Source: Chlamydiia bacterium (GTDB taxonomy: Bacteria > Chlamydiota > Chlamydiia > Chlamydiales > Parachlamydiaceae). From it: DNA of 29,059 bases. The notes beneath the pieces were generated by a model. That model was not told where the DNA came from. It ran no database searches and saw nothing but the letters and a program-made list of their open reading frames with translations. Location: assembly GCA_038257035.1 (NCBI GenBank), contig JBBSJT010000016.1, positions 1-29,059 on the forward strand. The letters are read 5' to 3'. Made by a program: the position numbers and the translations under genes. Positions 1 to 29,059 of this stretch are shown one piece after another (the stretch's first letter is position 1; the number at the start of each line of letters is the position of its first letter).

Positions 1-331
1 CACTAGGAATTCCAATATCTTCATTTATCATAATTGCGTAACCAGTTTCATCTCTCATTGAAAATGAAAATTCAGCATCTTCATTACTTTTTTTCTTTTT
101 TTGTTCCCAAATTTGATCATTAAACCATACTCCAAAAGTGACTTTTTTACTTTTTACCAAAGAGGTCGCCTTTGAATTCTTTTTATTATTTGCACTTGAG
201 TATTTCCAAGTTCCATTAGAATCTAAAATTGCATCTCTTCCTTCGGATGTTTTACATGTGGTTTGAGAGCCAAATAGAGCAGAAGTTAATAGGAGTGACA
301 ATACAACCAATGATGATAATTTACTTTTCAT
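1..331 (-). CDS. Secreted protein, DUF3157-like N-terminus (partial, runs off the window edge; not in ORF track)
   Basis: Hand translation: MKSKLSSLVVLSLLLTSALFGSQTTCKTSEGRDAILDSNGTWKY... A signal peptide is followed by a T-x-x-G-x-x-x-x-L-x-x-x-G-T-W-x-Y motif, and the frame is open to base 2. Confidence 0.7.
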   Translation of the reverse strand, partial: MKSKLSSLVVLSLLLTSALFGSQTTCKTSEGRDAILDSNGTWKYSSANNKKNSKATSLVKSKKVTFGVWFNDQIWEQKKKKSNEDAEFSFSMRDETGYAIMINEDIGIPS

Positions 332-373
332 TTTTTTCCCTTTTTTATAATTTATGAAATGCCAAAAAGAAAA

Positions 374-402
374 ATTGTAGGTGTTTTCAGATTTTTTTGC
401 AA
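374..402 (-). promoter_or_regulatory. sigma66/70-type promoter for the 1..331 gene
   Basis: TTGCAA-N17-TACAAT on the minus strand. Confidence 0.55.
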
Positions 403-657
403 AGCAAATGTTTTTCGTATCACTTTGAGTTTATGTAGTTTATGTTATTAAATAATTGAAAAACCCATAAAAACAGGCTTAAACACCCAGGCAGAGGGGA
501 TATGGGATAAATTTGGGAATTTATTTAAAATTGACATCAATATATTTAAAATAAAGGCTGCGATACAATGGAGAAACATCATGAGAGTAATATCCTAAAT
601 TCAGACGGTATGTTTAGAAATCTACATTAATCAGATTTGAATGATCCATCTTCCATA

Positions 658-957
658 TTAAACCTCTTCCTTGATTTTTAATTTTTCATCTTTGAATCCG
701 GAAACAATCCATTGAGTGACTTTTATGAAAATCCATACAAGAGATTTAACATATATAATAACAGTAATTAAGGCTTCTAGCACATAACCCTTTGCTAAAT
801 CACCCCTTAGAATGTTCGAAATAAAAGTTGGAGCATAGGATAAAATTTCGTAAAAGCTCGACCTTTCAAAAAGCGGTATTAAATCTAAAATTGCTACAAC
901 AGCTATCAATACACAAAATGCTGTTGCCATCCTGTTAAATCCCTTTTCATAATTCAT
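658..957 (-). CDS. Hypothetical membrane protein (2 TM)
   Basis: 99-aa ORF, AGGAG SD upstream, two hydrophobic segments. Confidence 0.7.
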   Translation of the reverse strand: MNYEKGFNRMATAFCVLIAVVAILDLIPLFERSSFYEILSYAPTFISNILRGDLAKGYVLEALITVIIYVKSLVWIFIKVTQWIVSGFKDEKLKIKEEV

Positions 958-1056
958 AAAGCTAAACTCCTTTTTATTTAATTTATACCCTATCCGAAGG
1001 GCTATTTTTTATTAGAATCCCATTGCTAGAAAGAATCCTTTCCGGCAATCGAGAAA

Positions 1057-1176
1057 TTATTTGTCGTTAAAGTGATCCTTTATATCATCGCCCTTGATAT
1101 ACCATTTTTTGCCAAGTTTCTTGCCTTTAAGAATTCCTTCTCTGATCATTTTTGTAACGGAATGACCAAAATATCT
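1057..1176 (-). pseudogene. Remnant of an excisionase-type (HTH_17/MerR-like) DNA-binding protein, C-terminal half
   Basis: Reads ...HSVTKMIREGILKGKKLGKKWYIKGDDIKDHFNDK*, matching the IRxGxLxGxKxGxxWxI wing motif. An in-frame TGA upstream removes the first helices. Confidence 0.6.
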
Positions 1177-1322
1177 TCAAAAATGGAAATCTGTAGAGAA
1201 AGCTTTTATCGAAGTCTCTCACAAAAGGGTAAGGCTAGATTTTTAATGCTTGGCAACGCGGTAAATCTGGTGGTTTAGATTGATTTCCATCCTACACACG
1301 CAAAAGTTGGTTTTTGTCTTGA

Positions 1323-1505
1323 TTATTTTGGGTTACATTTACCTATTATAACAGACAACATATTACATATTATTATGAACACCGTAAAAACATATATTGT
1401 ATAATAAATATTATCCATTTCAATATTTAGAAACCATTTTTCTAGTTGGCTATAATTCTCCATTGCCGTTTTTTCTATTACTTCGATGAACTCACTAACT
1501 TTCAT
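1323..1505 (-). CDS. Small hypothetical membrane protein
   Basis: 60-aa ORF, AAGGA SD, one C-terminal hydrophobic helix. Confidence 0.5.
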   Translation of the reverse strand: MKVSEFIEVIEKTAMENYSQLEKWFLNIEMDNIYYTIYVFTVFIIICNMLSVIIGKCNPK

Positions 1506-1609
1506 TTTAATCCTTTAAAGAGTGTTTTTTTATGACTTTGAAATTATTTACTCGAAAACAACGGTGCCTTGTTATTTATTTCATAAGAACTATCATTTTA
1601 GATATAGCT

Positions 1610-1843
1610 TTAAGTTGTTAGGTTTGATAGAAATGCTTTTACATGCTTAAGTGATAGAACACACCACATACCTAAATAGTAAGAATTTGTTTCTATTTTT
1701 TTAAGGTTTATATTTTCATTCTTATTTTCTAAAAATATAATTTTATTAACAACCCATTTTAATGGAATCCAAAAAGCTAATGATATTAAATACCATAAAA
1801 TGAAATCGACGAAATAGTAGAGATAGAAATATAAATAATGCAT
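1610..1843 (-). CDS. Small hypothetical membrane protein (start moved to ATG 1843)
   Basis: AAGGA SD 6 nt before ATG 1843; aromatic/hydrophobic N-terminal half. Confidence 0.45.
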   Translation of the reverse strand: MHYLYFYLYYFVDFILWYLISLAFWIPLKWVVNKIIFLENKNENINLKKIETNSYYLGMWCVLSLKHVKAFLSNLTT

Positions 1844-1977
1844 GTGACATCCTTGGTTGTTTTGTTTAACTATATGAGCATGAGTAATTTGATAAATTAT
1901 TTTCAACTACAATGATTTATTGAAAAAGTACTTAGCCGGCCAAAATTCAAAGTAATTACTTTAAAAAGTGATCTCTC

Positions 1978-2396
1978 GTAATAGAGGGGAAACTTCTTCC
2001 CTGTGATATTGCCAAAACACAGCTCCTATGTAATATAAACGAAAGTGGGCTTCTATGTAATACTCGCGAAAGTCAGGTCAAAATTGTTCCAGAAAATTTT
2101 TAAACTCTCTTTCGCTACACTGCAACCGCCCCGACTTTACAAGAATTTCGATCATGGATTTAGTGTCCCCCTTTTCGGCTTCCTCAAATAACTTATCGGT
2201 TTTTTTAGTGAACTTTTTTGGTTTTTTTAGGCATCTCTCTCCTCAGCTGCTTATTTATATTTTTGATATGGTAACGGTTCTATTTAAGGTCATACCTACC
2301 CTCATTTTTCCTGTTTTTAATGCTGTTGGAGTCCCTTTATAAGCCTTTACAAATCCCCTTACGCTTTAAAAAGTTCATTGTAATAGAGAAGAAATT
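1978..2396 (+). repeat. Four copies of GTAATA-N5-GAAA-N-T
   Basis: Copies at 1978, 2030, 2057 and 2380. The middle two extend to CTATGTAATA-N4-CGAAAGT with a 27-bp period. Confidence 0.6.
2078..2234 (-). pseudogene. Small frameshifted ORF (51 aa if one A of the early A-run is removed)
   Basis: GAGGAG SD plus ATG at 2234. Frame 0 stops after 9 codons; the +1 frame reads PKKFTKKTDKLFEEAEKGDTKSMIEILVKSGRLQCSEREFKNFLEQF*. Confidence 0.45.
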
Positions 2397-2490
2397 AATT
2401 CTCTAACAACTCACCGGATCCGCAAACTTCCCCTTCATAGGCGGGTGGTCGCGTGCGCGCATAAGAGGGATGAAAATAGTCAGTAAAGTC

Positions 2491-2649
2491 TTATTTTGTG
2501 TTTAGTCCACATTCAACGCTCAACTCGATGAGAGCAGCTATATCGCCATTTTCCATCCGCCCCCATTTGTCCATTCTTGCTTTCGCGCTCTTCATTAATT
2601 CAGCACGCCTTTTTATCTTTTCTTGAGTTTTAACCAGTTCTTTCTTCAT
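2491..2649 (-). CDS. 52-aa hypothetical protein (below ORF-track cutoff)
   Basis: GAGGTG SD, ATG overlapping the 3' end of the HGGxSTG-like gene; MKKELVKTQEKIKRRAELMKSAKARMDKWGGWKNGDIAALIELSVECGLNTK*. Confidence 0.65.
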   Translation of the reverse strand: MKKELVKTQEKIKRRAELMKSAKARMDKWGRMENGDIAALIELSVECGLNTK

Positions 2650-2893
2650 TAATCACCTCGATTTCATGATTAATTGCCTTCATTTCTTTTAATAAAACAC
2701 GCTGTTCCTTACGGTCTTCTTTTGCCTGAATAGTAAGCCGTCCATGTGTTTTAAACTTGCGAGAGTGTCCGAAGTGCATCCGGCACCTATTGCTTCCCTT
2801 CATTGCAGGCGACAAGCAAGGCGCGCCTCCTTTTGTTCGGCATTTAGCGCCACAAGGTTGACAGCCACCCGAAACGATTCCCTTGACTGGCAT
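2630..2893 (-). CDS. HGGxSTG-domain-like Cys/His zinc-binding protein
   Basis: CGAKCRTKGGAPCLSPAMKGSNRCRMHFGHS matches the CGAxTRxGxxCxxPAxxxxRCRxHGGxS pattern (variant HFGHS), followed by a charged helix. Confidence 0.8.
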   Translation of the reverse strand: MPVKGIVSGGCQPCGAKCRTKGGAPCLSPAMKGSNRCRMHFGHSRKFKTHGRLTIQAKEDRKEQRVLLKEMKAINHEIEVINEERTG

Positions 2894-2895
2894 AT

Positions 2896-3336
2896 TTAGC
2901 TCCCTGTCTGTGTTTGTAAAATTCCTGATCCTAGATGATTGTAAGTAATATTGATATTTTGACAGGCTCCTCCAGATCGCTTTTTTTGGAGTCTTTCCAT
3001 TGCTTCATTGCTAAAACGAAGTAAATTTAAACCCAGTGTTTGATCTTGTTTGTGAGGATGGCTAAGCATACGAAGCCCCATAAGGTGACTGCTTACAATT
3101 TGCGCCCCATAGATCATCTCGATTGTATCTCGAGGATCAATGCCTTTCATAAGACTAATAATCCCCTCAATCTCTTCTTTTGAGATTTCCATATCATCAT
3201 AACCATATGACCTCTGCTTTTGTGAGTTACAGATTGCCTTCGAAGCCTCAATAATAAGAAGCTTGGCTGATTGTTCATCTGCTGTAAATGCTTTAACTAA
3301 AGGAAGCAATTTATCAGGTATTTTTATTTCTTTCAT
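2896..3336 (-). CDS. Hypothetical protein, paralog A' of 3795..4301
   Basis: Shares PxDxIE...Q...GL...LxKxRxxGA-QxINxxYNH with 3795..4301. Confidence 0.8.
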   Translation of the reverse strand: MKEIKIPDKLLPLVKAFTADEQSAKLLIIEASKAICNSQKQRSYGYDDMEISKEEIEGIISLMKGIDPRDTIEMIYGAQIVSSHLMGLRMLSHPHKQDQTLGLNLLRFSNEAMERLQKKRSGGACQNINITYNHLGSGILQTQTGS

Positions 3337-3372
3337 GAGGGGGCAGTCCTTTTTTTAAGTATATGCCATGCG

Positions 3373-3588
3373 TTAATACCAATAAAAATAAGATTCTTTT
3401 GCTCTTTCTTTAAATTTCTCATTCTCATCTCTATGTTTCAAAATTGCTTTTGAAGCTCTTTCTACCCCTTCTTTATCTCCTTTCTCTTTAGCCTTGATAA
3501 AACGTTTAGATAGACCCATATATTTCCTGCACCTTTCATTGTAAAAAGCTTCTACTTTTTTGTAATCACACCATTCATAATCATACAT
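3373..3588 (-). CDS. Small helical hypothetical protein, paralog B' of 3581..3793
   Basis: 71 aa; ungapped alignment with its neighbour; start overlaps the upstream gene's 3' end. Confidence 0.8.
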   Translation of the reverse strand: MYDYEWCDYKKVEAFYNERCRKYMGLSKRFIKAKEKGDKEGVERASKAILKHRDENEKFKERAKESYFYWY

Positions 3589-3793
3589 CCCAACAGTAAC
3601 CCCCTTTTTCAGCCCTTTCTTTATGTTTAGATTCTTGCGAGCTGTGCTTCCTATAAGCTAACCTTGCTTTTTCTGCATATATAGTATCACCACTTTCAGA
3701 GGCTTCTTTGAATTTTTTATACAGTTCGAATCGTTTCCATGAACTTTTTTCACTAAATTTCTCTACTTCATCCTGACTGTTCCAAGCAACCAT
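3581..3793 (-). CDS. Small helical hypothetical protein, paralog B (start moved to ATG 3793)
   Basis: GGAGG SD before ATG 3793; the 70-aa length matches its paralog. Confidence 0.8.
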   Translation of the reverse strand: MVAWNSQDEVEKFSEKSSWKRFELYKKFKEASESGDTIYAEKARLAYRKHSSQESKHKERAEKGGYCWDV

Positions 3794-3794
3794 A

Positions 3795-4301
3795 TTAAAT
3801 AACCTCCATTTCTTGTAATGCTTCCTCTTTAACAACTTTGATATTATTAATTTGTCCTTGATTGTGATTATATTGGACATTGATAAGTTGCGCGCCTTTA
3901 GTGCGATACTTTGTTAAAGAATCTAAAACCTGATGACCAAATTCAAAGAGGCTTATTGTTGCTGCGTAGCCAACTTGGGAGCTTTCTAAACCTCGAATAT
4001 ATGTTATGGCAAATTGACTTGCTAACGCCGCTTCGATTGCGTCCGCAGGCTGTAAAGATTCAATTAGGTTTACAACAAGCTGAATTTGATCCTCTGAAAC
4101 CATTGGTTGTTGTTTCTTGCCATAATCGCGACTATAGGTGCTTGGCTCCAATGGTGTCTTTAAACCATAAGCTCCTTTAATAGCTCCTTGTATAATCATT
4201 TTGATTACTTTTGGATTTTCTTTTGGCTTAACCTGCATTCCTAACTTTGGAATTGTGGCAACAGGGAAAGCAAGATCTTCGCGAGATACTTTTTTAGCCA
4301 T
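3795..4301 (-). CDS. Hypothetical protein, paralog A
   Basis: GAGG SD before ATG 4301; PADAIEAALASQ motif. Confidence 0.8.
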   Translation of the reverse strand: MAKKVSREDLAFPVATIPKLGMQVKPKENPKVIKMIIQGAIKGAYGLKTPLEPSTYSRDYGKKQQPMVSEDQIQLVVNLIESLQPADAIEAALASQFAITYIRGLESSQVGYAATISLFEFGHQVLDSLTKYRTKGAQLINVQYNHNQGQINNIKVVKEEALQEMEVI

Positions 4302-4312
4302 TTTAAACCTCA

Positions 4313-5365
4313 TTATTTGGAAAAATCATAGAAAACCTTTCCTTTATTGTAATAATCAATTCCCTTTAAAATCCATTCACGGAGATTTACCCCATGGTCT
4401 TTAAATGCATCACCCGGACTTTTCCCTTTAGGGACTGGCCATGGCTTTATATGGTGATATGTGGACTTCCAGAAACTATAAGCTTTTTTACCTGAATCAT
4501 CAAAGTCAAGCGCATAGAGTACTGTTGTGGCTTGCCGTATTATCCGATCCGTTATGATGTCCGGTCTAATAGTTACACCACCTAAAGCTATGCAAGAACA
4601 ACAATCTGCAGCAAGTTGTTGAAGGAGCATTGCATCAAGTTCTGCCTCTACAATTACAAGTGGCTTATAAATGTCTCCATAAAATGAAGGGCATGTAATT
4701 CCCCCTGCAGTAATGTGATATTTGGGATATTCATCACCCTCTTTCCAGTTATGTCGCCGAATTTTTACCCTAACAGGAATATCATCTCTAAAAGAGGGAA
4801 TAACGATCCCCTGAGGTAAACATAATAACCGAGATCCACCCTCTTTCGACAAATCCGGTAGCCCCCACAGCTCCCTTGGCTCAAAAACATCTTTCGAATT
4901 CCATCCCAATTGAAAATCAACTATGCTTTGAATTGTAAGCCCCCTATCTTTATCTGCATTGAGGAGATTAGGGTTTTCAAGCAAATATTGATGGCTTTTT
5001 TGAACAAAATCAGCTGACCTTTGTTCCCATTCCTTTGAAGGCATTGCTAATGACTTGGCAATAAATTTCTCTTTAGGACGTACCAAAAGATTTCTTGATG
5101 AATTTTTGGACTGCTTACCAACTTTGAGACAGGCTGATTTAAAATCCATACCCATGTAATCCCGACAAAATTGAATAGCATCACCTGAACGCAAACATTT
5201 CCGACACCAAAAACGACCATCACTGCCCTCTTCTGGCCAGACGCAAAATCGATCTTTTCCGTCACAAGATGCATCCGGACATGGTGAATGGTATTCCCCT
5301 CCTTTAGAAGCTGCAACTTTTAGTGGGTGAACCCCCAATTCTTTCAACAGATCAAGTACATTCAT
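4313..5365 (-). CDS. DNA primase: P4-alpha-type Zn ribbon plus TOPRIM domain
   Basis: GGEYHSPCP...CDGKDRF...FWCRKC...GDAI zinc ribbon; TOPRIM motifs LVIVEAELDA and ALDFDDSG. Confidence 0.9.
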   Translation of the reverse strand: MNVLDLLKELGVHPLKVAASKGGEYHSPCPDASCDGKDRFCVWPEEGSDGRFWCRKCLRSGDAIQFCRDYMGMDFKSACLKVGKQSKNSSRNLLVRPKEKFIAKSLAMPSKEWEQRSADFVQKSHQYLLENPNLLNADKDRGLTIQSIVDFQLGWNSKDVFEPRELWGLPDLSKEGGSRLLCLPQGIVIPSFRDDIPVRVKIRRHNWKEGDEYPKYHITAGGITCPSFYGDIYKPLVIVEAELDAMLLQQLAADCCSCIALGGVTIRPDIITDRIIRQATTVLYALDFDDSGKKAYSFWKSTYHHIKPWPVPKGKSPGDAFKDHGVNLREWILKGIDYYNKGKVFYDFSK

Positions 5366-5855
5366 AATTTCTCCTTAAAATAATAAACATATCTCGACAG
5401 TCTTGAAGATTAGGTAATTCGTATTTATCCCCATTTCGAATAAACAACTGATCTAACAAATCGTGAAAATCACTTTGCTCTGGTTTTTGGTATTTCGAAA
5501 AATTTGATTTTAAACACCAAAAAGTGAAATCAACCCAAAGAGATCTTAAAGCTACCATTCGCTGAGGCCATCCCATCGCTCTTCCAACTACAGGTTGAGA
5601 GACCTCAAGATGACCTTCTTCCATTGCGATAGTTAACCTTTGTAAAACAATTCGAGTTCCATTTGCTATAACCTTTAATTTTGGTGGGTAACAAACGTGA
5701 CAAGGGTGACGTTCGAGTGAAAATGGTGTCACGTTAAGAGAATCTAGTCTTGTAGCAAGAGTGGCAAATTGATCTAATCGCGAAATAACTTTTAGTTCTG
5801 TCACGTTGTCACTCTCGTCACTTAACATTATTTCACTCATGATTCGCCTTTTCAT
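5352..5855 (-). CDS. Hypothetical replication-module protein; C-terminus resembles the winged-helix tail of phage primase/helicases; start uncertain
   Basis: Overlaps both neighbours. The C-terminal LWVDFTFWC...YELPNLQDCRDMF recalls D5-type helicase tails (from memory), and the 5' part overlaps the iteron cluster. Confidence 0.6.
   Translation of the reverse strand: MKRRIMSEIMLSDESDNVTELKVISRLDQFATLATRLDSLNVTPFSLERHPCHVCYPPKLKVIANGTRIVLQRLTIAMEEGHLEVSQPVVGRAMGWPQRMVALRSLWVDFTFWCLKSNFSKYQKPEQSDFHDLLDQLFIRNGDKYELPNLQDCRDMFIILRRNYECT
5688..5821. other. Putative replication origin (oppositely oriented GTGAC/GTCAC iterons)
   Basis: GTAAC/GTGAC/GTGAC at 5688, 5697 and 5706; GTCAC at 5728, 5800, 5808 and 5817; immediately downstream of the helicase gene. 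Confidence 0.7.
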
Positions 5856-7710
5856 CAGTCAATACTTTAGAAGTAAATCGATATACCCTTGTGCTTTTCT
5901 TAGCTCCAGGCAAACGTTCAGATCGTGTGGCACCTCCTTTCGAGTCAGCCATAAGGAGTTTATTCTTTAAACAGACACGAGCGAAAAGTTCTGGATCAAA
6001 GCCTTTACATATCTCGCGTTTAAAAGATTCGGGGAAAACATAAAATTCTTCTCCTTCTTCACAAGATCTTCGAAAGCCAACTCTCATAAAGGTCTTGCTA
6101 TATTTTTCTTGATCGTCAACCACCCAAGGAGTGAAACGACTTTCCCCATGTTGTTCAAAAAAATGATGAGCATGAGATATTATTTCCCGCTCTTCTTGTG
6201 AACCAATATCACCTCTAGCCCTTAACCAATCATTAAAACAATGCATGGCGGCTTCAATTGCGACCCCTTCATTCCAACCGGTAATTCCAAAATTTGTTGC
6301 AAGCTCACCGGCAATAGCTATTAAAGAAAAGCGATTAAAGGCACGATACACTTGTCCAGAAGCTGAAGCGGGGACAAATTTTTTTGATAATTCAGCCATC
6401 AAATTGTTTGAAAAAGAAATTATTTTCTTCTGATCCTCCAATAAGCAGCGAATAAACTCTATACCGGCTGAACCATAAAAAGATTGGCACAAATACCCTA
6501 TCTGTTCGGCAAAATTCTGTCCATTCTCAGCACCATGTAAATTTTGGAAACAACCGTATTCCTGACCATCGGCAGGTATATCAAGCACTCGAACTTCCTG
6601 ACCCGCCCTTACTTTTTGTTTTGCCTCTAACATGTGATCTGATAATGAAATTTCCCCTGACGATAAAAAAAGCAATCTCCAATTTTTACGTTTACGAGAA
6701 TCGCCGAGTTTATCCGAACGTGTTTTGCCCGTGCCGTTAGCTAACATATAAGCGACTTTCCCAATCTCACAACCGTCCATTTGACCCATTTCATCAAGAA
6801 CGAGCAAACTATCATTGTGTGCGGCCGCGGTTCCCTCTAATCCATTTGCTGTGGCGCGCCATTGTTGTAAATAATCAGACCCACCCCACACTGAAGCTGC
6901 AGCCCTTAAACATGTTGTTTTGCCTGATGAGGAACCTCCACGGAAATGAACTCCTCCGTTTTCTAGTCCTAGAGGAAGTAATAATGGGGGCGCAAAAGCC
7001 GCACTTAGAGCAAATATTAAGCGAGAGTTTCCAACACATTGTGCCGGTATCTGTTTCCATGCAAGTATACTACCAGAAACCGATTGTGTAGGAACTAAGC
7101 CAGTAGCTGTTTGAAGAATAAGCGGTTCATCACCACAATTTCCAATGGTTTCATTTTGAAATACAAATGCTTTTAGCTCTTTATTCCAACCTGTTTGATC
7201 TACACATCTAACAGTTTTGTTTGGCCTTGATGTTTGAATATAAATCGTAAGAAGTTGACGAGCCGATTTACCTGGATCAATTAGTAACCCCTTGGACAAT
7301 AACTCCTGTCTGTAAACAGCTCCATCAGTGGCAAGAAGCTGCATCGGCATCGCCCATGAATGCTCTAGGTTATCAAGATCAAAAAAACGAAGTAACCTTC
7401 CATGATTTTCCCCCACTTGATCACGAGTTCTTGCCACCACTTCCAATTTGGAACAAATCCGAATAACTGTCGGGGAATTTTCAGAATCTGTATCTTTTAA
7501 ATAAGTTAACCAACCTTCTTTATCAAAAATAAAACCGTCAGGCAAATTTGTATCTCCATACAATCTGTCTAAATCTTCTGCTCTAGCTACAGATAAAGAT
7601 TCATTGTCTAATAGTTTTTCTTGTTCTAATAGTGAAATGATGCGATTAGGCTTTTCAAATTGAGGAATTTCTAGTTGATGTTCACTAAGTGATATGTTAT
7701 TATCTTCCAT
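5833..7710 (-). CDS. DUF927-domain replicative helicase/ATPase (Cch-like)
   Basis: Walker A GGSSSGKTT, WRATANGLEG, Walker B LLVLDEMG, YMLANGTGKTR, LFLSSGE. Confidence 0.9.
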   Translation of the reverse strand: MEDNNISLSEHQLEIPQFEKPNRIISLLEQEKLLDNESLSVARAEDLDRLYGDTNLPDGFIFDKEGWLTYLKDTDSENSPTVIRICSKLEVVARTRDQVGENHGRLLRFFDLDNLEHSWAMPMQLLATDGAVYRQELLSKGLLIDPGKSARQLLTIYIQTSRPNKTVRCVDQTGWNKELKAFVFQNETIGNCGDEPLILQTATGLVPTQSVSGSILAWKQIPAQCVGNSRLIFALSAAFAPPLLLPLGLENGGVHFRGGSSSGKTTCLRAAASVWGGSDYLQQWRATANGLEGTAAAHNDSLLVLDEMGQMDGCEIGKVAYMLANGTGKTRSDKLGDSRKRKNWRLLFLSSGEISLSDHMLEAKQKVRAGQEVRVLDIPADGQEYGCFQNLHGAENGQNFAEQIGYLCQSFYGSAGIEFIRCLLEDQKKIISFSNNLMAELSKKFVPASASGQVYRAFNRFSLIAIAGELATNFGITGWNEGVAIEAAMHCFNDWLRARGDIGSQEEREIISHAHHFFEQHGESRFTPWVVDDQEKYSKTFMRVGFRRSCEEGEEFYVFPESFKREICKGFDPELFARVCLKNKLLMADSKGGATRSERLPGAKKSTRVYRFTSKVLTDEKANHE

Positions 7711-7727
7711 AGAAAGCCTTATAAGTT

Positions 7728-7757
7728 AAAAGCCACTACGTTCTAGCGCAGTGGCTT
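7728..7757 (-). terminator. Terminator/attenuator-like hairpin just upstream of the helicase gene
   Basis: Minus strand AAGCCACTGCG-CTAGAA-CGTAGTGGCTT-TT. Confidence 0.5.
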
Positions 7758-7800
7758 ATGTTAATTAAACTTACACCTTAAGGTGCTTTGCAATTGATCG

Positions 7801-7841
7801 TGCCTCAACTTCCAACCTTTTGGGGTTGAGGTGTTTTTTTT
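7801..7841 (+). terminator. Intrinsic terminator antisense to the element genes
   Basis: GCCTCAACT...GGTTGAGGT stem, with G-U pairs valid only on the plus strand, followed by T8. Confidence 0.6.
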
Positions 7842-7879
7842 CCCGTTCATATTTATACCACGGGTTATAGCGAGAAAAC

Positions 7880-8194
7880 TCACGAATGAGCTGCTCCCTT
7901 GTTACAGGACATCGTTTCATATTTATCTCCTTGTTTATAACGATTCTCAACTTGTTTGATTAAAGTGAAAAATATTTTAGGTTCAACTAATACTCGCCGG
8001 TTCACACGGATAAAAGCTTCCTTAATACCCATTTCTTCTGCCCTGTAAATATACGCGCGCAGCGCAGATTCACTTGGCCAAGGATGCTCTGCACAAAATT
8101 GTCTGATTGTTAAGAGCTGCCCTTTCTTTGGTTCCAACCAATCAGTCACCTTATCGATACCATTTTGTTTACCAACTACGGTGGCATTTATCAT
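7880..8194 (-). CDS. Excisionase/AlpA-like DNA-binding protein
   Basis: LLTIRQFCAEHPWPSESALRAYIY...FIRVNRRVLVE winged-HTH pattern; AAGGAGG SD; position between integrase and replication genes. Confidence 0.75.
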   Translation of the reverse strand: MINATVVGKQNGIDKVTDWLEPKKGQLLTIRQFCAEHPWPSESALRAYIYRAEEMGIKEAFIRVNRRVLVEPKIFFTLIKQVENRYKQGDKYETMSCNKGAAHS

Positions 8195-8332
8195 GTCTAA
8201 CCTCCTTAATGTTTTTCTGATAAATTTAAAGCCTTATTGACTAAAATAAACCTCATTATTGCTGCTTAAGGCATTTTACACAACAAAAACAAGCTCACAA
8301 TAGAGCCAAAACACAACATAAGCAAATTTTTA

Positions 8333-9475
8333 CTATATAAACATGTGAATAATAGATAGTTTGTCGCCGAATTCAGAATTTATTTTACGTGCGGATAAAA
8401 TGGATTCAAAAACTCCGTTTATTAACCAGCGTCTATATAGAGAGTGAACGGCTCTAAATGGGGGGTATGAATGCGGTAACTTACGGATTGGGGTTTCAGT
8501 CCTTAAATGATATAAGATACCGTTTAAAACATGCCTTGGATCATGTTGTGAAGGCGCTCCTCTCCTTTTTTTTATTTCAGGTACTTGCAGACATATATTT
8601 TCCCATTCTTCAATTGAAACTTCACTATATTTGCTCTCGCAGTAATTTGGTTTTGTCTTTTTAAATTTACCGATCGGTCTTAAAGATAATGAGCATACAG
8701 TTTTTTTTATTTTTGCCTGTTTCCCAGCCTTTTTAAAAAATCTTGAAACATCGCTAGGTAACAACTGGCCGTAATCTTGATTTGTAAATACGAATAAGGA
8801 ATCGTTTTTTATTAAATTACATAATGGCTGCCATATATATTCTGGAAGTAAATGTGAGACCATATGACTTCCGTGAGAGGTTGTACGGAATAAATGAATA
8901 CACGTTGTTATCCCATCTTCCGGATCTACATCATTCATTTTCATCCGCAACACTTCTTCTAGAGTAATATAATCGTCTCCCGGCTGTAATTCTCTATTTA
9001 GAAACCATAAAATTTCAGCAATCACAGCAGCTTGAAAATTTATTTTTTTAAGGCGGCTTATGAATTTATCATATTCGGATTTTTTTAAAAAACAATACTT
9101 CCGATCAGATCTTCTACTTGATTTTTCTATATTAGTTTTTTTTAAAACTTTTCTTTGAAGTCCCGTCACCCAAGAAATAGGTATATCATTTGCTGTGCAA
9201 AGTTCCTTAACTTCATCGCCTGAAAGCATCCATGGCAAAATCGTTTCTTTAGTGTTTTTATTAATAAATTTAAAGGCCTCTTCACATGATCTTCGTGGCG
9301 GTGAATCTGGTAATTTTTCTCCATCTACAGGAATCAACTGAAATTGATGTAAATATCCATCCTCTCCCAAAGCATTTCTTGGAACATAAAACATGGGGAC
9401 GTTGACCCACCTTCCACGATAATAAGCGAATTGCACTAGATGTAGGTAATCATCCTTCTTCTTTTTTATGGTCAT
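8333..9475 (-). CDS. Fusion protein: degenerate tyrosine-recombinase core plus IS5-family DUF4096-type HTH
   Basis: Middle: FLKKSEYDKF...LEEVLRMKMNDVD...FVF...FKKAGKQAKIKKTVCSLSLRP. C-terminus: VSIEEWENI...RRGAPSQHDPRHVLNGILYHLRT...LPHSYPP...YRRW. AAGGAGG SD. Confidence 0.75.
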   Translation of the reverse strand: MTIKKKKDDYLHLVQFAYYRGRWVNVPMFYVPRNALGEDGYLHQFQLIPVDGEKLPDSPPRRSCEEAFKFINKNTKETILPWMLSGDEVKELCTANDIPISWVTGLQRKVLKKTNIEKSSRRSDRKYCFLKKSEYDKFISRLKKINFQAAVIAEILWFLNRELQPGDDYITLEEVLRMKMNDVDPEDGITTCIHLFRTTSHGSHMVSHLLPEYIWQPLCNLIKNDSLFVFTNQDYGQLLPSDVSRFFKKAGKQAKIKKTVCSLSLRPIGKFKKTKPNYCESKYSEVSIEEWENICLQVPEIKKRRGAPSQHDPRHVLNGILYHLRTETPIRKLPHSYPPFRAVHSLYRRWLINGVFESILSARKINSEFGDKLSIIHMFI

Positions 9476-9490
9476 ATATTTTACCTCCTT

Positions 9491-10555
9491 CTATTTTCTA
9501 CGATTTTGGGATCTTTCTAAAACATCTTTCAAATGACTTTGACTGTAGTGTGCATAACGCCGAGTCATTGCAGGTGATCGATGCCCTAGAATTGCCATTA
9601 ATTCACCTTGAGTTGCTCCTGACATTGCCATATTTGAAGCCGCCGTGTGTCGTAAATCATGAAAGCGGAAGTTCTCAATTCCTGCTTTCTTGACTGCTCT
9701 CTCAAAGGAATCACGAACACAAACTTTTTTCTGCTCCTGTGTATTGTACAAAGATTTAAAGACTAGATCTTCTTTGGCGGCTTTTGGCTTTATGCAATTT
9801 TGAAAAATCAACTTGACCTCATCGGTCATAGGAAGTACACGTCTATCACCATTTTTGGTGCGCTCTAAAATAATTTTAGATTCTTCATAACAAACATCAC
9901 ACACACGAAGTCCTGTGATTTCCCCTAGGCGCATTCCAGTAAATATTGCAAGAGATACAATAGGAAATAGATGAGGATTACGCGATTCCTTACAAGTTTT
10001 TAAAAGTCGCTCTTTTTCTTCAGAACTTAAAAAGCGTTCGCGTCCTTCACCTTCTGACGGTTTAGTTACATTTCGGATAGGGCTATCTTCTAACCATCCC
10101 CATTCCTTTACTGTTACTGCTAAAGCCTTACCTAAAGCACTTAAATAACGATTAACAGTGCTTGGACTGCGTAATCTACCCCGAACAGTTGTTTCACTTA
10201 GCAGATGATCGCGACCGCTTGCAATGACTGCTGTTGTGAGATCCGCAAGCAGGAGATGACCGCACCTTTGCTTCCACCAATTCAAAAGACTTGTTTGTTT
10301 TTCTTGACGGCCGGGATACTTAATAAGCCATTGTTCAACAAAACGATCGATCATTTCATTAACAGTATGCCGCTTTGCCTCGACTGTTTTAAAATGCCGA
10401 CCATCACGAATCCCACTTTCAACATCTTGGATCCATTTTTTTGCTAAAGTGCGGGTACGAAAAGAAGCTCGTTGTGGTAAATGTCCCCTTAACCTCACTT
10501 CGGCATGGTATGAACTGCTACCATCTTTGCGAACGCATTCACGAATCGTTCCCAT
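9491..10555 (-). CDS. Site-specific tyrosine integrase
   Basis: TGMRLGEI, FRFHDLRH and LGHRSPAMTRRY give a full catalytic set; N-terminal arm-binding beta domain; AGGAGG SD. Confidence 0.95.
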   Translation of the reverse strand: MGTIRECVRKDGSSSYHAEVRLRGHLPQRASFRTRTLAKKWIQDVESGIRDGRHFKTVEAKRHTVNEMIDRFVEQWLIKYPGRQEKQTSLLNWWKQRCGHLLLADLTTAVIASGRDHLLSETTVRGRLRSPSTVNRYLSALGKALAVTVKEWGWLEDSPIRNVTKPSEGEGRERFLSSEEKERLLKTCKESRNPHLFPIVSLAIFTGMRLGEITGLRVCDVCYEESKIILERTKNGDRRVLPMTDEVKLIFQNCIKPKAAKEDLVFKSLYNTQEQKKVCVRDSFERAVKKAGIENFRFHDLRHTAASNMAMSGATQGELMAILGHRSPAMTRRYAHYSQSHLKDVLERSQNRRK

Positions 10556-10685
10556 GACGACCTCCTATAAAACTGAATAATGTAAAAAAGATTAGAATAA
10601 AGGACAACAAGAGATTAACAATCCCTAGCTTTATTTGCTTTTGATACTCATGTGAGTAAACTTTTGGATGAATTTTTCTTTTGAT

Positions 10686-10938
10686 TACGCACTTTTTACG
10701 CATTTTAAGATAAAATTTGACACATAAGGACAGTAATGAATAGAAACTGGCAAAGACTGCCACGCTTGTCACGTTGAAAAAAAAACAGATGTGTGACATA
10801 AAATCCACTGTAATGCCACTTTTGTCACGCGCGTCACGCGAAGAAAAGAAAGACAATGGCAAACATAAAGAGAAAATCTTTAAAGAAAAAGTTTGATTTG
10901 TGCTGGTTTGTTTTGGCGGAGTGCGTAAAAATTGCGTA
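10686..10938. repeat. Attachment-arm region: inverted pair of tandem TGCGTA sites flanking a 9-bp-period GYCAC repeat cluster
   Basis: TACGCACTTTTTACGCA (10686-10702) is the reverse complement of TGCGTAAAAATTGCGTA (10922-10938) at 16/17; YGYCAC at 10758, 10767, 10814, 10823 and 10832. Confidence 0.7.
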
Positions 10939-11002
10939 CGCAGAGATAAAAAACTTAATTTTAAATATGAATTAATGTATCTAAGGAACTGAGAATAAAG
11001 GA

Positions 11003-11085
11003 TGCTCGGAGCCGGACTCGAACCGGCACAGGATTGCTCCCGAGGGATTTTAAGTCCCTTGTGTCTACCATTTCACCACCCGAGC
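11003..11085 (-). tRNA. tRNA-Leu (anticodon TAA), CCA not encoded
   Basis: GCTCGGG/CCGAGC acceptor stem, AGGGA-CTTAAAA-TCCCT anticodon arm, long variable arm, GGTTCGAGTCC T-loop. Confidence 0.97.
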
Positions 11086-11101
11086 GGATGATTAAAGCAA
11101 G

Positions 11102-11131
11102 AAGATAACGTTTTTGATATTTTTAAGTCAA
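11102..11131 (-). promoter_or_regulatory. tRNA promoter
   Basis: TTGACT-N18-TATCTT. Confidence 0.6.
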
Positions 11132-11132
11132 T

Positions 11133-11173
11133 AAAAATTAATCCCTCTGCAAAATAAATTGCAGAGGGATTAA
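11133..11173 (-). terminator. Intrinsic terminator of gap-grgA
   Basis: Perfect 15-bp stem TTAATCCCTCTGCAA/TTGCAGAGGGATTAA followed by a T-run on the minus strand. Confidence 0.85.
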
Positions 11174-11177
11174 ATAA

Positions 11178-12110
11178 TCAGCTGTCATCACGTTTTGGAG
11201 CCGAATAATCAGTTTCAGGAAACTTTTCTTCGCCAAAATGTGCAGTCGATGGCATGTCATCATTTTCTTTTAGAAATGGACGATTTGCTCTTTGCTTATA
11301 GATTTCTTCTTCTTCAGCCTCTGTAGATTCAAAAGAACCATATTCAGGTACTGCAAGAGGTGGAATAAGCGCTGAGATTTCTAAAGGATCAGTTTCTATG
11401 GTTTCTAAGGGATTTGGGGCAAGTTCTTGGTTTTCACCACATTGCTCACGCATTGCCACTTCTTCTTTCGTATAAAAAGCTCCTTTAAAAAGAGCGTTGT
11501 CCTTATACCTTGCAATCGTTTCGGAAATCAACATAGGTGGTGGAGCTAACATAACCGATGGATTAGGTCTTGGCGCAGCCTCTGCAGCAGGAGTGTTTGA
11601 AACGATTGGCTCGCCATTCTCGTTTTCAGCAACTTCACCTTCTACAGTGGAGTCATCCTGACGACCACGACGACGTCTGTATTGTCTACGCTTATCTTTC
11701 TTACGTCCATCACCTTTTGCATCGGCCGCAACTTCAGCAGCTTCCTGTGCAGGTTTTACACTTTCCACCTCGACTACTTGCGGAACTTGCTTTTCTTGAA
11801 CTGGCTCTTTAACCTGTTTTACATTGCTTTCACGACCACCACCAATTTTAATGGAACGATCTAGACCAACGTTTTTCAAGACCATTCTGGCCTCTCTCAC
11901 TTCTAATACTTCGTAATCGGTCGCAGGAACCATAAAAGCCTTTGGTCGCTCTTGTGAGCGATAAAAGACAGAATTTCCAAACGTTATGACTTCGACTGAA
12001 TCAACAAAATATTCTTCCTGTCCGCCAGCTTTACTGCTGCGAACAACTAATTTAGAACCCTCTTTTGGGGTTACTACTGTTTCTATGATTGGTTCTCGCG
12101 TAAAATCCAC
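11178..12110 (-). CDS. grgA: Chlamydial transcription activator GrgA (CT504 family)
   Basis: N-terminal FTREPIIETVVTPKEG.KL.VR...DYEVLEVRE, central K/R-rich patch, acidic tail; syntenic downstream of gapA as in Chlamydia. Confidence 0.85.
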   Translation of the reverse strand: MDFTREPIIETVVTPKEGSKLVVRSSKAGGQEEYFVDSVEVITFGNSVFYRSQERPKAFMVPATDYEVLEVREARMVLKNVGLDRSIKIGGGRESNVKQVKEPVQEKQVPQVVEVESVKPAQEAAEVAADAKGDGRKKDKRRQYRRRRGRQDDSTVEGEVAENENGEPIVSNTPAAEAAPRPNPSVMLAPPPMLISETIARYKDNALFKGAFYTKEEVAMREQCGENQELAPNPLETIETDPLEISALIPPLAVPEYGSFESTEAEEEEIYKQRANRPFLKENDDMPSTAHFGEEKFPETDYSAPKRDDS

Positions 12111-12146
12111 TGTAATTTCAATCCTTCGTATTTTTTATTATTTCAA

Positions 12147-13160
12147 TCATGCGGATTTTTCTTTTGATGCCATGTATGTTAAAAAATCAACACAGCGGCT
12201 GGCATAACCCATTTCATTGTCATACCAGGCGACAATCTTATAAAAGGTTTCATTTAAAGCTATTCCCGCATGTTTATCAAATATTGCTGAATGGGTAGAT
12301 CCTATAAAATCTGAAGAAACAAGGAGTTCGTCGCAATAGCGAAGAATACCCTTCATATACCCATCAGCTGCTTTTTTCATTGCATCACAAATATCTTCAT
12401 AATTTGTTTTTGTCGCTAAACGAACGGTTAAATCAACAACCGAAACATCAGCTATCGGCACTCTTAATGCCATTCCGGTAAGTTTGCCTTTGATTTCCGG
12501 AATGCATAAAGCTACAGCAATTGCAGCTCCTGTGGATGCCGGGATAATATTCTGACAAGCACCCCTACCGCCGCGCCAATCTTTTTTTGAAGGCCCATCA
12601 ACTGTCGGTTGAGTTGCTGTCACTGCATGTATCGTGGTCATCAAACCCTCTTCTATTCCAAAATTATCTAACAAAACCTTAATGATCGGTGCTAGACAAT
12701 TTGTTGTACAAGAAGCATTCGAGATTATTTTATCCGTTTCCGGGTTGTATTTTTCCTGATTCACTCCCATTACAAATGTGGGAACACCTGTTTTAGCAGG
12801 TGCTGTAATTAACACGCGCTTAGCACCGGCGTCTAAATGCTTACTGCTAAGTTCAAGTGTTGTAAAATGTCCTGTAGATTCCACTACATAATCAATGTTT
12901 AAATCCTTCCATGGCAGACGTTCCGGATCCCTTTCGGAATAAACCTTAACTTCTTTGCCATCAACAACAAGCAAATCATCTTTAGCTTCCACATGGTCCT
13001 CAAATATGCCATGAGTCGAGTCATATTTGAGCAAATAAGCTAAATTATCTGCAGGTACAAGATCATTAATGGCAACAATTCGTATATCTTTTGATTTTGC
13101 GGCTAACCGAAAAATCAAACGTCCAATTCGACCAAACCCATTAATTGCTATATTGACCAT
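12147..13160 (-). CDS. gap: Type I glyceraldehyde-3-phosphate dehydrogenase
   Basis: [24 protein letters not shown]. Confidence 0.98.
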
Positions 13161-13234
13161 AGTGATGCCACCTTTTTATTCATATGATTATCTCTAGTAT
13201 CAGTGAGATAAAACAGCTGTTGTTCATAGGCAGG

Positions 13235-13263
13235 ATCATAAACAATTGAATTGAGAATGTAAA
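13235..13263 (-). promoter_or_regulatory. gap promoter
   Basis: TTTACA-N17-TATGAT. Confidence 0.6.
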
Positions 13264-13525
13264 GAAAAGAATGAATATAGAGAAAGGAAATATACTACTT
13301 GAAGAATGAATCTAAACTTAGACTGTCAATTGACATCAGGAAATTCTTTCAAAACTTATATTTCCTCGCCAAATAGAATCATTTTAGAGAAAAAAAGCTT
13401 TGAAAGAAGTTATATGCCTTATTTTAGAAGGGCTGTGAAGTAGTAAATTTCCATGGCTTTTTCTTAAAAAGCAGCCTCCGAATCCTTTCTCCACAGCACT
13501 TTAGCCAATAAATGCACTATTCACA

Positions 13526-13954
13526 CTATTCTGGTAGATACTCAATAACGCAAGTTTGAGCATTATCGCCTTTACGTCTACCACTTTTGATAATACGAGT
13601 ATAACCTCCGTTACGGGAAGCAAATCGCACACCTAAAACTCCAAACAACTTGTCTACTACAGTTCTATCTGTGTTATAAGCAGATGTATTGCCTTCGCGG
13701 GCAGCACGTTTTTCTTTATCAGTTAGTGTATTGAAACGGATCATTAATTCGCCAATTGCACGGCGACGAGATGCCAACGTATTTTTCTTAGCTAAAGTAA
13801 TCATTCCATCAGCATAACGTCTTAACGCTTTAGCTTTTGGGACCGTTGTTTCGATACGTTCATTGTCAATTAATGATTTTAACATGTTAGCAAACATACA
13901 ACGTCGATGTGATGACGTCCTGTTTAATTTGCATGTGTCTTTTAAATGTCTCAT
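13526..13954 (-). CDS. rplQ: 50S ribosomal protein L17
   Basis: [20 protein letters not shown]; chlamydial-type insertion. Confidence 0.97.
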
Positions 13955-13968
13955 ACTTATTACCTTAA

Positions 13969-15111
13969 TTACTCTTCTTTTCGGGCGTATTCTTTTTTAC
14001 TTTTTCTCTCTTCCTGATACTGCTTGATCTTCTCTTTAGAATTGTCAGGTGTAATCCCATAACGCGAAAGATCCATGCCAAGCGATAAGTTCATCTCGTG
14101 CAATTTAGCCTTGATCTCGTTAAGAGATTTTTTACCAAAGTTTCTAAATTCCAACATTTTTCGTTCAGGTATCGAAACTAATTCAGCAATTGTATCGATG
14201 TTTGCTCCACTTAAGCAATTTGTTGAACGTACAGATAGTTCGATTTCATCAATTCTTAAGCAAAGCTTATCGATCATCTCATCACTACCAATATCATCAT
14301 CACTAAAACCTTCATCAAATGATAGGGCGTGTTGCTGAATTTGATCAAAAACTTCAAAATGCTTAGAGCCAATCTGTGCTGCAAAAGTTACAGCTTCCAA
14401 AGGCGTTACACGTCCATCAGTTTTAACTTCAAGGATCAAGCGATCAAAATCAGTATCTTGACCAACACGTGTATTTTCAACATAATAATTGACCATACGC
14501 ACAGGTGAAAACGCTGAGTCGATTAAGATCTCATCAGAAGTTTTATCACGTACAAGATGACGCTCGGAAGGAACATATCCACGACCGATCGCTATACGTA
14601 AATCAACTTGACGCTTTGTAGGTTTCGTTACAGAAAAAAGATGGAGGTTCGGATTAACAACTTCGTAATTTCCACTTTTTACAATATGCCCCAAGGTCAC
14701 ATTAAACTGTCCGTTATTCTGATCTAGATCTTCTTGAGTTACTTCCAGTACTGTAGTTAAAATTCTAGTCTCTCTTGCATGAATATCCGTATCCATCGTC
14801 AGCTTGCGCAAAAGAGCACCTTTGATGTTAAGAATGATATTTGTCATATCTTCGATAATACCTTCAACAGCCATGTACTCGTGAAAAATACCTTCAATTC
14901 TAACAGATATGATCGCCGGAGCCTCAAGAGAGGACAACATCATGCGACGCATAGAATTCCCTAAAGTATGCCCAAAACCACGCTCAAAAGGCTCGACAAT
15001 AAAGCGTGCATAAAACTGCTTAGCATTTGCCTGCACGTTATGTTGCTCTGCATTTTTTTCATCAATGGAAATTTTATGAGGCATTTCAAACTTGCCATAT
15101 TTAATTGTCAT
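13969..15111 (-). CDS. rpoA: RNA polymerase alpha subunit
   Basis: [30 protein letters not shown]. Confidence 0.98.
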
Positions 15112-15156
15112 GATGCGACTCCTGATAAATTCATAATAAGTAAAATTCCGATTGGG

Positions 15157-15567
15157 TTACACACGTCTACGTTTACGTGGACGGCATCCGTTGTGCGGAA
15201 CTGGCGTTGTGTCTCTAATAGCTGTAATTGTTAATCCGGCACTTTGTAGTCCACGTACTGCAGATTCACGACCAGCTCCTGGTCCTCTTAAGTTCACTTC
15301 AACTTCTCTCATTCCTTGAGAAGCTGCATTACGTCCTGCGTCTTGAGCAGCAACAGTTGCAGCAAAAGCTGATGATTTTCTTGAACCGGAAAAGTTAACT
15401 TTACCTGCTGATGCCCAAGAAATCACATGTCCGGAAGGGTCTGTAATGGAGACGATTGTATTGTTAAAAGTCGCTTTTACATGCGCAATTCCAGATGGAA
15501 TATTTTGCGTATTTTTTTTTCGTGTTTTTACAGTTTTTTTCTGCATTTGTTCAGATTGCTTAGCCAA
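15157..15567 (-). CDS. rpsK: 30S ribosomal protein S11
   Basis: [24 protein letters not shown] start. Confidence 0.98.
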
Positions 15568-15587
15568 GTTAAGGACTCCTCTTTACA

Positions 15588-15956
15588 TTATTTTTTCTTG
15601 TTTGCAACAGTTTTACGCTTACCTTTGCGAGTTCTAGCGTTTGTTCGCGATCTCTGTCCTCTAACCGGCAATCCAAGACGATGCCTCATTCCACGATAAG
15701 AGTGGATATTCACTAAACGTTTGATATTACTTTGAATTTGACGACGAAGGTCACCTTCAACCATATACTCAGCTTGCAAGAGGTTACCCAAACGTGCAAT
15801 ATCATCCTGTGTCAATTTATTAGCTCGCATATTGCGATCTAATTGTAACTTTTCTATAACTTCGTTAGATAAACAACGACCAATGCCATAAATGTATGTC
15901 AGGCTTATTTCTAATCGTTTATTATCCGGTATGTCTATACCGATAACTCTAGGCAT
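15588..15956 (-). CDS. rpsM: 30S ribosomal protein S13
   Basis: LTYIYGIG, GLPVRGQR. Confidence 0.98.
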   Translation of the reverse strand: MPRVIGIDIPDNKRLEISLTYIYGIGRCLSNEVIEKLQLDRNMRANKLTQDDIARLGNLLQAEYMVEGDLRRQIQSNIKRLVNIHSYRGMRHRLGLPVRGQRSRTNARTRKGKRKTVANKKK

Positions 15957-15989
15957 TGAATACTCCTACAATTTTCCTTGAATTTTAAT

Positions 15990-16018
15990 AATATACCACA
16001 TTTCTGCATTATATGCAA
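15990..16018 (-). promoter_or_regulatory. alpha-operon (rpsM) promoter
   Basis: TTGCAT-N17-TATATT with TG extension. Confidence 0.65.
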
Positions 16019-16045
16019 AGGGTATTTTTACTTCTTTTAAGCGAC

Positions 16046-17416
16046 TTAACGGCCGCTAGTTTTTCCACGCTTCATAAACCCATCATATCGCTTCATAATC
16101 AGATGAGATTCAATCTGCTTCATAGTGTCGAGCACAACGCCGACCAAGATTAGCAACGCTGTTCCACCAAAGAAATAACTGATCGTTTGTGGTATTCCAA
16201 GAACACGACCAACAATATTTGGTAAAATAGCAATGATTGCCAAAAAGATGGCTCCTATTAGCGTTATACGATTCATCGTCATCTCTAAATATTCTTGAGT
16301 TGGCTTCCCCTGTCTAATTCCCGGTATAAAAGCTCCATTTTTTTTCATATCTGAGGCAATTTGATCGGGTTTAAACTGAGTAGCAGTCCAAAAATAAGTA
16401 AAGAAGATGATCAAGCTAACAAAAAAGATCATATAAAGCGATGTTCCAGGTGATATCCAGCTACCAATTTCACCAAGTATATTTCCTGTACCAACAAAAG
16501 CACTTAGAGTTGCAGGAAACATTAATAATGAAGAGGCAAAAATAACCGGAATAACACCAGCATAATTAATTTTAAGTGGAATATATGATGTTCCACCTTG
16601 TACTTCATTTCTTCCAACGATGCGTCTTGCATATTGTAAGGGTATGCGTCTGTTACCTTGAATAATGAGTATCGTTGCAATGGTTACCAGAACAAAAACT
16701 GCCGAAATTACCATAATACTAGCAAAATTCATTTGGCCCGGTACTTGAGAGTCCAAATTCAGTTGCTGTAAAATCATTCCAAAAGCTGTTGGTAGCTGCG
16801 ATACAATACCCAACATGATAATCAAGCTCATCCCATTACCAATACCGTATTCGGTAATTTGCTCTCCAATCCACATCAAAATCATCGTTCCTGTGGTCAT
16901 TGTGAACATTACAATCACATAAAAAAGCACCGGCATTCCAAACAGTTGCATTTCTAAGAGTTCACCAGTGACTATACCTGGACGTGAATAATTCATCTGA
17001 ATTGCATATTTGGCAAATAGACCAGACTGTAAAAATGAAAGTGCGATCGTTAAAAATCTTGTCATCTTGTTGATTTTTCTGCGGCCCTGCTCTTGATTTT
17101 CTCGTACTTCGCGTTGAAGCGACGGCCAAAGAGCAACAAGAAGCTGCATAATAATAGATGCTGATATATATGGCATAACACCAAGGGCAATAACGGTCAT
17201 TTGCGAAAATGCCCCACCCGAAAATATATCAACCATTTGAAATAAATTTTGTCCGCCACCGGTTGCATGACGAAAAAAACTGACGGCAATTTCACCATTG
17301 ATACCAGGAACTGGAATAAATCCACCAATCCTGCATACCACTAACATTAATAACGTAAAGATTATCTTTGATTTGAGTTCAGCTACTTGAAATATTTTTT
17401 GCAATTCTCGAAGCAT
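16046..17416 (-). CDS. secY: Preprotein translocase SecY
   Basis: [37 protein letters not shown]. Confidence 0.98.
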
Positions 17417-17589
17417 TTTTCCGCCTTAAATCAGATGGTTAATAAATCATATCTACAATATACAGAATTTGAACTTAAAAAAATTTGATGGTGGGGGCCA
17501 AGGGGTGTACCTAAAAGCTAAAACTTAAAGGTACATTCCTGGACCGACTTCGTAGTACCTTTAAATAATACTAGAAGTCTATATTCCAT

Positions 17590-18069
17590 TTATTCTTTCA
17601 CGGTAAAAGGAATTTTTGCAAGTTCCAGTTTTTGCTTTGCGGACTCGCTAACAGAATGTACATTTAATGTAACTTTCTTTGTCAACTCGCCAGTTCCTAA
17701 AACTTTAATTCCATTGCTTGTTTTTGTAAAAAAACCTTTTGAAATTAGAGTTTCTAGATCGACGATGTCCCCATCTTTAAACACAGCATCAATCTGACCT
17801 AAATTAATAGAATCAAGACGCTTTGCAAAGCGAACATTACTAAATCCGCGAATCGGCATTTTCATGTACGTTCTGAACTGACCACCTTCGTAAGTATCAC
17901 GTCTTTTCCAACCTGATCTTGCTCCGGCACCCTTTTCTCCACGTCCACAAGTTTTACCTTTTCCGCAACCAGGTCCACGACCTTTTCTGCGTACTTTTTT
18001 GCGATAACGTGTTACGTCAGCAAGTGAATTTAAATTGCTTATAGAAGTATTTTTTTGATTGATGCTCAT
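17590..18069 (-). CDS. rplO: 50S ribosomal protein L15
   Basis: GRGPGCGKGKTCGRGEKG, EGGQ. Confidence 0.97.
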   Translation of the reverse strand: MSINQKNTSISNLNSLADVTRYRKKVRRKGRGPGCGKGKTCGRGEKGAGARSGWKRRDTYEGGQFRTYMKMPIRGFSNVRFAKRLDSINLGQIDAVFKDGDIVDLETLISKGFFTKTSNGIKVLGTGELTKKVTLNVHSVSESAKQKLELAKIPFTVKE

Positions 18070-18569
18070 GCAATCCCCCTCAGTTCTTTAACAGTTTCGC
18101 GGCTTCTTAACATTGCTAATGCCTTAAAAGTTGCCTTAACCTGATTAATAGGATTACTACAACCTAAACTCTTCGCAGTAACATCTTTGATTCCTGCAAG
18201 CTCTAGAACAGCACGCACTTTTGAACCTGCAATAACCCCAGCACCTGCGGGAGCCGGTTTGATAAGCAAGTGTGCTCCATCCCAACGAACAGAAACTTCA
18301 TGAGGGATTGTTGTACCGTTTTGTACAATTTTATGCATATTTTTACGTGCAGCCTCGCCACCCTTTCGAATTGCGTCAGTTAATTCATTAGCCTTTGCAA
18401 ATCCGTAACCTACTTCATCTCTACCATTACCAACTAAAATCAAAGCAGAAAAGCTAAACTTTCTTCCACCTTTAACAACTTTAGAACAGCGATTGATGTA
18501 AAGAACTTTCTCAGTTAAGTCGCTATGCGCTTTTTCTTTTTTGTTTTTTGATTCGTTAAATTTTGCCAT
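18066..18569 (-). CDS. rpsE: 30S ribosomal protein S5
   Basis: INRCSKVVKGGRKFSF. Confidence 0.98.
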   Translation of the reverse strand: MAKFNESKNKKEKAHSDLTEKVLYINRCSKVVKGGRKFSFSALILVGNGRDEVGYGFAKANELTDAIRKGGEAARKNMHKIVQNGTTIPHEVSVRWDGAHLLIKPAPAGAGVIAGSKVRAVLELAGIKDVTAKSLGCSNPINQVKATFKALAMLRSRETVKELRGIA

Positions 18570-18583
18570 GTAATTTCCTGATT

Positions 18584-18955
18584 TTAAAACTTAAGTCCGC
18601 CAGCACGTGCTGCGTTGGCAAGTTCGCTTAAGATCCCATGATAATTAAAAGGGCCACGATCAAAGATTACTTCTCTGATGTTTTTTTCTTTTGCAATCTC
18701 AGCGATACATTCACCAAGCTTACGCGCTGCAACTTTAGTCTTACGGCCGAATTCTGTATTGCGAAATTCTTTTTTGTATGTAGAAATAGCACCTACTGTC
18801 GTATGAGAATCGTCATCAATGAGCTGAACTTGGATGTGTTTGTTACTTTTAATTACGCTCAGTCTAGGTCTTGACGCAGTACCATGAAGACGTTTACGTA
18901 TTCTCCATGCGCGTTTTTTACGAATTAGCTGATTTTTAAGTATAATACTTCTCAT
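18584..18955 (-). CDS. rplR: 50S ribosomal protein L18
   Basis: RPRLSV, FDRG..YHG, AR.GGLKF. Confidence 0.97.
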   Translation of the reverse strand: MRSIILKNQLIRKKRAWRIRKRLHGTASRPRLSVIKSNKHIQVQLIDDDSHTTVGAISTYKKEFRNTEFGRKTKVAARKLGECIAEIAKEKNIREVIFDRGPFNYHGILSELANAARAGGLKF

Positions 18956-18971
18956 AAAATCCTTACTTTAT

Positions 18972-19514
18972 TTACTTCTTAGAAGCTGACTTACCAGCTT
19001 TCTTGCGAACAAATTCACCATTATAACGAATCCCTTTACCTTGGTAAGGTTCAGGTGGTTTTTTCGCTCTTACTGTTGCAACAAACTGCCCTAAAGCTTG
19101 CTTATCGCTACCAGTAGCTATGATGATGTTATTTTTTTCTACTTTAACAGTTATTCCGGCAGGTATCGCAACTTCAACGGGATGTGAGCAACCGATTTGT
19201 AAATCAAGTAACTCGCCTTTAACAGCTGCACGGTAACCGACTCCGATCATTTCCAATCTACGTTCAAAGCCTTTAGTAACGCCTTGAACCATGTTGTCAA
19301 TGAGGGTACGGTATAAACCGTGAAAATTCCCACTGTGTGGATGTGTCTCGGCTAAAGCAACGATAACTTGATCGCCTTCTACTTTAACGTTGATTCCTTC
19401 TTGAATCTGTTGATTTAGAGATCCCTTCGGTCCCTTTACCGTAACTGTTAAACCATTTACGTTTACGTCAACCCCTTTAGGAAGGGGTACCGGCTGATTA
19501 CCTTTACGTGACAT
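18972..19514 (-). CDS. rplF: 50S ribosomal protein L6
   Basis: GVGYRA, PPEPYQGKGIRY. Confidence 0.98.
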   Translation of the reverse strand: MSRKGNQPVPLPKGVDVNVNGLTVTVKGPKGSLNQQIQEGINVKVEGDQVIVALAETHPHSGNFHGLYRTLIDNMVQGVTKGFERRLEMIGVGYRAAVKGELLDLQIGCSHPVEVAIPAGITVKVEKNNIIIATGSDKQALGQFVATVRAKKPPEPYQGKGIRYNGEFVRKKAGKSASKK

Positions 19515-19553
19515 TTCAAAAACTCCTTAATAATGAGGCTAATAGCGTATCAG

Positions 19554-19955
19554 TTACCAAACTAAACATAGCAGTTCGCCGCCGATCTTTCTTTTTTTTG
19601 CCTCAATTCCAGCCATAACACCTTGCGATGTTGATACAATTGATAACCCCATTCCACCGTAAAAGCGTGGGATATCGTCATGACCGACGTATCGACGCAA
19701 ACCGGGTTTTGAAATTCGCTTCAACCCTTGAATAACGGGCTGACGTCCATCTGCATATTTCAAGAAAACACGCATTGTTCCACGCGCATTTTCATCGCGT
19801 TGAATAATGAAGTTTTCAACAAATCCTTGAAATTTTAATATCTCTGCAATATTTTGCTTTATTTTACTCCAACTCACATCGACATAACGATGCTCTGCTT
19901 TAGTTGCATTGCGAATCCTTGTCAGGAAATCGGCTATTGGATCACTGAGTGCCAT
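19554..19955 (-). CDS. rpsH: 30S ribosomal protein S8
   Basis: DPIADFLTRIRNA, SKPGLRRY, GGELL. Confidence 0.98.
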   Translation of the reverse strand: MALSDPIADFLTRIRNATKAEHRYVDVSWSKIKQNIAEILKFQGFVENFIIQRDENARGTMRVFLKYADGRQPVIQGLKRISKPGLRRYVGHDDIPRFYGGMGLSIVSTSQGVMAGIEAKKRKIGGELLCLVW

Positions 19956-19973
19956 GAATTCCTTCTCCTATAC

Positions 19974-20531
19974 TTAAGCTTGTACCGAAACCGGCAAATT
20001 TTTAAATGGTAAACCAAGTAATCTCAACAGTTCAACGCAATCTGCATCATTTTCAGCTGTCGTTACAAAAGAGATATTCATCCCTTGGTCACGTTTTACT
20101 TTGTCCAGATCAATTTCTGGAAATATGCTTTGATTAGTAATCCCTAAGGTATAGTTTCCCCGACCATCGCATTTCGTTTCAAATCCTCTAAAGTCACCGA
20201 TACGAGGGCAAACAATATTAAAAAATCTATCAAGAAATTCAAACATACGTTTACCTCTTAAGGTAACTTTAAGACCAATTGATTGACCTTCACGTAGTTT
20301 AAAGTTCGAAATTGCTTTCTTAGCTTTCACAATCACCGGTTTTTGACCAGAAATCAATGTTAATTCATTTACGCAATCTTGTATAGAGTTTTTATCTTTT
20401 GAAGCTTCGGCAATTCCCATGTTGATAACAACTTTCTTCAAAGCAGGTATTTTCATTGGATTATCATATCCAAACTGCTTGACTAATTGTTGCTTCACTT
20501 CTTCTAGATATTTTTTGTATAACCTAGCCAT
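19974..20531 (-). CDS. rplE: 50S ribosomal protein L5
   Basis: [21 protein letters not shown]. Confidence 0.98.
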
Positions 20532-20551
20532 TTTCTCAACTCGTTTTAAAT

Positions 20552-20917
20552 TTATGATTTTTTGATTGAACGATAAACCACATTCTTACCATCTGCTTGG
20601 TAGCAGAGCTCGCGCTCACCTTTAGCATTCACTGAACACTTAAGGTTTAATGGTTTACCCAACGCGTCACATACTCGCAAATTGGATATGTGAATTGGTT
20701 TTTCCAATTCAATAATTCCGCCTTGCGGGTTTGCTTGATCACGTTTAACATGTTTCTTACGTACGTTCAACCCTTGAACGACTGCCTTATCACCCATACG
20801 TTTAAGTACTGTTCCAGTCTGTTCTTTGTAGCTTCCGGAAAGAACGACAACCTTATCGCCCTTACGGATTCTATTATTTAGTTTTATACTTGTCTCTGGC
20901 TTTGTCTTCTTATTCAC
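20552..20917 (-). CDS. rplX: 50S ribosomal protein L24
   Basis: KOW motif [21 protein letters not shown] start with GAGG SD. Confidence 0.97.
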
Positions 20918-20933
20918 TTTATGCCTCTTATAT

Positions 20934-21302
20934 TTAAATCACTTCAGGAGCTAAGGAAGCGATTTTCAAAAAATCTCGATCACGGACTTCGCGTGCTACC
21001 GGTCCGAAAATACGCGTACCTTTTGGGTTGTTTTTCTCATCAATTACAACACACGCATTTGAATCAAATCTTAAAGATGTTCCATCCGGACGCTTTATAT
21101 ATTTCTTCTGTCTTACAATAACACACTTAACGACATCACCCTTTTTAATGCTGCTATCCGGTTCCGCATCTTGAACAGCACAAACGATAATATCGCCCAC
21201 TGCTGCATAACGACGGCGTGATCCACCTAGAACTTTAAAACATTTGACCCGCTTCGCACCTGAGTTATCCGCAACTTTTAGCTGGGTTTCTTGTTGAATC
21301 AT
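20934..21302 (-). CDS. rplN: 50S ribosomal protein L14
   Basis: [19 protein letters not shown]. Confidence 0.98.
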
Positions 21303-21336
21303 AACTTACTAACTCCACTCTTTTTTGGATTTACGC

Positions 21337-21588
21337 TTAAGCGACAACCCGCCATCTTTTTAATTTTGACAATGGTCTTGTTTCAATCACAGTTACTTCA
21401 TCACCAATCTCTAATTTCTTCACATCATTATGTGCATAAACTTTTGTGGCCTGTGTAATCACTTTGCCATATTGAGGGTGACGCAATTTTCGTTCGATTT
21501 TTACAACGACCGTTTTGTCCATTTTATTAGAAACAACAGTTCCTTTGCGAACTTTACGTTTATTTCTTACTATTAGTTCATTATCCAT
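21337..21588 (-). CDS. rpsQ: 30S ribosomal protein S17
   Basis: [16 protein letters not shown]. Confidence 0.98.
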
Positions 21589-21596
21589 GATATTCC

Positions 21597-21812
21597 TTAA
21601 ACCGCGCTTTGTTGTTTGGCCAATTGCTTCTGATGAATAACTGTCAGCAACCTGGCGATATCTTTTCTTTTTTCACGAATTAAATGTGGTTTCTCTGCTT
21701 TTTTTGCTTGCTTAGATTCATTTACAAGACGAAAAAGGGATTTACGACAATCATTGCATTGAGCTTGTAGCTCTTCTGACGTTTGGTCTCTTAAATCTTT
21801 TGCTTTTAACAT
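21597..21812 (-). CDS. rpmC: 50S ribosomal protein L29
   Basis: [16 protein letters not shown]; operon position. Confidence 0.95.
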
Positions 21813-21820
21813 ACTTTACC

Positions 21821-22240
21821 TTAAACTTGTTCTACACGTTCAACGAAACGTGTTTTTAGACCTAATTTAGCAGCAGCTCTTCTAAGCGCACTCTGTGCAA
21901 GCTCTCTTGGAACATTACCTACTTCGAAAAGTATTCTTCCGGGCTTAACAACCGCAACGTAATGATCTACTGCTCCTTTTCCTTTACCCATACGAACTTC
22001 TGCCGGTTTTTTTGTAATCGGCTTGTCCGGGAAAATTCTAATCCATACTTTACCACGGCGCTGGAAGAAACGGTTAATCGTTACACGACACGCTTCAATC
22101 TGCTGATTAGTAATCCAACCGCGTTCTAAAACTTGTATTCCAAATTCACCAAAATGAACAAATGCGGCACCTTTGCTTAATCCAGCAAATTGACCTTTTT
22201 GCACTTTACGGTGTTTGGTTTTTTTTGGCATCAAAGGCAT
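21821..22240 (-). CDS. rplP: 50S ribosomal protein L16
   Basis: [16 protein letters not shown]. Confidence 0.98.
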
Positions 22241-22242
22241 GG

Positions 22243-22890
22243 TTATGAACCCTCCTTACTCGTCTCTGTGTCTTCACCTTTATAGATCCACACTTTTACC
22301 CCTATGCTTCCATAAGTAGTTTCAGCGCGGCCCATTGCATAATCAATATCTGCTCTGATTGTATGAAGTGGAGTACTACCTTCCTTGTACCATTCAGTAC
22401 GAGCAATCTCAGCACCACCAATACGACCTGAACACTGAACCTTAATACCTAAAGCACCGGCTTCCATTGCAGCTTGCATCGCTTTCTTCATTGCTCTTCT
22501 AAATGGAATTCTACGCTCTAATTGCTTAGCGATTCCATCAGCTACAACTTTAGCATCCATATCAGGTCTTTTAACTTCTTCAACTTCGACCCAAACTTCC
22601 TTACCTGTCAATTTGAAAAGCTCAGATTTTAGAATATCAATTTCTGCGCCTTTCTTCCCGATGACAAGACCTGGTCTTGCTGTAACAATCGTCACTTCAA
22701 TCTTTTCACTCATACGTCTGATTTTAATCATTGACGCGCCTGAACAAGCCGGCTTCTTTAATAAGTAAGATCTGATCTTATGATCTTCAATCAGTAGATC
22801 ACCAAACTCTTGTTTATTCGCATACCACCTGGAGCGCCAGTTGCGATTTCGAACAAGGCGAAAGCCTATCGGATTCGTTTTTTGTCCCAT
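22243..22890 (-). CDS. rpsC: 30S ribosomal protein S3
   Basis: [22 protein letters not shown]. Confidence 0.98.
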
Positions 22891-22901
22891 TAAATTACTC
22901 C

Positions 22902-23234
22902 TTATTCAGTACTGACGATCACTGTGAGGTGACTGGTTCTTTTCAAGATCGCATGACGGCCACCACGGTTTTTAGGCTTTGAGCGCTTTAACCTTGGACC
23001 TTCGTCAATCCGAACTTCTTTAACTTTTAAGTTTTCACGTTTTGCATCCAACTGACTTTCGGCGTTGGCTACGGCACTGTCAAGAGTCTTTATCAATAAA
23101 CGGCCACCTTTCATATTACAAAAAGAGAGCTGCGTCATTGCATTAGACACTGATAATCCACGGATTAATCCTGCGGCTAAGCGTGCTTTCCGCGGACTTA
23201 CTCGTACATATTTACTAATCGCTTTCGCTTCCAT
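22902..23234 (-). CDS. rplV: 50S ribosomal protein L22 (start moved to ATG 23234)
   Basis: [23 protein letters not shown]. Confidence 0.97.
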
Positions 23235-23247
23235 TTTTCTCAAACCT

Positions 23248-23499
23248 TTACTTCTTAATTGGGTGGCCTTTAAACGTACGTGTCGGAGAAAATTCACCTA
23301 AACGGTGGCCTACCATGTTTTCTGTAACAAAAACGGAAATAAATTTCTTTCCATTGTGTACTTCAAATGTTAGACCGATCATTTCAGGAATAATCATCGA
23401 ACGTCTTGACCATGTTTTAATCGGTTTTTTTATTCCAACTATGATCTTTTTCAATAAATGATGATCAACAAAAGGACCTTTTTTTAAGGATCTAGCCAT
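23248..23499 (-). CDS. rpsS: 30S ribosomal protein S19
   Basis: [23 protein letters not shown]. Confidence 0.98.
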
Positions 23500-23501
23500 A
23501 T

Positions 23502-24347
23502 CTATTTCTTCCTTCGATCTTTAACAATAAACTTAAGCGATTTTTTCTGAGATCTTGTTCGAAGACCGCGAGTATATAGCGCCCAAGGGGTTTGTGGGAT
23601 ATTACCTTTGTGCTTACCTTCACCACCACCGTGCGGGTGATCGACAGGATTCATAGCAGTACCACGAACAGTCGGTCGCACACCTTTCCAACGCATACGT
23701 CCGGCTTTACCTTCAACGCGCAAATTGTACTCGGAATTCGAAACTGTTCCAAACGTTGCATAGCAATTTTCATTAATCAATCGCATTTCGCCAGACGGCA
23801 TACGAATCGTTGCATATCCATTGCTTCTAGCCATTAACTGAGCAGATAGTCCAGCTGAGCGAACCAAAACCGCGCCTCTTCCAGGATACATTTCAATATT
23901 ATGAATTGTAGATCCGAAAGGCATGAATTTTAATTGCATGCAGCAACCAACACTGAATGGAGGTTCCTGACTAGTCTGTACCATATCGCCTTGCTTTAAG
24001 CCATGTGGAGCAATAATGTAACGTTTTTCGCCATCGACATAATTTAATAGTGCAATATATGCAGATCTGTTTGGATCATACTCAATGCTTGCAACACGTG
24101 CCGGTATATTTAATTTATCGCGTTTGAAATCAATCATACGATAATGACGTTTATGTCCGCCACCTTTGTGTCTGCAAGTAATATGTCCGTTATTATTACG
24201 GCCATTTGTCCGTTTCTTTGTTAAAAGAAGAGATTTTAGTGGCTTAACAGTAGCTTTCTTACCTTCAACTGCACGTGTTAACTCATTGTTAGCCGGTAAT
24301 ACCAGCTGACGTGTGCCAGGTGTAATCGGTCGATATTTTTTTAACAT
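23502..24347 (-). CDS. rplB: 50S ribosomal protein L2
   Basis: [22 protein letters not shown]. Confidence 0.98.
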
Positions 24348-24365
24348 CTTCTCAAGAGCCTCTTT

Positions 24366-24701
24366 TTATACGTTGTCCAAGCTGTCGCCTTCTTGCAAGG
24401 TCACAACCGCTTTTTTAAATGCAGATGTATTACCTAAGCGTCCACGCACTCTTCTTGCTTTTGGCTTAACATTAATCGTATTAACATCAACAACTTTAAT
24501 ATTTTTTTCGCTATAAATCTCTTCTAGCGCTACAGCAATCTCTTGTTTGTTTGCTTTATTGTCTACAATAAATACATACTTTGGAGACTTGCAACGTTTA
24601 AGAGAAACATTGCTTTCCGCATTTTGCAAGTTTTGAAGCATCATTGCTTTTTCAGTAACATGTTGATGCTTGATCACATGATAGGGATTCTTATTAGCCA
24701 T
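24366..24701 (-). CDS. rplW: 50S ribosomal protein L23
   Basis: VTEKA, ANKQEI, KKAVVTL. Confidence 0.96.
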   Translation of the reverse strand: MANKNPYHVIKHQHVTEKAMMLQNLQNAESNVSLKRCKSPKYVFIVDNKANKQEIAVALEEIYSEKNIKVVDVNTINVKPKARRVRGRLGNTSAFKKAVVTLQEGDSLDNV

Positions 24702-24711
24702 TCTTATTCCT

Positions 24712-25395
24712 TTAACTTAACCAGTCGTTCAATTCTTCAAACGCAGCAGCAGTCATCACGATATTTCTTGCACGCATGACATCATACCCACTAATATTTG
24801 TTGCCAGTGAAAACTCGGCCTTTTGAATATTGCGCATACTCTTGATAAAGTTATCATGTATTTCGTTTTGAACGCTTACACGTTTTACAACGTTTTCTGT
24901 TTTTACTTCAGCATAGTTACCTTCGCCAAGAAAAAGAATGATTCCAGTTAAACCTGTTTTTTCTATGAACGCCGCAACAGACTTAGTTCTTGGAGCTTAA
25001 ATATTTGTTGATTCCAAAATTAAAATTTGATTTTCTCTAATTTTTTCTGAAATCAAAAAGCGAATAGCAGCTTTACGTTCTTTTTTATTGATTCTCACAT
25101 GCTGATCAAATTTTGGTCTTGGACCAAATACGCGACCACCACCCTTATATTGAGGGGAAGAAAGACGACCTTGACGCGCTCTACCGCCACCTTTTTGAGG
25201 GTGAGGTTTTTTCGTTGAATGGTTGACTTCTCCGCGGGTCTTTGTATTAGCTGACCATTGTCTCGCGTTTGCTCGTAATGCAATAATATAGTCTTTGATC
25301 ATCTGGCCATTGGCTTCAGCATTAGCAAGCGTTTCGCTTACTGCTACGTGACCGACTTCTTGGCCTTCGAGATTATATTTTTTTAGTGTTGACAC
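24712..25395 (-). CDS. rplD: 50S ribosomal protein L4, interrupted by an in-frame TAA at 24997-24999
   Basis: KPHPQKGGGRARQG, GGGRVFGPRP. After the stop the same frame continues APRTK...KSMRNI...GYDVMRARNIVMT...LS* to 24712. Confidence 0.93.
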
Positions 25396-25414
25396 AATTT
25401 ACTCCACATGATCT

Positions 25415-26092
25415 TTATTTTTTTGCATGTTTCTTAGGCTTAGTCTTCTTTACCGCTGAAGAAATGTAAACCAAACCGTTGACAGGACCTGGAACTTGAC
25501 CTTTAACAATGATCACATTTTCCGCTCCATCAACTCTAACAACTTCTATATTTTGTACTGTTTTTTGCTCATGTCCCATATGACTTGCGCGCTTTCCACC
25601 CGGGAAACAACGACCTGGTGTTGTACGCATTCCGGTAGAACCAGCGTGTCTATGAAAACTTGAACCGTGAGAAGCTGGACCCCCTGCAAAGTTATGAAGT
25701 TTCATAACCCCTTGGTAGCCTTTTCCTTTTGAAGTGCCAGTGACATCAACAAAAGCTTGCTCAGCAAACAATTCAATGCTAATCTCTTGCCCTAGAGTAA
25801 AATCATTTACTGCATCTACACGAGATTCAATTAAATGCTTACGAGGTTCAACAGAAGCTTTAGCAAAATGACCTCTCATCGGTTTCGTTGATCTTCTTGC
25901 CAACGTACGAGGATCTTTTACTATAACTTTTTCAAAACTTAACTGAATAGCGTTATAGCCATCAGTTTCTTTTGTTTTAATCTGTGAAATAACGTTTGGT
26001 TCAACTTCGATAACCGTTGCAGCAATAACATTGCCTTTGTCATCAAAAACCTGAGTCATTCCACGTTTTCTACCCATTAGCTTAAGCGCCAT
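25415..26092 (-). CDS. rplC: 50S ribosomal protein L3
   Basis: KRGMTQ, SKGKGYQG, HRHAGSTG. Confidence 0.98.
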   Translation of the reverse strand: MALKLMGRKRGMTQVFDDKGNVIAATVIEVEPNVISQIKTKETDGYNAIQLSFEKVIVKDPRTLARRSTKPMRGHFAKASVEPRKHLIESRVDAVNDFTLGQEISIELFAEQAFVDVTGTSKGKGYQGVMKLHNFAGGPASHGSSFHRHAGSTGMRTTPGRCFPGGKRASHMGHEQKTVQNIEVVRVDGAENVIIVKGQVPGPVNGLVYISSAVKKTKPKKHAKK

Positions 26093-26277
26093 AATGCTTA
26101 ATCCTTCACTCGATTGATACCACCGCTAAAATATAGCGGCTTTACTTAATTTATGCAATAATTGTTTAGAAACGATACCTTATTGACTAGTGAAAAGGTG
26201 CGCACGAAATGCGTTCTTAATCAGAGCTTCAAAGGGACTTTCAATTTAAAAGCATATTTTTTTATGCTTAAAATAGG

Positions 26278-26306
26278 AGATTACCAAACTGGCTGTTTTT
26301 TAACAA
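26278..26306 (-). promoter_or_regulatory. Ribosomal (rplC) operon promoter
   Basis: TTGTTA-N17-TAATCT with TG extension, ~180 nt upstream of rplC. Confidence 0.55.
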
Positions 26307-26326
26307 CAGAAATCTGATGTTTTTTT

Positions 26327-26842
26327 TCAAAAATCAATTTTAATCACCTCACCATCTTTCAATTTCCTCCCTTTTTGACTTTTCAATAACTTTATTCTGC
26401 CTTTGTAACCCACCTTAGAGGCTAATTCATCAAAACTTGTACCTTTTGGAAAACTTCTCTCTTCTTTTGAATCATCAGGGAATATTAAAATGATTTTTAT
26501 TAGTTTTAAGGTGGGAATCTTAATCTTTTGGCCCTTTCTTAAAACAACATTCAATTTAAGTTTTGACAAATCAGCTTCCTGTTTCGGTTTGACAAGTAAT
26601 AATAAATCTTTTAATTTTGCACCTCGTTTAATTTCAAACCTGCCGGGAAACTCCACCTCACCTTCGACAAACACCTCAATATTTGTGCTGGTAACATAAT
26701 GAGGGATTTCTTCTTTGGATTGTGCCGTCGAATCAGAGCTACATGAATGGGTAGAAACGGTCAGGAGGAGCATAATAGCAATAAAAAAGATAACTGCCAT
26801 CCATTCATGGATGTAAAGTTTGTTATGGTATGCTTCCGTCAT
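26327..26842 (-). CDS. Membrane-anchored SLBB (beta-grasp) protein, similar to the ComEA N-terminal region
   Basis: TM helix, then VFVEGEVEFPGRFEI..G..LKDLL...ADLS.L.L...L..GQKIKIP; a second degenerate repeat ends LKDGEVIKI; no HhH domain. Confidence 0.75.
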   Translation of the reverse strand: MTEAYHNKLYIHEWMAVIFFIAIMLLLTVSTHSCSSDSTAQSKEEIPHYVTSTNIEVFVEGEVEFPGRFEIKRGAKLKDLLLLVKPKQEADLSKLKLNVVLRKGQKIKIPTLKLIKIILIFPDDSKEERSFPKGTSFDELASKVGYKGRIKLLKSQKGRKLKDGEVIKIDF

Positions 26843-26875
26843 TGTGACTTATAGGGTTTAACTTAAAGATAAATC

Positions 26876-26924
26876 CAACGGGTTAAAACCCGTTGAAACA
26901 TGCGCAGGTTAAAACCTACGCTAC
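26876..26924 (-). repeat. Tandem REP-like palindromes
   Basis: Minus strand GTAG-CGTAGG-TTTTAA-CCTGCG and GTTT-CAACGGG-TTTTAA-CCCGTTG. Confidence 0.65.
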
Positions 26925-26940
26925 AAAAAATTTGACCTGC

Positions 26941-26988
26941 AAAAAAAAAGGCGCAAGGATTGTTTTACTAGTAATCCTTGCGCCTTTT
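26941..26988 (-). terminator. Intrinsic (probably bidirectional) terminator
   Basis: AAAAGGCGCAAGGATT/AATCCTTGCGCCTTTT stem, T9 on the minus strand. Confidence 0.9.
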
Positions 26989-27011
26989 AACAGATAAATA
27001 AAAGTATTTAT

Positions 27012-27773
27012 TTACGCTGCTGCAGCACCATGAGTAGCTTTAATTAAAGCGGCTGATGCTGAGATCATTCCAAGGGAATTATTAGCATATTGACCAACTT
27101 TTAAAACACTATAGCTTACGGCTAGAACAGTACCTGAAACAGGCATTGTGGTTATTGCGGAAGCTGCTGTAACGCTTAATGTTAAGCCTACAATTGCAAA
27201 TTTAGCAACATCGGCAATCACAGCAATACGGTTTTTATGAACGGCTTTCACATAACCTGCACTGTTTTTATAACCTTCAAGTCTGATACTTTCGTTATAA
27301 TTGTCATAAATTGAAAAGCCTGTACTTGCGAGGATTAAACTGTCTTTTACTACACTAAATGCTGGTGAGTAATCTAGAATAATAGCAGTAAATTTATAAC
27401 GACCTAAAAATTGACTAACTGTTGCAAGAGAAAGGATCTTTAACTGATCCAATCCTTTAAATAGATCAAGACCTTGTGCTCCTAATAAAATCCCTTTACT
27501 TATTTTCTTAGCAGTTGTTTTATAATCAGGCTTTCCCCCTAAAGCAGTGTTGGTAAAACCTGCAACTGTATTAGTAAAACCTAAAGTTGAAATTAGACCT
27601 GTTACAACTTTAAATTCTTTGGCAATATCACTTGGACAAAAATCCAAGTTGACAACAAATTTGCAAACTTTATCGACTACGTCAGATGATCCCCCTGCTG
27701 CAAGTGGACTATAAAACAAATCAGCTGTCATGACTTTTAAGGTTTGGAAGTATGTCGGTGTGTTATTTAACAT
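27012..27773 (-). CDS. Ala/Val-rich hydrophobic protein at the Cap1 (CT529) locus; candidate inclusion-membrane/T3SS effector
   Basis: Located between fmt and rplC, where C. trachomatis has cap1. It has a long C-terminal hydrophobic region, and VIADVAKF resembles Cap1 CVADVFKL as recalled. Confidence 0.55.
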   Translation of the reverse strand: MLNNTPTYFQTLKVMTADLFYSPLAAGGSSDVVDKVCKFVVNLDFCPSDIAKEFKVVTGLISTLGFTNTVAGFTNTALGGKPDYKTTAKKISKGILLGAQGLDLFKGLDQLKILSLATVSQFLGRYKFTAIILDYSPAFSVVKDSLILASTGFSIYDNYNESIRLEGYKNSAGYVKAVHKNRIAVIADVAKFAIVGLTLSVTAASAITTMPVSGTVLAVSYSVLKVGQYANNSLGMISASAALIKATHGAAAA

Positions 27774-27793
27774 GATTTTCTCGCTTTATTTTA

Positions 27794-28525
27794 TTAGTTT
27801 TTGTATAAAAATGATGCAATTGCTGCTGATTTCGCAACTATTCTACCTGCTAACAGTACTGATGTCGCAGGAGCAAATCCAGCTAATGGAATAGCTATTA
27901 AAGCCACTTCAGAAACTGTCCAAACAAGCGAAAGAACATTAGATTTTCTATTAGCGTCTGCTTCAGCTAATGTTAGCGTTGGTGCTGGTGCATATAATTT
28001 ATTTGCTGTAACTACAATCATTACGGAATAACCAATTAAAGCAGCAACAGTCATACTACCAATCATTTTAGCAGTATTAGCGCCCAAATTCATTAAATTT
28101 TTGCCATGAGCCCAAAGTGCTGCTTCGCCAAGGTTTGTTACACCAAATGAAAGTTCTGTAACTAAATTACTTGGATCATTTTTAGCACGCAAGAAAGGTT
28201 TATTTTTCCAAACTCTATTAACATTTTTTGCAACATACTTAACAGTCCCACCTACTGCAAAAACATCAAATACCGTAGCTACAATCCCAAAAGCAGCTGC
28301 TGCAGGCTTTAACGCTTTGACATTTAAAAGCTCTACACTATAGGAGCCCAATAAAAGCAACTTTCCTAAAGCGCTATTATCAGATCTAATTCTGTCTACA
28401 GCGATACAAGCTTTGCCAAAAGCTATACTGATCTTTTTGACACCTGAGTCGACATTTGCTAGTATAGCATTGCCCACACGCCCATAATCAAAGGCTGTGT
28501 AATTTGATACGTTTGAATTTTGCAT
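27794..28525 (-). CDS. Ala/Val-rich hydrophobic protein, probable distant paralog of 27012..27773 (start moved to ATG 28525)
   Basis: AGGAG SD before ATG 28525; S/N-rich N-terminus; several hydrophobic helices. Confidence 0.6.
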   Translation of the reverse strand: MQNSNVSNYTAFDYGRVGNAILANVDSGVKKISIAFGKACIAVDRIRSDNSALGKLLLLGSYSVELLNVKALKPAAAAFGIVATVFDVFAVGGTVKYVAKNVNRVWKNKPFLRAKNDPSNLVTELSFGVTNLGEAALWAHGKNLMNLGANTAKMIGSMTVAALIGYSVMIVVTANKLYAPAPTLTLAEADANRKSNVLSLVWTVSEVALIAIPLAGFAPATSVLLAGRIVAKSAAIASFLYKN

Positions 28526-28583
28526 TGAAAAAGCTCCTATATGTTTAACACCTTGAGAGGTATATTTTTCTTTTCGAAGATTG

Positions 28584-28612
28584 AGGGTAGCAAAAAATTT
28601 CAGTGCGGTCAA
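28584..28612 (-). promoter_or_regulatory. Promoter for the two-gene Cap1-locus operon
   Basis: TTGACC-N17-TACCCT with TG extension. Confidence 0.6.
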
Positions 28613-28805
28613 GAATTATTTTTTAAAATTAGGGTATCAAATTCGACGTAAATTTTACTTTGCAATTTTAGCGATTGATAATATCCTGCCTTATCATGTC
28701 GGGATAGCGATCATGCGTATCTTGTAAAAAACAAAGTCTCTAGTGAGCTTAGTTAATTTTTTTTTCAGTCGCCGTTATCATGGCTTATTTTTTTTTATTG
28801 ATTTA

Positions 28806-28851
28806 CCACGGGTTTACACCCGTGGCTACATGCTGCCGTCGCATTCGCGAC
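28806..28851 (-). repeat. GTAG-type REP element with companion hairpin
   Basis: Minus strand GTCGC-GAAT-GCGAC...GTAG-CCACGGG-TGTAAA-CCCGTGG. Confidence 0.7.
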
Positions 28852-28900
28852 TAAAAAAAGCCAACATAAGTTTCAGATTAAAGTTGTATGACAAGAATGT

Positions 28901-29059
28901 TTAGATGTTGAATTTGAGTTGGTCTATTGAGATTCCACGCAAAAACTCACCGATGGGCATTGCCTTTTTACCTTCAAGTTGAAGGTCAATAATGCGCAAG
29001 GCTTGATTTTTACAGGCAACCACAATTCCATCTTGATTTGCAGACAGAATTTGCCCTGG
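28901..29059 (-). CDS. fmt: Methionyl-tRNA formyltransferase, C-terminal end (partial)
   Basis: Hand translation PGQILSANQDGIVVACKNQALRIIDLQLEGKKAMPIGEFLRG...NI*; matches the Fmt C-domain and chlamydial synteny. Confidence 0.9.
   Translation of the reverse strand, partial: PGQILSANQDGIVVACKNQALRIIDLQLEGKKAMPIGEFLRGISIDQLKFNI

Follow-up and report, generated by a model that had tools for sequence, protein, structure and literature searches.

The gene block beside the tRNA-Leu gene on contig JBBSJT010000016.1 of an environmental chlamydia is probably the integrated copy of a small integrative, self-replicating element. The window, i.e. the whole stretch of 29,059 nucleotides that was analysed, is this contig in its complete length; the assembly comprises 209 further contigs (210 in total). 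Starting from the tRNA-Leu(UAA) gene, the island encodes a tyrosine integrase, a fusion of an integrase fragment with DUF4096, an Xis-like protein, a DUF927 helicase, a 167-aa protein, a DnaG-type primase, and a cassette of small proteins. All island genes are located on the minus strand, and the translations of the 13 module ORFs are all open. AGGAG-like sequences are found 5' of the genes for the integrase, the fusion, the Xis-like protein, the primase, and several of the small proteins, and catalytic motifs are legible in the translations of integrase, helicase, and primase. This bears out the original prediction, which had claimed this one-strand order with intact main ORFs and ribosome-binding sites, the latter being present before most main genes. 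The claimed absence of virion and conjugation genes also holds, as searches of the 13 island ORFs with Pfam, PHROG, and NCBIfam profiles gave no match to capsid, terminase, portal, tail, relaxase, or type IV secretion system (T4SS) families. Because the GC content of the island core (38.6%) equals that of the adjoining chromosome (38.4%), the composition gives no sign of a recent arrival.

The integration target, tRNA-Leu(UAA), was identified with ARAGORN at 11003..11085 on the minus strand (Rfam tRNA, 56 bits). Its 3' 56 nt (11003-11058), reaching from the 3' end through the anticodon loop, are the counterpart of the att core that is repeated in relatives. In L035, a 2.1-Mb Parachlamydiaceae contig with the order GAPDH, tRNA-Leu, integrase and so on up to the HGG protein, followed by cargo, the homologous 56 nt recur as a perfect att copy at the far island end, 10.8 kb away. 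In genome G037, which carries another close copy, the homology ends within the anticodon loop. The integrase gene lies directly beside the tRNA 3' end, its start (10555) being 447 nt from position 11003. It encodes 354 aa (9491..10555, minus strand; PF00589, E 7.5e-32; phrog_1, E 1.3e-59) with 67-74% identity to the integrases of the closest islands. The non-coding int-proximal arm (10556..11002, GC 33%) contains two copies of an 18-nt motif in inverted orientation to each other (10686-10703 and 10921-10938) as well as a cluster of TGYCACG repeats (10758-10838), which, judged from their sequence, are candidate integrase-arm or replication-protein binding sites. The 18-nt motif and the first ~100 nt of the arm recur beside related islands in other genomes.

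A further repeat of the tRNA 3' end, which the original prediction had proposed to look for, did not turn up on the whole contig or in the assembly, a second copy of the tRNA-Leu 3' part being absent from the rest of the window and from the other 209 contigs. The missing far att may lie beyond the contig end, or that end may have decayed. Because no att repeat bounds the copy on JBBSJT010000016.1, its presumed mobility is deduced from relatives only. The window ends 11 kb from the tRNA, and the units of the family measure 8.7-12.7 kb. Position 2078, formerly given as the left limit, is not supported as a boundary: no att copy is found there, and positions 1-2500 are accessory DNA as well. Because neither the window nor the assembly contains a second att copy, the island probably extends beyond 2078 as far as the end of the contig. 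The accessory, low-GC DNA reaching this end (1..2077, 30%) is probably distal cargo of the island. When positions 1-2500 were sought in 40 relatives, nothing but one 140-nt piece was found. A fragment of an addiction-module antidote gene is located at 1072-1278 on the plus strand (partial match to PF21716, E 1.9e-4), and the same antidote family occurs at the distal end of the complete element L210.

The slot just downstream of the integrase gene is variable and is filled here by a 380-aa fusion (8333..9475, minus strand). Its match to Phage_integrase is weak and partial (E 8e-5, covering positions 39-133 of the 172 in the profile) and represents a tyrosine-recombinase core without the C-terminal catalytic part, which is combined with a C-terminal DUF4096 domain (IS5-type HTH, E 2.6e-16) and an N-terminus without known family. 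G037 and L122 keep the same fusion (47-49%); other relatives have unrelated genes in this slot. It is followed by a gene for a 104-aa winged-helix protein (7880..8194, minus strand) with homologues in 7 related loci. Its AF2 model reaches a pLDDT of about 90 over residues 30-88, and Foldseek returned weak matches to Tn916 Xis, the GIsul2 excisionase, and TorI. The earlier designation of this gene as xis-like agrees with its position, the winged-helix model, and these weak matches, but is not backed by any Pfam family, AlpA (PF05930/PF12728) included. The protein is a candidate excisionase or AlpA-like regulator. A conserved 59-aa ORF overlaps the end of its gene (7771..7950, minus strand); it has no family match and is kept in L035 (65%), L122 (42%), and G037 (39%).

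The DUF927 helicase (625 aa; 5833..7710, minus strand; PF06048, E 8.8e-81; phrog_1139, E 3.3e-96) shows a Walker A motif GSSSGKT and a Walker B motif LVLDE, matches weakly the NCBIfam model of the SCCmec Cch1 helicase, and is 66-75% identical to the L035 and G037 copies. The DnaG-type primase (350 aa; 4313..5365, minus strand) was recognized by profile matches as a CHC2 zinc ribbon plus Toprim protein. Both CHC2 and Toprim_2 score slightly under the Pfam cut-offs; the best PHROG primase match is phrog_849 (E 6.6e-20), TIGR01391 is matched with an E of 8e-9, and identity to the L035 and G037 copies is 66-68%. An intergenic origin had been placed between helicase and primase. This interval is actually a conserved ORF of 167 aa (5352..5855, minus strand) with 33-51% identity in other islands and no assigned function. 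The helicase does precede the primase, an order shared by all 8 fetched loci that have the two genes (see below), but the supposed origin between them is a gene. The 5' part of the 167-aa gene carries a GTCAC/TGYCACG repeat cluster (5687-5825). Six of the seven exact TGYCACG sites in the 29-kb window are inside this cluster or the one in the arm (10758-10838), and the clusters are positionally conserved among the three closest islands. This pattern makes an origin at the cluster within the 167-aa gene possible. As it stands, the candidate origin consists only of repeats and overlaps a coding gene.

The small-gene cassette (all minus strand) begins with a 172-aa protein (3795..4313) that, by alignment, is a paralogue of the 146-aa protein encoded at 2896..3336. 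The 172-aa protein has at least 400 unnamed metagenomic homologues, and the commonest phylum of its Atlas cluster is Chlamydiota. The 146-aa protein is orthologous to the G037 island copy (45%), and its AF2 model has five helices (pLDDT 83); a structure search of the model gave no match of this helical family to any known fold. Between these genes are ORFs of 99 aa (3581..3880) and 71 aa (3373..3588) without family match, the former appearing by eye to be a paralogue of the latter. A Cys-rich protein of 87 aa (2630..2893) has a degenerate HGGxSTG domain reading HFGHS and scores 26.3 bits with NF041373, below the cut-off of 29, compared with 50 bits for the L035 orthologue. A 52-aa ORF (2491..2649) is the last of the conserved module; an equivalent 66-aa ORF ends the G037 copy. 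Further downstream, a small frame (2078..2242) lacks a start codon of its own and any family match; it is probably a frameshifted gene, because an upstream frame that opens with ATG runs into a stop after 9 codons, within an A-run. The missing transfer or packaging functions could reside in the 146/172-aa and HGG proteins, both of which are conserved.

The block does not belong to the core genome. Of 40 relatives, 7 gave a DUF927 match, whereas the two same-genus genomes (G001, G002) gave none. Comparison with relatives, as suggested earlier, showed that G001 keeps the ribosomal, GAPDH, and tRNA-Leu side without island genes: its synteny comprises secY, GAPDH, and tRNA-Leu plus 100 nt, followed by unrelated sequence. 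Taken together, the results support horizontal acquisition of the block as an element that targets tRNA genes and has replication genes of its own. In the phylum, a profile of the helicase clade was found in 48 of 400 sampled genomes and 39 of 212 genera, several copies in the sampled genomes carrying stops. For a comparison of the backbone, 12 related loci (L206-L217) were fetched. Integrase and DUF927 helicase are present in all 12, the primase in eight, the HGG protein in seven, and the 172-aa family in six. A tRNA gene (Met, Tyr, Lys, Asn, or Leu) adjoins the integrase gene in 10 of the 12. Direct repeats of the tRNA 3' part (34-67 nt; six of seven perfect) bound the unit in 7 of the 12 loci tested, and these att-bounded relatives are 8.7-12.7 kb in size and sit at five different tRNA genes. 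The island on JBBSJT010000016.1 has int, xis, DUF927, the 167-aa gene, primase, the 146/172-aa family, and HGG in common with L035 and G037. By its sequence, it is a member of a chlamydial int/DUF927/primase/172-aa-family/HGG family, defined here.

Six complete units of this family encode 71 ORFs, none of which matches Pfam families of capsid, terminase, portal, relaxase, or T4SS proteins (E<=1e-4); their cargo consists of toxin-antitoxin, defence, and ankyrin genes. Capsid or tra genes inside the unit, which would have pointed to a prophage or an ICE, are therefore missing from the complete relatives, and these show that the conserved module is the whole element and not a piece of a prophage. 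This bears on the reading of the block as a dead remnant, either an insertion of long standing or a replication module left over from a decayed prophage, fixed and immobile in the lineage. The copy on JBBSJT010000016.1 may indeed be partly decayed, because its HGGxSTG motif is degenerate, a frameshift seems to affect one of the small genes, and only a fragment of the antidote gene is present. The lack of a far-end att repeat in window and assembly, the GC content equal to that of the flanking chromosome, the clearly pseudogenised copies in other genomes, and the ~100-nt arm that is all that same-genus G001 retains beside the tRNA would also suit a remnant. However, 13 of 13 module genes are open with ribosome-binding sites at most main genes, the catalytic motifs of integrase, helicase, and primase are readable, and the att may lie past the contig end, which at 11 kb from the tRNA is inside the 8.7-12.7 kb range of the family. 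A dead remnant is regarded as improbable, and an integrated copy of a self-replicating element remains the preferred reading.

The original prediction had classified the block as a P4/PICI-type satellite. This is not supported, since no Psu/Sid/Delta, TerS, capsid-remodelling, or AlpA family is matched and the island falls outside P4, PICI, and PICMI alike. Phage P4 integrates in tRNA-Leu with int beside the tRNA and has ori and crr repeat clusters. The chlamydial island resembles P4 in its tRNA-Leu site, its own primase/helicase, and two separated short-repeat clusters flanking the replicase that recall ori/crr, and it shares a DUF927-type replicase with some P4-like contigs (L097). Unlike the fused alpha protein of P4, helicase and primase are separate, with the helicase first and the 167-aa gene in between; there is no known cos site, and no P2-like helper is present. 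None of the small island ORFs gave a PHROG or Pfam match to the P4 helper-manipulation proteins Psu, Sid, Delta, and Epsilon or to AlpA, whereas the same library detected Psu in a real P4-like contig with an E of 7.7e-93. Packaging or capsid genes of PICIs and cf-PICIs (terS, ppi, cpm, own capsid) were found neither among the 13 island ORFs nor among the 71 ORFs of relatives. In contrast to the pri-rep-ori order and divergent stl/str pair of PICIs, the island has the order helicase, 167-aa gene, primase on a single strand and no divergent regulator pair.

A satellite type with a similar layout is PICMI from Vibrionaceae. According to its description, it has a core of int, alpA, and prim with defence genes beyond prim, inserts next to fis, encodes AlpA of PF05930/PF12728 and a DUF3987/DUF5906 primase, and is demonstrably packaged by virulent helpers (PMC10803314). 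Compared with PICMI as described there, the chlamydial element is likewise small. In both, the tyrosine integrase gene is followed immediately, or overlapped, by another gene, a small gene codes for a DNA-binding protein of regulation or excision, and a primase/helicase gene serves replication; both have variable distal defence cargo and lack capsid and packaging genes. The chlamydial element differs in that it sits in tRNA genes (tRNA-Leu on JBBSJT010000016.1) instead of next to fis, and has a DUF927 helicase plus a separate CHC2/Toprim DnaG-type primase instead of DUF3987/DUF5906; it also possesses two additional conserved genes, and no helper is known for it.

A true phage satellite of a minimalist PICMI/P4 type, with an unknown tailed phage inducing excision and replication and packaging the element, is a possible but unlikely alternative. 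The 146/172-aa and HGGxSTG proteins would then serve induction, packaging, or helper interference. Integrase, small winged-helix gene, primase/helicase, and variable defence/TA cargo form a minimal-satellite set. DUF927-type replicases are indeed encoded by genuine P4-like contigs and by satellite-like contigs with capsid genes, namely by the Psu-bearing P4-like contig L097, by the small contigs L043 and L060, which encode a major head protein, and by the 10-kb record vB_Pae_U10, where int, xis, primase, and a GpN capsid gene accompany DUF927. The phylum does have tailed-phage genes: Terminase_6N was matched in 32 of 401 sampled genomes, and in one single-contig genome with the element, TerL, portal, ParB-methylase, and RusA are grouped. 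Of the 48 element carriers, 8 have the terminase, and of the 352 non-carriers, 24 (odds ratio 2.7, Fisher p 0.04), a test that overstates the association as the genomes are related. Against this, no hallmark family is matched by any island ORF of JBBSJT010000016.1 or of the six complete relatives, the host assembly has no match to TerL (two families), HK97 capsid, or portal, and terminase loci are not near the elements. HK97-type capsid genes occur in 5 of 401 genomes vs the element in 48 of 400, and among 79 DUF927 loci in an IMG/VR scan none has the chlamydial backbone.

In addition, plasmids use the same replication module. Plasmid III of the amoeba-associated Legionella fallonii LLAP-10 (NZ_LN614829.1; circular, 14.6 kb, typed non-mobilizable) encodes an HTH protein, a DUF927 helicase with 42% identity, and a member of the integrase family, but is recorded as a free plasmid, and its annotation lacks a DnaG-type primase, the 172-aa family, and the HGG gene. 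A close DUF927 helicase is likewise encoded on a metagenomic contig of 7 kb that has a terminal repeat of 123 nt. Because the same backbone is found on small plasmids, the gene content alone does not imply a helper phage; the original prediction had named such a helper or another transfer route as the implication. SCC elements use serine recombinases at orfX; in SaPIs, the order is pri-rep-ori, and Stl-type repressors and packaging genes are present. The chlamydial island has none of these features, although, like SCCmec (Cch) and SaPI-type PICIs, it is a chromosomal island with a DUF927/MCM-like helicase thought to replicate the excised circle. For a staphylococcal island, the DUF927 protein is described as a bona fide helicase (PMC5862659).

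Within the same bacterial family, integrase-bearing islands beside tRNA genes are represented by Pam100G of Pr. amoebophila, which differs as a 100-kb tra island, and by PnaD_GI1 of Pr. naegleriophila Diamant, located at tRNA-Leu. The latter is 7.3 kb in size and has a split recombinase and an ABC transporter, but neither a helicase nor a primase (Table S3). For Protochlamydia, two reports document F-type tra systems (PMC548262, PMC5010888). This, together with TraC and T4CP genes in G037, a carrier of a close copy, and the conserved genes of the element without assigned function, would fit an integrative mobilizable element that uses a conjugative type IV system in trans (F-like tra of Parachlamydiaceae islands or megaplasmids) via an unrecognised oriT and possibly a likewise unrecognised relaxase among these genes. 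Yet T4CP, TraC_F, and TrwC (PF02534, PF11130, PF08751) are not matched in the host assembly nor in the carriers G005, G006, and G024, relaxase families are absent from the 71 ORFs of complete relatives, and a purely mobilised element would have no need of its own helicase-primase module. Mobilization in trans thus has little probability.

For the favoured small integrative, self-replicating element, the following cycle is proposed. The tyrosine integrase would recombine an attP core identical to the last ~56 nt of tRNA-Leu(UAA) with the tRNA gene, which would rebuild the tRNA and put int beside it. Excision would be directed by the winged-helix protein and perhaps also by the gene just downstream of int. 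Replication of the excised circle would rely on the DUF927 (Cch/MCM-like) helicase and the DnaG-type primase of the element and would probably start at either GTCAC-repeat cluster (5687-5825 or 10758-10838), by analogy to P4 ori and crr. The distal part would represent exchangeable cargo, consisting of TA, defence, and ankyrin genes in relatives and of decayed remnants on JBBSJT010000016.1. No transfer machinery can be recognised among the genes of the element, and the host genome encodes a ComEC-type competence protein. Our best guess is that spread is most likely passive: either the competence system of the host would take up the multicopy circle, or the same amoeba would be co-infected, and integration would ensue. 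Alternatively, the element could hitch-hike on a phage or a conjugative system.

If the islands were, as seems unlikely, minimalist satellites of undiscovered tailed dsDNA phages infecting environmental chlamydiae inside amoebae, the 146/172-aa helical and HGGxSTG proteins would constitute a new helper-hijacking or packaging module, and the terminase/portal remnants in about 8% of the phylum's sampled genomes would have been left by the helpers. The islands form a previously undescribed family, probably of small integrative, self-replicating elements, that is widespread in the chlamydial phylum.

The block of integrase, helicase and primase genes to the left of the tRNA-Leu gene is genuine and looks intact. 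It belongs to a chlamydial family of integrative, self-replicating elements that had not been described and that is phylum-wide and uses several tRNA targets. Literature searches on chlamydial DUF927 islands, Chlamydiota phage satellites, HGGxSTG proteins, and chlamydial prophages or integrases returned no account of it. The window is a complete contig (C16, 29,059 bp) of a host assembly that comprises 2.37 Mb in 210 contigs with a GC content of 36%, and the two closest public contigs are assigned to an uncultured Parachlamydiaceae bacterium and an uncultured Chlamydiae bacterium, in agreement with the predicted chlamydial chromosome. The single tRNA gene in the window encodes tRNA-Leu(UAA) (11003-11085, minus strand) and is the sole match in an Rfam scan of the window. 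To its right follow a conserved gene for a 310-aa protein, GAPDH, and an apparent secY and ribosomal-protein block, syntenic with a same-genus genome. The acidic, low-complexity 310-aa protein (11178-12110) belongs to no Pfam, PHROG or NCBIfam family, but its gene is kept beside GAPDH in related genomes, with 55% identity in L035, a 2.1-Mb Parachlamydiaceae contig. A perfect-looking hairpin with a stem of about 12 nt (11138-11173) between this gene and the tRNA is probably a terminator.

Every island gene lies on the minus strand and is open, and AGGAG-like sites are present upstream of most of them. ORF calls and family matches across the island bear out the originally predicted gene order. 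The tRNA-proximal gene encodes a tyrosine integrase (9491-10555), followed by a gene for a 380-aa protein in which a partial recombinase core is joined to a DUF4096 HTH domain (8333-9475), a gene for a 104-aa protein (7880-8194) with an overlapping 59-aa ORF, the gene for a DUF927 helicase of 625 aa (5833-7710), an ORF of 167 aa (p167, 5352-5855) that is conserved in other islands, and the gene for a 350-aa primase with a CHC2 zinc ribbon and a Toprim domain (4313-5365). Six small ORFs complete the series, the leftmost reaching position 2491. No island ORF matched virion, packaging, relaxase or type IV secretion (T4SS) families.

The small-gene cassette contains a paralogous pair of helical proteins (172 and 146 aa), a paralogous pair of small ORFs, and a cysteine-rich 87-aa protein. 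The latter is a degenerate HGGxSTG-domain protein scoring 26.3 bits, below the cut-off of 29, while its orthologue in L035 reaches 50 bits. For the 146/172-aa family, metagenomes contain at least 400 unnamed homologues, whereas Pfam, PHROGs and NCBIfam gave no match. Its AF2 model is confident (pLDDT 83) and consists of five helices, for which Foldseek gave no hit in PDB or BFVD at E ≤ 0.001; VIA-align returned generic helical-hairpin matches only (best Z 8.1), and the ESM Atlas holds hypothetical clusters only. Many of the metagenomic contigs with the 172-aa family are 9-16 kb long, near the size of an att-bounded unit, and may represent either free circles or contigs broken at att sites during assembly. 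The 104-aa, xis-like protein is modelled as a winged helix with a weak likeness to excisionases, and a profile search of PDB sequences with it returned nothing meaningful. The gene downstream of the integrase gene abuts or overlaps it by 1 to about 77 nt according to ORF coordinates, and its sequence varies; this arrangement is seen at 8333-9491 in the window and at the integrase junctions of the element loci L028, L209, L211, L213, L214, and L215. In this respect it resembles iolg of the PICMIs, which overlaps the integrase gene and is required for excision.

The space between helicase and primase, originally predicted to be an origin of replication, is occupied by the p167 gene, which is conserved in other islands with 33-51% identity; a word-based search retrieved only seven homologues, none of them named. 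Repeats of the GTCAC/TGYCACG type are nevertheless clustered in the 5' part of this gene (5687-5825), and a second cluster is located between integrase gene and tRNA (10758-10838). Of the window's seven exact TGYCACG sites, six fall within the two clusters, compared with a chance expectation of 3.05 for the whole window, and both clusters hold the same positions in the closest islands. A motif of 18 nt is present twice in opposite orientation (10686-10703 and 10921-10938) and is found again beside related islands. The clusters and the 18-nt motif may be sites at which the integrase or replication proteins bind.

That the block belongs to the core genome is rejected by comparison with close relatives. 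The helicase was matched in seven of 40 related genomes and in neither of two same-genus genomes (86% and 96% complete). As to the suggested check for relatives lacking the island at this tRNA-Leu gene, one of the latter, G001, is collinear with the window through the tRNA plus about 100 nt and continues with unrelated genes instead of those of the island. The 100-nt arm suggests a lost element or a different element at the same site.

For a survey of the phylum, a profile of six chlamydial helicases was compared with 400 sampled genomes. It matched 48 genomes, about one in eight, and 39 of 212 genera; some families had no match (0/23 and 0/29), and some copies are interrupted by stop codons. 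Twelve loci were fetched from these matches, all of which encode the integrase and the DUF927 helicase, together with the primase in eight, the HGGxSTG protein in seven, and the 172-aa family in six. A tRNA gene lies beside the integrase gene in ten of them (Met 5, Tyr 2, Lys 1, Asn 1, Leu 1). When these ten, L035, and the window were searched for att repeats, a far-end direct repeat of the tRNA 3' part was present in seven of the 12, delimiting units of 8.7-12.7 kb. Six repeats are 100% identical (67, 53, 45, 50, 43, and 56 nt) and one of 34 nt is 97% identical; no far-end repeat was found in L206, L208, L212, L216, or the window. Because the repeats are perfect in six of the seven bounded relatives and the family has switched among at least five tRNA targets, it must have moved recently.

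The most instructive att-bounded island for comparison is that of L035, which has the same flank of GAPDH, 310-aa gene, and tRNA-Leu as the window. Its integrase, helicase, and primase are 74%, 75%, and 68% identical to those of the window, and the locus also encodes p167, a helical-family protein of 229 aa, and an HGGxSTG protein. These genes are followed by 3 kb of cargo encoding lipoproteins, a Sel1 protein, and a HepT/MNT pair, and then by a perfect 56-nt att copy equivalent to positions 11003-11058 of the window, which run from the 3' end of the tRNA through its anticodon loop. Homology to a close island copy in another genome (G037) likewise ends in the anticodon loop. A second, different island directly follows the att copy of L035 (L035:17279-21851), forming a tandem array at tRNA-Leu. 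It encodes an integrase (36% identical to that of the window), a 319-aa integrase-like protein, a 69-aa winged-helix protein, and a DnaB-type helicase (PF03796, E 3e-90), a gene set that we take to resemble the chlamydial plasmid backbone.

In the window, the conserved module stops at about 2491, and no second copy of the tRNA 3' part occurs in the window or elsewhere in the 210-contig assembly. Only chance matches of at most 22 nt came from repeat finding in the window, a 27-nt pattern with up to three mismatches, a blastn-short comparison of the tRNA region with the 210 contigs, and the local alignment of window 1-3000 with the 58-nt core. A frame at 2078-2242 appears frameshifted. The leftmost 2 kb have a GC content of 30% and contain short ORFs without known family together with part of an addiction-module antidote gene (PF21716, E 1.9e-4); apart from one 140-nt piece, this DNA is absent from the 40 relatives. 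As the distal end of complete relatives carries exactly such cargo, the island most likely extends to and past position 1, the end of the contig. The genes next after tRNA-Leu in G001 and in the second same-genus genome, G002, sit within other contigs (C1, C68) of the host assembly; the region is therefore rearranged and synteny yields no boundary. In G002, a 59-nt copy of the tRNA-Leu 3' half on contig C15 (L027:10916-11736) is followed by a gene pair, presumably DUF4160/DUF2442-like, and the contig end, and the tRNA-Leu gene itself lies 150 nt from the end of a different contig. The 1.6-kb contig C203 of the host assembly carries a 78%-identical copy of this pair and was considered as the far flank, but was rejected since the match gave no link to the island. 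A soil-metagenome run containing 59% of the sampled words (Logan contigs, depth 2-5) was uninformative, with no joints, no attP or empty-site junctions, and no usable depth signal.

The complete relatives allow the reading as a prophage or integrative conjugative element to be rejected for the family. When the 71 ORFs of six att-bounded units were scanned against Pfam (E ≤ 1e-4), none matched capsid, terminase, portal, tail, relaxase, or T4SS families, so that the original observation of missing virion and conjugation genes holds for entire units. Matches comprised integrases, DUF927, primase zinc ribbons, HigB/HigA-like and HepT/MNT pairs, PD-(D/E)XK nucleases, and two ankyrin-repeat proteins. 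The two ankyrin-repeat proteins are cargo at L213:5451-7741, and defence-like cargo at L214:11977-18411 comprises an MmeI-type restriction-modification enzyme, a DEAD/ResIII helicase, T5orf172, and a PD-(D/E)XK nuclease.

The original prediction regarded the island as a phage satellite of the P4 or PICI type. Its layout is indeed like that of minimalist satellites, as the PICMI core is described as int, alpA, and prim with defence cargo past prim (PMC10803314), and DUF927 replicases are present both in a P4-like contig that encodes Psu and in small contigs or records that include a gene for a head protein. However, no satellite hallmark was matched, the island lacks those features tested here that define P4-like elements, PICIs, and PICMIs, and close DUF927 helicases are also carried by small plasmids, including a 14.6-kb integrase-bearing plasmid of an amoeba-associated Legionella. 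Genes of tailed phages do occur in the phylum, with Terminase_6N matched in 32 of 401 sampled genomes, and terminases are somewhat more frequent in element carriers (eight of 48) than in other genomes (24 of 352), although the p value of 0.04 overstates this difference as the genomes are related. Against this, the terminase loci do not lie near the elements, HK97-type capsids were matched in only five of 401 genomes, and in the host genome neither of two TerL families was matched, nor were the HK97 capsid and portal families. A satellite is thus conceivable but unlikely, and this part of the prediction is left unsupported. A search of IMG/VR with a single helicase retrieved nothing, and with the A2 alignment 79 DUF927 loci, all of which lack the chlamydial backbone.

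Tailed-phage remnants were observed in two chlamydial genomes (L218:4027-13213 in G139:C1 and L219:9439-13077 in G006:C52), one being a single-contig genome and one of Parachlamydiaceae type. In both, an integrase gene lies close to genes for a large terminase (phrog_979, E 1e-162), a ParB-like DNA methyltransferase, and a RusA-type resolvase, and the G139 remnant adds a partial portal. Separately, a metagenomic contig of 7,009 bp (L126:1-7009) with a 123-nt terminal direct repeat is probably circular and encodes a DUF927 helicase 43% identical to that of the window; no further gene of the backbone was detected there.

Regarding transfer, T4CP, TraC, and TrwC had no match in the host genome or in three other carriers, and the host genome encodes a ComEC-type competence protein. 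Islands adjoining tRNA genes are known in Parachlamydiaceae: Pam100G is described as a 100-kb tra island (PMC548262) and PnaD_GI1, located at tRNA-Leu, as carrying a split recombinase and an ABC transporter (PMC5010888). For the integrative elements described here, the simplest reading would be DNA uptake, in which a multicopy excised circle would be taken up as DNA and then inserted by its own integrase, making further genes unnecessary.

Gene exchange among chlamydiae, which are obligate intracellular bacteria, is poorly understood, and the main interest of a family that spreads yet encodes no visible means of transfer lies in its movement between such bacteria. Because the cargo includes toxin-antitoxin, restriction or defence, and ankyrin-repeat proteins, the family may affect defence against phages as well as interaction with the host. 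If the elements were satellites, they would indicate unknown tailed phages of chlamydiae; if they spread as naked DNA, they would represent a simple model of transformation-driven mobility. To our knowledge, genetic tools for chlamydia-related bacteria are few, and the native integrase/att pair and the small self-replicating module could become such tools.

Follow-up and report, generated by a model that had tools for sequence, protein, structure and literature searches.

What role might a protein have that joins the truncated core of a tyrosine recombinase to the helix-turn-helix (HTH) of an IS5 transposase, and that is encoded directly behind an intact integrase? The question is raised by an open reading frame in a 29,059-nucleotide stretch of a Parachlamydiaceae genome (contig JBBSJT010000016.1; hereafter the window), whose product we refer to as the partner. 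Integrase accessory factors are normally small and unrelated to recombinases. Non-catalytic proteins with the recombinase fold are, to our knowledge, limited to a few cases such as the repressors of SPbeta and phi3T. A literature search returned no description of the partner's architecture.

A truncated recombinase core and an IS5-type HTH

The partner gene and its parts are laid out in the window as follows.

8333..9475, minus strand: ORF for the partner, a 380-aa chimeric pseudo-recombinase/HTH protein (11 full-length homologues; 52-member alignment)
9484..9490, minus strand: Shine-Dalgarno sequence AAGGAGG, 8 nt before the partner ATG and within the 15-nt gap after the integrase stop
9161..9475, minus strand: N-terminal domain, residues 1-105 (conserved among homologues; modelled with pLDDT ~72)
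8657..9112, minus strand: truncated tyrosine-recombinase catalytic-domain fold, residues 122-273 (structure match, Pfam, alignment)
8399..8611, minus strand: DUF4096 (IS5 OrfA) HTH, residues 289-359 (Pfam E 2.6e-16)
8336..8383, minus strand: 16-residue C-terminal extension (INSEFGDKLSIIHMFI), not in homologues according to the alignment
8359-8374: DNA motif GAATTCGGCGACAAAC, conserved and single-copy, read through by the C-terminal extension

We identified the fold of a tyrosine-recombinase catalytic domain in residues 122-273 of the AlphaFold model (pLDDT 71 for the partner). The best structural match of this segment was 3nkh_A (Z 13.8, rmsd 2.7 A, 134 residues), 83 of 323 chains reached Z>=8, and the 50 entries listed comprised only tyrosine recombinases, type IB topoisomerases and recombinase-like repressors. 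A fold search of BFVD returned mostly proteins named integrase, plus some unnamed or uncharacterized entries. The core covers only the first ~three quarters of the catalytic domain. Lambda Int was matched only over 173-322, that is, short of H333 and Y342, and the Pfam Phage_integrase profile (PF00589) was matched by residues 173-266 at positions 39-133 of 172 only (E 8.3e-5). The window protein scores 22.9 bits against this profile, below the gathering cut-off of 27.1, which is passed by the partner of locus L036 (34.8 bits); a PF00589 match is also precomputed for protein P0010.

The sole survivor of the catalytic set is R266 (Arg-II), which is kept in 52 of 52 relatives. It lies in the sequence SLSLRP, which stands in place of HxLR and has L263 at the His-II position; Leu occupies this place in 42 of the 52 relatives, and His is not among the five commonest residues listed there. 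Box I reads DYITLEEVL, and the register of a HMMER alignment to XerA would put T171 in the Arg-I place. None of the 52 relatives has an Arg at positions 169-172, and only five have a K at the place of the catalytic Lys. The segment with His-III and Tyr is absent from the core, and no Tyr column besides Y18 reaches 60% in the 52-member alignment. Judging from these alignments, the partner is without five of the six catalytic residues, the nucleophile included. R197 was considered as a stand-in for the catalytic Lys and rejected, because the XerA alignment sets it three residues before the Lys position.

The HTH part corresponds end to end to the intact DUF4096 domain of IS5-family transposases (60.1 bits against a cut-off of 34.3; profile positions 4-75 of 76). 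It shares 37% identity with OrfA from an IS5 element resident in a chlamydial genome, and this OrfA has a conserved Trp in the motif GCQWR where the partner has TPIRK instead. Unlike an IS5-family transposase, the partner lacks the DDE_Tnp_1 domain, the second ORF and the terminal inverted repeats. Only positions 3-80 of 258 of the NCBIfam profile transpos_IS5_3 are matched, no DDE family was found in the partner by Pfam, PHROGs or NCBIfam, and no inverted repeats were found to bracket the HTH part.

A first-pass annotation of this DNA had described the protein as a chimera in which a tyrosine-recombinase core, dead and cut short, is joined to an IS5-type HTH, with no DDE domain and no IS ends, and Pfam, the fold match and the alignment bear this description out. 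Its recombinase-like region (~9090-8675) lies inside the span of the fold match and its HTH (~8630-8390) has bounds near those of the DUF4096 match. Its reading of box I as having lost the Arg (ITLEEVL), of HxLR as changed to LSLR and of a domain that ends before the His/Tyr box also agrees with the XerA alignment and with the relatives.

The same annotation had missed a conserved N-terminal domain of ~105 residues. This domain consists of a beta-hairpin with the motif AYYRGRWVxVP followed by helices with the motif LKELCxxNDIPxxW, and both motifs are also present in most of the relatives that lack the HTH. Modelled alone (pLDDT 72), it matched none of 48,161 chains of PDB structures (best Z 2.3), and the ESM Atlas gave no usable match.

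Relatives of the partner and the pGP7/pGP8 lineage

At least 52 fused relatives, diverged to 25-58% identity, have the same architecture and the same junction. One search returned 11 independent full-length homologues and a wider one many more; the stored proteins include 44 with N-domain, core and HTH, and 13 more with core and HTH. The majority fraction is 0.51 in the core and 0.52 in the HTH, and 0.21-0.29 in the linkers. In the 15 closest of 45 pairs pN (0.22-0.42) is lower than pS (0.60-0.84), with an omega of 0.215 for the least saturated pair. The tree places 51 of the 52 fused rows in one clade (UFBoot 89 / SH-aLRT 82), and a constraint that holds all 52 as a single clade was not rejected (p-AU 0.64). 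As read from these comparisons, the fusion is old and under purifying selection.

We consider it hardly credible that the partner is a non-functional scar, produced by an IS5 insertion into a recombinase gene whose frame stayed open by chance. The 16-residue tail of the window protein, missing in relatives, would fit such an origin, as would the relative in locus L002, which breaks off within the HTH and no longer has an integrase beside it. However, the junction is the same in all 52 diverged relatives, core and HTH are both conserved with pN well below pS, neither a DDE remnant nor IS ends are present, and the tree tests do not reject that the fused clade arose once. The first-pass annotation had itself raised the doubt that the chimera might be a neutrally evolving scar with no independent homologues, or that its core might have no match to the recombinase fold; the fused homologues exist, stand beside integrases and evolve non-neutrally, and the fold is matched as given above.

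We also aligned 17 relatives without the HTH (13 representative-library proteins and 4 locus proteins), so that the family comprises at least 52 fused and at least 17 HTH-less forms, spread over several chlamydial families. Both forms occur in the same genome, on two islands, and no relatives were found in the viral contigs scanned. In the HTH-less relatives, a core-binding-like domain can be aligned to its pGP7/8 counterpart; a core-binding (CB) domain is missing from the fused form. In eight of the 17 HTH-less relatives the last residues are those of the Arg-II motif itself (...LR), and the majority of the rest end within 1-12 residues of it.

The pGP7/8 family is reported to be exclusive to chlamydial plasmids and chromosomes. 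Searched against plasmids, the HTH-less relative P0077 yielded 101 records, all of them Chlamydia/Chlamydophila pGP7/8 genes (best match E 2e-9, ~26% identity over residues 88-315). Specifically, pGP7 and pGP8 have the motif L-x-K-I-N-x-x-x-x-L-I-A and the core-binding-like domain in common with the HTH-less relatives, and the tree places them next to one HTH-less form, in a join flagged as long-branch. Compared directly by hhalign, the window partner and pGP7/8 show a weak match (E 0.0016, probability 16%), and a tblastn search of plasmids with protein P0001 returned only IS5 HTH matches. The comparisons suggest a relationship of the partner core to the chlamydial pGP7/pGP8 lineage, with a link that runs only through the HTH-less relatives. 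The kinship that the first-pass annotation had proposed finds support in this indirect form. The two lineages also differ. The R...HxLR...H...Y set is complete in pGP8-D and the Tyr is kept in pGP7-D, whereas the window partner has neither; pGP8-D and pGP7-D run on past HVLR to ...YAYD and ...SAYD, respectively, whereas in the window partner a linker and the HTH follow SLSLRP; and pGP7/8 have no DUF4096 domain.

The integrase neighbour and the island

The features of the window around the partner gene are the following.

9491..10555, minus strand: intact tyrosine integrase, 354 aa (Pfam E 7.5e-32), the constant upstream neighbour of the partner
10686..10702, minus strand: Box B, TGCGTAAAAAGTGCGTA, with two TGCGTA half-sites 11 bp apart, 131-147 nt upstream of the int ATG
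10922..10938, plus strand: Box A, the Box B 17-mer inverted, 65 nt from the tRNA 3' end
11003..11085, minus strand: tRNA-Leu(taa), its 3' end facing the integrase
7880..8194, minus strand: conserved 104-aa ORF (alignment), the next gene after the partner in at least eight islands
5833..7710, minus strand: DUF927 primase/helicase-type replication protein (Pfam E 8.8e-81; phrog_1139 DNA primase)
4313..5365, minus strand: DnaG-like primase (CHC2 zinc finger and Toprim, both weak matches)

The window integrase has a complete catalytic set (R209, K234, H299, R302, H325 and Y334), and the alignment indicates that all catalytic residues are kept in the integrases of partner-bearing loci. A Phage_integrase gene lies immediately upstream of the partner and on the same strand in 16 of 17 distinct loci, the exception being L002, with its cut partner copy and a rearranged context. 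In the window the partner starts 15 nt past the integrase stop codon; across the 14 loci measured the gap is -11 to +15 nt, with an overlap in nine. Integrase adjacency extends to loci of the HTH-less relatives (L037-L040). A scan for promoters and terminators gave a promoter count of 8, not above the shuffles (11.2). Being co-directional with int and nearly abutting it, the partner looks like a member of an integrase operon rather than a separately controlled repressor, and the first-pass suggestion that the gene is placed where satellites carry their repressor finds no support in these loci.

Since the 3' end of the tRNA-Leu(taa) faces the integrase, it is a likely attachment site. A partial 3' half of tRNA-Leu(taa) adjoins int in L001, and a tRNA is found beside int in 8 of the 13 loci scanned, as well as in the window. 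The tRNA-Leu 3' end was not found a second time in the window (up to 3 mismatches; the contig ends at position 1) or in the genome (up to 2). Overall, the partner-bearing elements look like tRNA-integrating islands. The exact Box 17-mer is present in all four islands of the window's subgroup. Paired boxes upstream of int are group-specific; they track the integrase groups and occur also in L040, whose partner lacks the HTH, and so they may be Int arm sites rather than sites of the partner.

Every island contains a primase/helicase replication module, which differs by locus: DUF927 with a DnaG-like protein, RepB_primase-DUF3987 with a helicase, NrS-1-like, AAA_25 or DUF5906. The 104-aa ORF had been considered as an excisionase or AlpA-type HTH, and this assignment was dropped, as neither Pfam nor PDB profiles support it or place the ORF in any other family. 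Given these modules, the partner might serve extrachromosomal life as an origin-binding protein, a helper of multimer resolution or a partition adaptor, in a role derived from the pGP7/8 lineage. The apparent relationship of its core to pGP7/8 of chlamydial plasmids and chromosomes is consistent with such a role, as are the replication modules themselves and the CGTGACA..GTGGCA-type repeats upstream of int, which have a similar copy near the replication genes in the window and L001 alike. However, the int-partner pair persists as a unit through exchanges of the replication module between islands, which ties the protein to the integrase and not to any one replicon. We regard an extrachromosomal role as quite improbable.

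Possible roles beside the integrase

Because its gene almost always follows that of a working integrase without interruption, the partner most likely assists integration or controls it and does not itself cut DNA. We propose, giving the idea about an even chance, that it is a non-catalytic, DNA-binding companion of the island tyrosine integrase. In its favour we observe a recombinase fold without the catalytic set, an old and selected fusion, and near-constant integrase adjacency. The resemblance of the elements to tRNA-integrating islands points in the same direction, and the pleolipovirus SNJ2 offers a possible precedent by analogy: its Orf2 and Orf3 are reported to share an operon with a tyrosine integrase and to be needed for one direction of recombination. 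Like the partner, these proteins are encoded beside the tyrosine integrase of a tRNA-integrating element. Orf2, Orf3 and directionality factors are small and unrelated to recombinases, whereas the partner is a 350-390-aa recombinase derivative that is known from its sequence.

Under this proposal, a recombinase of the pGP7/pGP8 lineage would have lost Arg-I, the beta-hairpin Lys and His-II, along with the whole C-terminal segment that bears His-III and the Tyr nucleophile. One sub-lineage would have lost the core-binding domain and gained an IS5 transposase HTH at the truncation point. The partner would be made from the integrase transcript, because it has its own Shine-Dalgarno sequence in a gap of 15 nt and because stop and start codons overlap in relatives. 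It may bind DNA through the remaining recombinase surface, with the invariant R266, and through the HTH, and it would act in integration or excision as an accessory, architectural, targeting or directionality subunit of the Int-att complex.

Alternatively, the partner may be a transcriptional master regulator or repressor of the island, similar to MrpR, YopR and SroF, that silences the downstream replication module during integration; we consider this the main alternative, less probable than the proposal of an integrase companion. The genes silenced would be those for the 104-aa ORF, the DUF927 protein and the primase. Recombinase-like repressors are indeed among the structural matches of the modelled core: MrpR (8a0a, Z 9.9, rmsd 3.9 A over 131 residues), YopR (8bj6) and SroF (9rgl, Z 10.5). 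Their presence at Z 9.9-10.5 counts against an integrase companion. MrpR is described as keeping the recombinase fold and 3 of 7 catalytic residues, having no recombination activity and acting as a repressor. Like the partner, MrpR (YopR, of SPbeta) and SroF (of phi3T) are found on mobile elements and have lost most catalytic residues. However, true recombinases match the core better (Z 13.8 versus ~10), and the likeness to MrpR and SroF is by fold only, without a detectable sequence relationship. MrpR/YopR and SroF are DNA-binding proteins, whereas for the partner we only infer DNA binding. The architectures differ as well, for MrpR is described as having full core-binding and catalytic domains (CB + CAT) with Lys and Tyr retained, whereas the fused partner has no core-binding domain, a truncated catalytic domain and no conserved Lys or Tyr, the partner family being truncated at Arg-II or a few residues past it. 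Also unlike MrpR, the partner bears an extra N-terminal domain and the IS5 HTH, and its gene is paired with that of an active tyrosine integrase.

Sequence change is far faster in the partner than in the integrase: L035 and L036 share 79% identity in Int and 39% in the partner, and L008 and L034 share 80% and 41%. The Int and partner identity matrices are moderately congruent (Mantel r 0.43, with 13 of 2000 permutations as high). Immunity repressors diverge fast, and both observations, which count against an integrase companion, would also suit a specificity or immunity regulator. The spacer 3' of the partner gene measures 138 nt in the window and 113-395 nt in the 10 loci examined, and the conserved single-copy motif occurs in relatives directly past the partner stop or up to ~45 nt past it. 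A separate promoter could therefore lie there, which would speak for a repressor. Against a repressor, no shared operator-like repeats were found in this spacer, and the partner is stop/start-coupled to and co-directional with int in 16 of 17 loci, neither divergent nor separate. Turning back to the proposed companion of the integrase, the boxes upstream of int count against it insofar as they may be Int arm sites. L002, which lacks the integrase, also counts against it, although its partner copy is cut inside the HTH and lies in a rearranged context. Weak evidence against it comes from the longer proteins (666-2000 aa), among which no Int-partner fusion was found.

XerC/XerD and TnpA/TnpB of Tn554 are pairs of jointly encoded recombinase-fold proteins with a common site of action. 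Both members of these pairs are catalytically competent, whereas one member of the int-partner pair appears to be dead. By analogy with XerC/XerD, or with the shared active sites of Flp, the partner might be a structural protomer of a heteromeric Int synapse. It would sit at recombinase positions on the att DNA, where only Int protomers cleave, and would offer a docking cleft for the Tyr-bearing C-terminal segment of Int. Several features are compatible with such a protomer: the eight HTH-less relatives that stop at the Arg-II motif, as though selection had favoured lack of the tail; the invariant Arg-II; the tight coupling of the gene to int; and the core-binding-like domain, aligning with that of pGP7/8, which the HTH-less forms keep. 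However, with Arg-I, Lys and His-II missing, any active site shared with Int would be far from complete, and the rapid divergence of the partner fits poorly with a tight symmetric interface; we judge this arrangement to be quite improbable.

We speculate further, at a slim chance of being right, that the partner is a dedicated pseudo-recombinase subunit that fills recombinase positions in the integrase-att synapse, where the cleft left by the missing tail accepts the Tyr-bearing C-terminal segment of Int. The DNA would be read by a borrowed module, either the core-binding domain or the IS5 HTH, and the active complex, an obligate hetero-oligomer, would combine a live recombinase with a dead one. 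Such an arrangement would explain why 8 of 17 HTH-less relatives end at Arg-II and most others nearby. If this is true, tyrosine-recombinase systems would have a new means of setting site choice or directionality.

The partner family represents a different route, in which a recombinase truncated at or a few residues past Arg-II is combined with interchangeable predicted DNA-binding modules and locked to a live integrase. If the partner is only a repressor, the MrpR principle would gain a new phylum as well as a new architecture. If it is instead a required subunit or a switch of directionality, it would account for the control of integration in the tRNA-targeting islands of these obligate intracellular bacteria, and it would provide a natural case in which tyrosine recombination recognizes its targets through swapped domains. 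It would then become possible to test where the chlamydia-specific pGP7/8 lineage comes from and what it does.

Domain composition and fold of the partner protein

The protein studied here, which we call the partner, is encoded behind a catalytic tyrosine integrase gene (int), in the following setting:

8333..9475, minus strand: partner ORF, 380 residues
8 nt ahead of the partner ATG: ribosome-binding site AAGGAGG
9491..10555: integrase gene, 354 aa, stop 15 nt before the partner ORF start
Other island-side neighbours: conserved 104-aa ORF, DUF927 primase/helicase, DnaG-like primase
tRNA-Leu(taa): 3' end towards the integrase
Right of the tRNA-Leu: housekeeping genes GAPDH, L17, rpoA

Given the tRNA-Leu and replication-gene flanks, with housekeeping genes beyond the tRNA, the partner gene is part of a tRNA-adjoining island. 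The far boundary of the island was not found within the window, left end included. G+C falls to 0.29-0.30 at the contig's left end (1-2000), where the ORFs lack a family match.

The first-pass annotation described a recombinase core fused to an IS5-type helix-turn-helix (HTH) without a DDE domain, and profile searches bear this out. In Pfam, residues 289-359 form a complete DUF4096 domain (E 2.6e-16, over the cut-off). Residues 173-266 align with part of the Phage_integrase profile, positions 39-133 of its 172, at a score short of the threshold (22.9 bits versus 27.1). The NCBIfam IS5 transposase model is covered over just the first 80 of its 258 positions, and the XerA model matches weakly. 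No DDE domain was detected in the partner with Pfam, PHROGs or NCBIfam.

An AlphaFold model of the partner (12 sequences, pLDDT 71) was searched against the PDB with Foldseek. XerA, a staphylococcal integrase, XerH, Tn1549 Int, IntI, Cre and lambda Int ranked at the top, with the recombinase-like repressors MrpR, YopR and SroF further down the same list. On re-alignment, 83 of 323 chains reached Z>=8, and residues 125-273 matched 3nkh_A over 134 residues (Z 13.8, rmsd 2.7 A). Coverage of lambda Int runs from 173 to ~322, short of His333 and Tyr342. The predicted recombinase fold is thus real yet incomplete. HMMER alignments with XerA and 3nkh set SLSLRP against (P)HVLRH, and so place L263 at the catalytic His-II position and R266 at Arg-II, in agreement with the annotated change of HxLR to LSLR. 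The Arg-I position would be T171, from the register of EEVLRM against GELCNL. The partner cannot act as a transposase, nor as a recombinase on its own.

MrpR also has a recombinase fold, has lost its activity and represses SPbeta, according to its published description. A recombinase-derived repressor of this kind is the main rival explanation for the partner, and one we consider less likely than an integrase accessory. Points against it are that the architecture is different and truncated, and that the fold is closer to true recombinases than to repressors.

Family, selection and origin

A word-indexed search recovered 11 relatives of 328-372 aa (42-58% identity over 84-96% of the query), 10 of which carry DUF4096, and an exhaustive profile search with the partner family gave 68 cluster representatives at E<=1e-30. 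Homologues with the same fusion were indeed found when 159 stored proteins matching the partner profile were sorted by regions matched: 44 have N-domain, core and HTH, and 13 have core and HTH. The others have N-domain and core (8), core only (19), N-domain only (12) or HTH only (59), with 4 unclassified. The N-terminal domain had no recognisable fold match in a wide structural search. Full-length matches occurred in 7 genomes of a 400-genome sample of the phylum, across five families; six further genomes had core-only matches, one core plus HTH match was stop-interrupted, and the remaining matches were mostly IS5 HTHs. GTDB-wide and metagenome pattern scans yielded 8 loci in total, both genome-scan loci being labelled Chlamydiae MAGs. 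We found no description of this architecture in the literature searched, most subscription journals lying outside its coverage.

Two proteins from the profile search, P0060 (516 aa) and P0070 (433 aa), consist of 4 or 5 tandem DUF4096 HTH repeats with no further domain. The protein P0091 (334 aa) combines the family N-terminal domain with stretches resembling the DUF3987-like and primase proteins of locus L005 and is probably a deletion or assembly chimera.

In an alignment of 52 fused forms (25-58% identity to the window protein), R266, N160, F230, A250 and W350 are invariant. Arg is absent from positions 169-172 in all 52; 42 sequences carry Leu at position 263, with no His among the residues listed there; the column matching the catalytic Lys holds Lys in 5; and Tyr exceeds 60% in one column only, Y18. 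By majority fraction, core (0.51) and HTH (0.52) are equally conserved, with lower values in the N-domain (0.39) and two linkers (0.29 and 0.21). Over the 15 closest of 45 pairs, pN (0.22-0.42) is far under pS (0.60-0.84), with synonymous sites near saturation. The dN/dS of 0.215 in the least saturated pair likewise points to purifying selection, the subject of a check proposed in the first-pass annotation. Both putative DNA-binding parts are, on these comparisons, under selection. A non-functional IS scar is contradicted by the family conservation and by pN well under pS.

Seventeen relatives lack the HTH: 13 are representative proteins and four come from genome loci, including L040, a second island in the window's own genome. 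Most of these relatives keep an N-terminal hairpin motif, which the L040 protein lacks, and LKEICxxNxIPxxW. They carry an inserted domain aligning with the core-binding domain of the chlamydial plasmid integrases pGP7/pGP8; a PHROGs integrase profile matches this region of the L040 protein. The Arg-II motif forms the exact C-terminal end in 8 of the 17 (for example ...ITPSQLR), and most others end 1-12 residues past it. The suggested likeness to pGP7/8 is seen through the HTH-less P0077, which matched 101 plasmid records by tblastn, all Chlamydia/Chlamydophila pGP7/pGP8 genes (best E 2e-9). The direct link is weak: the window protein gave IS5 HTH matches only against plasmids (tblastn), and its profile matched pGP8-D at E 0.0016. 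In contrast to the partner, which keeps Arg-II only and lacks the Tyr-bearing segment, pGP8-D retains every catalytic residue, and the Tyr is also present in pGP7-D. Kostlbacher et al. 2021 (PMC7846284) report that pgp7/8 occur exclusively on plasmids and chromosomes of chlamydiae.

In the core tree, 51 of 52 fused forms fall in one clade (UFBoot 89 / SH-aLRT 82; SH-aLRT 97 in a quick core tree), and constraining all 52 to one clade was not rejected (p-AU 0.64). The joining of pGP7/8 and the L040 protein was flagged as a possible long-branch artefact. The partner HTH shares 37% identity with the OrfA of an IS5 element that is multi-copy in another chlamydial genome. We infer that a truncated pGP7/8-like protein had its core-binding domain replaced by an IS5 HTH, probably in a single event.

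Coupling to the integrase and flanking DNA motifs

We compared 17 distinct loci: the window, L001, L002 (contig shared with L004 and L013), L003, L005-L008 and L032-L040. A Phage_integrase gene lies directly upstream of the partner on the same strand in 16. In the 14 loci measured, -11 to +15 nt separate integrase stop and partner start, with an overlap in 9; this stop/start coupling speaks against the repressor. The integrases form one family (43-66% identity to that of the window) and keep the complete catalytic set. A tRNA adjoins int in 8 of 13 scanned loci (Tyr, Met, Asn), and is Leu in the window. Replication genes downstream vary from island to island; the partner is tied to the integrase, not to any replication module. 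A role in replicon maintenance is possible at low probability, as is that of a structural protomer alongside the integrase. The sole locus without an integrase, L002 (1-2958), looks like a decaying copy, stopping within the HTH (328 aa) and adjoined by small unrelated ORFs or fragments. In L039 (8459-10874), a DDE_Tnp_1 insertion sequence has reduced the integrase to a 154-aa C-terminal piece, and the truncated-recombinase gene behind it remains intact. The second island of the window's genome and the motifs near int and partner are:

L040, contig C51 3311-5868: island at tRNA-Thr/tRNA-Tyr
L040 3771-4832: integrase, overlapping the partner gene
L040 4825-5868: HTH-less truncated recombinase, then a DUF5906/VapE-type protein
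Window 10686-10702 and 10922-10938; L001 2738-2754; L035 5041-5057; L036 3525-3541: inverted boxes
Window 8359-8374; L003 1976-1991; L035 2750-2765; L008 4353-4368; L033 8126-8141: post-stop motif
Window ~10580-10595 (GGGATTGTTAATCTC), aligned position in L001, L005, L032-L036: GGGATT-GTTA-ATCCC repeat
Window 10748-10850, 5694-5708; L001 2590-2670, 7579-7594: CGTGACA(n3)GTGGCA repeats

Most islands have two inverted boxes between tRNA end and int start, each of two 6-7-nt half-sites 11 bp apart. Half-sites are group-specific (TGCGTAA in the window group, ATGGGAC in L005/L008/L032-L034, CCCCAC in L040), and are in tandem with no clear inverted partner in L037/L038. The exact 17-mer of the window group is found in all four of its islands, against 0.06 expected by chance in the window. 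These boxes are probably integrase arm-type sites. A single-copy motif, TTCRRCGACAA (TTCGACCCCA in a second group), lies directly past the relatives' partner stop or up to ~45 nt beyond it; the window copy is translated within a 16-residue C-terminal extension.

The GGGATT-GTTA-ATCCC inverted repeat is conserved across island groups and precedes the int ATG by ~50-70 nt. In the window and L001, two CGTGACA(n3)GTGGCA-type repeats lie upstream of int and one near the start of the post-DUF927 ORF; they could be iterons or coincidental coding sequence. L001 has only the 3' half of tRNA-Leu before int (2374-2429, anticodon loop to 3' end, ~56 nt), which suggests that the att core spans this half and that the island may be part of a tandem array. 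In the window's genome, the tRNA-Leu 3' end was found once only.

Proposed role

The repressor reading draws on a partner that diverges much faster than the integrase (e.g. 39% versus 79%) and on a 113-395 nt spacer with the conserved single-copy motif after the partner gene. It also draws on the paired boxes ahead of int, which are more readily explained as integrase arm sites. The lack of self-sufficient catalysis, the selected putative DNA-binding parts and the tie to the integrase together make a non-catalytic partner of the integrase our preferred reading. The Int of SNJ2 is known to have co-transcribed accessory proteins. We give about an even chance to the partner being a putative non-catalytic accessory, architectural, targeting or directionality factor of the integrase.
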